The position numbers were made by a program, and so were the translations under genes. Below the pieces are notes generated by a model, which did not search any database, had not been told where the DNA came from, and saw only the letters and a list, made by a program, of their open reading frames with translations. Below are positions 1-64,000 of a stretch of DNA of 64,000 bases, piece after piece; position 1 is the first letter of the stretch; every line of letters starts with the position of its first letter. This stretch comes from Abditibacterium sp. (GTDB lineage Bacteria; Armatimonadota; Abditibacteriia; Abditibacteriales; Abditibacteriaceae): the NCBI GenBank assembly GCA_965199495.1, contig CBDASK010000003.1, positions 992,001-1,056,000 on the forward strand, in the 5' to 3' direction.

Positions 1-296
1 TTGATGATTTCTTGCGGCGTGTAGCCCGAATAAACCGAGCGCAGAATCGCGATTAAACCTTTGACGATGGTCGAATCGGAATCGGCGAGAAACTCGATGT
101 GCTGGTCATCCTTGCTATCGGCGACCATCCAAACTTGACTCTGGCAGCCAGTGACGATGTTTTCGTCGGTTTTTTCTTCGGTGGGAAAAGCGGGCAAATC
201 GCGGCCCATGTCAATCAAAAAGCGATAACGGTCTTCCCAGGCGTCGAACATCTCGAAGGCTTCGGTCAATTCCGAGGCGCGCTCATTTTGTGTCAT
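1..296 (-). CDS. sufE: SufE family Fe-S cluster sulfur acceptor (3' end outside window)
   Basis: Manual translation of the minus strand from ATG at 296: MTQNERASELTEAFEMFDAWEDRYRFLIDMGRDLP...IVTGCQSQVWM...FLADSDSTIVKGLIAIL. This carries the SufE GCQSQVW and ADSD..IVKGL motifs. Not in the ORF track. Confidence 0.93.
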   Translation of the reverse strand, partial: MTQNERASELTEAFEMFDAWEDRYRFLIDMGRDLPAFPTEEKTDENIVTGCQSQVWMVADSKDDQHIEFLADSDSTIVKGLIAILRSVYSGYTPQEII

Positions 297-401
297 GTCC
301 CTTTTAGACTAACCAATCCGTGCGAGGTGCGTCTAATTTTGGCAAAATAGAATCGCAATTCTGTTGCATCAAGGTCGTCAGTCGCAATTTACCTTTCTAT
401 C

Positions 402-1469
402 ATGTTTTCAGCCTCACATCTTCGCGCCCTCACTTTGGGCGCCGCTCTTTGTGTGCCCGCCCTTGCGCTGTCGGGTTGCGGCGGCGGTAGCGGCCCTTCA
501 GCGCCGCCAACTCCCACCAATACTCCCACGCCGGGAGCCACGCCGACACCGACGAATCCGGGTGGCGGCAGCCAATTATTGTTCGATGATTTCAGTTCGA
601 GCAAGATCAATTCGGGCGTGTGGAGCTTTTACGATCAGTATCAGCCGTTGCAGCGCACGCGCTTTGGTAACAACGGCATCAACCTCAACGAAGGTGGCGT
701 CAGTTTTACGCGCCTGACGCTTGATTCGTATAATCCCACGCCGCAGTTCAAGGGCAATTTTTTTCGCGGCACGGAGATTACTTCCAAGCAATCTTTCATG
801 GTCGGCAACGGCATCGAAGCTGAAGCGCGTTTGCGCGCGCCGGGTTTGCCGCCGGGCATCGTGTTCGCGTTTTTCATGATTAACAATCGTTACATTGGAG
901 CGCAAACGCCCGCCAACTATCGCAAAGACGAAATGGATTTCGAGTTTCTGACCAAGCAGCAAGACGATTTCGGCAACCGCAATCAGGTTTATACCAACGT
1001 GTGGAACAATTGGAACGAAGGTCTTTACGGTTATGATGGCGATTCGAGCAACAACACCACGCCCGACCGCGATCACGACGATCTGGTTTATGGCCCGTCG
1101 GTTGATCCCAACTACGATTACGCCAACTGGAACACCTACAAAATCCGATGGTATCCCGACCGCACCGAATTCTACGTCAACGACAATTTGGAGCGCACCG
1201 AGAGCGAAGTCAAACCCGATCAAGCGTTATCAATTGACTTCAATATTTGGACGCCAACACCTGATTTCCAGCAGGCCTTTAGCGGTAGTCTGCCGGGGCC
1301 GGTCTCGAATGCCGATAATCCCGACCGCAAAATTTACAATTTCGATGTGGACTATGTGCGCGTGAAAGCCTTGACGAGTGGCGCCAATAGCGCGCGCGTG
1401 GCTGTCGGTGCCGAGGCCGCCCAGCCGCTACCCGCGACGGCCAAATCGTATCGCACGTTGGGACGCTAA
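402..1469 (+). CDS. Glycoside hydrolase family 16-like lipoprotein
   Basis: Lipobox LSGC, Pro/Thr linker, LLFDDF start, catalytic DEMDFEFL (ExDxE) motif, YKIRWYPDRTEFYVND and C-terminal VDYVRV. Confidence 0.85.
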   Translation: MFSASHLRALTLGAALCVPALALSGCGGGSGPSAPPTPTNTPTPGATPTPTNPGGGSQLLFDDFSSSKINSGVWSFYDQYQPLQRTRFGNNGINLNEGGVSFTRLTLDSYNPTPQFKGNFFRGTEITSKQSFMVGNGIEAEARLRAPGLPPGIVFAFFMINNRYIGAQTPANYRKDEMDFEFLTKQQDDFGNRNQVYTNVWNNWNEGLYGYDGDSSNNTTPDRDHDDLVYGPSVDPNYDYANWNTYKIRWYPDRTEFYVNDNLERTESEVKPDQALSIDFNIWTPTPDFQQAFSGSLPGPVSNADNPDRKIYNFDVDYVRVKALTSGANSARVAVGAEAAQPLPATAKSYRTLGR

Positions 1470-1490
1470 GCGTTTGAGAGTGCAACAAAC

Positions 1491-4713
<3,223 letters not shown>

Positions 4714-4795
4714 GAGCTTCTTCCTCTCGGTGCCAAAGTCAACGTTAAAATATGCAGCCTTTGCACCGAGAGTGAGACACCAATCCATTTCAACC

Positions 4796-5413
4796 ATGCA
4801 AGAACGTTTATTTTCCATCAGCGCCAAATTAAACGAGTTGGCGCGCCGCGACGCCGATTGCGAACTGGCGGATTCAGCCAATCATTCGTATCAGTTGAAT
4901 CCGCCGCTGGAAATCGCTCAAATCGAGGAATTTGAGACAGCGCACAGCGTTGTTTTGCCCGCCGATTATCGCGCATTTCTGCTGAAAATCGGCGATGGTG
5001 GCGCCGGGCCTTACGACGGTTTGCCGCGCCTGAGCGCCATGCAAACGGCGGGGTTGGATGCACCGTTTCCCCATCGCGAGTTCTTTGACGTCAGCGATGA
5101 AACGAATCTGCCTATGGACGCTTACGGCGGCCAATGGACGGCGGGCACGCTACAACTGAGCGATCAGGGTTGCGGTATGCACGATTTGCTGGTTATATCT
5201 GGCGCGGCGGCGGGCCTGATGTGGCAAGACGACCGCGCCAACGGATTTGGTATTTTTCCGCTCGCGCGCAACCGCGAAGAGTTGGGCGAATCGCAGGAAG
5301 ACACCATACCCTTTACCATCGCCGAAGAGCCAGCCGAGCGCCTCTCTTTTCTGGATTGGTATGAATGGTGGCTCGACTGGAGTCTGGCAGAAATAAAAAC
5401 GCTCAGAGAGTGA
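4796..5413 (+). CDS. SMI1/KNR4 (SUKH) family protein
   Basis: IEEFETAHSVVLPADYRAFLLKIGDGGAGPYDG, DQGCG and C-terminal SFLDWYEWWLD. Confidence 0.8.
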   Translation: MQERLFSISAKLNELARRDADCELADSANHSYQLNPPLEIAQIEEFETAHSVVLPADYRAFLLKIGDGGAGPYDGLPRLSAMQTAGLDAPFPHREFFDVSDETNLPMDAYGGQWTAGTLQLSDQGCGMHDLLVISGAAAGLMWQDDRANGFGIFPLARNREELGESQEDTIPFTIAEEPAERLSFLDWYEWWLDWSLAEIKTLRE

Positions 5414-5439
5414 ATTTCAACGGCCTAATCAATTCAATC

Positions 5440-8400
5440 CTATTTTTTCATCCGATCCAAGTGCGCCTTGAGAAACTGGCCGGTATACGACTTCTCATTC
5501 TTCATCACTTCTTCCGGCGTGCCCGTGGCTATGAGTTCGCCGCCGCCCGCGCCGCCTTCTGGCCCCAGATCAATGATATGATCGGCGCACGCGATTAAAT
5601 CGAGATTATGCTCAATCACTAAAATCGTGTTGCCTTGATCGGTCAATCGCTGCAAAACCTCGATCAAGATTTTCACGTCGGCCATGTGAAGTCCGACGCT
5701 CGGCTCGTCCAAAATGTAAAGCGTGTGGCCCGTCGAACGCTTGGCGAGTTCCGTCGCCAATTTCACGCGTTGCGCTTCGCCGCCGCTTAGCGTCGTGGCT
5801 GGTTGGCCCATGCGAATATAACCCAGACCGACATCGCAAATCGTGCCCAGTTTGCGATTGAGCGCCGGAATCGCCTCGAATTCCTTAAACGCGTCCTCAA
5901 CGGTCATCTGCAAAATATCGGCGATAGAATGGCCTTTATATTTGACTTCCAAAGTTTCGCGGTTATAGCGTTTGCCGCCGCAGACTTCGCAGGGCACATA
6001 AACGTCGGGTAGAAAGTGCATCTCGATTTTGATGATGCCATCACCCTCACAGTTCTCGCAGCGCCCGCCTTTCACGTTGAAACTAAAGCGCCCCGGCCCG
6101 TAGCCACGCGCCTTGGCCTCGCGCGTGACGGCGAACAAATCGCGGAGAGGCGTAAACGCGCCGGTATAAGTCGCCGGATTACTTCTGGGCGTGCGACCAA
6201 TCGGACTTTGGTCAATGTTGATGATTTTATCAATCAAATCCAATCCGATAACCTCGTCGTGCGCGCCCCAACGCACGCTCTGTTTCGAGAGTTCATACGC
6301 CAAACGCGGATACAAAATATCTTGAACTAACGTTGATTTACCCGAACCTGAAACACCTGTCACGCAAACTAAACAACCCAAAGGCACTTTTACATCAATC
6401 CCTTTTAAGTTATGTTCGCGCGCGTTTTTAATTTCGATAGTGCCCTGCGCTTCGCGGCGCGTTTCGCGCATCGGAATTGTTTCTTTGCCGCTCAGGAATC
6501 TGCCTGTCGCGCTCTCTTTACATTTCAGAATATCGTCCAAAGTGCCCTGCGCGATAATCTCGCCGCCGTGTTCGCCCGCCGCCGGGCCGATGTCCACGAT
6601 GAAGTCCGCCGCGCGCATCGTGTCTTCGTCGTGTTCGACGACGATGACGGTGTTGCCCAACTTTTTCAGCCGTAACATCGTGTTAATTAACTTTTCGTTG
6701 TCGCGCTGATGCAAACCAATCGAAGGCTCATCTAACACATACAAAACGCCGACTAAACCACTTCCAATTTGCGTCGCCAAACGAATACGTTGCGCCTCGC
6801 CACCCGATAACGTCGCCGCCGCTCTATCTAACGATAAATAATCCAAACCGACATCCACCAGAAACTGCAAACGCTCCTGAATCTCTTTAACGATGGGCCG
6901 CGCAATCGTGCGCTCGCGCTCCGAAAGCGAGATTAAAGCATCGGTGTCACCCGGCGTGGCTACAGCTTCGTCGCCCATCACAATCGGGCCTTTAGCCTTG
7001 CCATTACGCTCGCCGCGCGTCAATTCGTCCTGTCGCTTCGCCAAATCTTGGGCCGCCGTTTCCAACGTTTCGCCATCGGTTTCGTTGGTCAACGGGTTGC
7101 CATCGTTGTACGCTTCGGCGCCGAACTTCAATTGGCTTTGCCGTTTCAGTTCGCCGAAAAAGCGCGCCGCATCGCCCACGCTAATGCCCGTCACATCGGA
7201 AATGCCTCGCTGCCCAACCGTCACCGCGCGCGGAAACGGTTTAAGACGCGCGCCCAAGCAACTCGGACACGGACGGTCGCTCATGTATTTGCCCAACTCT
7301 TCGCGCCACTGGTCGCCAAGTTCGGTATATTCGCGCTTCAAACTATTCAATACGCCTTCCCACGCGATATGATAACTTTTCTTGCGACCGTGCATATTGG
7401 TGTAGGTAATATGCACTTTACGGTCGCCCGACCCATTTAATACGACATCTTTGGCTTTATCGGATAATTCGCTCCAAGGTGTCGAAACCGAGAATCCGAA
7501 TTCTTTTTCCAAAGCCAGCATCATCTGTTTCTTATAATTCGAGTTGCTGCGTCGCCAAGGCGCTAAAGCGCCATTGTCAATCGCCAAACGCGCGTCGGGC
7601 ACGACCAATTGCGGATCGAATTCCTGATGAAAACCCAAACCCAAACATTCGGGACAGGCGCCATAAGGCGAGTTGAACGAAAAGGTGCGCGGTTCTAATT
7701 CCTCAAACGAAATGCCGTCGTAGGCGCAGGCGAAATGCTCGGAAAACGTCAGCACTTTCTCGGACGGTTCTGGCTCGCCGTCGCGCGTCACGATTTCGAC
7801 CATGACGATGCCTTCGGCCATTTTCAAAGTCGTCTGAACCGAATCGGCGATGCGCATTCGTTCGCTTTCGCGCGCGATGATGCGGTCAACCACGATTTCG
7901 ATGTCCTGCTTTTCGTAACGTTCGAGCTTGATGTCGTCGGTCTCGTCCAGATTGTAAATTTGGCCGTTGATGCGCGCGCGCGCGAAACCTTTCTTGCGCG
8001 CGTCCTCGAAAATCTTCTTGTATTCGCCCTTGCGCCCGCGCACGAGCGGCGCCAGAATATGCAGCCGCGTGCCTTCGGGCAATTCCAAAATCCGATCCAC
8101 GATTTGATCTACCGTCTGGCGAGCCACGACGCGCCCGCATTCGGGACAGTGCGGCGTTCCGGCGCGCGCATACAACAGGCGCAGATAATCGTAAATTTCG
8201 GTGACGGTCGCCACAGTCGAACGCGGGTTGCGCGACGCGGTTTTCTGATCAATCGAAATCGCGGGCGACAAACCTTCGACGAAATCCACATCGGGCTTGT
8301 CCATTTGCCCCAAAAACTGGCGCGCATACGACGACAAACTCTCGACATAACGGCGCTGACCTTCGGCATAAATCGTATCAAAAGCCAATGAAGATTTGCC

Positions 8401-8685
8401 CGAACCGGACAAACCGGTGATAACGACGAGTTTGTCGCGCGGGATATTCACGTCGATATTCTTGAGATTATGCTGGCGCGCGCCCTTGACGATGATATAT
8501 TTATCCGGCGTGGCTGCTTCAATCGCCCTGGTTTTGCTCGCGGTTTTCTTGCGAATTGCTGGCTTTGTTTCTGCGATTTCGGCGCTAATCACCTCGGCGT
8601 CAGGCGCTTGGATTTCGGTCTTTTTCGCGGGAGATTTGCGGGCAGTTGCGGCTTTTTTGGCGGGAGTTTTAGCGGCGGTCGGCAT
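5440..8685 (-). CDS. uvrA: Excinuclease ABC subunit A
   Basis: Two ABC ATPase modules ([40 protein letters not shown] twice) and Zn-finger CxxC motifs. Confidence 0.98.
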
Positions 8686-8761
8686 AAGGAAATTGGGTGA
8701 AAAAATCGCCCATTGACCGACTGATTAAACGCGCAAAGGTGCCGTGTTTTTGCGCTTTGGT

Positions 8762-9099
8762 TTAATCCTCTTCAAGCGATTCTTCTAACAAAGGCTCGAT
8801 GTCGCGCGAATGCCGCGCGACTCGCAAAACAACGATTCCATCGCCCGAAGCCAAAGGTCGGTAATAAATGAGGTAAGAGCGAAACCCTTTCACTGGCGAC
8901 TGGCGAATGGAATGGAGGTGCGGTTTGGTCGAATCGCAGGGTGAGCCGATATAAGGCATATCGGCCAACAAATCCAACTGCAAGCGCACGGCGGCAAACA
9001 ATTTGAACGTTCTGTCTTGCGCGTCCTCACCCAAAACTCTGCGATGCCCTCCAAATCCTTACGCGCTGAAGGCAACACGATGAACGTGTTTTGACTCAC
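8762..9099 (-). pseudogene. RelE/ParE-family toxin, frameshifted
   Basis: N-terminus MSQNTFIVLPSARKDLEGIAEF and C-terminus GEDAQDR...MPYIGS...FRSYLIYYRP...IVVLRVARHSRDI lie in different frames. Adding one base to the A4 run at 9033-9036 joins them. Confidence 0.8.
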
Positions 9100-9393
9100 G
9101 TTGTGTTCTTCCCTCTCGCTTCAACTTTTGCGATGACATCGGAGTGAAGTTTGTCCCACCAGGCGTCGTCGGCGATCTCGCCTTCGCCACTTTTGAGTGC
9201 CTCCTCCAACAGCTTTTCCTCACGAGCCAACTGATCGGGAGTTAAATTTCGCTCGACAGCATACTCTTTATAACTGCGCTTTTCGCGCAAAATAGAACGC
9301 ACATATTGCGCATTATCTTCAAAACCGCGCGCGCGCTTCTTCGCTGATGAACTGAAGTTCCTCGTCGGGCAACTCGATTTGTAAAATGCTCAT
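9096..9393 (-). pseudogene. ParD-like ribbon-helix-helix antitoxin, frameshifted
   Basis: ATG at 9393 gives MSILQIELPDEELQFISEEARARF*. One extra GC unit in the (GC)5 run at 9327-9336 gives ...ARARGFEDNAQYVRSILREKR...LLEEALKSG...WWDKL. The ORF overlaps the toxin start by 4 nt. Confidence 0.75.
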
Positions 9394-9402
9394 GCTTTCA
9401 TT

Positions 9403-10317
9403 TTACTCCAAATCTTCGCGCCCGATACGCGATTTCACCACGCTCGCCAATCCCAAAGTCAACAGCGCGCCCGCGCCAACTTTCAAGCTCACTCCCAACG
9501 GATCTTTGACGCGCGAGGGCAAAGCGATCAGCGAACCGTCGGGGGCATAAGTCGCGCTTTCGCCGACGTAACGGCCATGTTCGGGCGGCGAAACTTCGCG
9601 CGCGAAGTCGCGCAAGGCACCAGCCACGTCGCCGCCGCTCATCGGTTTGCCGTGTCCGGCGCCGATGGTTTGCGGGTTCAACTCGGCCAATTTATGCGTG
9701 CTTTCGAGCGCCGATTTCCAATCGGGCGTGGCTGGCGAGGCCGAACGCGCCAACTCCTGCGGCACTTGCAGCATCGCGCCCGGCCATTTGTCAAAGTTCG
9801 CCGTGCAAATCGCGTCGCCCGCGATTAACGTTTTGGTCTCGGCGTCCCACAGCGAAATATGGCCGGGCGAATGGCCGGGCGTTTCGATGACTTTCCAGCC
9901 GGACAAAAAATCGAGTTCGCCGCTTGAAGGAATGAATTGCAAACGGTCGCCGAAATCGTATTCGGGATGTGGAAAAAATCGCGTCAAAAACGCGAGCGCG
10001 CCGCCAACTGTCGGATCGAACGGCGGATAGGCTTCTTCGCCATCGAGATACGGCTTTTCGCGCGCGCCGATATAAATTTTCACGTTCCACTGCTCGGCCA
10101 AAGCAAACGCGTTGCTCGAATGATCGAAATGGCCGTGCGTCAAAACGATGGCGACTGGCGGTTTGCCGAATTCGTGTTCCAAGGCTTTCAATGCGGGCAA
10201 ACCGGGCTTAATGCCGGTATCCACCAAAACCCAGTTATCGTCGGGCGTGTGAACGGTGTAGGCGTTGACAAACGCGATGGGAATGACGTGAACGTGCGGC
10301 GCGATTTCTTTGGGCAT
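9403..10317 (-). CDS. MBL-fold metallo-hydrolase
   Basis: LVDTG, THGHFDH, TPGHSPGH, AGDA and GHG motifs. Start MPKEIAP at 10317. Confidence 0.9.
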   Translation of the reverse strand: MPKEIAPHVHVIPIAFVNAYTVHTPDDNWVLVDTGIKPGLPALKALEHEFGKPPVAIVLTHGHFDHSSNAFALAEQWNVKIYIGAREKPYLDGEEAYPPFDPTVGGALAFLTRFFPHPEYDFGDRLQFIPSSGELDFLSGWKVIETPGHSPGHISLWDAETKTLIAGDAICTANFDKWPGAMLQVPQELARSASPATPDWKSALESTHKLAELNPQTIGAGHGKPMSGGDVAGALRDFAREVSPPEHGRYVGESATYAPDGSLIALPSRVKDPLGVSLKVGAGALLTLGLASVVKSRIGREDLE

Positions 10318-10354
10318 AATTGTGCGCGGGAACCGCGAATTTGATGCCGCGTTG

Positions 10355-10703
10355 TTAGAGCATTGGAAACTCTTCTCGATGTTTGATGCACAGTTTCGCC
10401 AAGTGTATAAAGGCTTCGCTATCATCCAAATATCTGGAACGTAAAGCTCTAAACACACCATACCAACCACTTTGATTTTCATTGAGTTGCTGGCACGCCC
10501 ATTTACAAAAATCGTTCCATCGCCTCGATTCTTGCGCTGCACCTTCATTGAAATTATGCGAAGCCATGCCACTATAAAATCCATTCAAGAAAGCGGCGGC
10601 TTCTTCTAATAGTGCCATTGAGCGTATACATTCTGGGGCGAACGCATATGCCCTCGACTAAAGTCGTGATCGATTGCTCATTGTAAAGATCTTTTGCATT
10701 CAT
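10355..10703 (-). pseudogene. Low-GC hypothetical protein, probably frameshifted
   Basis: ATG at 10703 gives MNAKDLYNEQSITTLVEGICVRPRMYTLNGT and then stops. The next frame continues LEEAAAFLNGFYSG...EEFPML. Removing one base near 10610 fuses the two. Confidence 0.5.
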
Positions 10704-10713
10704 ATCTCGTAAA

Positions 10714-12072
10714 TCAACCCAACGATTCGCGCCCCAACTGCGCCGCCAATCCGACGTAACTCGCCGGAGTCATCGCCAACAAGCGCGCTTTGTCGTCTTC
10801 GTCCAATTCCAAACTTTCGATGAAATCTCGAATCGTCGCTTCGTCCATCGTGGCGCCGCGCGTCAGTTCTTTCAATTTTTCATACGGATTATTGATGCCG
10901 GCTTTGCGCATTACGGTTTGAATCGGCTCGGCCAAAACTTCCCACGAATTATCTAAATCGCGTGATAACGCCGCCTCGTTGAGTTGCAATTTATTCAAAC
11001 CGCGTTTCAAAGACGAAAGCGCGACCAAACTATAACCGATGCCAACGCCCATATTGCGCAATGCGCTCGAATCGGTCAAGTCGCGTTGCAAACGCGAAAT
11101 CGGCAGTTTGCCCGCCAGATGATCCAGCATCGCGTTGCCCAAACCCAGATTCGCTTCGGCATTCTCGAAATCAATCGGATTGACTTTGTGCGGCATCGTT
11201 GAACTGCCGACTTCGCCCGCGATGACGCGTTGCTTGAAATAGCCCTGCGAAACATACGTCCAAATATCGCGCGCCAGATCAATCGCAATCGTATCAAATC
11301 TCACGAGGGTTTGAAACAGTTCGGCGATGGCGTCGTGCGATTCGATTTGCGTGGTGAGCGGATTATATGTCAAGCCCAACGAGCCGACGAAATCGCGCGC
11401 GATTTGGGGCCAATTCGCATCGGGATAAGCCGCGACGTGCGCGTTAAAATTGCCGACCGCGCCATTGATTTTGCCGAGATATTCCTGATTCCCAATCTGT
11501 TCCAACTGCCGATTGAAACGCGCCACGAAAACCGCCAACTCTTTTCCCACCGTCGTTGGCGAGGCGCTTTGTCCATGCGTGCGCGCCAGCATCGGCACAT
11601 CGGCCCATTCGTCGGCCAACTCGCTAATTTTATTAACGATGGCAAACGCGGCGGGCCGCCAGACATCAGCCACGCCGCCCTGCAACATCAAAGCGTGCGC
11701 CAGATTGTTGATGTCTTCCGACGTGCAGGCAAAGTGAATCCATTCGCGCGCATCTTCGAGCGAGGTATTTTCCAACTGTTCTTTGAGAAAATACTCGACC
11801 GCTTTCACGTCGTGATTGGTCGTCTTTTCGATGGCCTTGACGCGCGCGGCATCGTCATCGGAAAAATTAAGCGAAATCGCGCGCAGCGTTTTAATTTCAT
11901 CGAGCGAGAAATCGCGCACGCCGGGAATTTCGTCGGATTGCGAGAGCATGAGCAGCCATTCGATTTCGACGTGAACGCGAAATTTAATTAAAGCGGCTTC
12001 GGAGAAAAACGCGCGCAACGGTTCGGTTGCGGCGGCGTAACGGCCATCGAGTGGCGATAAAGCTTGAATCAT
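10714..12072 (-). CDS. purB: Adenylosuccinate lyase
   Basis: ALSPLDGRY, TNHDVKAVEY, HFACTSEDIN and GSSTMPHKVNPIDFEN signature. Confidence 0.98.
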   Translation of the reverse strand: MIQALSPLDGRYAAATEPLRAFFSEAALIKFRVHVEIEWLLMLSQSDEIPGVRDFSLDEIKTLRAISLNFSDDDAARVKAIEKTTNHDVKAVEYFLKEQLENTSLEDAREWIHFACTSEDINNLAHALMLQGGVADVWRPAAFAIVNKISELADEWADVPMLARTHGQSASPTTVGKELAVFVARFNRQLEQIGNQEYLGKINGAVGNFNAHVAAYPDANWPQIARDFVGSLGLTYNPLTTQIESHDAIAELFQTLVRFDTIAIDLARDIWTYVSQGYFKQRVIAGEVGSSTMPHKVNPIDFENAEANLGLGNAMLDHLAGKLPISRLQRDLTDSSALRNMGVGIGYSLVALSSLKRGLNKLQLNEAALSRDLDNSWEVLAEPIQTVMRKAGINNPYEKLKELTRGATMDEATIRDFIESLELDEDDKARLLAMTPASYVGLAAQLGRESLG

Positions 12073-12217
12073 CGGTGTTTAGGTTTACTCAAACCTTTAA
12101 CTCTGCGGGCTTAATTTCAGCGCGCGCACTCGATATAAAACAATCTTGTCGTAAGACAAAAATGGATTTGCGGAGAAAGCGCGCTTCAAACGGATTGGTC
12201 AAACTTAAAAAGATTTT

Positions 12218-14353
12218 ATGACCTCTTCCGATTTATCCATCTTTGGCGGCGTGGCTGCTGTTGTTGACCCCGCCGACATTTCGCCCGAAGAAACGACCGC
12301 AATATTTCCTGACTCCGTTGAACTGGCGTATCAAGCGCACGCGCCGCGTTTGCTCGAAATTTTAAGCGAGGACAAATATCGCGCGCTCACTATTTTTAGC
12401 GTCGCCGACTTGAAAGCCGTCGAAGCCAATGTCGGAGAAGATAAAAAAGGCAAGGCCACGATTCAATGTTTGGTGACGAACAAGCCGCGTCTCGCCAAAC
12501 CCGAAGAAGTCGTACGCCAACTCTGGCTGGCGCGCTTGCTCAACCATTATCACTATCCAAAAACGCGGCTTGCCATCGAATTTCCCGTCACTTTTGGCCG
12601 CGATAACACCAAGCGCGCTGACATCGTGATTTTCGATAAAGATCGGCCCACGGTTCCCTACATCATTATCGAAGTTAAAGCGGTGAAATTGAAGGACGGC
12701 AAAGACCAACTCAAAGCGTATTGCAACGGCACGGGCGCGCCACTTGGCGTGTGGTCGAACGGCGGCGAAACCATCGTTTATAATCGGCGCGGCCCCAACT
12801 TCTTTGTTGAAATCCCCGATTTTCCCGCGTCCAATCAAACCATCGAAGAGATCGTCAATGAGCCTTGGACGCTGGAGATGTTGCGCAAAAAATATCAGAC
12901 GAGGGAACGGCATCGCCCGCTTAAACAGGTCATTGAAGAGATGGAAGACGAGGTTTTGTCCAACGCCGGAGTTGACGTGTTCGAGGAAGTTTTCAAGCTG
13001 ATTTTCACCAAGCTCTACGATGAACTCTCGCATCATCAGGGCGCCTCAAAAGCTAAATTCCTGCGCTTTCGCAACCAGAATACAGAAACCGAGTTGAAGA
13101 ACAAAATCGGCGATCTGTTCGATGAAGCCAAAGAGAAATGGGAAGGCGTTTTCGCGCAGGGCGACCCGATTAAATTGTCCGGCTCGCATTTGCAGGTTTG
13201 TATCGGTGCGCTCGAAGAAGAAGTGCTGTTCAACTCGAATTTAGATGTGGTGGACGAAGCCTTTGAATATCTCATCAACAAATCGAGCAAGGGCGAAAAG
13301 GGCCAGTATTTCACGCCGCGCTGGGTGATCGATATGTGCGTGAAGATGCTCAATCCTAAAGAAACCGAGACCGTGATTGATACCGCGTGCGGCTCGGCGG
13401 GCTTTACGGTTCACTCGATTTTTCACGTTTGGCGCGAGATTTTGCGCGACGAGGGCATCGAAATGTCGCACCTTTTCACGGCGGAAAAGAAGCCCGAACG
13501 GTGCAACGAATACGTGCGCGAGAAAGTGTTCGCCATTGATTTCGATGAGAAGGCGGTGCGCGTGGCTCGTTGTTTGAACCTTATCGCGGGCGACGGGCAG
13601 ACCAACGTTTTGCACCTCAATACGCTCGACTTTCGGCGTTGGAGCGACACCATCAAAAGCTCCGACTGGCAGGACACTTACTACGAAGGTTTCAAGAAAC
13701 TGAAGAAATTGCGCGCGGGCAAACCCAAAGACGACGACAAAGACGCTTATCGCTTTTTCGGTTTCGACGTGTTGATGGCCAACCCGCCGTTTGCGGGCGA
13801 CATCAAACAAAGCGATATGTTGGCGCCCTACGACATGGCGCACAAAGCCAACGGCAAACAGGAAAACAAAGTCGGGCGAGATCTGCTGTTCATCGAACGC
13901 AACCTCGACTTTCTGCGCCCCGGCGGACGCATGGCGGTCGTCTTGCCGCAGGGCCGCTTCAACAATTCGAGCGACAAACGCTTGCGCGAATTCATCGCCG
14001 ATAAATGCCGAATTTTGGCGGTCGTTGGCATTGACGGCAACACCTTCAAACCACACACCGGCACCAAAACCAGCGTGCTGTTCGTGCAAAAGTGGAACGA
14101 CGACGAAAACCTCGGCCCGCTTTGCCTCAAGAAAGACGATTACCCGATTTTCTTTGCGACCCAACAACTGCGCTCCAAAGACAATTCGGGCGACAAACTA
14201 CTGGCGCGCGGCAAAGACGGCAAATTGATGTTCGATGATCACGGCCACTTCGTGGTGCAGCACGATTTGTTCAATCACGAAGGCGAGACGAAGGACGGAA
14301 TTTACGAAGCGTTTCATCAATTCGCCGCCAAAGAAGGCTTGTCTTTTTTTTGA
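12218..14353 (+). CDS. Fused restriction endonuclease / N6-adenine methyltransferase (type IIB/IIG-like RM subunit)
   Basis: N-terminal HsdR_N-like PD-(D/E)xK nuclease (RADIVIFD...IIEVK), GQYFTPR, SAM-binding DTACGSAGF, catalytic NPPF. No helicase HsdR gene nearby. Confidence 0.9.
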   Translation: MTSSDLSIFGGVAAVVDPADISPEETTAIFPDSVELAYQAHAPRLLEILSEDKYRALTIFSVADLKAVEANVGEDKKGKATIQCLVTNKPRLAKPEEVVRQLWLARLLNHYHYPKTRLAIEFPVTFGRDNTKRADIVIFDKDRPTVPYIIIEVKAVKLKDGKDQLKAYCNGTGAPLGVWSNGGETIVYNRRGPNFFVEIPDFPASNQTIEEIVNEPWTLEMLRKKYQTRERHRPLKQVIEEMEDEVLSNAGVDVFEEVFKLIFTKLYDELSHHQGASKAKFLRFRNQNTETELKNKIGDLFDEAKEKWEGVFAQGDPIKLSGSHLQVCIGALEEEVLFNSNLDVVDEAFEYLINKSSKGEKGQYFTPRWVIDMCVKMLNPKETETVIDTACGSAGFTVHSIFHVWREILRDEGIEMSHLFTAEKKPERCNEYVREKVFAIDFDEKAVRVARCLNLIAGDGQTNVLHLNTLDFRRWSDTIKSSDWQDTYYEGFKKLKKLRAGKPKDDDKDAYRFFGFDVLMANPPFAGDIKQSDMLAPYDMAHKANGKQENKVGRDLLFIERNLDFLRPGGRMAVVLPQGRFNNSSDKRLREFIADKCRILAVVGIDGNTFKPHTGTKTSVLFVQKWNDDENLGPLCLKKDDYPIFFATQQLRSKDNSGDKLLARGKDGKLMFDDHGHFVVQHDLFNHEGETKDGIYEAFHQFAAKEGLSFF

Positions 14354-14399
14354 ACAGCCCCTTCGATGAAGCCAATTATCAGGCTTTGTTGAAGGGGCT
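14344..14399 (+). promoter_or_regulatory. Candidate programmed -1 frameshift signal
   Basis: Slippery T_TTT_TTT (14344-14350) in frame directly before the RM TGA, a 5-nt spacer, then an 18-bp stem-loop at 14356-14399. The S ORF is in the -1 frame. Confidence 0.7.
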
Positions 14400-15810
14400 T
14401 AACGCCCAAGAGGTTAAGTTTTCAGATTTGGAAGATACGCTTCGCATTGATTCGGAATATCATTCGCCACATTTTTTAGCGTTAGATAAGAAAATTCGCA
14501 GTGGGAAATTTGATAATCTGGAAGATTTGGGGCGCTTAATTCCTGGCCCGTTTGGTTCGGCGTTTCATGTCGAAGACTTTGTTGAAGACGGAGAATTTCG
14601 CTATGTGCGCGGCAAAGATGTGAAGCCTTTCTTTGTCACCAATAACGACAACGTTTATATGCCCGCTACCGATTTCGAGCGCATGAAAGAATTTGGGCTT
14701 CAGGAAAATGATGTTCTGGTTTCCGTCGTTGGGACTTTAGGTAATGCTTCATTGGTGACAGCGGATGTGCTGCCCGCCATTTACAGCTGTAAAAGCACAG
14801 TTTTTCGTTCAGACGATGTTGATGCGCGTTATCTGGTTGCCTTTCTCAATTCGGAATTGGGCCGTCAATTATTACTTCGCAGAACTCGCGGCACCGTTCA
14901 AACAGGCTTGAACTTGCCTGACTTGAGAGCGATTGAATTGCCACGTTATTCGCCGGAGTTTGAAACCGCAATTGGCGATTCAATCGCCTTGTAAGACAAG
15001 GCGATTGAAGATTCCAAATCGCTCCACGCGCAAGCCGAGACGCTGTTACTTCGTGCGCTTGGTTTGGAGAATTGGCGTGCGCCCGTCACCAACAATTACA
15101 CGGTGCGTTCGGGTTCGGTGTGGGATGCCGCGCGCCTCGACGCCGAACATTTCCACCCGCAATTTCAGGCAATGCTCGACCATGTGAAATTGCATGCCAA
15201 GCGTTGTGAAGTTCTTTCTGAACTTTGTCTTCTTATCGACCACGGTAAACAGCCACCCTACGCGGAAGATGGGCCAGCCTTTTTGTTTTCGCAAAAATAC
15301 ATTGGCAAAACTGGCATCAATTACGATTTCCCCGACGATGAGGGCGCCACGCGCATTGACGGACAATTTGCCGCCGACAATGCCGATTATCTTTTGCGTC
15401 GCAATGACCTGGTTCATTACTCAGTTGGCGCCTATATCGGCAGAACTCAACCATTTTTGGAAGACGAGCCGTTGGCAATGCCAGGAAGTTTCATCACCTT
15501 AATTCGCGCTGACGAAAGCAAAATCCACCCAATTTATCTTGGTTGCGTCTTAAACAGCATAGTTGGCCAGATGCAAACTGATAAAATGAAAAGTGCCAGC
15601 GCGCAGCCCTACATTTATCCAAAAGACATCCGCCAATTTCTCGTGCCATTTGTCGCGCCGGAAATCGAAAGCGAAATCGTGGATTGCGTCGAACACAGCC
15701 ACGTCGCCAAACGGCTCGCCAAAGCGTTGCTCGAACGCGCCAAGCGCGCGGTCGAAGTCGCCATCGAAGCAGACGAGGCGGCGGGACTTTTGCTTTTGGA
15801 GGAAAAATAA
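14350..15810 (+). pseudogene. Specificity (HsdS-like) subunit with two TRDs, interrupted by an in-frame TAA
   Basis: The ORFs 14350-14994 and 15064-15810 are in the same frame. RIDSEY/RLDAEHF repeats, GPFGS, YLVAFLNS/YLGCVLNS, TVQTGLN/SAQPYIY. The stop at 14992-14994 lies in the central helix (SIAL*DKAIEDSKSLHAQAETLLLRALGLENW). Confidence 0.85.
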
Positions 15811-16553
15811 TGAGACTTGAAAGATTTCAAAAATCGGCGCGTATTCCGGTGCGCGTGCGCAACGGACAAATCGAATTTCTTTACGACACCGAATTTCCAC
15901 CGCTCGAAGACGGGGCGTTAGGTGAATTGGTCGTGGACATCAACACCGTCAAAGACCCGGCATGGCAAAAGTTTTTGGTGGCAAAAGAGCCGGTTCTGAC
16001 CGCAGATGCGGGAGATTTCGTCGCCTTTAAAGTAGCCACAGATAAAGGCGCAGACAAATTGAAAGAGCATTTAATTTCTTTCCGGCAAAATCTCGACTTG
16101 ATGAATGCCAAAGTTGATAATCCGCGCGACGCCCAAGGTCTGGCGACATTTGGCGATGGCTTTGGAGTTCTGGGCCAATTGACGACGCCACTAACGATCA
16201 ACTTGCGGGGAGAAAACTTGTCCAAACTTTCTGGAGGTGCCGTTGAAATTCCTGCGTTGCGCGAACTCAAGCGACCTCATCAAGCAATCTCTCTCAATCA
16301 AGCCTTGGTCATGGTGTCACGAACCTTTGAGCCAGAGCGAGAAAGCAACGTTGGTGACGCCTTCCGCGACATCTATTTGCTTACTGAAGGTCGGTGGGGT
16401 TTGCTGGATGCAATCCGAAGTGATTTTGAAGCTCAACACGAAATCGAACGCTGGGAAGCCATAGGTCTTGACCCGCAAAAAGTCCGCGAACGCATCAGCA
16501 ATAAGGGCGGGCTTCTATCCAACGAAACCACGCGCAAAAAACCGCCAATTTAA
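15810..16553 (+). CDS. Hypothetical protein translationally coupled to the S subunit
   Basis: TAATG stop/start overlap at 15808-15812 with GGAGG upstream. 247 aa, starting MRLERFQKSARIPVRVRNG. Confidence 0.7.
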   Translation: MRLERFQKSARIPVRVRNGQIEFLYDTEFPPLEDGALGELVVDINTVKDPAWQKFLVAKEPVLTADAGDFVAFKVATDKGADKLKEHLISFRQNLDLMNAKVDNPRDAQGLATFGDGFGVLGQLTTPLTINLRGENLSKLSGGAVEIPALRELKRPHQAISLNQALVMVSRTFEPERESNVGDAFRDIYLLTEGRWGLLDAIRSDFEAQHEIERWEAIGLDPQKVRERISNKGGLLSNETTRKKPPI

Positions 16554-16627
16554 TCCCAAATCGCCCGATTTTGGCGGCTGATTTCACGCTCAATTTCAAA
16601 CTTTCACGAGGGGCATCTGGATTTGGC

Positions 16628-16795
16628 TTGTCACGGCCTCCTTTCGATCTGTCGCGGCCTCTTTTCGACTCGTCATGGGCTGTTTTTTATCTATCGTGGC
16701 CTGCTTTCTATTCGTCACAGGCTCGATTGCATCTGTCGCGGCCTGCTTTCGATTGGGCGCGACCTCGACTGGATTTGCGGCGTCCCGCTCTCGCT
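16628..16795. repeat. Degenerate 21-bp tandem repeat, about 8 units
   Basis: Units such as TTGTCACGGCCTCCTTTCGAT, CTGTCGCGGCCTCTTTTCGAC and CTGTCGCGGCCTGCTTTCGAT. They translate as 7-aa periodic peptides on both strands. Confidence 0.75.
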
Positions 16796-16882
16796 TTGTG
16801 CTTGTCACTGCTGTGTTATAATGCCTGCCATTCCGGCGTCGCACCCCAATTTTCCAACCGGAATAATTAGGAGACAAAAATT

Positions 16883-17044
16883 ATGTCAGACGACGATTTG
16901 TTACAACGTTCGCGGCTCAAGCGCATTCTGGTGTTCGACGCCAATAACTCCGGTGCCTTCCCCGCGTCGGGCGCGATGCGCGATGTTTTGGCGCGCATGA
17001 GCGCGCTCGATGGTGAACTGGATGAATTGGCGTCTTCGCAATAA
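16883..17044 (+). pseudogene. Short 53-aa ORF or truncated gene with strong expression signals
   Basis: TGtTATAAT at 16814-16822 and AGGAG RBS precede MSDDDLLQRSRLKRILVFDANNSGAFPASGAMRDVLARMSALDGELDELASSQ*. Confidence 0.5.
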
Positions 17045-17172
17045 ATTAGCGAAAAGGACGCGTTCACTGCGCGCAAACCGAAATCGCATATGCGTTTGTG
17101 GACGTGATTTTTGTGGGTTGGGAACAATTGTTTGGCGCTCGCGGTCAATGGCGCGATTCGGAGAGTATTCCC

Positions 17173-18687
17173 ATGTCCAATTCCAAAAACCGCGCTTTTA
17201 TTGCGCTGAGTGCGCTCGCGGGCGGCGCCATTTTGAGTTCGTGCGCTAACTCGCATTCCAACGCTCAAGACAAAGTGATTCCCGTTTTGCAATTCCAGCA
17301 AAACAACGCGGAGCAACCCAAAGTTCGCCTCGTTGCCAATGAAATTCCGGCTCAACCCAAACCCGTGAAACCTGCCGTTTTAACGCCATCGCAATTCGTA
17401 GATTATTCCGGCGCCATCGAAAAAACTGCTGCCATGACGGTTGATGCGCGCGCGCAGCAGATGGCGCGCAAGCTCGGCCTTGAGGTTCTCAATGTGACTT
17501 GGGAAGACACCGGGCGCTACAAAGATTCGAGCGTCGGGCCGAACATTTCGGACATGACGATTCAGGTCGCGGCGCGCGATCCGCGCACCGAGAAGCTCGC
17601 CGTGGCTGCGATGCCGGTGATTCGTCAGCCCAATTTTTCCGATGTGACCGCCGACCTTGATCCGCGCGAATTCACGATTTTGGTTGGCAATCAGGCGAGC
17701 CGCGCGCTCAAACGCGTTTCCCTCGCCGATTTTTTGAATGCGCCAACCGCGTTTATGACGCGCCCGTGGAAATGGAAAGGCGACAAACAAACGCTGAGTG
17801 CGCCGCGCGACTCGAAAGTTTTGGTTTCGGCGCAAGCCTGCTTTTTGCCGATTCCCAAACAGGGCGAAGCAGTTTTTAATCCGGTGATTTTCAATTACCA
17901 ATCGGTCAAAGACGATCCGGCGGTTCTGACGATTTTGGCCACGCGCGAAGGCACTTCGATGACCATCATTGACAACACGCGCGACGCGTTTGAAACCGGA
18001 AGCGTGTGGGGCCAGCGTTTGTTTCATAACGCCAACGGCGAGCGCGCGTCGCTGACGGGCAAACGCGAAAGCGATTTCGTCAAAGCCAATCCGGGCACCG
18101 GAAAGAGCGCGCCGCAAGCGGGCAAAGAGAGCGGTTTGAACATGGTTTTGCTGATTCAAGTCCCGCTTAAACAGAAAAACCCGATGAACTTTGGGATGGC
18201 GATGGACAAGGCCGCGCCAATGGCAGCGCCGCCGATGGAGCGAAGCCGCGCCCGCAGCGATGTCGAAAACGCGGTTATCGGGCACGGCGCGCTCGAAGGC
18301 AAGTTCACCGAAACCGATGGCGGCGAAATCGAGCGCGACCCGCAGTTTCCCGTCCGCGTGACGGTGCAGTTTTATAAAGCGACTTCCAACGGCGTGGTTT
18401 CGGAAAACGATTTGAAAGAGATCAAAACGCAGATTAATCGCGTTTATTCGCGCAGCGCTTACGTCGGAAGTCTGGTGACGGGCGGCGAAACCGGGCGCGT
18501 CACCGAATACGAAGGCGTCAAAGTGCAACCGGCGGATTGGTGGCAGCAGTTTTGGAAGCGCCACGAAAGGGATACCGGCGATTCGCGCGAAGTGGCGCTC
18601 GCCAAATTGCGCAAATTATTGGGCGATGACTATCTCAATCGTCCGGTGAGCGATTTGTATTTGCGAGATTTACTGCGCCGAACTTAA
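17173..18687 (+). CDS. Conserved hypothetical lipoprotein
   Basis: Signal peptide with lipobox (ILSSC), long ORF with host-like codon use, conserved-looking NVTWEDTGRYKDSSVGPNISDMTIQV segment. Confidence 0.8.
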   Translation: MSNSKNRAFIALSALAGGAILSSCANSHSNAQDKVIPVLQFQQNNAEQPKVRLVANEIPAQPKPVKPAVLTPSQFVDYSGAIEKTAAMTVDARAQQMARKLGLEVLNVTWEDTGRYKDSSVGPNISDMTIQVAARDPRTEKLAVAAMPVIRQPNFSDVTADLDPREFTILVGNQASRALKRVSLADFLNAPTAFMTRPWKWKGDKQTLSAPRDSKVLVSAQACFLPIPKQGEAVFNPVIFNYQSVKDDPAVLTILATREGTSMTIIDNTRDAFETGSVWGQRLFHNANGERASLTGKRESDFVKANPGTGKSAPQAGKESGLNMVLLIQVPLKQKNPMNFGMAMDKAAPMAAPPMERSRARSDVENAVIGHGALEGKFTETDGGEIERDPQFPVRVTVQFYKATSNGVVSENDLKEIKTQINRVYSRSAYVGSLVTGGETGRVTEYEGVKVQPADWWQQFWKRHERDTGDSREVALAKLRKLLGDDYLNRPVSDLYLRDLLRRT

Positions 18688-18775
18688 CCGATGCCAAGAA
18701 ATCCGCCACGCAATCGCACGCGCAAGCGGCTGACGTGAGGCATTAATTATAGTCGTTCTCGTCAATCAAGATAAA

Positions 18776-18807
18776 AACGGGCCGCATTCGAGAAAATGTG
18801 GCCCGTT
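18776..18807. terminator. Probable terminator hairpin between convergent ORFs
   Basis: AACGGGCCGCATT / AATGTGGCCCGTT stem preceded by an A tract. Confidence 0.55.
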
Positions 18808-18811
18808 ACGT

Positions 18812-19203
18812 TTAATCCACGGGAGTTACATCGTTTCCGGGATACCACTTGTGGGAAATCTCAAAGCCTTCCATATCCTGATAGTTTAGTTTACGATTGT
18901 GATAAATTAACCCGAAATAGCCCATTTGTTCCGGCGTGAGCGTCGTCGTGGTTGCCGGAACTTTGTAATATTTGTGGGCGATTTTGAGCAAAACCTTATT
19001 CAGTTCTGCTTGTCCTGCGGGCGTGCCGCTCCACAGAAAGTTGCGGCGTGCATCGCGCATGGTGACGTAGCGGCCATCGCCTTTGAGGGTTGAGGTTTGT
19101 TCGACGGGCGTGGCTTCGCGGCCAAAACCGGCGCGATAGAAGCGCGTAAGACCGATTGCAATTTTTCGTTGGAATCGTCTTGCAGTTGCAAAACGAAGAA
19201 TAG
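18812..19203 (-). pseudogene. 5'-truncated hypothetical gene
   Basis: The frame of the 82-aa ORF stays open upstream (...FYRAGFGREATPVEQTSTLKGDGRYVTMRDARRNFLW...) to about 19203 without a good start codon. Confidence 0.4.
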
Positions 19204-19427
19204 ATTACGCGCTCGAACAGACGGCCAAAACGGGCATCGGCTCGGGCGCCATTGCCGATGCCGCGACCGGTCTGGGCAGTCGGATTTTCGCCTTTGAATT
19301 TCTGGCCGGCCCCTACGCCGTGGCTCATCTGCGGCTGACGCAGACCATCAAAGCTCGAAGCGGTCATCTCCGATTCTTTCTTGTCAACGACAACTTCTAC
19401 TGCATCAAACGTTTCAACTCCTATTGA
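19200..19427 (+). pseudogene. Fragment of an N6-adenine methyltransferase (type ISP/IIG-like)
   Basis: Manual translation IDYALEQTAKTGIGSGAIADAATGLGSRIFAFEFLAGPYAVAHLRLTQTIK resembles the FE(L/I)LxGPYAVAHLRL segment of single-polypeptide RM methylases. No start codon. The resemblance is from memory, not a search. Confidence 0.55.
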
Positions 19428-19448
19428 GACGCTACCCAAAACTCGCCG

Positions 19449-20597
19449 TTAATTCGCGGCGGGTTTGGCTTTGCGCCGGGCGCGCCGTTCGAGCGGCGCG
19501 CGGTGTTTAAGGTCTATCATCGAGCGGTCGCCGATCCACTGCGCGGGCGGCGCGGCGAAGTGTTTCGCCATCTCGTTCAGGCCTGCCGCGTATTGCGCGC
19601 GATGCGTTTTGAAATCGGCCCACGCTTCGTCGGCGGGGCGCAGCGAAAACCCGGCACGCTGCAAGCGAGCGCGCGCCATGTCGAACTCGCTGCGTTCGAC
19701 GCCAACGGGTGGGCTTTCGTCTTCGTCGAAGCGAAAACCCATCCAATGCGACAAATCCACCACGGTGTGCGTGCCCATGCGAAACATCAGGTGGGCCGCA
19801 CCAATCGGCGTGGCTCCACATTTGTCGCAGGGCGCCACGGTCGTTAAGAGCAACGTCGCGCTATCCAAAACCGCGCCCAAAGCGGCCAACCAACTTTCGT
19901 TATCGTGGCTCGAACGGAAAAACAACAAAATCGGATAGGCGATATGACTCTGTAAAACTTGCGCCGACCACACTTCCCATTGATCGAAAAGATCGGGCAG
20001 TTTTTCCAACAAACCCAACCGCGAATAATTTTCTAAAAGCGCTACGCCCGAAGGCGGGCTGCCCGCGCGCGCATCCAGTCCCAGCGCCAAAACTTCGCGG
20101 CGCTCGAAGGCGTTGTAAAGTGTGAACAGCAGCGAAATCACGAGGGCGAACACGGCCAAACCGGACGCGCCCGCCATCAGAGCGAGCGTGCGTGCGAACA
20201 AATCGGTCGGCGCGTAATCGCCGAAGCCGATGGTCAAAAGCGTCACGCCCGCGATATAAATCGCCTCACCGGGCGAATGGACGGTGGGCGTGAAATGCGA
20301 GCGCAACGACCAGAAAACGATGCCAAAACCCAGCAGCAAACAACTCACCCACAAAACCAGAGTCAGCATCAACGCAAAGGGCGCGAAGGTGCCCAGAAAG
20401 TCTTCGCGCGAGTCGCCTTCGGGCTTGCGATGCGCCAGATTGCGCCACAATGGCCACAGCCGGTCAGTGAAAACCGGCGCGATGCGCCAGCGCCGCGAAC
20501 TCCAACGCGGCACGATCACACTTTGAAAAATATCGTGCAAAACCAGCACGACCAAAACGCAACCGACCAGCATTTCAAAATCTTGGAAAAATGTCAT
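19449..20597 (-). CDS. Potassium channel family (Ion_trans_2) protein
   Basis: TM helices, pore-like TLLTIGFGD, and C-terminal SHIAYPILLFFRS...SWLAALGAVLD. Confidence 0.85.
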   Translation of the reverse strand: MTFFQDFEMLVGCVLVVLVLHDIFQSVIVPRWSSRRWRIAPVFTDRLWPLWRNLAHRKPEGDSREDFLGTFAPFALMLTLVLWVSCLLLGFGIVFWSLRSHFTPTVHSPGEAIYIAGVTLLTIGFGDYAPTDLFARTLALMAGASGLAVFALVISLLFTLYNAFERREVLALGLDARAGSPPSGVALLENYSRLGLLEKLPDLFDQWEVWSAQVLQSHIAYPILLFFRSSHDNESWLAALGAVLDSATLLLTTVAPCDKCGATPIGAAHLMFRMGTHTVVDLSHWMGFRFDEDESPPVGVERSEFDMARARLQRAGFSLRPADEAWADFKTHRAQYAAGLNEMAKHFAAPPAQWIGDRSMIDLKHRAPLERRARRKAKPAAN

Positions 20598-20687
20598 TTA
20601 AAATTAGATTTACGATTGGTCGTCATCCATAGGTCATACGCCCAACGAAGTCACGAATTCAGTTTGTCGAATCACGCAATTTCCCAT

Positions 20688-22195
20688 TCAATATTTCGCG
20701 TTCCACAGCACGACTTTCTTTGCTTTGGCTTTGCGAAAACCCGCGATATTATCTTGCTGCATATAAACCAGATCCAAAGTTTTTACGCGCTCTGCGGGCG
20801 CGTGGCTGCCATTCCACTGGCGCACTAAATACGCCACATAATAACCGCGATGCGCCGCGTTTTCGACGGGCCACAGATTAAGCAGATATTTTTGCCATTG
20901 CGCGTCACGGAATGTGCCCGATAAATTGGCTTGTTCCGCCCACGATAATGGCGCGCCATTGATTAAGTTCACTTTGCGTCCGTCATTCAACGTGGCGGCA
21001 GCGACCAGCCAGCCGTCTTCTTTGAGCGGGAACGGCGCGAACATATTCCAGATTTGATCGATGCGCAGCGCCTCGCCAATCCAGTTCCAACTTTGCGGGA
21101 AATACGGCTGATAACGATTGAAATCGAGCGCGCGAAAATTCCAGGCGAAAATATACAACAGAAAAAACCCGGCGCTCGCCTGCTGAGCCACCGCGCGCCA
21201 CATCGGGATGGAGCGAGTCAGCGAACCGCGCGCTGCAACGCGCGCCCGCATACGCCCCATAATTTCGCGAAGGCGCGTGCCCGACGCGCCGAATCGCGTA
21301 TCGGCGAATTCCCAAAATTCTGTCGGCACGAACAGCAGCCACGCCGCCGGCGCGATGAAGGTGAACACGCCCAATGTCAGGCACAAACCCATCGCGAAAT
21401 GGAATCCGATGAAAATTGCGACCATCAATAATCGCAAACGCCAGAACGGAAGCAGCGCCAAAAGCGGCCCAAAACGTTCGAGAGCCACCGTTGCGAACGT
21501 CAAAATTCGCAGCGCATCGGGATAATGCAACAGCGCGCGGCCCAGCGGTCGGCTCAGTTGGTCAATCGAAAGCGCGTAACCAATCGCCGTGCCGTCCATG
21601 CGCCACGAAGCGTCGGTTTTGAGCGCCGCCGTGAACCAGTAGACAAAACAAACCTGTAACAACACCGCGACCGTCGCGACTGAGAGCTGCGGCTCGTTGT
21701 TCGTTTTTTCATCGGGCGAATTCGTCAACCAACGATCCAACGAAGCGCGCGCGCCCAAGGGTAGAAACATACTCCAGAACAACATTAGGCGCAGCAAAAC
21801 GTCGCCGCCCTGCAACACCATCGGGTTGCGATTGTGCAGCGAAACTAATAAAAGCCACGAAATGAAAGTCGCGATGCCCGTTCGATAACCAACAGCGCGA
21901 GGGCCGCCACCACTTGAATCCCTAACAAAACGCCCTGCCCGCCCAACGTGCCGCTCATCAAATGAAAACTGAATAACGCGGGTAAGCCCGCATAAATCTC
22001 GATTTGCGCGGCGCGCGGCAACACGCCCGCATCGGTGTAAAACGCGCCCAGATTGGCGATGCGTAGCCACAAATCCGACAACAAAACCAGCGCCAACGCC
22101 ACGCGAAACAGCGCCAACGAACGCGCGTCAATGCCAAAAATTCGCCCCGCAAACGAGTGGAACGAATGGATTTGGGAAAAAGCGAACGAGCGCAT
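20688..22195 (-). pseudogene. HTTM domain membrane protein, frameshifted
   Basis: N part FGIDARSLALFRVALA...FYTDAGVLPR and C part VGYRT...HNRNPMVLQGGDVLLRLMLFWSMFLPLG...DQIWNMFAP are in different frames. Restoring a 4-nt TTGG duplication near 21887-21892 gives LALLVGYRT. Confidence 0.8.
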
Positions 22196-22233
22196 GAAGG
22201 GAACAGGCCGGTAGATATTCAGATGCCAGAGGT

Positions 22234-22395
22234 CGCGATGTCATTTCGAGTGAGGCACGAACCGAGAAATCTTGCGCCCGCGCGGCAGCGCATGTTCGAG
22301 ATGTCGTTACATTTCGGCTTTGGCTTGGGCAGTATTTCCGCTGGCGCGGGGCCGAAAGATTTCTCGGTTCGTGCCTCACTCGAAATGACATCGCG
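22234..22395. repeat. Palindromic element, TGTCATT family, copy A
   Basis: Perfect 40-bp arms at 22234-22273 and 22356-22395 (CGCGATGTCATTTCGAGTGAGGCACGAACCGAGAAATCTT). Confidence 0.9.
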
Positions 22396-22428
22396 CTTCC
22401 AACCCTCTCCGAAATCCCATTATCCGAA

Positions 22429-24126
22429 TTAATGTCCGCCGCCCGCGCCTTCGCGTAGGGTGACGGCGGCGGGCGCGGCTTCGGGCGAGATGATCGCGTT
22501 GAAGCGGTCGCCCGCCTCAAATTCCAGTTCGGGCGAGGCGACCAACAATTCATCGGCGCGCTCGATGGTGACGATGACGCAACCGGCGGGCAAATCCAAA
22601 TCGCCCAATCGCTTGCCATCGAAAGCCGCGTCGGGCGCGACAGTCAGTTCGAGCAGCAGGTTTTGCTTGAGCTGCGGTTTTTCCTGTGCGCGCGTCAAAT
22701 CGCGACGCAGCAAGGCTTCGTAAATCGGCGCATCGCCCAACGAATCGGCGACAATGTAGGCGCAGAAACAGGCGATTAAAAGCGGCAACATCAAGTTATA
22801 GTTGCCGGTCATTTCGACGATAAGCACGATGCCCGTCAGCGGCGCGCGCACGATAGATGTGAAGTAGGCCGCCATGCCGACGACGGCGAAAACCGCCGCA
22901 TCGGGCACCTGTTTAGGCAGCAAAATTTGGCCGATTTCGCCGACGGCCAGCCCGATTTGCGCGCCCAAAACCAACAGCGGCGCGAAGATGCCGCCCGCCG
23001 CGCCGGTCGCGTAACTCACCATCATCATCACGAAGCGCAGCGAAAACAGGCCGGGCAGATGAGTAAGCGGGATGGTGCCCGCCAAAGTCTGCTCGACGAG
23101 ATCGTGACCGTTGCCGCCGACAATCGGCAAATACCACGCGACAACGGCGAGGGCGCCGCCGACCAATGCACCGCTCGCGCCGGGTTTCCATGCGCGCGCT
23201 TTGGTGAACAGGTTCAGCGTGAACAACAACGCGCGATTGAAAACCACGCCCAGCGCGCCCGCAGCAATGCCCAGAATAACGAATAATGGCACGCATTGCA
23301 GCGGCGGCACCGCATATTGTTCGATATGAAAAACCGGCAGTTGTCCCAGCAAAACGCGACAGATCACGTCGCTCGTCACGCACGCGACGAACGCGACGGC
23401 GAACACGCCGGGCGCGAAATCGCGTTGCACCTCTTCCAACACAAAAACCAATCCGGCGAGCGGCGCGTTAAACGCGGCGGCTAAACCAGCGCCCGCGCCC
23501 GCAGCGATCAAATTCTGGCGTTCGCGCGCGGTCGCGCCCATCCAATCCGAGACCATCTGACCGACGGCGCCGCCCATCTGAACCGTCGGCCCTTCGCGGC
23601 CCAACGTCAGGCCAGCGCCAATCGCGAGAAAGCCCGCCGCGAACTTCACCGGCAACACGCGCTTCCAGCGCAGGGGCCGCAACCGGTGCAAAACCGCCTT
23701 CAAATGCGGAATGCCCGACCCCGACGCTTCGGGCGCGAATAAGGGCACGAGGGCCACGCCGAGGCCCGCGAAAACCGCACAGAAAATAACCGTGACCGGC
23801 AAACCCCACCAATACTGGTGGCCCAAATCGAACAGGTTATCGCGCCAGTTTTCGGCGAAATCGAGCAGACCACGAAAACAAACCGCCAGCAAACCTGTGA
23901 TCGCTCCGACCACGAAAGCGCGCGGAAACTGGCGCCGTCTGCGTTCGTGGGCGCGCACGAAATCGCGCACTTCGCGCTTGACCTCGCCCGGCGTAATCGG
24001 CGGCTCGTCATCGTCAAGCGGCTCATCGGCGACATCAACCTCCATTGTTTCGAGGTCTGCTTCGATAGCGCGGCTGGCGCCCGAAAGCGGTTCTTCGGTT
24101 GCAGAGTTTTCGGAGGCGGAAGGCAT
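22429..24126 (-). CDS. clcA: H+/Cl- exchange transporter with C-terminal TrkA-C/RCK-like domain
   Basis: GSGIP, GREGPTVQMG, AAFNAPLAG, LEE and GGIFAP motifs. Start codon uncertain. Confidence 0.92.
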   Translation of the reverse strand: MPSASENSATEEPLSGASRAIEADLETMEVDVADEPLDDDEPPITPGEVKREVRDFVRAHERRRRQFPRAFVVGAITGLLAVCFRGLLDFAENWRDNLFDLGHQYWWGLPVTVIFCAVFAGLGVALVPLFAPEASGSGIPHLKAVLHRLRPLRWKRVLPVKFAAGFLAIGAGLTLGREGPTVQMGGAVGQMVSDWMGATARERQNLIAAGAGAGLAAAFNAPLAGLVFVLEEVQRDFAPGVFAVAFVACVTSDVICRVLLGQLPVFHIEQYAVPPLQCVPLFVILGIAAGALGVVFNRALLFTLNLFTKARAWKPGASGALVGGALAVVAWYLPIVGGNGHDLVEQTLAGTIPLTHLPGLFSLRFVMMMVSYATGAAGGIFAPLLVLGAQIGLAVGEIGQILLPKQVPDAAVFAVVGMAAYFTSIVRAPLTGIVLIVEMTGNYNLMLPLLIACFCAYIVADSLGDAPIYEALLRRDLTRAQEKPQLKQNLLLELTVAPDAAFDGKRLGDLDLPAGCVIVTIERADELLVASPELEFEAGDRFNAIISPEAAPAAVTLREGAGGGH

Positions 24127-24287
24127 GACGGCGTTAACCAGTATAGAAAGCCGGGTTTCGGTTAGCAGATAAACTCCTTCTAAGATTGCTCTTACCCACG
24201 ACTTGCAGCAAAAAAGCAACGTTGTTATGATCCATTTATTACAATCGAAATTTAATTTTCGGTTACGTCATTTACAAGGAGAGAAAA

Positions 24288-24617
24288 ATGAACGATTCCA
24301 CCAACCAAAAATGCGAGACTCAGGACAAATGGGAAGCCATTCACGATTTCATGCCGCCCGGCCCAGCGCGTCTGCGCGTCAATGGCACCTTACAAATGCC
24401 GACGCCGGGCTACAAACTTTCGCTGCACCAGGCGAACCCGCAGGGAATTAATCCGCAAATCCTGTTGCTCCAATTGGATACCGAAGCGCCGACCGATGTC
24501 GTGCCGCAGGTCATCACGCCGACCCCAGTGCGCTACGAACTGGAAACCGACTTCGATTACACCCACATCACGATTTTGCCCGCGATTACGACGATTGAGG
24601 TGCAAAAAGTTTATTAG
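24288..24617 (+). CDS. Hypothetical protein
   Basis: AAGGAG RBS. 109 aa with WEAIHDFMPPGP and PQGINPQILLLQL. Confidence 0.75.
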   Translation: MNDSTNQKCETQDKWEAIHDFMPPGPARLRVNGTLQMPTPGYKLSLHQANPQGINPQILLLQLDTEAPTDVVPQVITPTPVRYELETDFDYTHITILPAITTIEVQKVY

Positions 24618-24704
24618 TCATCGCCAGAGCGTAGCCTCTGGCAGCAGTTTCGAGCGGTTGGAAACACAGTGGTAACGCGCGTTCGCTAAAATAGAGCGCG
24701 CATT

Positions 24705-25742
24705 ATGAAACAACCTCTCGGTATTTTAACCGGCGGCGGCGATTGTCCCGGCCTCAACGCGGTCATTCGCGCCGTCGTGCGCCGCGCCGCCGTGCAAGAC
24801 ATTCCAGTTCTGGGCATCCGGCGTGGCTGGGACGGACTGAGCGACGGCGATTTTATGCCCTTAACGCGCAGTTCGGTTTCGGGACTTTTGGCGCGCGGCG
24901 GCACGATTCTGGGCACTTCGCGCACCAACCCACTGGCCGACCCCGATATGCTCAACCGCATTCAAACCAACTTCAAGCAGTCCGAGTTGAGCGGTTTGAT
25001 CGTCGTCGGCGGCAACGGCACTTTAGCGGCGGCGCGCGAGATGTGGCATCGTCATCAAATGCCGGTCGTGGGCGTGCCCAAAACCATTGACAACGATTTG
25101 CAGGGCACCGATATGACTTTCGGTTTCGATACTGCCGTTTCGATTGCCACCGACGCCATTGACCGACTTCACACCACAGCCGAATCGCACGACCGCGTGA
25201 TGATTTTGGAAGTCATGGGCCGCATGGTCGGCTGGATCGCAGCCACGGCGGGCATCGCGGGCGGCGCCGACATCATTCTGGTGCCGGAAAAACCGTTTGT
25301 CATTTCGGAAATCATCAAACTCATCGAAGCGCGCCGCAAACGCAAACTGACGTTTTCGATTATCGTCGTCGCCGAAGCCGCGCGCCCCGACGAAAGCGAA
25401 GATTTTCTCTCCGAAGAAACCAAGCAAATGCTCTACGACGAGCGCAATCTGGGCGGCATCGGGCGCCAGTTGGCGCGCGAAATCGAGAAGCGCACCGACA
25501 TCGAAACGCGCGTCACGGTTTTGGGCTACACGCAACGCGGCGGCTCGCCGACTGCGTTCGACCGAGTGTTAGCCACGCGCTACGGCATGGGCGCCGTCGA
25601 GTTGGCGTTGGACGAAAAATGGGGCCAAATGGTGGCGATTCACGGCGGCAAAATGACCAGCGTCTCGCTCGACGTGGCGACTGCCGAGCCGAAGGTTTTA
25701 GACCCGGATTTGTATCGCACGGCGGAGATGTTCTTCGGTTAA
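24705..25742 (+). CDS. pfkA: ATP-dependent 6-phosphofructokinase
   Basis: GILTGGGDCPGLNAVIR, GGTILGTSR, PKTIDND, EVMGR and LGYTQRGG. Confidence 0.96.
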   Translation: MKQPLGILTGGGDCPGLNAVIRAVVRRAAVQDIPVLGIRRGWDGLSDGDFMPLTRSSVSGLLARGGTILGTSRTNPLADPDMLNRIQTNFKQSELSGLIVVGGNGTLAAAREMWHRHQMPVVGVPKTIDNDLQGTDMTFGFDTAVSIATDAIDRLHTTAESHDRVMILEVMGRMVGWIAATAGIAGGADIILVPEKPFVISEIIKLIEARRKRKLTFSIIVVAEAARPDESEDFLSEETKQMLYDERNLGGIGRQLAREIEKRTDIETRVTVLGYTQRGGSPTAFDRVLATRYGMGAVELALDEKWGQMVAIHGGKMTSVSLDVATAEPKVLDPDLYRTAEMFFG

Positions 25743-28180
25743 TTCCAATCCACTTTAATTTCGGTGCGATTGTGCGCGGCGTCGGTCAAAACGAACGTCA
25801 CGACGGCGTGGCGCCCGCGCCAATCAGTGGGCACGGCAACGGGCGCGGCGAAAATACCGTTTTCGCCGCGTCGCAGTTCAACGCGCGAATTCCACGGAGT
25901 AAACGCCGAAACGCGGCGCGTCAGGTCATCGGTGCGCAGGCTCAATTTCCAATTATGACCGGCGCGCCCGATGGCAGCCACGCCGTCAGGCGCGGTATCG
26001 TCAACCAGATAATTCATCGTCAACCGTTGCCGTTGTCCACTCGCGTCCACAATGAGAATCGTCACTTCGTATTGTCCCTGATCGGCGTGGCCGGGCACGT
26101 CGAAACGCGTTTCCCACGCTTTTTTCTGCGCATCGTAAGCCAGCGGCAAAAGGCTGCCATCGGGCAAAATCGCGATGACGCGCTGGCAGTCGGCGGGCGC
26201 AATCACCGAAATCAACGGATCGCCACGCTTGAGATAATACTGCTCTGCGGTTAGTCCCATAGCGCCCCACCCGTTCTTTTCCCAATCCAGATAATTCTGC
26301 GCGGGCTTGTTGGTCGCCTTAGCCTCGCGGTCGAGGGCCGCGCGCAATTGTTTGAGTTTGCTCTGGTTGGCAGGAGTTTTGGCTTCTGCTTGCAACACTT
26401 GATACGCCTTTTCGTGCGCCAGCGCGCGGTGAGCATTGATAATTGCGTATTTGCTGCTTTCGTATTGCGTCCAATCCCCTTGATGATGTGGCACGCCGTT
26501 GTAGACCAAATCATCCATTTTTTCCACGCGCGTTTGTAACGCGTCGAGGCGTTTTGGATCGGGCGCGGGCTGCACCATTTCCAATCCCAAATCGTCGGCG
26601 ACATCGTTGATGGCGCGTCCAGCAGCGAACTCGATGAACTGCTGCGGCTTCCAATTTTTGTCTTGCGAGGCGACTCGTTTCAACTCACTTTGCAACCGCA
26701 TAGCGCGCGCCGAATTTTGGCCATTTTTTAACTGTTCAGCAATCAGCGCGTCGGCCAGTGAATTACCGGATTGGAACATATAATTCTCCGTAGGTTTTGC
26801 GCCCGCCGCGACCAAATTGGCCTGAATGCGCTTCAAGCGTTCGTCTTGTGGCGAAATTTTCGCGTTAGCGCGAGACACGTCAACAGCCGCCGAGACCCGA
26901 TCCAACTCCTGATCGAGATAAAACTGCAACGGCTGACGATACCCTGCCCCCGGATTTTCTTTTTCGAGTTTGGCCGTCAACTGTTGAAAGTTCTGCTTTT
27001 GCGCCGCCGCGCTTTTGGCGTCGCGCTGAGCATAAGCCATCGCATAGGCGCGCCCGGCGTTGTCGCGGTCGTCCTGCGCCGTAATCATCTCGAAATTCTT
27101 ACGTTCGGCGCGTGGAACGGCGAGCCAACTCGTCCACTTCGAGACCAGACCAAACCGCTTCGAGAGCGTCACGACTTTGAAACGGTTCGCGGGATTTTCG
27201 CTCAAGCGTTCCAGATAGCGCGCCGCCCACAAACGCGATGCCGCATTGTCGGGCGCGCGCTGGGCGGAAAATTGAAGGCTCACCGATTCGCTGTTGAGCG
27301 AAACAATGGCCCGCCCCGCGCCGCGATAACGACCGTAAACCGTATAGTTTTGCCCGCCTTTTACGCGGTCAACGCGCGGCGTCAGCACATCATAAGTTCG
27401 CACGCCACTAATTTTGAAGCGAGGTCGCATAATCGCATCGCGCGGCGTCAGCGCGATGGCGAAAAATCCATCTTTGCCGCCATCGCGCGCAGCCAATAGC
27501 GAAGCTCGCAACGGTGCCGCGTTTTGCCTAAATATGACGCGTGCATCCGATTCGGGCCGATAATCGGTTCGGTTCACGCTCAAAACGCCGTGTTTGAAGG
27601 CGCCCATATTCGATTGCAAAGTGCCCGCACCGCGCACGCTCAGCCGAAAACGATCTAATTTCGCGTCTTTGTCTTGGCCGACTAAGTCGCGCAACGGATA
27701 ACTCCACAACGCGCCGCCCGCAATCGCCGGAAGCGCCTGCGCCAACTGGACTTCGACTTTCAAATCCTGCCCGGCGAACACGGGATAAATGCGCGCGCGA
27801 AAACTGTTGGTGCCCGTCATTTCGATCAAAGCGGGATCAGCGACGTAAGTCGTAATCGTTTGATAAATCCGCGCCGCGCGCGCCCGTTCGACCACGCGCG
27901 CGGTCACTTTTTCTTTGCCGTTCCAATAAGCGAAACCAGTCACCACATCGCCGGGTGGCGCCTGATAGAAAAACTCGGCTTCGATGTCGCTGCCCACAGG
28001 ATTAACGTAAGTCGTAGTCACCGTCGTGCGGGCAAAAGCGCCCTGAATCGTCGCATCAACCGCCAACGCGCGAACGTGTAACGCTTGCGCATCGCCGCCT
28101 TTAGGTTTGAGAAGGGCGCTCGCATCCGACGCCGTGGCTGCACTCGCCAACACTAAAATCAACACGAGAAATTTTCGCAT
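25739..28180 (-). CDS. Secreted VIT-domain protein lacking a vWA domain
   Basis: Signal peptide, VIT-like IQGAFARTTVTTTYVN...DPALIE...FRARIYPV, FGLVSKWTSWLAV and Ig-like C-terminus. No DxSxS MIDAS motif seen. Confidence 0.75.
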   Translation of the reverse strand: MRKFLVLILVLASAATASDASALLKPKGGDAQALHVRALAVDATIQGAFARTTVTTTYVNPVGSDIEAEFFYQAPPGDVVTGFAYWNGKEKVTARVVERARAARIYQTITTYVADPALIEMTGTNSFRARIYPVFAGQDLKVEVQLAQALPAIAGGALWSYPLRDLVGQDKDAKLDRFRLSVRGAGTLQSNMGAFKHGVLSVNRTDYRPESDARVIFRQNAAPLRASLLAARDGGKDGFFAIALTPRDAIMRPRFKISGVRTYDVLTPRVDRVKGGQNYTVYGRYRGAGRAIVSLNSESVSLQFSAQRAPDNAASRLWAARYLERLSENPANRFKVVTLSKRFGLVSKWTSWLAVPRAERKNFEMITAQDDRDNAGRAYAMAYAQRDAKSAAAQKQNFQQLTAKLEKENPGAGYRQPLQFYLDQELDRVSAAVDVSRANAKISPQDERLKRIQANLVAAGAKPTENYMFQSGNSLADALIAEQLKNGQNSARAMRLQSELKRVASQDKNWKPQQFIEFAAGRAINDVADDLGLEMVQPAPDPKRLDALQTRVEKMDDLVYNGVPHHQGDWTQYESSKYAIINAHRALAHEKAYQVLQAEAKTPANQSKLKQLRAALDREAKATNKPAQNYLDWEKNGWGAMGLTAEQYYLKRGDPLISVIAPADCQRVIAILPDGSLLPLAYDAQKKAWETRFDVPGHADQGQYEVTILIVDASGQRQRLTMNYLVDDTAPDGVAAIGRAGHNWKLSLRTDDLTRRVSAFTPWNSRVELRRGENGIFAAPVAVPTDWRGRHAVVTFVLTDAAHNRTEIKVDWN

Positions 28181-28187
28181 GATTCTT

Positions 28188-28216
28188 ATTATAAGTTACA
28201 TTTTACGAAAAGTCAA
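28188..28216 (-). promoter_or_regulatory. Sigma70-type promoter of the VIT gene (leaderless geometry)
   Basis: Minus strand reads TTGACT-N17-TATAAT-N7-ATG. Confidence 0.75.
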
Positions 28217-28244
28217 ATTTTGGAGTGATGATATTAAGAATTTT

Positions 28245-29432
28245 TCAAACTAATTCAAAGCGCTCGCGCTCATTGCGCTCTGAATTCAACGCCACGACAT
28301 CGTTATACAAATCGAGCAATTGACCGACGCGGCGTTCTTTGCTAAATAATGGCGCGCGTTCGAGGGCGCGCTTTTTAAACTGCGCGCGCAGTTCCGGCTC
28401 GCAAACTAATTTGGCGACGGCTTCGCGAAAACGGTCTTCGTTGTGCGGCACCAAAAACCCGTCGCCGTCGGGTTCGATGGCTTCGGCGGCGCCCATCGCG
28501 TTGACGACGACGCACGGCAAACCGGCGCAGAGCGCTTCGGCGATGCTCAAACCTTGCGTTTCGGTGCGCGAGGCGAAGGTGAAAACATCGGCGGCGGCGA
28601 AGTAATTGGGCATCTCTTCCGGCTCGATGAAATCGGTAAAAACCACGCGCTCGCCGATGCCCATGCGGGCGGCGTGGCTGCGCATCGCGTCCATATCGGG
28701 GCCGCCGCCGACCATTAATAGTTTGGCTCTTTGATTTGTGAGAATAGGAGCCACGGCGCGCATCAAAAATTCCAGATTCTTTTCGGGCGCGATGCGTCCG
28801 ACATACAACAGCGCGACTTCATCGTCACCAATTCCTAATTTGGCGCGCGTCGCGTCGCGGTTGCCACCGGCGAATTTTTTGGTGTCAACGCCCGTCGGTA
28901 AAACCTGCGTCGAAGTGGCGGGCGACAATTTCTGAATCACGCGCTCGACAGCGTTCGACGGCGCGATCACGCGATCGGATTTTTCCAGCATTCGCTTGAC
29001 GCGCCACAAAATATACCAGCGCGATTGTTTCTCGCTTGTAATCGAATAATGCGCGTAATGATGATAAAGCGTGTGAAACGTCCAGACGAGCGGCAGTTCG
29101 TGGAACTGCGCCCAGTGCGCGCCCAGGTTGCCCATGATAAACGGCGAATGCGCGTGAACCACATCGAATCGTTCTCGCCGAAAACGCATGGCAGTTAAAG
29201 GCGCGATGCGGCAGATAAAGGGGAAAGTGACGGGATAATCGGGCGCCTTGAACCAGTGCCCGGCGGCGAAACGCACCACATCATCGGTATCGTCTTCGTG
29301 ATCGGTGAAGCGCGGCGCGAAGACGACGACGCGATGACCGCGCGCGCGCAGTTCGAGGGCGGTCGTGTGCGCCGAAGTCACGACGCCGTTTTTCGTGGGC
29401 AGATAAGTGTCGCAGAAAAAGGCGATGTTCAT
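28245..29432 (-). CDS. Glycosyltransferase family 4 (diacylglycerol glucosyltransferase-like)
   Basis: MNIAFFCDTYLPTKNGVVTS, HAHSPF, TFHTLY, YVGRIAPEKN and SRTETQGLSIAEA. Confidence 0.9.
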   Translation of the reverse strand: MNIAFFCDTYLPTKNGVVTSAHTTALELRARGHRVVVFAPRFTDHEDDTDDVVRFAAGHWFKAPDYPVTFPFICRIAPLTAMRFRRERFDVVHAHSPFIMGNLGAHWAQFHELPLVWTFHTLYHHYAHYSITSEKQSRWYILWRVKRMLEKSDRVIAPSNAVERVIQKLSPATSTQVLPTGVDTKKFAGGNRDATRAKLGIGDDEVALLYVGRIAPEKNLEFLMRAVAPILTNQRAKLLMVGGGPDMDAMRSHAARMGIGERVVFTDFIEPEEMPNYFAAADVFTFASRTETQGLSIAEALCAGLPCVVVNAMGAAEAIEPDGDGFLVPHNEDRFREAVAKLVCEPELRAQFKKRALERAPLFSKERRVGQLLDLYNDVVALNSERNERERFELV

Positions 29433-29533
29433 GGAAACAAGTGCGCCTCAGTCTAACGGATTTGCGCACGGCTTTTCGTTGCTCAGTTCGGCCAATGGGA
29501 ACTTAATTTGCTTTTCGGGCCTTTTGATTTCAC

Positions 29534-29986
29534 ATGAAAAATTACGATAAACCTTCGCAAGCCGAACTGAAACAACGCCTCACGCCGATGCAATATGATG
29601 TCACGCAAAACGACGCGACCGAGCCGCCGCACCGCAACGAATATTGGAACAACGAAGCCGATGGACTTTACGTGGACATCGTTTCGGGCGAGCCGCTGTT
29701 TAGTTCGCGCGAAAAATTCAATTCGAGTTGCGGTTGGGCCAGCTTCGATAAACCCTTGGAACCGGAAAATTTCGTCGAGAAAACCGACAGCAAGTTCGGA
29801 ATGCGCCGCACTGAAGTGCGCTCCAAACACGCCGATTCGCATTTGGGCCACGTTTTCGACGATGGGCCGACCGAAACCGGCATTCGTTATTGCATGAATT
29901 CGGCGGCGATGAAATTTATTCCCGTTGATGAATTGGAAGCCGAAGGTTATGGCGAATACGCGAAGTTGTTTGAAGACAAAAAATAG
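29534..29986 (+). CDS. msrB: Peptide methionine (R)-sulfoxide reductase
   Basis: [22 protein letters not shown] and RYCMNSAA. Confidence 0.97.
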
Positions 29987-30003
29987 TTTTTTTGCAAAAA
30001 CCC

Positions 30004-30032
30004 TTGACATGCCCCGCGATTTTCCGTAAGAT
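30004..30032 (+). promoter_or_regulatory. Sigma70 promoter of the tRNA cluster
   Basis: TTGACA-N17-TAAGAT ending 15 nt upstream of tRNA-fMet. Confidence 0.8.
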
Positions 30033-30046
30033 ATTACGAGCATTAT

Positions 30047-30120
30047 CGCGGGGTGGAGCAGCCCGGTAGCTCGCAAGGCTCATAACCTTGAGGTCGCAGG
30101 TTCAAATCCTGTCCCCGCCA
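30047..30120 (+). tRNA. tRNA-Met (initiator, CAT)
   Basis: Cloverleaf with CTCATAA anticodon loop, unpaired C1:C72, GGTTCAAATCC T arm. CCA tail not encoded. Confidence 0.95.
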
Positions 30121-30134
30121 TTGGAAGTTAAAAT

Positions 30135-30172
30135 GCAAAAAGGAAGAAAATTTCGATTTTCTTCCTTTTTGC
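30135..30172 (+). terminator. Hairpin between tRNA-fMet and tRNA-Ala (terminator or processing stem)
   Basis: Perfect 17-bp stem GCAAAAAGGAAGAAAAT / ATTTTCTTCCTTTTTGC. Confidence 0.5.
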
Positions 30173-30199
30173 GACTTTAACCGACGAAATCAAAAATCT

Positions 30200-30272
<73 letters not shown>

Positions 30273-30300
30273 CTTTCCTCAGATTTAATCCGAGAATATC

Positions 30301-30373
<73 letters not shown>

Positions 30374-30376
30374 TTT

Positions 30377-30413
30377 AAAAAAACCTTCGCTTTTATTAAG
30401 CGGAGGTTTTTTG
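30377..30413 (+). terminator. Rho-independent terminator after tRNA cluster
   Basis: AAAAAACCTTCGCTT / AAGCGGAGGTTTTTT hairpin with T tract. Confidence 0.8.
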
Positions 30414-30414
30414 T

Positions 30415-30528
30415 TTTTAACCCGTAGAGACACCGACTTGTCGTGTCTAAAACGTAAGTGAACTCGTTGAGCTTTATAAGAACCATAACGTTTTAGACAC
30501 GACAAGTCGGTGTCTCTACGGGTTAAAA
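30415..30528. repeat. GTAG-tagged REP-like inverted doublet
   Basis: Perfect 41-bp arms at 30415-30455 and 30488-30528, containing GTAGAGACACCGACTTGTCGTGTCT with an internal hairpin. Confidence 0.85.
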
Positions 30529-30644
30529 GAGTCGCATCAAACAAAACATCTTAAAACACCTGTGCCGCATTTCGCCTTACTTAACCTTGCGCGTTTTTGT
30601 CAAAATTAAAGAGGTCGTTCTCCCCGCGCCACTGAGGTCACTTC

Positions 30645-31949
30645 TTGATTCCCATATTTTCCCGTTGCACTTTCCTTTTCGCCAGCACGTCCGCCCTCGC
30701 CCTGCTCGCCGTGAGCGGTTGCTCGTCCAAATCCGGCACCGGCTCAGGTGCAGCCACGCCGACGAGTTTGAATATCGTTTCGCCGCATTCGCACGAAATT
30801 CGCGACGAATTTGAGGCGATATGGATGAAATCGTATCCCGAAACTTCGATTAAATGGATTGACCAAGGCGGCACTGCGGACGATTTGAAATTTGTGCGCG
30901 ACCAATTCTCCACCGGCAGCAAAGACAAAGGTATCGGCATTGACCTGTTTTTTGGCGGCGGCGGCGAAACTTTCACCGAACTCGAAAACGATAAATTGCT
31001 GGCGCCTTTGCCACAAACTTACGGCGTGCCCGCGCAATTGAATGGCGTACCATTGGTCGGCAAAAACAGCGATTGGGTGGCGGCGGCTTTGTCGGGTTTT
31101 GGCATTTTGTATAACAAGAAAATCGCCGCGCGCGATGGGTTGCCGATTCCACAAACGTGGTCGGATTTGGCTAATCCCCAATTGCAGGAGCGCGTCGAAT
31201 TGGCCGATCCGCGCCATTCGGGTTCGGCGCACACGGCTTACGAGATTATTCTGCAAACCAACGGCTGGGACAAAGGCTGGAAAATTTTGACGGCGATGAC
31301 CGGCAACGCGCGCAAATTCGCGAGTTCTTCGTCCGAGCCGTTGCAAGACGTGAAAAATGGCGAAGCCGTGTTTTGCTCAGCGATTGATTTTTATGCGACC
31401 AACGCCATCGCGCAGGCGGGCAAGGACAAATTGGGTTATATCGAACCCAAAGGCCAGAACATCCTGACTGCTGACCCAATCGCGCTGTTGCCGGGCGCGC
31501 CCAACGCCGAAAAAGCCAAAGAGTTCATTGCAATGGTGCTGTCGCCCGCGGGGCAGAAGCTGTGGTTCGCGCCGCAGGGCACGCCCGGCGGGCCAGCCAA
31601 CGCCACGCTTTATCGTTTGCCAGCGCTGCCCGCCGCTTACAAAGATATTCCCAAAGGCGCGTGGACGCAAACCGATCCCTATGCTACCAAAGTGACGGCC
31701 AACTACGACGCGAATAAAGCCGCTGGACGCCGTCGCGCCTTGGACGATTTGATCGGCTCGGTTCTGGTGGATAACTTGAATATGATCAAGCGCGATTGGA
31801 AAAAGAATCCGATTCTGGATCAAGTCGGCTATGTTCCAGTCAGCGAAGCCGATTTCGCTGTAATCGCGACCAAATGGGACGACCCGCAGTTCGCTAATAC
31901 CACCAAAACCGCGTGGAATGCGGCGGCGCAAAAACATTTCGGCGGATAG
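30645..31949 (+). CDS. ABC transporter substrate-binding lipoprotein (Fe3+/thiamine-like family)
   Basis: Lipobox VSGC, IVSPH, GIDLFFGGG, FGILYN and ADPRHSGSA. Confidence 0.88.
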   Translation: MIPIFSRCTFLFASTSALALLAVSGCSSKSGTGSGAATPTSLNIVSPHSHEIRDEFEAIWMKSYPETSIKWIDQGGTADDLKFVRDQFSTGSKDKGIGIDLFFGGGGETFTELENDKLLAPLPQTYGVPAQLNGVPLVGKNSDWVAAALSGFGILYNKKIAARDGLPIPQTWSDLANPQLQERVELADPRHSGSAHTAYEIILQTNGWDKGWKILTAMTGNARKFASSSSEPLQDVKNGEAVFCSAIDFYATNAIAQAGKDKLGYIEPKGQNILTADPIALLPGAPNAEKAKEFIAMVLSPAGQKLWFAPQGTPGGPANATLYRLPALPAAYKDIPKGAWTQTDPYATKVTANYDANKAAGRRRALDDLIGSVLVDNLNMIKRDWKKNPILDQVGYVPVSEADFAVIATKWDDPQFANTTKTAWNAAAQKHFGG

Positions 31950-31964
31950 TTTTCAATTTCACCA

Positions 31965-33065
31965 ATGCTCTCGCTTTCTTTCCAGAACATCCGAAAACAG
32001 TTCGATTCGACCGTCGTCATCCGCGATTTGTCGCTCGCCATTCGCGAGGGCGAACTGTTCTTTTTGCTCGGCCCGTCGGGTTGCGGCAAGACGACTTGTT
32101 TGCGCATGGTCGCCGGTTTTTATCAACCCGATGGTGGCGAGTTGCGCTTTGGCGAGCGCGTGATGAACGACGTGCCGCCGCACAAACGCAACACGGGCAT
32201 GGTCTTCCAAAACTACGCGTTGTGGCCGCATTTAACGGCACATGGCAACATCGAATACGGCTTGAAAGTCCGCAAAATCCCACGGCCCGAACGCGATAAA
32301 TTAGTCGAGAACGCCTTACAAATGGTGCGATTGGAAGGTCTCGGCAAACGCTATCCGTCGCAGATGTCGGGCGGGCAGCAGCAGCGCGTGGCTCTGGCGC
32401 GCGCCTTGGTGATTCGGCCCGATATTTTGTTATTGGACGAGCCGCTTTCCAATCTTGATGCGCAGTTGCGATTGGAAATGCGCGCCGAAATCAAGCGCTT
32501 GCACGCCGAAACCGGCACGACGGCGCTTTACGTCACGCACGATCAGGAAGAGGCTTTGTCAATCGCTGACCGCGTCGCGGTGTTGAAAGATGGCGATTTA
32601 ATGCAAGTCGGCGCGCCGCGCGAATTGTATCGCCATCCGGTTTCGCGATTTGTCGCCGAATTTATCGGCGAAACCAACTTTTTGCCCGGCAAGATATTGT
32701 CCATCGAGCCGCAAACCGTGCGCGTCGAAACGCCCGCAGGCATTTTGACGGCGGCGCGTTCCAATGGCAATTGGCAGTTGAATCAACAGGTTTGGTGTTC
32801 GATTCGGCCCGAATCGTGGCATTTGCAGAGCAGCGAGCAAGCAGAGGCGCCGCCCAACCGCTTCGCCGCGCAACTCGAAGACGCGATGTATCTGGGTCAA
32901 AACGAGCAATTGCGCGCGCGCTTGACTGGCGGCGTGGCTGCTTCGGGCGACAGTTGGCGTTTGCTCAAAATCGCGGTGCCTAACCCAACGGCGAAGTCGC
33001 CCCACGTCGGCGTGCCGATTACCCTGTTTTGCGCGCCCGAAGATGTCGTCGTGATGGCGGAATAA
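31965..33065 (+). CDS. ABC transporter ATP-binding protein (PotA/FbpC-like)
   Basis: GPSGCGKTT, MSGGQQQRVALARAL, LLLDEPLSNLD and YVTHDQEEA. Confidence 0.95.
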   Translation: MLSLSFQNIRKQFDSTVVIRDLSLAIREGELFFLLGPSGCGKTTCLRMVAGFYQPDGGELRFGERVMNDVPPHKRNTGMVFQNYALWPHLTAHGNIEYGLKVRKIPRPERDKLVENALQMVRLEGLGKRYPSQMSGGQQQRVALARALVIRPDILLLDEPLSNLDAQLRLEMRAEIKRLHAETGTTALYVTHDQEEALSIADRVAVLKDGDLMQVGAPRELYRHPVSRFVAEFIGETNFLPGKILSIEPQTVRVETPAGILTAARSNGNWQLNQQVWCSIRPESWHLQSSEQAEAPPNRFAAQLEDAMYLGQNEQLRARLTGGVAASGDSWRLLKIAVPNPTAKSPHVGVPITLFCAPEDVVVMAE

Positions 33066-33213
33066 GCGAATAAATTCGCAGCCACAATTAACCGTCGGCC
33101 TGCGCCGACGCACCGCAATATCAATGCGATGCACTGTTCTTCGTCTTTATAAATTCTTCGCGTCGGCGCAGGCCGACGGTTAATTGTGGCTGCGAATTTA
33201 TTCGCTTATTCCG
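33058..33213. repeat. Palindromic element, GCGAATnAATTCGC family, copy E
   Basis: Perfect 54-bp arms at 33058-33111 and 33160-33213. Each arm holds two small hairpins. Confidence 0.9.
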
Positions 33214-33702
33214 ATGATTTCCATCCGCGCGTTTCAACCCGACGACGAAAAACATTTGCCCCGTTTTCTCGCGCTCGCCGCGCACGAAGACGACACGCAA
33301 ATCGTGCTGGCAAATCCCGATTTGGCGCGTTACATCGAAGATTTCGGTCGCGACGGCGATTGCGCGATTGTCGCACACAGCGACGAAAAAATAGTCGGCG
33401 TCGCGTGGGCGCGTTTGTGGACGAGCGGTAATTGTGGTTTCGGGTGGATTGACGAGGCGACGCCGGAAATGGCGATTGCGGTCGAAGCTGATTTTCGAGG
33501 TCAAGGCATCGGCACACGTTTAATTGAAGCATTAAAATCTGAATTATGCGCGGCGGGTGCGCAGCAAATTGCGCTCAACGTACGCGCTGATTCGCGGGCG
33601 GTGCAGCTTTATGAAAAGTTGGGATTCGCGAAAGTTGATGGCAGCGAACGAACCAATCGCACGGGCGGAGTTTCATTCAATATGTTGGCGCCGTTGCGTT
33701 AA
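33214..33702 (+). CDS. GNAT N-acetyltransferase
   Basis: FRGQGIGTRL and AVQLYEKLGF motifs. Confidence 0.9.
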   Translation: MISIRAFQPDDEKHLPRFLALAAHEDDTQIVLANPDLARYIEDFGRDGDCAIVAHSDEKIVGVAWARLWTSGNCGFGWIDEATPEMAIAVEADFRGQGIGTRLIEALKSELCAAGAQQIALNVRADSRAVQLYEKLGFAKVDGSERTNRTGGVSFNMLAPLR

Positions 33703-33714
33703 AATATCTTCGTT

Positions 33715-35034
33715 ATGAAATCGGCGCCACGCACTCCCACAATTCGCGATTATTTCGGCGTCAGCATTTATTGGCTGGGACTTTCGTTTTTCTGGGGCGC
33801 GATGCTCACGCTGGTTTTGCCCAATCGCATTGACGAACTGTTCCCCGCCGATAAAGATCGCATTTTGACGATCATCGCCAGTTCGGGCGCCGCCATCGCG
33901 ACAATCGCGCAGGTGTTTTTCGGCGCGTGGAGCGATACGTCGCGCAACCGAATTGGGCGCAGACGGCCATTTTTATTAGTCGGCACGCTGGGCGGCTGTT
34001 TCACATTATTGTTCTTTCCAAGCGCGCACACTTTGTTATCGTTACTGGCGGTTTTCCTGTTGCTTCAACTGTGGATTAACGTCGCGGGCGGGCCATACCA
34101 AGGTTTAATGCCCGACTTAATTCCCTCCAGCAAACACGGCACGGCGGCGGCTTGGATGGGCGCGGCTTCGATTGTTGGACGTATCGGCGGGCCGATTGCA
34201 GCGTCGGTTTTGTTGCGACCCGACACCCAAAGTTGGTTGGAGCCACGGGCGCCGTGGCTGCATGCGCTGGGCGCTAATCTCGGCCTGAGTTTGCTGGCTT
34301 TAATCTTCATCGCCGTGTTGCTCCTCGCGATGATTTTGACGCTCGTTTCGGCGCGCGAAACGCCGCTCGCTGCGGATTCGCCGCGCGTCGGCATTGGCGC
34401 GACGATCATGGGAATTTTGCGTGTGCCGCTCAAACCATATCCCAGTTTCGTGTGGCTGATGATTTCGCGATTGGGCATCATGTTGGGCGTTTACACGGTT
34501 TCGTTTTGTCTGCTTTATTATATTCGCGATACGCTGGGGTTTTCCGACCAGAGCCAATCGTTGAAAGTGCTGACCAATTTTTTGTTAATTTCGACTTTCA
34601 CTGGCATCATTGGGACGATTCCGGCGGGTATCATCAGCGACAAAATTGGCAAAAAGCCGATTTTATATTTCGCCAACACGGTTTGCATGGCGTCGGGTTT
34701 GGCGTTCGCGCTATCGCACGATTTGACGATGGCCTATATCGCGGCGGGCATTTTTGGCGCGGGTTATGGCGCGTTCGCGGCGGTGGATTGGGCGCTGGCG
34801 TGTAACTTGTTGCCGCCCGATTCGCCCGCCAAATATCTGGGATTGTGGGGCATTTCCGATACTTTATCGCAAGTCGTGGCGCCGCTTTTGGCGGGGCCAA
34901 TTGCGTTCTGGATTAACGGCAGCGTCGGCGCGGGCGTCGGCTATCGCGCGCTGATGATTTTGGCGTTGATTTATTTCGGATTGGGCACATTGACGATTCG
35001 ATTTATCCGCGAGAAAGTTTCGGATAGCAGATAA
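33715..35034 (+). CDS. MFS transporter
   Basis: About 12 TM segments, GAWSDTSRNRIGRRRPF and GIISDKIGKK motifs. Confidence 0.92.
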   Translation: MKSAPRTPTIRDYFGVSIYWLGLSFFWGAMLTLVLPNRIDELFPADKDRILTIIASSGAAIATIAQVFFGAWSDTSRNRIGRRRPFLLVGTLGGCFTLLFFPSAHTLLSLLAVFLLLQLWINVAGGPYQGLMPDLIPSSKHGTAAAWMGAASIVGRIGGPIAASVLLRPDTQSWLEPRAPWLHALGANLGLSLLALIFIAVLLLAMILTLVSARETPLAADSPRVGIGATIMGILRVPLKPYPSFVWLMISRLGIMLGVYTVSFCLLYYIRDTLGFSDQSQSLKVLTNFLLISTFTGIIGTIPAGIISDKIGKKPILYFANTVCMASGLAFALSHDLTMAYIAAGIFGAGYGAFAAVDWALACNLLPPDSPAKYLGLWGISDTLSQVVAPLLAGPIAFWINGSVGAGVGYRALMILALIYFGLGTLTIRFIREKVSDSR

Positions 35035-35107
35035 TCTCCAACACTCTCTCAACCAATTTGGCCTTGCTCCACGCGCGCGCAGAGGGCTATCCTAAACGTT
35101 GATTCCC

Positions 35108-35479
35108 ATGCTTTCCGCGATTATCACTGGCGCCGCGCTCATCTCGCTTGGCCCGATTTTCTTCCTGCTCGGCGAACCCGGACAGCGCCATGCGACGGCG
35201 TTTATTCCGTCGTTTTTCGGCTTCATCATCTTGATTCTCGGCATCGTTGCGAGCAATCCGGCGCGCACCAAAATGGCGATGCACGCCGCCGTCGGTTTCG
35301 CGATGGTCAGCGCCTTGGGCGCTTTGTTCATGGGCGGCCCCAAATGGCCCGCGTTGCTGAGCGGCCAACTCACGTTTCGCCCACTGGCCGCGCTGGCGAT
35401 GTTAGTTATGTTCGTGATTTGCGCGATTTTCGTGGCGACATCGGTTGGTCGCTTCATCAAAATGCGCCAACCCAAGTAA
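35108..35479 (+). CDS. Small membrane protein
   Basis: Four hydrophobic segments, TAFIPSFFG and AMHAA. Confidence 0.7.
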   Translation: MLSAIITGAALISLGPIFFLLGEPGQRHATAFIPSFFGFIILILGIVASNPARTKMAMHAAVGFAMVSALGALFMGGPKWPALLSGQLTFRPLAALAMLVMFVICAIFVATSVGRFIKMRQPK

Positions 35480-35486
35480 GCGTGCC

Positions 35487-36662
35487 ATGACGATTAACTA
35501 CGCCAACTTCGACGCCAAACGCGCGCTGGGGCGCAAGGGTGAGCCACATCGCGTTTACGGCGTGTGGGGCGACGCCTATTTGCAAGGGCGCGTCATTCAA
35601 TCGTTGCTCGAATGGTCGCTTGCGAGCGACGCGCGCGATTTTAATCTCGACACGCTCGACGGCGAAAGCACGACGGTCAGCGATCTATTAGCCACGGCGA
35701 CCAGCTTGCCATTTTTGTCGGATCGGCGCGCCATCGTCGTCAAGCGCGCCGACAAACTCGAAGGCGTTGCCACGACAACTGCGGGCGGCGCGAAAAAGAA
35801 GAAGACGGATACTTCGCCCGCCGCGCGTTTGGCCGAAGGCATCGAAAAACTGCCGCCTTCCACGGTGCTGATTTTGGCGCGCTCGCCCGAAACGCCCGAA
35901 CCCGGCGACAAACCCGGCGAACGCTGTCTCAACGCCGCGCTCGACAAAATCATCGGCGATAACGGCGTATTAATTAATTGTCTGGTGCCACCCAAAGCGA
36001 TGCCCATCGCGATTTCTATCGTCGAAAACGAGGCGGCGGCGCACGAGATAATTTTAGCGCGTGGAGCCGCCGCGCATTTGGTCGAACGTTGCGGCACCGA
36101 CATCGCCGCGCTGTTATCGGAACTCGAAAAATGTGCGTTGCGCGCGGGCATCGGCCAACCGGTGACGGCGGCGGTCATTGACGAGATGACCAAGCGGGCT
36201 TTGCACGAAACCGTCTTCGACTTGACCGATGCCGTCGGCGCGCGTCAGGGCGTCAAAGCGTTGAGTTCGCTGCAAGAACTGCTGGGCGCGGGCGAACCCG
36301 CCGAATTGATTATGTCACTCATCGTGCGCCATCTGCGGCAACTGTTGCAGGCGCGCGCCCTGCTCGACGCCGGTTTGTCGCTCGACGGTAGCGCGGCACG
36401 AAACATTTCGCCGCAATTGATGGCGCAGTTGCCCGCCGGACGCGACAACCTGGCGACGGCGCTGCAATCGCAAAGTTGGATGGGCGGACGCTTGAACAAT
36501 CAGGCGCGTTATTTCTCGACGGCGCAATTATCGCGCGCACTGGAACTGGCGTTCGAGGCCGATTTGCAATCGAAAGGCATCGAAGGCAACGGCGGCTTCG
36601 ACACCAAAGACGAATCGCGCGCCTCGCTGGAAATTTTGGTGGCGAAGTTGTGCGCGCTTTAA
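35487..36662 (+). CDS. holA: DNA polymerase III delta subunit
   Basis: FNLDTLDG, SLPFLSDRRAIVVK, LLSELEKCAL, VFDLTDAVG and ADLQSKG. Confidence 0.88.
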   Translation: MTINYANFDAKRALGRKGEPHRVYGVWGDAYLQGRVIQSLLEWSLASDARDFNLDTLDGESTTVSDLLATATSLPFLSDRRAIVVKRADKLEGVATTTAGGAKKKKTDTSPAARLAEGIEKLPPSTVLILARSPETPEPGDKPGERCLNAALDKIIGDNGVLINCLVPPKAMPIAISIVENEAAAHEIILARGAAAHLVERCGTDIAALLSELEKCALRAGIGQPVTAAVIDEMTKRALHETVFDLTDAVGARQGVKALSSLQELLGAGEPAELIMSLIVRHLRQLLQARALLDAGLSLDGSAARNISPQLMAQLPAGRDNLATALQSQSWMGGRLNNQARYFSTAQLSRALELAFEADLQSKGIEGNGGFDTKDESRASLEILVAKLCAL

Positions 36663-36693
36663 AAGCAGATTGTTGTTCACGCTTCTCTTATTA

Positions 36694-36827
36694 CGCCCTC
36701 ATTGTCATTCTGAGCGTAGCGAGGAATCCATGACATACGGTTACCGGCAAAGGTCAAGTTTCATCGCAACCGATGGATTCTTCGACTGCGCTCGTTCCTC
36801 GCTACGCTCAGAATGACAATGAGGGCG
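36694..36827. repeat. Palindromic element, TGTCATT family, copy B
   Basis: 33-bp arms CGCCCTCATTGTCATTCTGAGCGTAGCGAGGAA at 36694-36726 and 36795-36827, between convergent genes. Confidence 0.88.
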
Positions 36828-36850
36828 CAGTGTTCTTGGTTTGCCTTCAC

Positions 36851-37393
36851 TCAACGCAACGCCGCTTTGACAAAGCGTCCGCCGCGCCATTTTAAATCGA
36901 ACGTGTGCCAGCGCTTTTGTTTGCTTAAATCGAACTTATAGACGCGAATCGTCGTGCCGATGCGCGGCAGTTCGTAAAGATATTGATTTTGTCGAACCGG
37001 CACGGGCAATTCTCTTTCGGTGACATCGCGCAGTTTGCCCTTATTCAAACGATAAAGACTGAAACCGTTGTAATCGCTGTGGTAATCGGGAGCGCTCTGG
37101 GCGACGAGTTCGGCGCCGTGATAGCGAAAAACGGCGATTTGCTCGCGCGGCGACGAATCGGGGTTGACCGACATATAATCGTGACGCAGATCAACAACGG
37201 GTTCGTAGGGCGCTTTCAATAGTTCGCGGCGCTGAGTGCCTTCATAACCGCTGATTCCGATGGCGCGCAACAGAAAGAAATAATCGAGAACGTTGTGACG
37301 TTTCGCCCCATCTTTCGACAGCGCGCGCGGCGGCGTGGCTGCAAGCGCAACCAAGGCCAGCGATGCAGCCACGGCGAACGGCAAGAGTTTCAT
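36851..37393 (-). CDS. Secreted hypothetical protein
   Basis: Signal peptide MKLLPFAVAASLALVALA, YELPRIGTTI and LKWRGGRF. Confidence 0.7.
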   Translation of the reverse strand: MKLLPFAVAASLALVALAATPPRALSKDGAKRHNVLDYFFLLRAIGISGYEGTQRRELLKAPYEPVVDLRHDYMSVNPDSSPREQIAVFRYHGAELVAQSAPDYHSDYNGFSLYRLNKGKLRDVTERELPVPVRQNQYLYELPRIGTTIRVYKFDLSKQKRWHTFDLKWRGGRFVKAALR

Positions 37394-37415
37394 GGTGAGA
37401 CGAAATTCAACGAGA

Positions 37416-38099
37416 TTAACCTTTATTTTCTTCGACCATCTTATAACCGACGTTGCGCACGGTTTGAATCAACTCGTCGAATTGCGGGCCGATTTTGGCG
37501 CGCAGACGGCGAATATGAACGTCAACGGTGCGCGTGCCGCCGAGATATTCTTCGCCCCAAACGTGACGCAAAAGCGCGTCGCGCGAGAAAACGCGGCCTC
37601 GGTGCGTAATGAGAAAACGCAAAAGCTCGAACTCTTTGTAGGTCAAATCGAGCGGCTCGCCTTTGAGATTGACCGAATACGAGGCCAGATTCATCACCAG
37701 ACTTCCAGCTTTGATGGTGTCTTTGGAATCGACTTTGGAGAGGCGCCACAGCACGAAACGGATGCGCGTGTTGAGTTCCTCGAAACTATCGGAGCGCACT
37801 AAAAAATCTTCCAGACCGATGGAAAAATCGAGCGTGACAGCGTCGCGCGGGTCAACCAAGGCGACGATGGGAATGTGCTTGAGTTCGCGGTCGCCCTTGA
37901 GCGTGCGCACGGTCGAAGTCGGGTCGGAAGTCGAAGCCGTGAAATCGAAGATGATGAGGTCGGCGCCGCGATCCTGAACCTGCTCGAAAAAAGATTCTTC
38001 GGGATCGGCCATCCACGGGCGATAGCCCCAACCCACGAGCTGCAAACGCAGTTCGCGGATAAATTTGCGGTCGGTCGAAGCCAAAGCGACGTTAATCAT
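37416..38099 (-). CDS. OmpR-family winged-helix regulator with atypical receiver (GlnR-like)
   Basis: LTYKEFELL...GRVFSR...YLGGTRTVDVHIRRLRAKIG...TVRNVGY. The receiver lacks the conserved Lys. No adjacent kinase. Confidence 0.88.
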   Translation of the reverse strand: MINVALASTDRKFIRELRLQLVGWGYRPWMADPEESFFEQVQDRGADLIIFDFTASTSDPTSTVRTLKGDRELKHIPIVALVDPRDAVTLDFSIGLEDFLVRSDSFEELNTRIRFVLWRLSKVDSKDTIKAGSLVMNLASYSVNLKGEPLDLTYKEFELLRFLITHRGRVFSRDALLRHVWGEEYLGGTRTVDVHIRRLRAKIGPQFDELIQTVRNVGYKMVEENKG

Positions 38100-38222
38100 A
38101 AGATATTCCCTACGCCTAAAATATCTTTTCATTACCCGTGTTCTAACTATTATAAAACAAAGATAATAAAAACATTTGAAGGAACTTGCGTTAGTATGAC
38201 TTAAACATCGCCCAATGACAAA

Positions 38223-38250
38223 ACCGCTCGTTCTCCAAAGAACGAGCGGT
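38223..38250 (-). terminator. Terminator after the upp-yjbQ-small protein run
   Basis: ACCGCTCGTTCT / AGAACGAGCGGT stem followed by TTTT on the minus strand. Confidence 0.65.
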
Positions 38251-38307
38251 CGAATCGAAACACCTCCTAATAAAAACCATTTTATTGGTATTACTCGGAC
38301 GAGTTAT

Positions 38308-38418
38308 TTATTTCTTTTTGTTGTCCGAAGCGGCGATTGCCTCTTTTTTCGCGGCGCGGTCGCGTTCTTTACGACGCTTGCGACGCTGATTGATTTCGCG
38401 TTGACGTTCCAATGCCAT
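38308..38418 (-). CDS. Small basic protein, 36 aa (DUF6800-like)
   Basis: AGGAGGT RBS upstream of MALERQREINQRRKRRKERDRAAKKEAIAASDNKKK. Confidence 0.7.
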   Translation of the reverse strand: MALERQREINQRRKRRKERDRAAKKEAIAASDNKKK

Positions 38419-38438
38419 AGTTTTTCCACCTCCTGTTT

Positions 38439-38840
38439 TTAACTTTCGTCTTTGATGATTTGCACCCACACGCTGCGCGAGCGCGGCCCATCGAATTCGC
38501 AAAAGAAGACGGCCTGCCAGCGACCGAGTTGCAATTTGCCGTATTCGATGGGAATCGTCTGGCTTGAACCGGTCATTAGAGCTTTGATGTGCGCATCCGA
38601 ATTGCCCTCGGCATGACGATAATCGCCCTCGCGCGGCACCAAAGCATCGAGCGAAGTCGTGATGTCGCGGCAAACATCGGGATCGTAACCTTCCTGAACC
38701 GCGATGCCCGCCGTCGTATGCGGCGCGTAAACGGTGCAGAGACCGCGCCTCACGCCGCTTTCTTCGACCAATCGCCGCACATCGGCGGTAATATTAACCA
38801 TTTCACTCGCGTTTTCCGTTGACAAATGCAAGGTGAGCAT
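38439..38840 (-). CDS. yjbQ: YjbQ/UPF0047 secondary thiamine-phosphate synthase family
   Basis: PHTTAGI, YRHAEGNSDAHIKA and LGRWQAVFFCEFDGPR. Confidence 0.93.
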   Translation of the reverse strand: MLTLHLSTENASEMVNITADVRRLVEESGVRRGLCTVYAPHTTAGIAVQEGYDPDVCRDITTSLDALVPREGDYRHAEGNSDAHIKALMTGSSQTIPIEYGKLQLGRWQAVFFCEFDGPRSRSVWVQIIKDES

Positions 38841-38876
38841 CGCGTAATAGCTTATCAGATTTCGGGCAATCCGCTC

Positions 38877-39524
38877 TTATTCCGTTCCAAAGGCTCTATC
38901 GCCCGCGTCGCCAAGTCCCGGCACGATGAAAAATCGTTCGTCAATTTTAGCATCAACGGCGGCGCAAAAAATCGTGACTTCGGGATATTTCTCGCCGATC
39001 CGTTCGATGGCAGGTTGCGACGCAATGATGGACAAAACGCGAACCAAATGAATATCGGCGCCGCGCTCGGTCAGCGCATCGAGCGCCTGAACCAGAGTGC
39101 CACCCGTCGCCAGCATCGGTTCCAAAATTAAAATGCGCGCGTCCGATGCAATGCGTTCGGGCAAACCGGTCAGATAACAAACGGCGCGCGCGGTTGCTTC
39201 GTCGCGGCGATAACCGACGTGCAGGATTTTCGCGTCGGGCAAAAGCGGCAAAACGCCTTCCACCAGAGCCAGCCCCGCGCGCAGAATCGGCACGATTTCG
39301 ACGCGCGTTGCGCGATTGAGAATCGTTGCGGGCGCCGAAACATCGAGCGGCGTTTCGATTTGCGTTGCAATCGTCGGCAACCAATCGCGGCAAATTTCGT
39401 AACCGAGCCAGCGCCCAAGGGCAGCCACGGCGCCGCGAAACTGCGGCGTGGCTGTCTGGCGGTCGCGGCATTGCGCGAGGGCATCGGCGATTAACGGATG
39501 ATTCGGGACGTGAACGTGAGGCAT
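38877..39524 (-). CDS. upp: Uracil phosphoribosyltransferase
   Basis: VPILRAGL, EPMLATGGT and FIVPGLGDAGDRAFGT. Confidence 0.96.
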   Translation of the reverse strand: MPHVHVPNHPLIADALAQCRDRQTATPQFRGAVAALGRWLGYEICRDWLPTIATQIETPLDVSAPATILNRATRVEIVPILRAGLALVEGVLPLLPDAKILHVGYRRDEATARAVCYLTGLPERIASDARILILEPMLATGGTLVQALDALTERGADIHLVRVLSIIASQPAIERIGEKYPEVTIFCAAVDAKIDERFFIVPGLGDAGDRAFGTE

Positions 39525-39559
39525 CGAACAGAGTTTGCCCGATGCCTCGTCATTGTTCC

Positions 39560-41116
39560 TTATCGCAAAGTAATCTTTACCGAATGCGCACCCGTCAACG
39601 TGGCCGGAATGAACGCGCTTTTGCTCGCCTTGCCGTCAATCATCACATTTGAGATTCGGTTGCCCTGCCCTTGCAGCGCGATGTCGAGCGTGGCGCCGCG
39701 ATATTTCAGGCCGGAAAGTTCGACGTTGCCCCAACCGGCGGGCAGCGTCGGCGCGAGCATTACGCCGTCGGGCTGGAAGTTCATGCCGAACAGTCCCTGA
39801 TACATCATGCGCAGATAACCCGTCGCCGACCACGTTTGATCCAAGAGCGGCCCCCAGTGAAAACCCTGCCAACCGCCGTCGCCCTTGCCGGTGAGGGGAT
39901 TGTAAATTTCATTGAAATTGTCGCCGCTACTGATGCCTAAAAGCGCCACATTTTCGGTTTCGTTCTTGAAGGTCGCCACGTCGCCGGTTTGCGTGGCGGC
40001 GGTCGCCCACATCCCGTTGACCAGAGGCCACACCATCACGTTATGGCGGCCCGGCTTTTCGTCGGAAAAGCGCGCGAAATGCGGCCATTGCGTCGTGATA
40101 CCGTTGGGCGAAATATGCGCTTTTTTCAAAATGCTGGCGGCTTTGGCTTTGTCCGCGACGCCTGACAAAATCGCGAACGACAAACCGATGCCTTCTTGCG
40201 TTGCGTCGCGCTCGCCGGTTTTTGGCCCGGCGCCGTAAACGAAATAATCGTAAGTGCCTTTGTCGGCGTTCCAGAGTTTGCTGTTGATGGCGATTTTCAG
40301 CGCATCCGCCGCATTGTCAAAGGCCGTGGCTTGTGTGGCGGGACGGCCCAATTCGCGCGCCATATTCGCGGCGTTGCGATAGCCCGCGTAGTAAACGCAG
40401 TTGGTGCTGAGCGCCATCAAATCCTGGCTGTAATGATGATCTAAAACGAAGCCGCTGCCGTTGGTCGGATCATAAATCGGTTCGGGATAGGCGGCGATAC
40501 CGTCGGCAAAAACGGCTGGGCCGCGAAATAAACCGTAAGTCGGATTGAAATACTCGGCGCGCGTCAATTTGAGTTCGTCCTGCGCGACGCCGTAAGCCGT
40601 TTGCAAAAATTCACGGTCGCCAGTCACTTTATAATGGTTCCACGCCGCCGTAATCCAGATGACTTTGTCCCACCACTGATTATCGCGCTGCAAAACGATG
40701 CTGCCATCATCCTGTTTCTGGCAGACCGCCCACAACGTGTTGCGCGCCACGGCGGGTTCGAGCAGCGAAGCCGCGTTCCAACTGTTGATCGAAGCGTCGC
40801 GCGTCCACGGCTCGTTATAGCCGCCGCCCGCTTTAACGAAGAGTTTGGAATCGCCCATCAAACCGGCTTTGTCGTGTTTATTTTCGGCGTCGGCCACGGT
40901 GTTGATGCGCAGCAAGTTATCGAGCGCATCGTCGTAAGCGCGGCCCAAAGTGCGCTGCGTCAAACCGTTCTCGAATCGCAATTTGGGTGCATGACTCAAG
41001 CGCGTCGCCGTGGCTACTGCGTTGGCGGGCGCGGTTTGGGCCAATGCTGGCGCGTGGCTGACGAGGAGCGCCGCCGACAAAACGGCGAAAATAGAGACGA
41101 TTTTGGATCGAAGCAT
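39560..41116 (-). CDS. Secreted (alpha/alpha)6-barrel glycoside hydrolase with GH65-like C-terminal domain
   Basis: Signal peptide, WTRDASINSW, DGIAAYP, WPLVNG, QTWSATGYLRM and PTLPAGW. Confidence 0.78.
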   Translation of the reverse strand: MLRSKIVSIFAVLSAALLVSHAPALAQTAPANAVATATRLSHAPKLRFENGLTQRTLGRAYDDALDNLLRINTVADAENKHDKAGLMGDSKLFVKAGGGYNEPWTRDASINSWNAASLLEPAVARNTLWAVCQKQDDGSIVLQRDNQWWDKVIWITAAWNHYKVTGDREFLQTAYGVAQDELKLTRAEYFNPTYGLFRGPAVFADGIAAYPEPIYDPTNGSGFVLDHHYSQDLMALSTNCVYYAGYRNAANMARELGRPATQATAFDNAADALKIAINSKLWNADKGTYDYFVYGAGPKTGERDATQEGIGLSFAILSGVADKAKAASILKKAHISPNGITTQWPHFARFSDEKPGRHNVMVWPLVNGMWATAATQTGDVATFKNETENVALLGISSGDNFNEIYNPLTGKGDGGWQGFHWGPLLDQTWSATGYLRMMYQGLFGMNFQPDGVMLAPTLPAGWGNVELSGLKYRGATLDIALQGQGNRISNVMIDGKASKSAFIPATLTGAHSVKITLR

Positions 41117-41146
41117 GAATTGAAATAGAAGAAACACAGTTGGTTT

Positions 41147-41255
41147 GTAGTGTCGCCCTAAGGCGAACGGGCGAGGCTAACCAAGACCAGCAGGGGATGC
41201 TTTGTTATCCGAATTCGCCTCACGGCGACACTACGAACCGGCGACACTACGAACC
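41147..41255. repeat. GTAG-tagged REP-like doublet with 16-bp tandem duplication of one end
   Basis: GTAGTGTCGCCCTAAGGCGAA...TTCGCCTCACGGCGACACTAC. GGCGACACTACGAACC is repeated at 41224-41239 and 41240-41255. Confidence 0.75.
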
Positions 41256-41613
41256 TGACCACAAGCCAACTGCGTTTCTCCTTCACGTTTGAGCGGGGGG
41301 CAAGAGAAAGCGAAAACGGCTCGCATTATGGAAGTGCCAAAATTGGAGTGGTTGATTTTAAGACAACGCAGAAGTGTTCTTTCAAGTGACAGTTCTTACT
41401 TTCAAATACCAGCCAACCATGCTTGGACATTTCCTGTTTTCTGTCTCGTCAAAATCAACCGTTCCAAGTTTGGCACTCCCTTCAAGGAAAGAGCAAGCGG
41501 TAGCATTCCCACTCTGGTAAATTATTTTAACAAGTCGTTTCAAAAAGTAAATAGCCGAAATTTCTTTTGGTCGCTTTTCTTTTACAAGAGCCACGCACGA
41601 TTTGTATTACTTC

Positions 41614-43587
41614 ATGCCTCTCATTAACAATTTTCGTTATCGTCCCGAAATAGATGGGCTACGGGCTATCGCCGTTATGGCTGTTGTGCTGTTTCATGCC
41701 GAGTTCGGTTGTCCCGGTGGCTATGTGGGCGTTGACGTGTTCTTCGTGATTTCTGGTTTCCTCATCACGTCTTTGATTTGGAAAGATTTGGAAAGCGGGC
41801 GCTTTTCCATGCTGAATTTTTGGGAGAGACGGGCACGGCGTATTGTGCCCGCTCTGGTCGTGGTGACGTTGGCGACTTTAGTGGCGGGATGGTTTTTGTT
41901 GGCGCCTCCCGATTTTAAAAGTTTGGGCCAGGCCAGTGCCGCTCAGGCGGTTTTCATGGCGAACGTTCATTATTGGCGCGATACCGGTTATTTCGGTGGA
42001 GCCTCCGTTGAAAAACCATTGCTTCATACCTGGTCGTTGGCCGTCGAAGAACAGTTTTATCTCGTTGTACCCTTTCTGATGTGGCTGATGTTCTTTTTGC
42101 GCACTCTGCGAACGCGCAAAGGAGTAATTTTCCTCTTATCAATCGGTTGGATACTAAGTTTTGTTCTGAGCGTTTATGGAATGTCTCTCTCGCCAGGATT
42201 TACTTTTTATATGTTGCCTACGCGCGCCTGGGAGATTTTAACGGGTTCGTTGTTCGCTTTTATCGGGTTTCCATTGGTTCTGGCGAAACGCCAGTATTTA
42301 AGGGAAATTCTGGTATTTGTGGGCTTGGCGCTCATTGTGATTCCGATTTTCGTTTATACGCTAAGAACTTCTTTTCCTGGCACGCTGGCTCTGCCGCCCT
42401 GCTTGGGCGCGGCTTTGTTTATCTGGGCCAACAAACGCAGTGAAACCGCCGACAAGAACGCGATTCCACCGAGTTTCGCCGGAAGATGTTTGGCTGCAAA
42501 ACCGGTCGTTTTCATCGGTTTGATTTCCTACTCGTTCTATTTGTGGCATTGGCCGTTCCTTGCGTTCAGTCATTACCGGATTTTGTCGCCGTTAAGCGCG
42601 GGCTATCGCGTTTCGATGGTCGCGCTGGGATTTATCTGCGCAGTTCTTTCGTGGAAGTTTGTCGAAACGCCTTTTCGCGAGCGCCACATTGGGGACTCGC
42701 GCAAATCGGTCTTTGCTTTTGCCGGGAGTGGTCTGGCTTTGGTTTTTGCTCTGGGCTTGATTTGCATGGTGCGCCAGGGTTTTCCGGGACGATATTCGGA
42801 GCAGGCCCAAAAATTCGCTGATATTGCAACCGATACGTCCGATTCGGGCTTCAATAAATCACTTGATGCGAGCGACGTGCGGTCGGACAAACTGATCGAA
42901 ATAGGCGCCACCAATCCCAAGCTGCTGCGCACGGTTTTGGTATGGGGCGATAGCCATGTAATGTCGGCTTTGCCAGCGATTGACGCGGTTCTCAAGGAAA
43001 AGGGCATGGCTGGCGTTGCAGCGCCCCGCGCCGCCGTGGCTCCTGTGTTAGGCTGGAGCTTGGCACCTCAGTTGGTGGCAGATCCAGCCGTGAGCTTCAA
43101 CGACGCTGTTTTAGCGAATATCCAAAAACACCGTTACCACGAGGTGATTTTAATCGCGCACTGGCGGGGTTACTCCGATGAGGACAATTACAGTCCAAAT
43201 TTCACTGCGGCATTGCTAAAAGCAGTGCAAGATGTGGTTAAGGCTGGCTCCAAACCATTGGTCATGTTGGACGTGCCCGATGCCAAATTTAATGTCCCCA
43301 GAGCGTTGTGGCTTTCCGAGACTTCGCACGGTAACATCGAATCCTATTATAAAAAGACCTCCGCCGCTGGGATCATCGACTACTTCAAACCCGATACCCT
43401 CGCCGCTTTGCGCGCGGCAGGGGCGGAAATTTTGAATCCGAAGTCGGAATTTTTGGATTCCAGCAAACAACATTACATAGTAACCAAAGGGGACATTGTG
43501 CTCTACTACGATGAAAATCATCTAACGGCAGCGGGAGCCAAAACGATGTTAGTCCCCTTTTTCCGCGAAAAGGTTTTCTCAAAATAA
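41614..43587 (+). CDS. O-acyltransferase (Acyl_transf_3 + SGNH, OafA-like)
   Basis: YRPEIDGLRAIAV, GVDVFFVISGFLIT, HTWSLAVEEQFY, WGDSH and YYDENHLT. Confidence 0.93.
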   Translation: MPLINNFRYRPEIDGLRAIAVMAVVLFHAEFGCPGGYVGVDVFFVISGFLITSLIWKDLESGRFSMLNFWERRARRIVPALVVVTLATLVAGWFLLAPPDFKSLGQASAAQAVFMANVHYWRDTGYFGGASVEKPLLHTWSLAVEEQFYLVVPFLMWLMFFLRTLRTRKGVIFLLSIGWILSFVLSVYGMSLSPGFTFYMLPTRAWEILTGSLFAFIGFPLVLAKRQYLREILVFVGLALIVIPIFVYTLRTSFPGTLALPPCLGAALFIWANKRSETADKNAIPPSFAGRCLAAKPVVFIGLISYSFYLWHWPFLAFSHYRILSPLSAGYRVSMVALGFICAVLSWKFVETPFRERHIGDSRKSVFAFAGSGLALVFALGLICMVRQGFPGRYSEQAQKFADIATDTSDSGFNKSLDASDVRSDKLIEIGATNPKLLRTVLVWGDSHVMSALPAIDAVLKEKGMAGVAAPRAAVAPVLGWSLAPQLVADPAVSFNDAVLANIQKHRYHEVILIAHWRGYSDEDNYSPNFTAALLKAVQDVVKAGSKPLVMLDVPDAKFNVPRALWLSETSHGNIESYYKKTSAAGIIDYFKPDTLAALRAAGAEILNPKSEFLDSSKQHYIVTKGDIVLYYDENHLTAAGAKTMLVPFFREKVFSK

Positions 43588-43626
43588 CATGATCAAAAGT
43601 AGGTGCCGAGCCACCGCCCTTTTTGT

Positions 43627-44826
43627 TTAGCGCACGCCCGCATCCACGAGCGGTGGCTTGCGTTTGCGCAGCGATAATTCCCAGCGGCCCAGCAAACCTG
43701 CCGGACGCACCAGCATCATGCCGATGAGAATCAGCGCATAAATCACGTAGCGCAGCGCGCCCTTGTTGGATTCGAGCCAATCTTGATTATGATTGGCGAA
43801 CCACAAAAATACGCCCAAAACGATGAGGGACGTGACCGCGCCAATCGCCCAACGCGCCAACGTGCGTGCTTTGAAGGCCTCCCAACCGGTTAAAGCCAAG
43901 CCTAAAATGAACAAGACCGGCACGACCCAGAAAACGCTGCTGGCGTTGCGCAGGGCTTCTTCCAAAAACTTGAGGCCCGTCGCCGAAACGACCGAACCCG
44001 TGATCGAACCCAAACCGCCCAAAACGACCATCACCACGATTTCGACCGATTTGACGAAGGTGAACGAATCGGGGTTGGCCAAGCCGAGATAATGCACTTG
44101 CAGCGCGCCCGCGATGCCCGCCCACATCGCCGAAATCACGAACGCCAAAACTTTGATGCCGGTCGTGTTAATGCCAACGGCTTCGGCGGCGACTTCGTCG
44201 TCGCGAATCGCTTTCATCGAGCGCCCCAGCTGCGAGTTGACCAAGTTGCGCACGCAGAAAATGCACCCAACAACAAACGCGAAAATCCACACCAGATTGG
44301 CGTATTGCGGAATCGAGTTGAAGCCCGTCGCGCCACCGATTTCTTTGGCGTTCTGGATAATCGAGATGATAATCTGGTTGAATCCCAGCGTCACAATCGC
44401 CAGATAATCACCGCGCAATCGCAAAGAAGGCAAGCCCACGAGCAAGCCCGCGATGCCAGCAGCCACGGCGCCCAGAAGAATGGCGATGACGAAAATAAGT
44501 TGCGGTGGCAGAGCTAAATACGGACTCGCGTAAAAGCTAAACGCCGCCGAAGCGTAGGCGCCGACCGCCATGAATCCAGCGTGTCCCAACGAAAACTGGC
44601 CGGTGATGCCGTTGATTAAATTCAGGCTGACCGCCAGAATAATATTGACGCCAACGAGCGCGATAACCGTGGTGACGTAAGGATTGAAACGGTCGCGCAG
44701 CAACGTTTGCAAGCCCGCTAAGATCGCCACAATAACGACCGCACCGAGGACGCGCAGCACCCAGTTGGGCGCCGCGTGCTGCGGGTGAAAGCGCACTTGG
44801 CTGCGCGAGGAAGAAGTATCAACCAT
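43627..44826 (-). CDS. livM: Branched-chain amino acid ABC permease
   Basis: GQFSLGHAGFMAVGAY, LRLRGDYLAIVTLGF and AIRDDEVAAEAVGIN. Confidence 0.92.
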   Translation of the reverse strand: MVDTSSSRSQVRFHPQHAAPNWVLRVLGAVVIVAILAGLQTLLRDRFNPYVTTVIALVGVNIILAVSLNLINGITGQFSLGHAGFMAVGAYASAAFSFYASPYLALPPQLIFVIAILLGAVAAGIAGLLVGLPSLRLRGDYLAIVTLGFNQIIISIIQNAKEIGGATGFNSIPQYANLVWIFAFVVGCIFCVRNLVNSQLGRSMKAIRDDEVAAEAVGINTTGIKVLAFVISAMWAGIAGALQVHYLGLANPDSFTFVKSVEIVVMVVLGGLGSITGSVVSATGLKFLEEALRNASSVFWVVPVLFILGLALTGWEAFKARTLARWAIGAVTSLIVLGVFLWFANHNQDWLESNKGALRYVIYALILIGMMLVRPAGLLGRWELSLRKRKPPLVDAGVR

Positions 44827-44834
44827 ATTTTGCA

Positions 44835-44905
44835 AAAGGATAAAGGCTAAAGAATGAAAGAGGCGGGAAGAATTTTATCCTTTAGCCTTTATCCTTCAGC
44901 CTTTC
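44835..44905. repeat. Inverted array of 7-bp repeats (AAAGGAT/AAAGGCT ... ATCCTTT/AGCCTTT)
   Basis: Three to four degenerate heptamers on each side, filling the livH-livM spacer. Confidence 0.7.
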
Positions 44906-45808
44906 CTACACTTTCTCGGCGACGTTGCGGCCCATGATGCCCGCCGGTTTGAACAGCAAAACCACGATCAAAATCGTGAAAGCAATCGCGTCCGAATAGG
45001 CCGAACCGTTGGGCACGAACGAGATCACTAAAACTTCGGCGAAGCCCATCAAAAGTCCGCCCAACATCGCGCCGGGAATCGAGCCGATGCCGCCCAAAAC
45101 CGCCGCCACAAACGCTTTTAAGCCGACCTGCAAACCGACCAAAGGCGTAATTGTCGGCTGGTAAACGCCCGTCAAAACGCCCGCCGCCGCCGCCAAAGCG
45201 CTGCCCAGCGCGAACGTAATCGCGATGACGATTTCGGTATTGACGCCCATTAAAGCCGCCGCCGCGCGGTCGAGCGACACCGCGCGCATCGCGCGTCCGG
45301 TTTTGGTTTTTTGCACGATCCATTGCAACCCGAACATCAGCAAGGCCGCCACCACGATAATCAGCAGTTGCACAACCGATAGGCTCCAGGTGCCCGCGTC
45401 GTAAATCGGTCTGTCTTGAATCAGCGCCGGAAACGGTTGCGGGTTGGGGCCAAACACCAACTGTCCGCCATATTCGAGCAACATGGACATGCCAATTGCC
45501 GTGATTAAAAGTGTCAGTTTGGGCGAGTTGCGCAAGGGCCGATAAGCGAAGCGTTCGATGAGAATGCCCGCGATGGCCGCGCCCAGCATTGCCACGGCGA
45601 GCGACGCCAGCGCGACAAGCGGCGAAAACGTGCCATCGGGCCGCGCGCCCAAACGCGCCGCCGCGAACACGCCGAAATAAGCGCCCAACATATAAACGTC
45701 GCCATGCGCGAAGTTAATCAGGCGCAGCACGCCATAGACCATCGTGTAGCCCAACGCAATCAGCGCGTAAATCGAACCCTGCGTCAAACCGTTGATGAAT
45801 TGTTGCAT
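44906..45808 (-). CDS. livH: Branched-chain amino acid ABC permease
   Basis: GSIYALIALGYTMVYGVLRLINFAHG and KAFVAAVLGGIGSIPGA. Confidence 0.95.
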   Translation of the reverse strand: MQQFINGLTQGSIYALIALGYTMVYGVLRLINFAHGDVYMLGAYFGVFAAARLGARPDGTFSPLVALASLAVAMLGAAIAGILIERFAYRPLRNSPKLTLLITAIGMSMLLEYGGQLVFGPNPQPFPALIQDRPIYDAGTWSLSVVQLLIIVVAALLMFGLQWIVQKTKTGRAMRAVSLDRAAAALMGVNTEIVIAITFALGSALAAAAGVLTGVYQPTITPLVGLQVGLKAFVAAVLGGIGSIPGAMLGGLLMGFAEVLVISFVPNGSAYSDAIAFTILIVVLLFKPAGIMGRNVAEKV

Positions 45809-45811
45809 TTT

Positions 45812-45911
45812 TCAGGTGTCAGGTGTCAGGTGTCAGGTGTCAGGTGTGGAAATCGCGCCGCGTTGTCCATGCGCTTTCCCTGACACCTGTTCCCTGATAC
45901 CTGACACCTGA
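45812..45911. repeat. Inverted array of 7-bp repeats (TCAGGTG)5 ... (CACCTGA)n
   Basis: Five exact TCAGGTG copies at 45812-45846 and degenerate reverse copies at about 45879-45911. Confidence 0.85.
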
Positions 45912-45915
45912 AAAT

Positions 45916-47136
45916 TCAGCCGCCCGGCACGACGACGGTTTTGCCGTCCTGGATTTTGATAATCACCAATTTCTTATCGGCGTTACGATCTTTGTTCATC
46001 GAAATATTTCCGGTTACGCCCTGAAAATCTTTGGTGGCGGCCAGAGCATCGCGCAGTTTGGCGCGGTCGGTGTTGCCCGCGCGCGTGATGGCGTCGAACA
46101 TGATATAGGCGGCGTCATAAGCCACGGCGGCCAGAGCGTCGGGCACTTCGCCGTATTTCTGCTTGTAATCGGCCACGAATTTCACGACTTTGGGATTTTG
46201 GTCTTCGGGCGAATAGTGGTTGGAGAAATACGAATTGTTGACCGCGCTCTTACCGATCTCAAACAGTTTGGGCGAATCCCAGCCGTCGCTGCCCATCAAA
46301 GTTTGGTTCATGCCCAAGCTACGCGCCTGCACCGCGATGTTGCCGACTTCGGTGTAGTAGCCGGGAATGTAAATCACGTCGGGATTGGCGCCCTTGATGT
46401 TGGTCAGTTGCGCGCGGAAGTTGGTATCGCCCGCCTGATAACTTTCGGTTGCCACGATTTTGCCGCCGATTTTGGTGAACGAATCCTTGAAATACTGCGA
46501 CAAGCCTTTGGAATAATCGCTTTTCACGTCGGTGAAAAGCGCGGCGGTTTTGGCGCCCAGTTTGTTTTTGGAAAAATTGGCCAGACTTTCGCCCACATAC
46601 GGATCGATGAAACAGGCGCGAAAAATGTAATCGCCGACTTGGGTGACTTTGGGGTTAGTCGAAGTTGGCGACAGCATCGGTACGCCCGCCTTCTGGCAAA
46701 TCGGCGCCGCCGCGAGCGAACTCGACGACGCGACTTCGCCCATGACCGCCAAAACATTGTCTTCGTTGATGAGTTTCAAAACCGCCGAAGGAACTTGAGC
46801 GGCCTGCGAGTTATCGTCTTCGACGCGCACTTCGACGGGCTTGCCCAAAACGCCGCCTTTGGCGTTGATTTCGGCGATGGCCATTTTAATCGCGTTATCA
46901 GTCGAAGTGCCAAACGACGCCTGCGATCCGGTCAGAGCGCCGTATTCGCCCAGCACGATGGTTTTGGCATCGGCGGGATAGGGTTTGGCCGCCTGCGTGT
47001 TGGCGCCGGGCGCGCCCGACGTGGCTGCATTGTTGGCGGCGTCGGGCGTTTTGCAGCCGGCGAGCGCCAGAGATAGCGCGATGCCGGACAAAACTCCGGC
47101 CTGAAGCAAGGTTCGTCTGCGAAGAAGAGTATTCAT
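45916..47136 (-). CDS. livK: Branched-chain amino acid ABC substrate-binding lipoprotein
   Basis: Lipobox LAGC, INAKGGVLG, YIFRACFID, DYSKGL and GSDGWDS. Confidence 0.9.
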   Translation of the reverse strand: MNTLLRRRTLLQAGVLSGIALSLALAGCKTPDAANNAATSGAPGANTQAAKPYPADAKTIVLGEYGALTGSQASFGTSTDNAIKMAIAEINAKGGVLGKPVEVRVEDDNSQAAQVPSAVLKLINEDNVLAVMGEVASSSSLAAAPICQKAGVPMLSPTSTNPKVTQVGDYIFRACFIDPYVGESLANFSKNKLGAKTAALFTDVKSDYSKGLSQYFKDSFTKIGGKIVATESYQAGDTNFRAQLTNIKGANPDVIYIPGYYTEVGNIAVQARSLGMNQTLMGSDGWDSPKLFEIGKSAVNNSYFSNHYSPEDQNPKVVKFVADYKQKYGEVPDALAAVAYDAAYIMFDAITRAGNTDRAKLRDALAATKDFQGVTGNISMNKDRNADKKLVIIKIQDGKTVVVPGG

Positions 47137-47244
47137 AGTAGAAGGTGAAATGGGGGAAGTTAAAAACGCGCGAGGCGCGATAATTTTTCGACTTCCCTAT
47201 TTTAACAAACACGCGGTTTCAAGGATGTTACAGGCGAGATTTGA

Positions 47245-47523
47245 AATTATTTTAGCCACAAAAACACAGAACTTACAAAAGGCACAAAAAGGTAGGAGTT
47301 ACGCAGTTGGCCTGCGTTTGTCATTTCGAGCTTGCCGAGAAATCTTACGCCCGCGCGGCAGCGCAAGTAAAAGCCATTTTTACGTTCAACTCACGCGTCA
47401 TTTCCGCTGGCGCGGGGCCGTAAGATTTCTCGGCAAGCTCGAAATGACAAACGCAGGCCAACTGCGTAATTCCTGCCTTTTTGTGCCTTTTGTAAGTTCT
47501 GTGTTTTTGTAGCTAAAATAATT
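47245..47523. repeat. Composite palindromic element, TGTCATT family, copy D, arms of about 105 bp
   Basis: Arms at 47245-47349 and 47419-47523 differ at three positions. The outer part has CACAAAAA-type subrepeats and the inner part reads TGTCATTTCGAGCTTGCCGAGAAATCTT. Confidence 0.92.
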
Positions 47524-47538
47524 GACGCGATTCGCGCG

Positions 47539-48198
47539 TTACTTCCAAAACTGAAACAGTTGATAACCATCGCCCGCCAGATAGGGTGGCACGCCCAGCA
47601 AACCAGCGATGAGACGAACGACGCCGAAAAATAAAATATTCGCCTGTGGCACAAACCACAGCAATCCGAAGACGATATAAAATCCGAATTGTGCGGCGCC
47701 ATCAATGCGCGTTCGCAATTCGGTTGGCAGAAACGGGCGAATGATGCCGTAGCCGTCGAGCGGCGGAACCGGAACTAAATTTAGCACGACCGCCATAACT
47801 TGCAGCAAACACAAAAATGCCAAAGCGGGCCACAATCCGCCCTGTGCGTCGGGCACGAAGCGAAACGGCAACGCCAGCAAAATCGCCAACAGCAAATTGG
47901 AAAGTGGCCCGCCCGCCGAAACCAGACTGAGCCAGCGTTTGTCGGGAATGCGCGAACGGTCAATCCAAACCGCGCCGCCCGGCAGACCGATGCCGCCGAT
48001 AACTAAAAAGAAAATCGGCATCACGATGGAAAACATCGGGTCGATATATTTGAGCGGATTAAACGACAAATAGCCCTTTTCCCTGACCGAAGTGTCGCCG
48101 CCTTGAAAGGCTAAGCGCGCGTGCGAATATTCGTGCAAACAGAGCGAAAAAATCCAGCCCGCCAGCACGAACAAAAAAGTTTGAAGTCCCTGACTCAT
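47539..48198 (-). CDS. Site-2 protease (M50) family
   Basis: HEYSH, AGGPLSN and NLVPVPPLDG. Confidence 0.93.
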   Translation of the reverse strand: MSQGLQTFLFVLAGWIFSLCLHEYSHARLAFQGGDTSVREKGYLSFNPLKYIDPMFSIVMPIFFLVIGGIGLPGGAVWIDRSRIPDKRWLSLVSAGGPLSNLLLAILLALPFRFVPDAQGGLWPALAFLCLLQVMAVVLNLVPVPPLDGYGIIRPFLPTELRTRIDGAAQFGFYIVFGLLWFVPQANILFFGVVRLIAGLLGVPPYLAGDGYQLFQFWK

Positions 48199-48251
48199 GT
48201 GTGTTGGAGTTAAGCAGATTGTGGGCGTGCGCACGCTTAATCTGCCGAATC

Positions 48252-49184
48252 CTATCCTTGCAACTCTTTACCGACCAAACTACCTTTTTTCTCCGGTTGT
48301 TTGCCCGGCTTGACCGCCGCTTTGCTCAAAATTTTCGCGCGTTTGTTCAACTCTTTCTCGCGCGTTTTATAAATCGCGCGCGTTCTGGGTCGCACCTTTT
48401 TCTCACCGGTTTTCGGGTCGCGCTTGCGCAGTGGCAACGGCTCGACGCGCGGCGGAGTTTCGATATTTTCGACCGGCGCGAGCGGGAGGGGCATCAGACT
48501 TTTCTTGGGTTGAGCGCGCTTCTTTTTGCCTTCATCGCGCGTGAGATGCTCGAAACTCAACTCGCCTTTTTTGTTGCGCGAACGCCGGTTCTTTTGCAAC
48601 TCCTGCGCGACGCGGCGTTGGCGCACTTTGTCGGGATCGATGCCCGCCGCGATAAGCGCACTGTCCCACTGCTTGAAGCGGCGCTTGGCCGCGTTATAAA
48701 GCGGCGGATGGTTTTGCTGCACCAACTTGGAACTGAGCGGCGCCTCTTTTTCGGCCAACGCCTGAATCTCTTCGATGACGCGTTGCGGCGTCCAATGGCG
48801 ATAGCGCGCGACTTTCTCGTAGTCAATGCCCGCCGCCGTCACCGCCGCGAACCATGTGTCAAACCCGATATTGACGCGCACCGCCGCCGCCGCGAGGGCA
48901 GGCGCGCCCTCGGCGCTGATCACGCGCCACGACAAATCGCCGCCCGCCGCGTGATATTCGCGGATACCAGCAACGACGCGCTCTTTCGTCCAACGCCGAT
49001 ATTTGGAAACGTCGTCGTAGGAAAGCCCCGACGTTTCGATGGCGCGCTTCCATGTGCCGTAGTGCCACGCCGCCGCGCGCACCAAGTTCAGATGGTTATC
49101 TTCCGCCGACGAATAGTTCAGTTCCTCGCCCGCCGCGTTCAATTGGCGGATTTCTTCGATAATCGCTTTTCGTGTCCAACGCAT
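48252..49184 (-). CDS. Protein with three helical repeats of about 62 aa and a basic tail (resembles homing-endonuclease-associated repeats)
   Basis: WT..xII..I...F/Y.TW..A...AG(I/L)xY repeated three times, Lys/Arg-rich C-terminus. Confidence 0.7.
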   Translation of the reverse strand: MRWTRKAIIEEIRQLNAAGEELNYSSAEDNHLNLVRAAAWHYGTWKRAIETSGLSYDDVSKYRRWTKERVVAGIREYHAAGGDLSWRVISAEGAPALAAAAVRVNIGFDTWFAAVTAAGIDYEKVARYRHWTPQRVIEEIQALAEKEAPLSSKLVQQNHPPLYNAAKRRFKQWDSALIAAGIDPDKVRQRRVAQELQKNRRSRNKKGELSFEHLTRDEGKKKRAQPKKSLMPLPLAPVENIETPPRVEPLPLRKRDPKTGEKKVRPRTRAIYKTREKELNKRAKILSKAAVKPGKQPEKKGSLVGKELQG

Positions 49185-49275
49185 ATCACTCAATTATAGT
49201 GCAATGAACGCGCTCTGGGAACCTCTGACAATTGTGAATTTCAACACAAGAGCAATACCGGTATTCTTGATTAGT

Positions 49276-49734
49276 TTAAGCGGGCGTCAAAACAGCGTCG
49301 CCGCCTTGCAGTTTTACTTGGTAACGCGCCAGTGGCTTGGTGGCCGGGCCATGCTCGACTTTGCCATCAATGGTAAAAACCGAGCCGTGACAGGGACAAC
49401 CGAACGCCTTGGCTGGATTCTCTGCGCTCCAATTTACAGTGCAACCCGCGTGCGTGCAAACCGCATTGACCGCGCCCAATTCGCCGGATTTGGTGCGGAA
49501 CAGCAGACCAGCCACGCCGCCGGGAAACTCAAATGGCAGCGCTTGGCCGTTGTCCAAAGATTCGACCTGCGTTGCGTCTGTGATGACGAAGCCGTTGCCC
49601 TGCGCGACGGCCTGTGTTGCGCTCGATTGACCGGATTTAGAACCGCAACCGACCAAAGTTACACCCAAAGTGGCGGCGCAACCTTCGAGAAAAACGCGGC
49701 GCGAAAGCGAAATTTCGGTTTTTTCAGATTTCAT
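49276..49734 (-). CDS. Tat-exported Rieske (2Fe-2S) lipoprotein
   Basis: SRRVFL twin-arginine motif, LVGC lipobox, CTHAGC and CPCHGS. Confidence 0.92.
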   Translation of the reverse strand: MKSEKTEISLSRRVFLEGCAATLGVTLVGCGSKSGQSSATQAVAQGNGFVITDATQVESLDNGQALPFEFPGGVAGLLFRTKSGELGAVNAVCTHAGCTVNWSAENPAKAFGCPCHGSVFTIDGKVEHGPATKPLARYQVKLQGGDAVLTPA

Positions 49735-49792
49735 AGCAATTCAATTTAACTGACTCACCTTACTTAACCGCGTATTTTTTTACGCCTTCGAT

Positions 49793-49925
49793 TTGTCATT
49801 CTGAGCGCAGTGAGGCACGAGCGAAGTCGAAGAATCCACAACTCTCGACAAGATGAAAGCAAAGTTAAGGCGCGACCTGTGGATTCTTCGACTTCGCTCG
49901 TGCCTCACTGCGCTCAGAATGACAA
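49793..49925. repeat. Palindromic element, TGTCATT family, copy C
   Basis: Perfect 48-bp arms at 49793-49840 and 49878-49925 (TTGTCATTCTGAGCGCAGTGAGGCACGAGCGAAGTCGAAGAATCCACA). Confidence 0.9.
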
Positions 49926-50077
49926 TGCGTGTGCTAACTCTAAATTTAACCGAATCAACCGACGACAAACGCGGCGCCGCGATAGCGAGTAAAATGATAA
50001 CCCACTAATCGCGCAGTTGTTTCCATTATTCTCAATTGCAGGCCCGAAGTCGCCCCAGAACGAAACGGCTTCTTTTC

Positions 50078-50359
50078 ATGTTCGTTGGTCTTTTGACCCT
50101 TCGCCTTCTCATTCACGACGCCCATTCCCTCAAAGAAAAGCGTCACGTCGTCAATTCCCTTTTGGACAGAACAAGGGCACGCTGGAATGTTTCGGCGGCG
50201 CAAATTGACAATCATGACCGATGGAACGACGCTCAAATCGCCGTCGTTCTGGTCTCCAACGACGGCGTGGCTGCACTGCGCGTAATGAATCATATTCGCG
50301 ATTTCGCCGAGAACGACCATCGTTTCGATGTCGCCGAAGTTTCGTGCGAATGGCGTTAA
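50078..50359 (+). CDS. DUF503 (YlxP) family protein
   Basis: MFVGLLTLRL...AHSLKEKRHVV...NVSAAQID.HD.W. Confidence 0.9.
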   Translation: MFVGLLTLRLLIHDAHSLKEKRHVVNSLLDRTRARWNVSAAQIDNHDRWNDAQIAVVLVSNDGVAALRVMNHIRDFAENDHRFDVAEVSCEWR

Positions 50360-50362
50360 ATT

Positions 50363-50851
50363 ATGCCGAATACTTTGACCGAAAAAGCGATTAAGCAACC
50401 GTTTCGCGTTGGCTTGATGTTAGGCGCGTTGACTTTGCCGAGTTTGTGGGTGGCGAGTAAAGATGTCTGGCGCTGGCTACAAGAAATGCGTTGGCTCGAT
50501 TCCGAGGAAGTCACGCAGGTTTTCGCGATGGGATTTGTGCCCGGCATGATTTTGGGCGCGGGCGCCCTGCGCGCTTTAGTCGCGTGGAAAGCGGGCGAAG
50601 TTGGTCGGGCGCGTTGGCTACTCATCAGCCACGGCGGATTGGTCACTCTGTTTGCGGGCGCATTGCTCGCGCGCGACTTAAGGCGACAATACTTCTTATT
50701 CCAAATTGTTTCGCCCCGTCCACCACAAATTTTGGCGTATGAGATGCCATATTGGTTTTATTATCTGCTCGTTGTCATGGACGCCGTTCCGCTACAAATC
50801 GCTTTGGCAATGCTACTTCTCGGCTTGTTTATGCGCGGCAACCGAGCGTAA
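50363..50851 (+). CDS. Hypothetical membrane protein
   Basis: Four hydrophobic segments, tightly spaced between the DUF503 gene and rbfA. Confidence 0.6.
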   Translation: MPNTLTEKAIKQPFRVGLMLGALTLPSLWVASKDVWRWLQEMRWLDSEEVTQVFAMGFVPGMILGAGALRALVAWKAGEVGRARWLLISHGGLVTLFAGALLARDLRRQYFLFQIVSPRPPQILAYEMPYWFYYLLVVMDAVPLQIALAMLLLGLFMRGNRA

Positions 50852-50879
50852 CGGTTTAAACTCACTTTCCACAAATATT

Positions 50880-51266
50880 ATGGCCACAACATTTAGAGCT
50901 GACCGCGCCGCCGAGGCGATTCGCATGAGCGTTTCCAAAGCCTTGCGCGAAGACGTTGCCGATCCGGCGTTGCAAGCCGCGACCATCACGCGCGTCGAAG
51001 TGACACACGATCTCTCGTTCGCGCGCATCTATTACACCGTGCTGGGCGAAGTTAGCGAGCGCAAAGCCGTGCAGGCCGGTTTCGACCGCGCGTTGCCGTT
51101 TTTGCGCAGTCGCGTCGGCGAAGAGGTGCCGTTGCGTAGCGTGCCCGAAATCCGCTTCGATTTCGATAAAGGCGTCGAAAATCAGATGCGTCTGGAAGAA
51201 ATTTTCGAGACGTTGCCAGAGCTGAAAAAGGGGACAGGAGACGGGAGTCAGGAGACAGGGAATTAG
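50880..51266 (+). CDS. rbfA: Ribosome-binding factor A
   Basis: RADRAAEAIR...TITRVEVTHDLSFARIY...LRSVPEIRFDFD. Confidence 0.93.
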   Translation: MATTFRADRAAEAIRMSVSKALREDVADPALQAATITRVEVTHDLSFARIYYTVLGEVSERKAVQAGFDRALPFLRSRVGEEVPLRSVPEIRFDFDKGVENQMRLEEIFETLPELKKGTGDGSQETGN

Positions 51267-51334
51267 GAACTGGAACTTGGAAGCAATCGCCGCTTTATCG
51301 CGTGCCTGTCTCCTGACTTCTGTCTCCTGTCTCC
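51230..51334. repeat. Inverted array of 7-bp repeats (GGAGACA ... TGTCTCC)
   Basis: GGGGACA GGAGACG GGAGTCA GGAGACA ... CCTGTCT CCTGACT TCTGTCT CCTGTCT. The left half is translated as the RbfA tail. Confidence 0.78.
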
Positions 51335-51341
51335 TTTTCCC

Positions 51342-52634
51342 ATGATCGTTATTATTGGCGCGGGCGCCGCAGGTTTGATGGCGGGCATCGCCGCTGGCCG
51401 TTTGGGCGCGCGCGCGTGCGTTTTGGACGGCGTCAAGAAAGTCGGCGCCAAAATTTTGGTTTCGGGCGGTTCGCGCTGCAACGTCACCAACGAACACGTC
51501 GTGCCAGCACGCTTCAACGGCGAAGGAAGCGCGCCGTTTCTCGCGCGCACCCTGCGCTCGTTTTCGCCCGCCGACACGCACCGGTTTTTCCGCGAAATCG
51601 GCGTCGAACTCAAACTCGAAGCGACCGGCAAATTCTTCCCGACCTCCGACACTTCGCGCACCGTTTTGGCGGCGTTGCTAAAAGCGTTGGATGACGCCAA
51701 AGTGCCGCTTCGCACTGAAACGCCGGTTCTCAAAATTGAACAAATCGGCGAGGGCGAAACCGCGAGTTGGCGCGTGCATACTGGCGGCGCGCATCCCGAA
51801 ATCATTGAAGCGAGTTGCGTGATTTTGGCGACGGGCGGCTTAGCGTTGCCCAAAAGCGGCTCGGATGGGCGCGGCTACCGCATGGCGCGCGCGTTGGGTC
51901 ATTCGGTCGTCGAAACCACGCCCGCGTTGACGCCATTGTTGGGCAACGACGAAGTGCATCAAGCGCTTTCGGGCCGCTCGCTCCCCGCGCGATTGACTTT
52001 GTATCGCGAGGACAAACCGGCGCAAAACGAAAAATTGGCGAGTTACGAAGGTTCGCTGCTCTTTACGCATCGCGGTTATAGCGGGCCAGTCGCGCTCAAC
52101 ATCAGTCGCCACGTCGCGCGCGAGCGTTGGCAATATCCGCACGCCAGCGTTTTTGCCTCATTTTTCCCCGAAGTCAAAGAAGCCGACGAAGGCCAATTTT
52201 GGACGGAATGGTCGCAGAAATCGCCCAAGAAAAACGTGGCGAATGCTTTATCGGCGCATATGCCCGACGACATCGCCGAAACGTTGGCAGCGCGCGCGGG
52301 CGTCGAGAATTCGCCGTTGGGCCGATTGAGCCGCGAGGGCGTGGCTGCTCTGCGCGAGCAGATGTTCGCGTGTCCTTTGTCGGTCGAAGCAGTCGCACCC
52401 TATGAGAAAGCCGAAACGACGGCGGGCGGCATCGCGCTCGCCGAAATCGCGCCCGCGACGATGATGAGTCGCATCGCGCCCGGCCTCTTTTTCTGCGGCG
52501 AAATCTGCGACGTTGACGGCTGGTTGGGCGGCTACAACTTTCAGTGGGCGTGGAGTTCGGGCGTCGTCGCCGGACGCGCGGCGGCGAAATGGGAGAATCG
52601 GATGTCGGACAAACAGATGTCAGATGTCGGATGA
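51342..52634 (+). CDS. HI0933/BaiN-family flavoprotein oxidoreductase
   Basis: IIGAGAAGLMA, KILVSGGSRCNVTN, LATGG, LLFTHRGYSGP and GGYNFQWAWSSG. Confidence 0.93.
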   Translation: MIVIIGAGAAGLMAGIAAGRLGARACVLDGVKKVGAKILVSGGSRCNVTNEHVVPARFNGEGSAPFLARTLRSFSPADTHRFFREIGVELKLEATGKFFPTSDTSRTVLAALLKALDDAKVPLRTETPVLKIEQIGEGETASWRVHTGGAHPEIIEASCVILATGGLALPKSGSDGRGYRMARALGHSVVETTPALTPLLGNDEVHQALSGRSLPARLTLYREDKPAQNEKLASYEGSLLFTHRGYSGPVALNISRHVARERWQYPHASVFASFFPEVKEADEGQFWTEWSQKSPKKNVANALSAHMPDDIAETLAARAGVENSPLGRLSREGVAALREQMFACPLSVEAVAPYEKAETTAGGIALAEIAPATMMSRIAPGLFFCGEICDVDGWLGGYNFQWAWSSGVVAGRAAAKWENRMSDKQMSDVG

Positions 52635-52690
52635 ACGAAATGAAAATCACTTCGACCTATCCGAAATCTGTTATCCGACATCCGAAATCC
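52598..52690. repeat. Inverted array of 7-bp repeats (CGGATGT/CAGATGT ... ACATCCG/AAATCCG)
   Basis: Degenerate heptamers on both sides of the HI0933 stop codon, between convergent genes. Confidence 0.7.
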
Positions 52691-52694
52691 GGCC

Positions 52695-54434
52695 CTACAA
52701 TTTCGCTTTAAAAATCGCCCATTCGATGCCTTTGGTGATGTAAATCAACAGGAAAAATCCGACCATGACGCCCATGATCGCCTCAGCGATGCTCGAAACC
52801 TGCGCGGCGTTGGCGACGGATTGCTCGATGGCATCTTTGTTGGCTTGAACGGTATCGATGATTTTGGGAACGGGCGGGCTGAACGAGAACATACCCCAAA
52901 CAGATTGCATCGCTTTGTCGAAGAGTTGAAATAATTTGGTGTAAATCGGATAGCCAACGAAACAGAGGCCGATGGTCGCGGGCAAAGCCAACGGCGAGAG
53001 CATACGGAATTTGTAGGTTTGGTGTTCCAAATAAATATAGCAACGCCCGCACGGCGGTTTGCTCTGCGAAATGCGCGTGGGCGCGCTGATGACGGCCATC
53101 GGCTCGCCGCGCACGATGCGGCCAATCATCTCTTCGTCGCAATAGCAGCCACGCCCAAACTTCCAGCAGGTCGTTTTCGCGATGAACGCCGGGCACAACA
53201 CGCGAATCGCCTCGCGGCAAAACGGCAATTTCCAGCACGGCGACATCATGTTGGCCTGACTGGCGATGGCGCGTTGCTTGGCTTCGGTCGGTCGGCCCTG
53301 ACCGACATTAGCCATTTTGGCGCGCATACGGTCGGGCAACTTCCACAGAAAATCGAACAGGTCAATTGTCGCTTTGAGGGCGCCCAGATAAAACAAAACG
53401 CGCCCCACCGAACGCAACTCTGGAATAACGTGAGGCCCAACGAGCGCGCCCGCCAGAGTTTCGCCCGCTGCGGCTTTGACCAACAATGGCGAGCCAAACA
53501 TCAGCGCGGCGCCGATGAAGGCGAAAATCGCGCCCATGCGATTGTCTTCGTAGCCCAAAATGAGCGTGGCGATGGTGGTAGCCAACAGACAAACACTGAA
53601 ACCTTTGGCAGCATATTCGATGTTGCGTAACACAACGGCGGTTTTGGGATTGGTCGCGCCCAACGTGCCCACGCCACCGAAAAAGAGCGCCGCCAGCAGA
53701 AAGGCCAGACACAAAATGCCCACGATGCCAAACACGCGTAGCGCCCACGAAGCCGGGCCTTCCAGCATATTGAGCGCGCTGCGAATGGAAGTGCCCAGCC
53801 CGAAAAACCCCGCGTTTATGTCTTCTTTGGCTTCCTCGCTAAAGACCTCTTCCGCCGCCGGAGTCGTCGGCGTGGGTGTCAGCGCCGCAGCCGCAGCGGG
53901 ATTGGGCGCCGCCGAGGGGTTGGGCACGCCAACGGGATGCAGCGCATCGGCAGCCACCGCGCTCGGAGCCACTACGCTCGGAGCCACCGCACCGGGCGTA
54001 AAAGTGGCTTTGCCCGCCGCGTTTGGTCGCGGCGCACCCGAAGCGCCCGTCCCCGCATGAAGCGGTTGCGATTGCGCGGGTTGCGCTGAACGCGTCGGCT
54101 GCGCTGGTTGGGTTGGGCGCGCGGGCGGAACGGGACGAGCCACGCCCGGAACTTGAGCTTGAGCGGCGCCGGGTTGTGTTCGTTGCTGTGGACGCGGAGC
54201 GGTTGGGCGCGCGTTGGCGACGGGTTGCCCCGCGACGGGCGGCGCGACGGGTTGCGCGGGCGCCGGTTGCGCCGGAGTTTGCGCGGGCGTCTGCGAGAGA
54301 AAAGAGAAATCGTCCTCTTCTTCTGCGGGCGCGGGCGCGTTAGCGGGCGGCGTGGCTGCTGTTGGAGGCGACGGTTCAGGTTGTGGAAGCGCCGCTTCGG
54401 GCTTATCTTCGTCGGAAAAATGGAATGATGACAT
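52695..54434 (-). CDS. Membrane protein with Pro/Ala-rich N-terminus and Cys-rich (two-CW-like) domain
   Basis: About 200-aa low-complexity N-terminus, several TM helices, CWKLPFC-x7-CPA-x6-CWKFGRGCYC...CGRCYIY. Confidence 0.75.
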   Translation of the reverse strand: MSSFHFSDEDKPEAALPQPEPSPPTAATPPANAPAPAEEEDDFSFLSQTPAQTPAQPAPAQPVAPPVAGQPVANARPTAPRPQQRTQPGAAQAQVPGVARPVPPARPTQPAQPTRSAQPAQSQPLHAGTGASGAPRPNAAGKATFTPGAVAPSVVAPSAVAADALHPVGVPNPSAAPNPAAAAALTPTPTTPAAEEVFSEEAKEDINAGFFGLGTSIRSALNMLEGPASWALRVFGIVGILCLAFLLAALFFGGVGTLGATNPKTAVVLRNIEYAAKGFSVCLLATTIATLILGYEDNRMGAIFAFIGAALMFGSPLLVKAAAGETLAGALVGPHVIPELRSVGRVLFYLGALKATIDLFDFLWKLPDRMRAKMANVGQGRPTEAKQRAIASQANMMSPCWKLPFCREAIRVLCPAFIAKTTCWKFGRGCYCDEEMIGRIVRGEPMAVISAPTRISQSKPPCGRCYIYLEHQTYKFRMLSPLALPATIGLCFVGYPIYTKLFQLFDKAMQSVWGMFSFSPPVPKIIDTVQANKDAIEQSVANAAQVSSIAEAIMGVMVGFFLLIYITKGIEWAIFKAKL

Positions 54435-54512
54435 AAAAGTGGCCTGAAAATCGTTTGATACCAGTCTCCCTCTTTCACGCGCTCTTTTCAAAAGAAAAGT
54501 TTAAGAATCCGC

Positions 54513-54547
54513 AAAGGCCGCGCAGAACCATTTTCCGCGCGGCCTTT
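54513..54547 (-). terminator. Probable terminator after the chlorite dismutase family gene
   Basis: AAAGGCCGCGC / GCGCGGCCTTT stem. Confidence 0.55.
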
Positions 54548-54567
54548 AGTTCGAGAGAAGTTGTGTT

Positions 54568-55308
54568 TTACAACGTTTCCAAAACTTCTTCGATGGTGCC
54601 TTTGATGCCCGTCACAATTGGCGTATCGCGCACGGTGTATTTGCTGCCCTGCGTTTCGCGCAGTTCCATCACCAAGTCCACGAAATCTTCGGGATAATCG
54701 CCCTCAAAAGCGACGACGAAATCCTGATCGTCAATGCCGAACGAATAAGTCGTGTTGAGCTTCACCGTCGGATATTTGTTGCCAACCCAGATATGCTCGT
54801 CCATCACTTCCTGACGGACTTCGTGGGGCGCCAGATACCAATCGCGGCTTTTGACGAACGGATAAACAAACACGAATTTGCCTCGGCCCGGCTTAATCGT
54901 GGAACGCACATCGTCGTGTTCGGGGTTGAGTTTGTCCACGTAAACGCTGCGCTTGCTCATGGACAAAAACGCCAGCGACGGCACGCAATATTTGCCCAGT
55001 TCCGTGCGCGAAAGCTCGACTTGCATTTGCTGCAAGCGTTCGAGTTTGTAGTCAATGCGCCACAGAAAAAAGTCGCAATCGGCGCGCAGACCAACCGTGG
55101 AATAAGGCACTGTAATCGTGCCGCTCTCGCTATATTTTTTGACGACACCAGCATATTCGGCGCGCGCGGCGGCTTGCTCGTCGGCGGACAAGCGGCGAAA
55201 GGCCGGATCGAGTTTAAGAAAGAAAAACGAGATGAACTGGCGCGGCGTGCGGTCTGCGGGATTTTTAGGCGTGACGGGATCGGGCAAAGTGCGGGGTGTT
55301 GGTTTCAT
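54568..55308 (-). CDS. Chlorite dismutase family / coproheme decarboxylase (ChdC/HemQ-like)
   Basis: YSTVGLRADCDFFLW, VYPFVKSRDWY, MDEH, YSFGIDDQDFVVAFE and LRETQGSKYTVRDTP. Confidence 0.88.
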   Translation of the reverse strand: MKPTPRTLPDPVTPKNPADRTPRQFISFFFLKLDPAFRRLSADEQAAARAEYAGVVKKYSESGTITVPYSTVGLRADCDFFLWRIDYKLERLQQMQVELSRTELGKYCVPSLAFLSMSKRSVYVDKLNPEHDDVRSTIKPGRGKFVFVYPFVKSRDWYLAPHEVRQEVMDEHIWVGNKYPTVKLNTTYSFGIDDQDFVVAFEGDYPEDFVDLVMELRETQGSKYTVRDTPIVTGIKGTIEEVLETL

Positions 55309-55403
55309 GGAATCACCCAAGACGAGATAGAGGCGAATAGGAAACCGAAAAATTCGCGTACTCACTTATTTTGATGTCAGTCATGCTCACCTCAAAATAA
55401 GTT

Positions 55404-57482
55404 TTACCCGTAAACTTTGCTCCACCCCTGTTGAATCGTGCCCAGCGCGCCGACGTTAAAGCGTTCGTCGCGCGGCAATCCCCCAAGTTGCACGCCTTTG
55501 GATTTGGCCGTGGCTGCTGTGAACGGATTTTTTTCGATGGCAGACGAGGGCGAGATTTCGGTCGGGCGAAAACCGCTTTGCAACAACGCTTTTTGCGCGC
55601 CCTCGCTTTTGAGATAAGTCAAGAAAGCTGCGCGGCCTCCGGCGACTTCGAGTGGCGCGCCCACGCGTTCGACGGCGCAAAACGGATGGTCGGCGAGCGC
55701 GGTGCGCGGCAGATAATAAATCTCCAACGCCTTGCCCTGCCCAATCCAACTGAGCGCGTCGCTTTCGTAAGCCACCGCCCAACCATAGCGGCCCGTCGTG
55801 CCCAAAACCATATCTTTGATCATCGCGTCGGGCGCGGCCACGCTCGACGGCACGTTGTCTTCAAATCCGGCCATCCACTTCCAAAACGCCGGGTTTTGCG
55901 CGGCTTCGAGCGCGGATTTGCCCTTGGTGGGGGAAATGTTCTGGCCCCACTCGCGCGCCATCGAATAGCGCGCGAAAGCGCCGATCAGGGATTGGCGCGG
56001 ATCACTCAAACCGAAACGACCTTCCGCGTTTTTCATCACCAAGTTGCGCAGCGCGGCCCAGCTACTAATTTTGTGATTGGGAAACGCGGCGCGCAACGCG
56101 GCGGCTTGGTCGGAGCGCGCCACTAAAACCATCGGCGTTTGGGCCAGCGACTCGCCGATTTGCAAAATCGGGCGTTTGGCGGCGGGCGCCAACTGATTGT
56201 AATATTGCGCGTAACTGGCGCTGGACGGAATCCAACCGTCAATTTGGTCGCCACTTTTGCCCAGCGCGCGCTGAATCGCGACCTTCGACTCGACGCTCTG
56301 CACCACGATATCGTAGGGCGCTCCGGCAGGTGTGCTTTCCCAGGCGAAGCTGGCGCGCTCGACGGCGTCCTTCATTTCGGGCGCGACCGCCAGCACAATC
56401 GGCGTGCGGCCCGAACTGGTCGCCACGGCGGGCGTATTGGCAAAACGTTGAATAGTGATGGTCAGCAAAACGCCGGTGATGGCGATCATCAAATTGAGCG
56501 AAGTCGGCGACAATTTGCGCCGCGAAGTCGCGTCATCGGTTTCGACCACAACGCGAGATCGCGATTTTTTGCGAGCGCCCGCCGAGCGCGTAGTCGGCCC
56601 GGTGAACGGCTGCGCATTGGGATTGGACGCGCGCCGACGACGAATATCGGCGGCCTCTTGCGCCGTGATAACCGTCGCGCGCGCGGCCTCGAAAGGTTGC
56701 TGGTGAGCGCTATCTTCAACGGGCGTGGCTGCTTGCGAAGTGCCGCCATTTTTCACCTCCGGCGCGCGATGCTCCGAAACTGCTGCGCTCACCGCAACCA
56801 CGCCGTCGCTATGCTGCGTTGGTTCTTTGCGCGTTGGCTCGCTTTGCGCGGCGTGGCTCACAACAGGCGCATCGAGATTGCGCCGCCGCTTGCCGCGCGA
56901 AAAATCGAGCTGAAGTTCGTCATTGGCGGCTGGCTCGCCCGCGTTCATGTGCGGAAGGGCGGACAAATCTAAATCGGGCGCGTCAAAGGTTTCTGTCGCA
57001 TTCGCCTCGTTTTTTGGTGGGCGCTGCGAAATGGTTTGCGAGGGCAACAATTCCAATTCAGCGCCGGTGAGCGCCGCTTCAACAACGCGGCGGGCCTCGC
57101 CAATTTCTTCGCGCGCGCGCTGGGGCAATAAGGCTTCGTCGAAACTCAGACTTTTATTGCCGCGCAGAGACGCGATAAATTCCACGTAATTCTGCGCTGC
57201 GCCATTGTTTTCGAGGTGCAACCGGCACTGCTCATCGTAACGCGCGCGCCAATCGGAATCGAGCATCACGCGGCGACACTGCGGCAAAACGCGCTCGACG
57301 AGCGCGCGATAATAGTCGCGCCGCGCCGGATTGCGGTGCTCGCTATTGGACGCCGCATCGGAATACGCCCGGCCAATGCGCCGACGAATCGCATCCTCAT
57401 CGGCGTCGGGCGCGATGTCCAACAAAGCGTAATAATTAATCCACTGACCATCAATTTGTGGCGCGGAATCAGTTGTCGTCAT
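55404..57482 (-). CDS. J-domain-like + TM + extracellular solute-binding domain fusion
   Basis: N-terminal NYYALLDI...AIRR...MLD...RARYD, disordered linker, one TM helix, then WIPSS...SLAQTPMVLV...YES...DHPF...GFRP substrate-binding-like fold. Confidence 0.72.
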   Translation of the reverse strand: MTTTDSAPQIDGQWINYYALLDIAPDADEDAIRRRIGRAYSDAASNSEHRNPARRDYYRALVERVLPQCRRVMLDSDWRARYDEQCRLHLENNGAAQNYVEFIASLRGNKSLSFDEALLPQRAREEIGEARRVVEAALTGAELELLPSQTISQRPPKNEANATETFDAPDLDLSALPHMNAGEPAANDELQLDFSRGKRRRNLDAPVVSHAAQSEPTRKEPTQHSDGVVAVSAAVSEHRAPEVKNGGTSQAATPVEDSAHQQPFEAARATVITAQEAADIRRRRASNPNAQPFTGPTTRSAGARKKSRSRVVVETDDATSRRKLSPTSLNLMIAITGVLLTITIQRFANTPAVATSSGRTPIVLAVAPEMKDAVERASFAWESTPAGAPYDIVVQSVESKVAIQRALGKSGDQIDGWIPSSASYAQYYNQLAPAAKRPILQIGESLAQTPMVLVARSDQAAALRAAFPNHKISSWAALRNLVMKNAEGRFGLSDPRQSLIGAFARYSMAREWGQNISPTKGKSALEAAQNPAFWKWMAGFEDNVPSSVAAPDAMIKDMVLGTTGRYGWAVAYESDALSWIGQGKALEIYYLPRTALADHPFCAVERVGAPLEVAGGRAAFLTYLKSEGAQKALLQSGFRPTEISPSSAIEKNPFTAATAKSKGVQLGGLPRDERFNVGALGTIQQGWSKVYG

Positions 57483-57615
57483 CGTGTGTAATCCTCGAAT
57501 AATCGCGGCAATCTCGCCTCACAAAAAGAAGAAGTGAAACTATTAACACTCTTTTTGCCATATAATTCGACTGATTTGATACTTTGGGACAACAATCATT
57601 TTTTCGCTCCCGTAT

Positions 57616-58092
57616 TCAGCGCATAAAGCTCAACTTTTGCAGTTGCCATTTTCCCGCGCGCGGCACCAAGCGAATATAAACCACGGTCGCCTCGCCGATG
57701 GATTTATGCTGCACGCCGATGAGCCGGTGCGTATAATCCACGAACGGCGGGAACAGACAAACGCGACCGCCAAACGTAAGGCTGCCGCCCGCAGCAGGCG
57801 CCCAGCGCTCGATGGTGCCGTTAGTTTTCTCAAACTGCGCGAACCGATTCGCCATATCGGTTTGCGTCATCGAATCGCGCAGTTCGGGCGCTAACATTTC
57901 ATAAGCGCGCTTATAATCGTGGTTCTGGCAATCTTTATAAAACGTGTTGAGCGCGGCTTCCGAATCGCGCGACATACGCGGCGCGGTGCGCAAAGCGTAT
58001 CCCAGCAGACCGGCGAAACAAAACGCGACGACCACGCCGAGTTGCAAACCGACACGAATGTGGCGGGGTAATTTCGCGAAGTAGTGGAACAT
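57616..58092 (-). CDS. Hypothetical membrane-anchored protein
   Basis: N-terminal TM helix, FY...DYKRAYEMLAPELR and C-terminal KWQLQKL. Confidence 0.6.
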   Translation of the reverse strand: MFHYFAKLPRHIRVGLQLGVVVAFCFAGLLGYALRTAPRMSRDSEAALNTFYKDCQNHDYKRAYEMLAPELRDSMTQTDMANRFAQFEKTNGTIERWAPAAGGSLTFGGRVCLFPPFVDYTHRLIGVQHKSIGEATVVYIRLVPRAGKWQLQKLSFMR

Positions 58093-58095
58093 GGT

Positions 58096-58482
58096 TTAAG
58101 ATTTCGGGCGCGACGCCGATGGGCGCAGCGTCGCCGACCAAACCCAGAACATCAGAACGAATTGCAGCGGCAAACGCGCCCACAAAAGCGCATCGGGAAT
58201 TTGATACCCGCCCGGCACGACTTTATCGGTCGCCATATAAATGTTGGCCGGAAATATCGCCAACAACAGCGCAAGCAAACCCCAACCCGCCGCGCGCCGT
58301 GTTTTGGGAATCGCCACGCCAACGCCTCCAGCGATTTCGGCCAAACCGCTCAGATAAACGAGCGCGAGCGGAAACGGCAAATAGGGCGGCATGATTTCGG
58401 CGTAGAGCGCGGGCGAACGAAAATGATTGGCGCCGCCCGCGATGAACAGCAGCGAAATTAACGCGCGGGAAAGGAGAAGCAT
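58096..58482 (-). CDS. DoxX-like membrane protein
   Basis: AGGANHF...IMPPYLP...LVYLSGLAEIAGG...IFPANIYMA...RLPLQ. Confidence 0.88.
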   Translation of the reverse strand: MLLLSRALISLLFIAGGANHFRSPALYAEIMPPYLPFPLALVYLSGLAEIAGGVGVAIPKTRRAAGWGLLALLLAIFPANIYMATDKVVPGGYQIPDALLWARLPLQFVLMFWVWSATLRPSASRPKS

Positions 58483-58554
58483 GGGGATTTAAAGCAGGAC
58501 GCGGGCGCCGTGGCTTGTCTTGAGCGTTGGAGCGAGGCGCTCGTTGGAAACTAA

Positions 58555-58717
58555 TAGACCTTTTGGTGCCAGCGAATGAATTCGCGGCTGGGAAGCCTTC
58601 GGCTGGCAGTCCGCCTGCGCGGACACGAAGAACCGTTGAATGCTCTTGTCCGCGCAGGCGGACTGCCAGCCGAAGGCTTCCCAGCCGCGAATTCATTCGC
58701 TGGCACCAAAAGGTCTA
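58555..58717. repeat. Palindromic element, GCGAATnAATTCGC family, copy F
   Basis: Perfect 71-bp arms at 58555-58625 and 58647-58717. Internal hairpins GCGAATGAATTCGC, AGCCTTCGGCT and GTCCGCCTGCGCGGAC. Confidence 0.92.
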
Positions 58718-58727
58718 ATAAACCGCA

Positions 58728-59690
58728 TTACGCCAAATCGAGCGCGTCCACGATGCGTTGCATCGCGTCGGGCAACGGCGCCTCGAACTCCATCGTTTCG
58801 CCCGTAATTGGATGCGCGAATTTGATGTATCGGGCGTGCAGGGCTTGCGTGCCCAACGCTTCGAGCGCCGCCGTGGCTGCTGCGTTGGGCGCGCAATCGA
58901 GCGCGCGATGATAGCCGCCATAAAGCGGGTCGCCCGCGACGGCGTGGCCGATGTAGGCCAGATGCACGCGAATCTGGTGCGTGCGCCCGGTTAACAAATC
59001 AACCGACAATTGCGCGAATTTCTCCCACTTTTTCTCAACGATATATTCAGTGAACGACGGGCGACCTTCGGGGCGCACGCTCATCTTTTTGCGGTTGGAC
59101 GCCGAGCGCGCAATCGGTGCCTCGATGCGGCCCCGCGTGGGCGGAATGCCGCAGCAGATCGCCCAGTACTTCTTTTCGATTTCGCGCGCCGAAAACGCCG
59201 CCGACAGTTTTTCGTGCGCCGCGTTGGTTTTGGCGATCAGCATCACGCCCGACGTGTCTTTGTCCAAACGGTGAACGATGCCGCTACGATGAAGCGGCCC
59301 CAAATCGGACAACGGAATCTGGCGCGCTTTGAGCAAATCTACCAGCGTAACTTGCACTTCGCCCGCGCCGGGATGCACGCTCAAATCGCGCGGTTTGTTC
59401 AAAACCAAAATATCGTCGTCCTGATACAAAAATTCGAGCGGGCGCGCCAACTGACTGGCGCTAAACTTGGCCTGCGTTTTGGCGACTTTGTCCAAACCCA
59501 CATTCGGGTCGAACGACAATTCGTCGCCTTCCTTTAAGTTGTGCGACGCTTTGACGGCGCCACCGTTGAGCGTGGCGCTTTTGATGATTTCGCGCGCCCT
59601 TGCGCGAGAAATTTCCAACCGACTGCTCAAAAAGGCGTCCGCCCGCATGCGGGCGTCGTCTGGCCCGGCCTGTAACACTTGATTATCCAT
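58728..59690 (-). CDS. rluD: RluA/RluD family 23S rRNA pseudouridine synthase
   Basis: N-terminal S4-like domain, NKPRDLSVHPG, IVHRLDKDTSG, TGRTHQIRVHL and QALHA. Confidence 0.93.
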   Translation of the reverse strand: MDNQVLQAGPDDARMRADAFLSSRLEISRARAREIIKSATLNGGAVKASHNLKEGDELSFDPNVGLDKVAKTQAKFSASQLARPLEFLYQDDDILVLNKPRDLSVHPGAGEVQVTLVDLLKARQIPLSDLGPLHRSGIVHRLDKDTSGVMLIAKTNAAHEKLSAAFSAREIEKKYWAICCGIPPTRGRIEAPIARSASNRKKMSVRPEGRPSFTEYIVEKKWEKFAQLSVDLLTGRTHQIRVHLAYIGHAVAGDPLYGGYHRALDCAPNAAATAALEALGTQALHARYIKFAHPITGETMEFEAPLPDAMQRIVDALDLA

Positions 59691-60384
59691 GAAATTGAAA
59701 CCACTTCTGCTGAGCGCCCTGCTCGCTTTTTCCGCGTGTATCGGCGTTTCTCACGCTCAAACCGCCAAACCCTTCGTCGTCGTGATCGATCCGGGGCACC
59801 CGTCCGAAACGGCGGCGGGCGCCGAGGCCAACGGACTCAGCGAAAACCGCATCAACTGGCAAGTCGCCAACCGTTTGGCGACGCATTTGTCGAAGTTGGG
59901 TATTACAACTTACCTCACCAAGCGCAGTGTCAACGAGAAAGTCACCAATCGGGCGCGCGCCGAAATGGCGAATAATGTCAACGCCTCGCTCTTAATTCGG
60001 CTGCACTGCGACGCGGGCGGCGGCAACGGTTATTCGTGGTATTATCCCGACCGCGCGGGCACCAAGTATGGCGTAACCGGCCCGCCGAAATCGGTGCAAC
60101 TTCAAAGCAAGCGCGCTGCTTATGTTTTGAATGAGGCGATGAAACCGGTTTTGAAGGGTTACTTGCAAGCCAATTCCATTAAGACCGATGCAGCCACCGG
60201 CGTTGGCGGCAAGCAGGGCGGCGTTTTGACCGGCTCGATTTTCGCGCGCGTGCCGACCGCGCTTATTGAAATGGCGTTCATCACCAACCGACGCGACGCC
60301 CAGTTTATCGGCAGCGCCGCCGGACAGGAAAAGATGGCGCAGGCGTTGACGGCGGGCATTCTGGCGTGGAAAGCGAAAATGTAA
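59689..60384 (+). CDS. N-acetylmuramoyl-L-alanine amidase (Amidase_3)
   Basis: Signal peptide, VVIDPGH, E..IN, RAEMAN, LHCD and PTALIEMAFITN. Confidence 0.92.
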   Translation: MKLKPLLLSALLAFSACIGVSHAQTAKPFVVVIDPGHPSETAAGAEANGLSENRINWQVANRLATHLSKLGITTYLTKRSVNEKVTNRARAEMANNVNASLLIRLHCDAGGGNGYSWYYPDRAGTKYGVTGPPKSVQLQSKRAAYVLNEAMKPVLKGYLQANSIKTDAATGVGGKQGGVLTGSIFARVPTALIEMAFITNRRDAQFIGSAAGQEKMAQALTAGILAWKAKM

Positions 60385-60410
60385 TGTCGAGTTCATTCGC
60401 CTCTAAATAA

Positions 60411-60980
60411 ATGCAAATCACTCCGACATCTCTGCCCGAAGTCTCGATTCTCGAACCGCGCGTTTTCGGCGATACGCGCGGTTTTTTCATGGAAACCTAT
60501 TCGGCGCGCGCTTTCGCTGCCGCAGGAATCGAGCGCGCGTTTGTGCAGGACAACCATTCGCTTTCGGTGCGCGGCACGTTGCGCGGTCTGCATTATCAAT
60601 TGCAACATCCGCAGGGCAAATTATGTCGCGTGGTGCGCGGCGCGGTCTGGGACGTGGCCGTAGACATCCGGCGTGGCTCGGCAACGTTCGGCCAACACGT
60701 CAGCACGCTTCTCAGCGATCACAACAAACGCCAGCTTTACGTGCCGCGCGGTTTTGCCCACGGTTTTTTGGTCTTGTCTGACGAAGCCGAATTTCTATAT
60801 AAATGCGATGATTATTACGCGCCCGGCGACGAATACAGTCTGCGGTGGGACGACGAGAAACTTGGCATCGAATGGCCGTTGGGCGAATATGACATCGGCG
60901 CGCCATTGCTTTCGGACAAAGACGGTCGCGCGCCACAACTGGGCGAAATAAGCGACGCGAATTTACCGCAATTTATTTAA
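60411..60980 (+). CDS. rfbC: dTDP-4-dehydrorhamnose 3,5-epimerase
   Basis: FGDTRGFFME, QDNHS, LRGLHYQ, DVAVDIR, GFAHGF and YKC. Confidence 0.96.
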   Translation: MQITPTSLPEVSILEPRVFGDTRGFFMETYSARAFAAAGIERAFVQDNHSLSVRGTLRGLHYQLQHPQGKLCRVVRGAVWDVAVDIRRGSATFGQHVSTLLSDHNKRQLYVPRGFAHGFLVLSDEAEFLYKCDDYYAPGDEYSLRWDDEKLGIEWPLGEYDIGAPLLSDKDGRAPQLGEISDANLPQFI

Positions 60981-61136
60981 TAACTCCGTGCGAACTTCGC
61001 GCGGCGGTTTGAGTGCCATTAGCAGATTCTGCGCTCTTTGTGCGGTTTTAAGTGTCTTTAACACCCTCAAGATTTGTAAGATTTAACCGGGCTTGTTTCA
61101 AATTCATTTCGCATTATCGCACAAGCCTTCGTTCCC

Positions 61137-61970
61137 ATGATTGGCAAACTCAAATTTCGCTTCAATACAACCATCGCCAAAAAACTTCTGATGGCCGTCA
61201 CCGGTCTGGCGATGACTCTGTTTCTTATCGGCCATCTGGTCGGTAACCTCCAATTATTGTGGAGCAGCGACCAGTTCAACGCCTATGCGCGCTTTCTGAC
61301 CGCGCAACCGGTTGTCATCTTGGTCGAGCTGGGCCTGATGGCGATTTTGGCGCTTCACGTCGTAGATGCTTTCGTTTTGCTGCGCCAAAACTATAACGCG
61401 CGCCCCGTTCCTTACCAGTCGAAAACGTGGGGCCGCACCAAAAGCCCACGCTCGAAGAAGACGTGGTCTTCGACTTTAATGATGTGGTCGGGCATCTTTA
61501 TTTTAGTCTTTATCATCGGTCACATCTGGCATTTCAAATATCATCATCCGGTCGCTTCGCCCGCTTATGGGCACGATTCCTCGATTGCTGTTGGCGTCAT
61601 TGGCGGCGGCGTGGCTTCTGCCGACGGCTCGTCGGGCGAAAGCGCCACGCGTTTGGCGCAGATGGTCGTCGCTGAGTTCCGCAACCCGTTCGTTTCGGGC
61701 ATTTACATTCTGTCGATGCTGATTCTGGGCGCGCATTTGTATCACGCGATTTCGAGCGCCATGACCTCGCTGGGCGGCAACCATCCGCGTTATCAAAAGT
61801 TGATTATGTGGGCGGGCAACATTTTCACCGCGATTATTACCTTCGGATTTTTGTCGATTCCGTTATGGTTTTTGATTGGCTTGCCCGCCAACGGCGATTC
61901 AACAGCCAAACCGGCCTCGACCAATCAAGTCGCACAAGCGGCGCCCGTTGCACCCGCGACAACGCAATAA
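61137..61970 (+). CDS. sdhC: Succinate dehydrogenase cytochrome b subunit
   Basis: KKLLMAVTGL...HLVGNL, several TM His ligands (H, GH, HLYH), located upstream of sdhA. Confidence 0.9.
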   Translation: MIGKLKFRFNTTIAKKLLMAVTGLAMTLFLIGHLVGNLQLLWSSDQFNAYARFLTAQPVVILVELGLMAILALHVVDAFVLLRQNYNARPVPYQSKTWGRTKSPRSKKTWSSTLMMWSGIFILVFIIGHIWHFKYHHPVASPAYGHDSSIAVGVIGGGVASADGSSGESATRLAQMVVAEFRNPFVSGIYILSMLILGAHLYHAISSAMTSLGGNHPRYQKLIMWAGNIFTAIITFGFLSIPLWFLIGLPANGDSTAKPASTNQVAQAAPVAPATTQ

Positions 61971-62002
61971 TTTTCCGACATCAAATATCTTAGAGGAGAA
62001 AC

Positions 62003-64000
<1,998 letters not shown>

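Follow-up and report, generated by a model that had tools for sequence, protein, structure and literature searches.

A probable programmed -1 frameshift signal between the nuclease-methyltransferase and specificity parts of a Type IIB-like restriction-modification family

The RM gene of the window (the window being the whole analysed stretch of Abditibacterium sp. DNA, 64,000 nucleotides) occupies positions 12218..14353 of the + strand and encodes a 711 aa fusion of a PD-(D/E)xK-type nuclease with an N6-adenine methyltransferase. Pfam places HSDR_N_2 at residues 95-203 and N6_Mtase at residues 343-629, the motifs D135, E152-x-K154 and NPPF (at 522) are present, and the top PDB sequence match is RM.BsaXI (E 1e-23). 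Full-length RM frames of the family described below carry D...E-x-K in 133/136 cases and NPPF in 136/136. Nuclease and N6-adenine methylase share one chain, as in Type IIB enzymes, and an HsdR-type ORF with helicase motifs lies beside the genes in 0 of 176 loci (regular-expression search; flanks of 1.5-3 kb).

RM ends with TCT TTT TTT TGA, the stop TGA being at 14351-14353. The third base of the Ser codon and the following Phe-Phe codons form the slippery heptamer T_TTT_TTT (14344-14350, + strand), which is conserved across the family and here lies in a T8 run (14344-14351). It is followed by a 5-nt spacer (14351-14355), which begins with the frame-0 stop, and by a hairpin (14356-14399), the candidate 3' stimulator according to folding and covariation. 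The stem is an unbroken helix of 18 bp, three of them G-U, between arms 14356-14373 and 14382-14399, and it is closed by an 8-nt loop. Heptamer, spacer and stem were thus described correctly in the first-pass annotation of this DNA, as rereading of the sequence and refolding demonstrate. The 14330-14430 region has a folding z of -5.79, with none of 200 shuffles equally stable. In the same genome an unbroken helix of at least 12 bp occurs just 3' of only 4/1628 T6C/T7+ runs, and among these four the helix of the window has both the greatest length (18 bp) and the greatest stability. In the -1 frame the stem also codes for the conserved linker-helix peptide P-F-D/N...L-L-E/K-G-L. The weak SD-like GAAGG noted earlier is indeed present at 14333-14337, but it is not among the stimulatory SD motifs given in PMC4066793, and a role for it in the window copy is without support.

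A search of 12000-17000 against Rfam 15 returned a single sub-threshold match, distant from the slip site, and no curated frameshift element. An intrinsic terminator is ruled out, since the T run lies 5' of the stem on the + strand and the A run lies 3' of it on the - strand, which is the wrong order on both. A Logan contig of run X1 agrees with 12028-16800 throughout (0 differences, 0 gaps), including the same T8 and the same TAA discussed below; it does not count as independent support because X1 may be the source sample. A related contig of run X3 spans the T run ungapped and ends 17 bases beyond it, hence we do not count it as bridging.

The S module lies in the -1 frame of the + strand, as had been proposed, and is HsdS-like in both of its halves. 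Its first part (14350..14994) comprises the linker, the first target-recognition domain and half of the first conserved helix. The second part (14995..15810), in the same frame, comprises the rest of the helix, the second target-recognition domain and the C-terminal helix; it matches PADLOC Specificity_I (E 5e-34) and aligns to residues 891-1151 of the fused homologue P0140. Pfam finds nothing in either half, and PADLOC and NCBIfam do match. The two parts are separated by an in-frame TAA (14992-14994) inside the first conserved helix, which the first-pass annotation overlooked. The residue at this position is A, S or G in 10/10 aligned homologues. The frameshift product of the window copy would end halfway through the first conserved helix, having only one recognition domain. 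A Type I-like S with two target-recognition domains is found at the family level, and in the window the module is present but interrupted. The recoding signal of the window is intact, and this copy of the enzyme is probably inactive because its S carries the nonsense codon. Shortened S frames also occur in 9/108 other forward loci (defined below). In L026 and L029 the S frame is 751 codons long, being fused to a downstream domain, and L129 is similar with 719.

The family was assembled as 190 loci from five sources: the best 80 of 130 GTDB matches to the window RM, 3 plasmid regions, the best 80 of 562 metagenome matches to a cyanobacterial fusion, 20 loci from 18/401 cyanobacterial genomes, and 7 loci from 301 genomes of the phylum of the window. 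The RM C-terminus is covered in 176 of them, and removal of 9 duplicates and of 2 loci without the junction leaves 165 distinct junctions, the window included. The final junction counts rely on tblastn anchoring, with 4 loci assigned by hand (the window itself, L184; L163 and L074 as forward; L127 as reversed). Since the loci share ancestry and were selected by their resemblance to two queries, the proportions of the layouts are biased and the junction counts are not numbers of independent events.

A canonical heptamer is found at the same place in 149/165 junctions. The forward layout, with the slippery heptamer and S in the -1 frame, accounts for 111/165, where the heptamer is T_TTT_TTY in 92 (T_TTT_TTT 77, T_TTT_TTC 15), G_GGA_AAR in 18 (G_GGA_AAG 17, G_GGA_AAA 1) and A_AAA_AAA in 1. 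The layout occurs in isolate genomes too, and 3 further loci of a viral collection, outside the count of 165, are also forward. In 38/165 junctions the layout is reversed: RM-S is open in frame 0, and T_TTT_TTT and the hairpin are kept. No slip site is present in 10/165, which are 3 half-S fusions, 5 loci with an own S start (L033, L078, L083, L177, L178) and 2 loci where another gene follows. The remaining 6/165 are irregular. Two of them (L046, L049) retain a bare T_TTT tetramer; one Phe codon is lost and the distance to the stem is still 6 nt, which would be consistent with single-tRNA slipping. One (L136) has G_GGG_GAG, and three (L071, L117, L124) have T5 with S in the +1 frame. L117 and L124 are sister loci in which the RM and S frames are intact and the stem is kept; they could represent a common one-base deletion or a +1/-2 variant. 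Two single loci depart in the hairpin: the heptamer of L015 is followed by a weak stem, and in L128 the stem is absent.

The same RM and S proteins in the forward layout are encoded on an E. coli chromosome (L194) and on a Klebsiella conjugative plasmid (L082), which means that the cassette moves between genera. They are found in 3/5426 complete E. coli genomes, and over 801 bases these 3 share 99.9% identity with the copy on the Klebsiella plasmid.

The heptamer is under selection. Elsewhere in the same RM genes only 6/182 Phe-Phe pairs are written as T_TTT_TTY. T is the last base of the junction Ser codon in 81/81 forward T-type loci where 15.9 would be expected, although the class is in part defined this way. 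The spacer is 5-6 nt in 87/111 forward relatives. In the 19 loci with A-type heptamers the stem is shifted so that the spacing is preserved; G_GGA_AAG, a variant that was not foreseen at first, sits two codons further on and the stem moves along with it. An SD motif of the published list lies upstream in 78/111 forward and 37/38 reversed relatives. The Lys codon is AAG in 33/34 reversed loci versus 13.9 expected, and GAG is enriched without the heptamer as well (7/11 versus 3.7).

The stem is maintained as a structure. Among 105 aligned forward junctions (stems of odd length were omitted), 12/18 stem pairs are changed on both sides. Double-change cells number 144 versus 68 in shuffles (0/500 reaching this value), and stem pairing is 84% compared to 38-61% in slid controls. 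The best-sampled stem pairs join third codon positions of the -1 frame and are therefore not forced by the protein; column pair 30-63, for instance, links Pro with Glu and is C-G in 73 and U-A in 27 loci. When the 70 nt after the slip site are ranked for stability against their own locus, the junction falls in the top 5% in 109/111 forward and 37/38 reversed loci, and in 0/10 of those without a slip site. The latter have also lost the hairpin (0/10 have one). Kinship among the sequences inflates these signal counts, and for numbers of events we rely on the tree described below. The -1 frame is open for at least 13 codons past the slip site in 106/106 loci, while the +1 frame has a stop within this distance in 83/106, and the -1 peptide encoded by the stem aligns to the in-frame linker of the fused relatives. 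Thus, the alignment of homologues that had been proposed as a check gives a conserved heptamer, a conserved -1 overlap and compensatory stem changes, and homologues that lack the heptamer also lack the stem and have an altered architecture.

The reversed layout, likewise unforeseen, is exemplified by pAQ6 of Picosynechococcus PCC 7002 (SYNPCC7002_RS15140), where a single CDS of 1179 aa is annotated. It contains T_TTT_TTT, has the hairpin 6 nt 3' of it, and its first -1 codon is a stop. The -1 frame stops at the first codon in 36/38 reversed loci, whereas codon use predicts an immediate -1 stop in 10.9 of 34. In the two exceptions, the -1 stop comes after two codons (L098), or the locus resembles an assembly or decay variant (L079). 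At the protein level, 112 of 120 long homologues listed matched at S-F-F, and in 105 of these E, K or D comes next, as would be needed for an immediate -1 stop. Neither translational coupling nor a hidden start would serve an in-frame fusion, so the retention of heptamer, hairpin and -1 stop suggests that free RM is made. We regard this as the strongest argument that the sequences offer for frameshifting.

In several lineages the hairpin is replaced by an unrelated one at equal distance. Such hairpins are found in L084-L088 and L107; in L115, L120, L122, L127 and the forward L161; and in L167, where the hairpin belongs to a palindrome that has 77 copies in that genome. A C6-G6 palindrome has 4 and 3 copies in two cyanobacterial genomes, and a GACCTG-type palindrome was not found in two genomes searched, neither of which is its host. 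The RM tree (FastTree, 156/165 rows; 9 short or broken RM frames omitted, slip-site residues excluded) requires 5 changes for the reversed layout, at least 4 of which are forced by well-supported branches. It also places 7 changes for the A-type heptamers, with at least 4 forced, and three separate origins for the 3 half-S fusions. Closely related sister pairs with different layouts (L005/L007, L114/L115) are present. The tree is rooted on distant rows and has long branches, hence we claim no direction for the changes of layout.

We suggest that the junction is very probably a site of programmed -1 ribosomal frameshifting that gives RM and RM-S. The anatomy of the signal, its conservation under selection and the occurrence of both polarities are observed directly; that ribosomes slip there at a substantial rate is what we infer. 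The cassette would consist of the heptamer, a spacer of 5-6 nt, the 3' hairpin and often an upstream SD-like motif, placed at the RM/S junction. In the forward layout, ribosomes remaining in frame would stop and release RM, and those that slip would enter S and synthesize RM-S. In the reversed layout, including the cyanobacterial copies, straight reading would give RM-S and a slip would lead to the immediate stop and thus to RM. Both polarities would therefore yield the same pair of products.

The T run, present at the site in 130/165 junctions, could alternatively cause transcriptional slippage, in which RNA polymerase adds a U and ordinary translation of the altered message gives the other product. 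Thermus dnaX uses this route according to the accessible text of PMC5009743. However, the same part of this review cites 9 A/T for efficiency, and the runs here are just T6-T8 (forward: T6 14, T7 47, T8 31; reversed: T7 38). The 18 loci with G_GGA_AAR have no homopolymer, the run holds a fixed codon phase, and the hairpin lies 3' of the run, so that it would still be untranscribed when the polymerase is there. We thus consider transcriptional slippage very unlikely.

Still less probable, in our estimate, is translational coupling, in which S would be a separate protein initiated either from TTG 14350 or from a TTG of the 3' arm, its ribosome-binding site being masked by the hairpin until RM is translated. 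The first-pass annotation had named TTG 14350 as the sole start here; it is the first possible one, but TTG TTG stands in the 3' arm too. RefSeq annotates the forward copies as two ordinary CDSs with the S start in the 3' arm, GGAGG is often found in this arm, TTG is at codon 13 in 81/106 loci, and the five own-S-start relatives do exist. Against this, a start codon directly follows the slip site in just 12/108 loci, 16/108 have no ATG, GTG or TTG within 17 codons, and an SD together with a start within 30 codons is found in just 17/111, at scattered positions. The residues encoded ahead of the TTG are conserved, and the own-start relatives have no stem. Coupling also leaves the heptamer unexplained, and the reversed loci need no S start yet keep the signal.

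Homopolymer runs are classic switches, and the three T5 loci and L079 are one base off the norm, as would be expected if replication slippage at the T run toggled the fusion by phase variation. But the run length is tied to the layout, with T7 in 38/38 reversed loci, and the reversed loci differ from the forward ones in spacer and linker sequence and not in one T. DNA slippage also requires no RNA stem, and the nearly identical E. coli and Klebsiella copies are too few for a test. Phase variation is accordingly given hardly any weight. An assembly error in a plain in-frame fusion has a negligible probability: homopolymers are error-prone, but the same layout in 111 loci, isolate genomes included, effectively excludes it, and the Logan contig of run X1, possibly the source sample, matches the window ungapped.

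Programmed frameshifting remains the preferred reading; it agrees with all regular layouts, and every comparative test proposed in the first-pass annotation turned out in its favour. Against it stand the six irregular junctions, the weak or absent stems of L015 and L128, the broken S of the window and the short S frames of 9/108 other forward loci. In addition, a -1 shift predicted for a C-protein/REase fusion was not observed when it was put to the test, according to the accessible part of PMC3850674.

The signal resembles those of dnaX and of IS3-type elements in its in-frame X_XXY_YYZ heptamer and in a 3' structure about 4-10 nt on that is under selection. E. coli dnaX (tau/gamma) likewise combines heptamer, spacer, 3' stem and often an upstream SD, and makes a short and a long product. 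The polarity of dnaX is reversed in some bacteria, as in the reversed RM-S loci (PMC5009743, accessible text). However, unlike dnaX with its A_AAA_AAG, the RM-S family makes R-M subunits, uses mainly T_TTT_TTY and has its stimulator swapped for unrelated palindromes. The -1 frameshifts of IS1/IS3 elements use the same set of motifs (U_UUU_UUC, G_GGA_AAG, G_GGA_AAA, A_AAA_AAA, U_UUY tetramers), and G_GGA_AAG is among the three most efficient in E. coli, both as given in the consulted portion of PMC4066793. In contrast to these elements, RM-S is a defence operon and not a transposase, and both of its products are probably required together.

The Type IIB-like character of the enzyme is supported by its domain content. 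BsaXI and BcgI (RM and S, 2:1) and AloI and TstI (single-chain RMS) also combine a nuclease-methylase with a TRD1-CR1-TRD2-CR2 module. The RM-S family differs in that it would make both forms from one gene. The 16 sequenced enzymes modelled in the BsaXI paper are, in its accessible text, RM+S or single-chain RMS. The best NCBIfam matches of RM and S are MAD2 and MAD5 of MADS, with scores far below the cut-offs for membership (318 versus 720 bits and 58 versus 400, respectively). The word 'frameshift' has 0 occurrences in the BsaXI paper, in the TstI paper (PMC4027205) and in the MADS preprint. An engineered M-S fusion of EcoKI (Type IMS) cut DNA in vitro only after free M was added (PMC3510504, part consulted). 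Fusion and free M correspond to the pair of products that we propose for the RM-S family; the EcoKI fusion differs in being artificial and Type I with HsdR, and in having no recoding signal.

In the literature searched, judged by search listings and the openings of abstracts, we found no description of recoding at the RM/S junction. The 'DNA methylase' rows in the consulted part of the PMC3711429 supplement belong to its table of query genes.

Last, we consider the form of the enzyme. To our knowledge, -1 frameshifting has been proven in few non-mobile bacterial genes, and the literature searched gave no instance in an R-M system. We infer that RM and RM-S pair into an equivalent of (RM)2S in which S is tethered to one RM. 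In forward, reversed, half-S and own-start loci alike, two RM can be provided for every two recognition domains; this hints at the subunit ratio as the purpose of the signal. The 2:1 need is not certain, because single-chain Type IIB enzymes function without free RM (TstI is a homotetramer; PMC4027205, accessible text). The AlphaFold model of a fused homologue (pLDDT 74, pTM 0.47) has a low-confidence linker at 665-680, followed by the stem-encoded helix, and its top two fold matches are BsaXI RM and S. On balance we lean slightly towards a wider reading, in which a cross-phylum R-M family would build an asymmetric RM + RM-S enzyme by near 1:1 frameshifting, a natural 'half-fused' state between the two-chain and the single-chain Type IIB forms. 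Its polarity would have flipped several times, the slippery motif would have been exchanged and genomic repeat palindromes recruited as stimulators, and loss of the signal would accompany another route to two RM for two recognition domains, either fusion to a half S or an S that starts on its own. Cutting could further be balanced against methylation through the shift rate.

If the frameshifting mechanism is correct, the start of S is wrongly placed in many annotated pairs of 'N-6 DNA methylase' and 'subunit S' genes, and a second product is concealed in the single-ORF fusions of cyanobacteria. Cloning of RM and S separately as annotated would then drop the linker. The family provides a natural series (forward, reversed, half-S and own start) for relating the subunit ratio to cutting and methylation, and it is also suited to the study of how recoding signals originate and are replaced.

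Several observations concern the surroundings of the genes. A lower-depth X1 contig joins the flanks of 12088-15834 with about 3450 other letters between them, which suggests that a relative carries another cassette at this place, beside a purB-like gene (named from its translation). Downstream of S, a 247-aa ORF (15810-16553) overlaps the S stop codon by one base (TAATG); it has no match in Pfam, PADLOC or NCBIfam and no homologue in the fetched loci. A gene encoding W-x-x-F-N-A-W is present in 44/176 loci (for example L033, L040, L078 and L082). In the loci inspected it directly follows S, and its product carries near the end an R-N-x-x-x-H motif, which may be HEPN-like.
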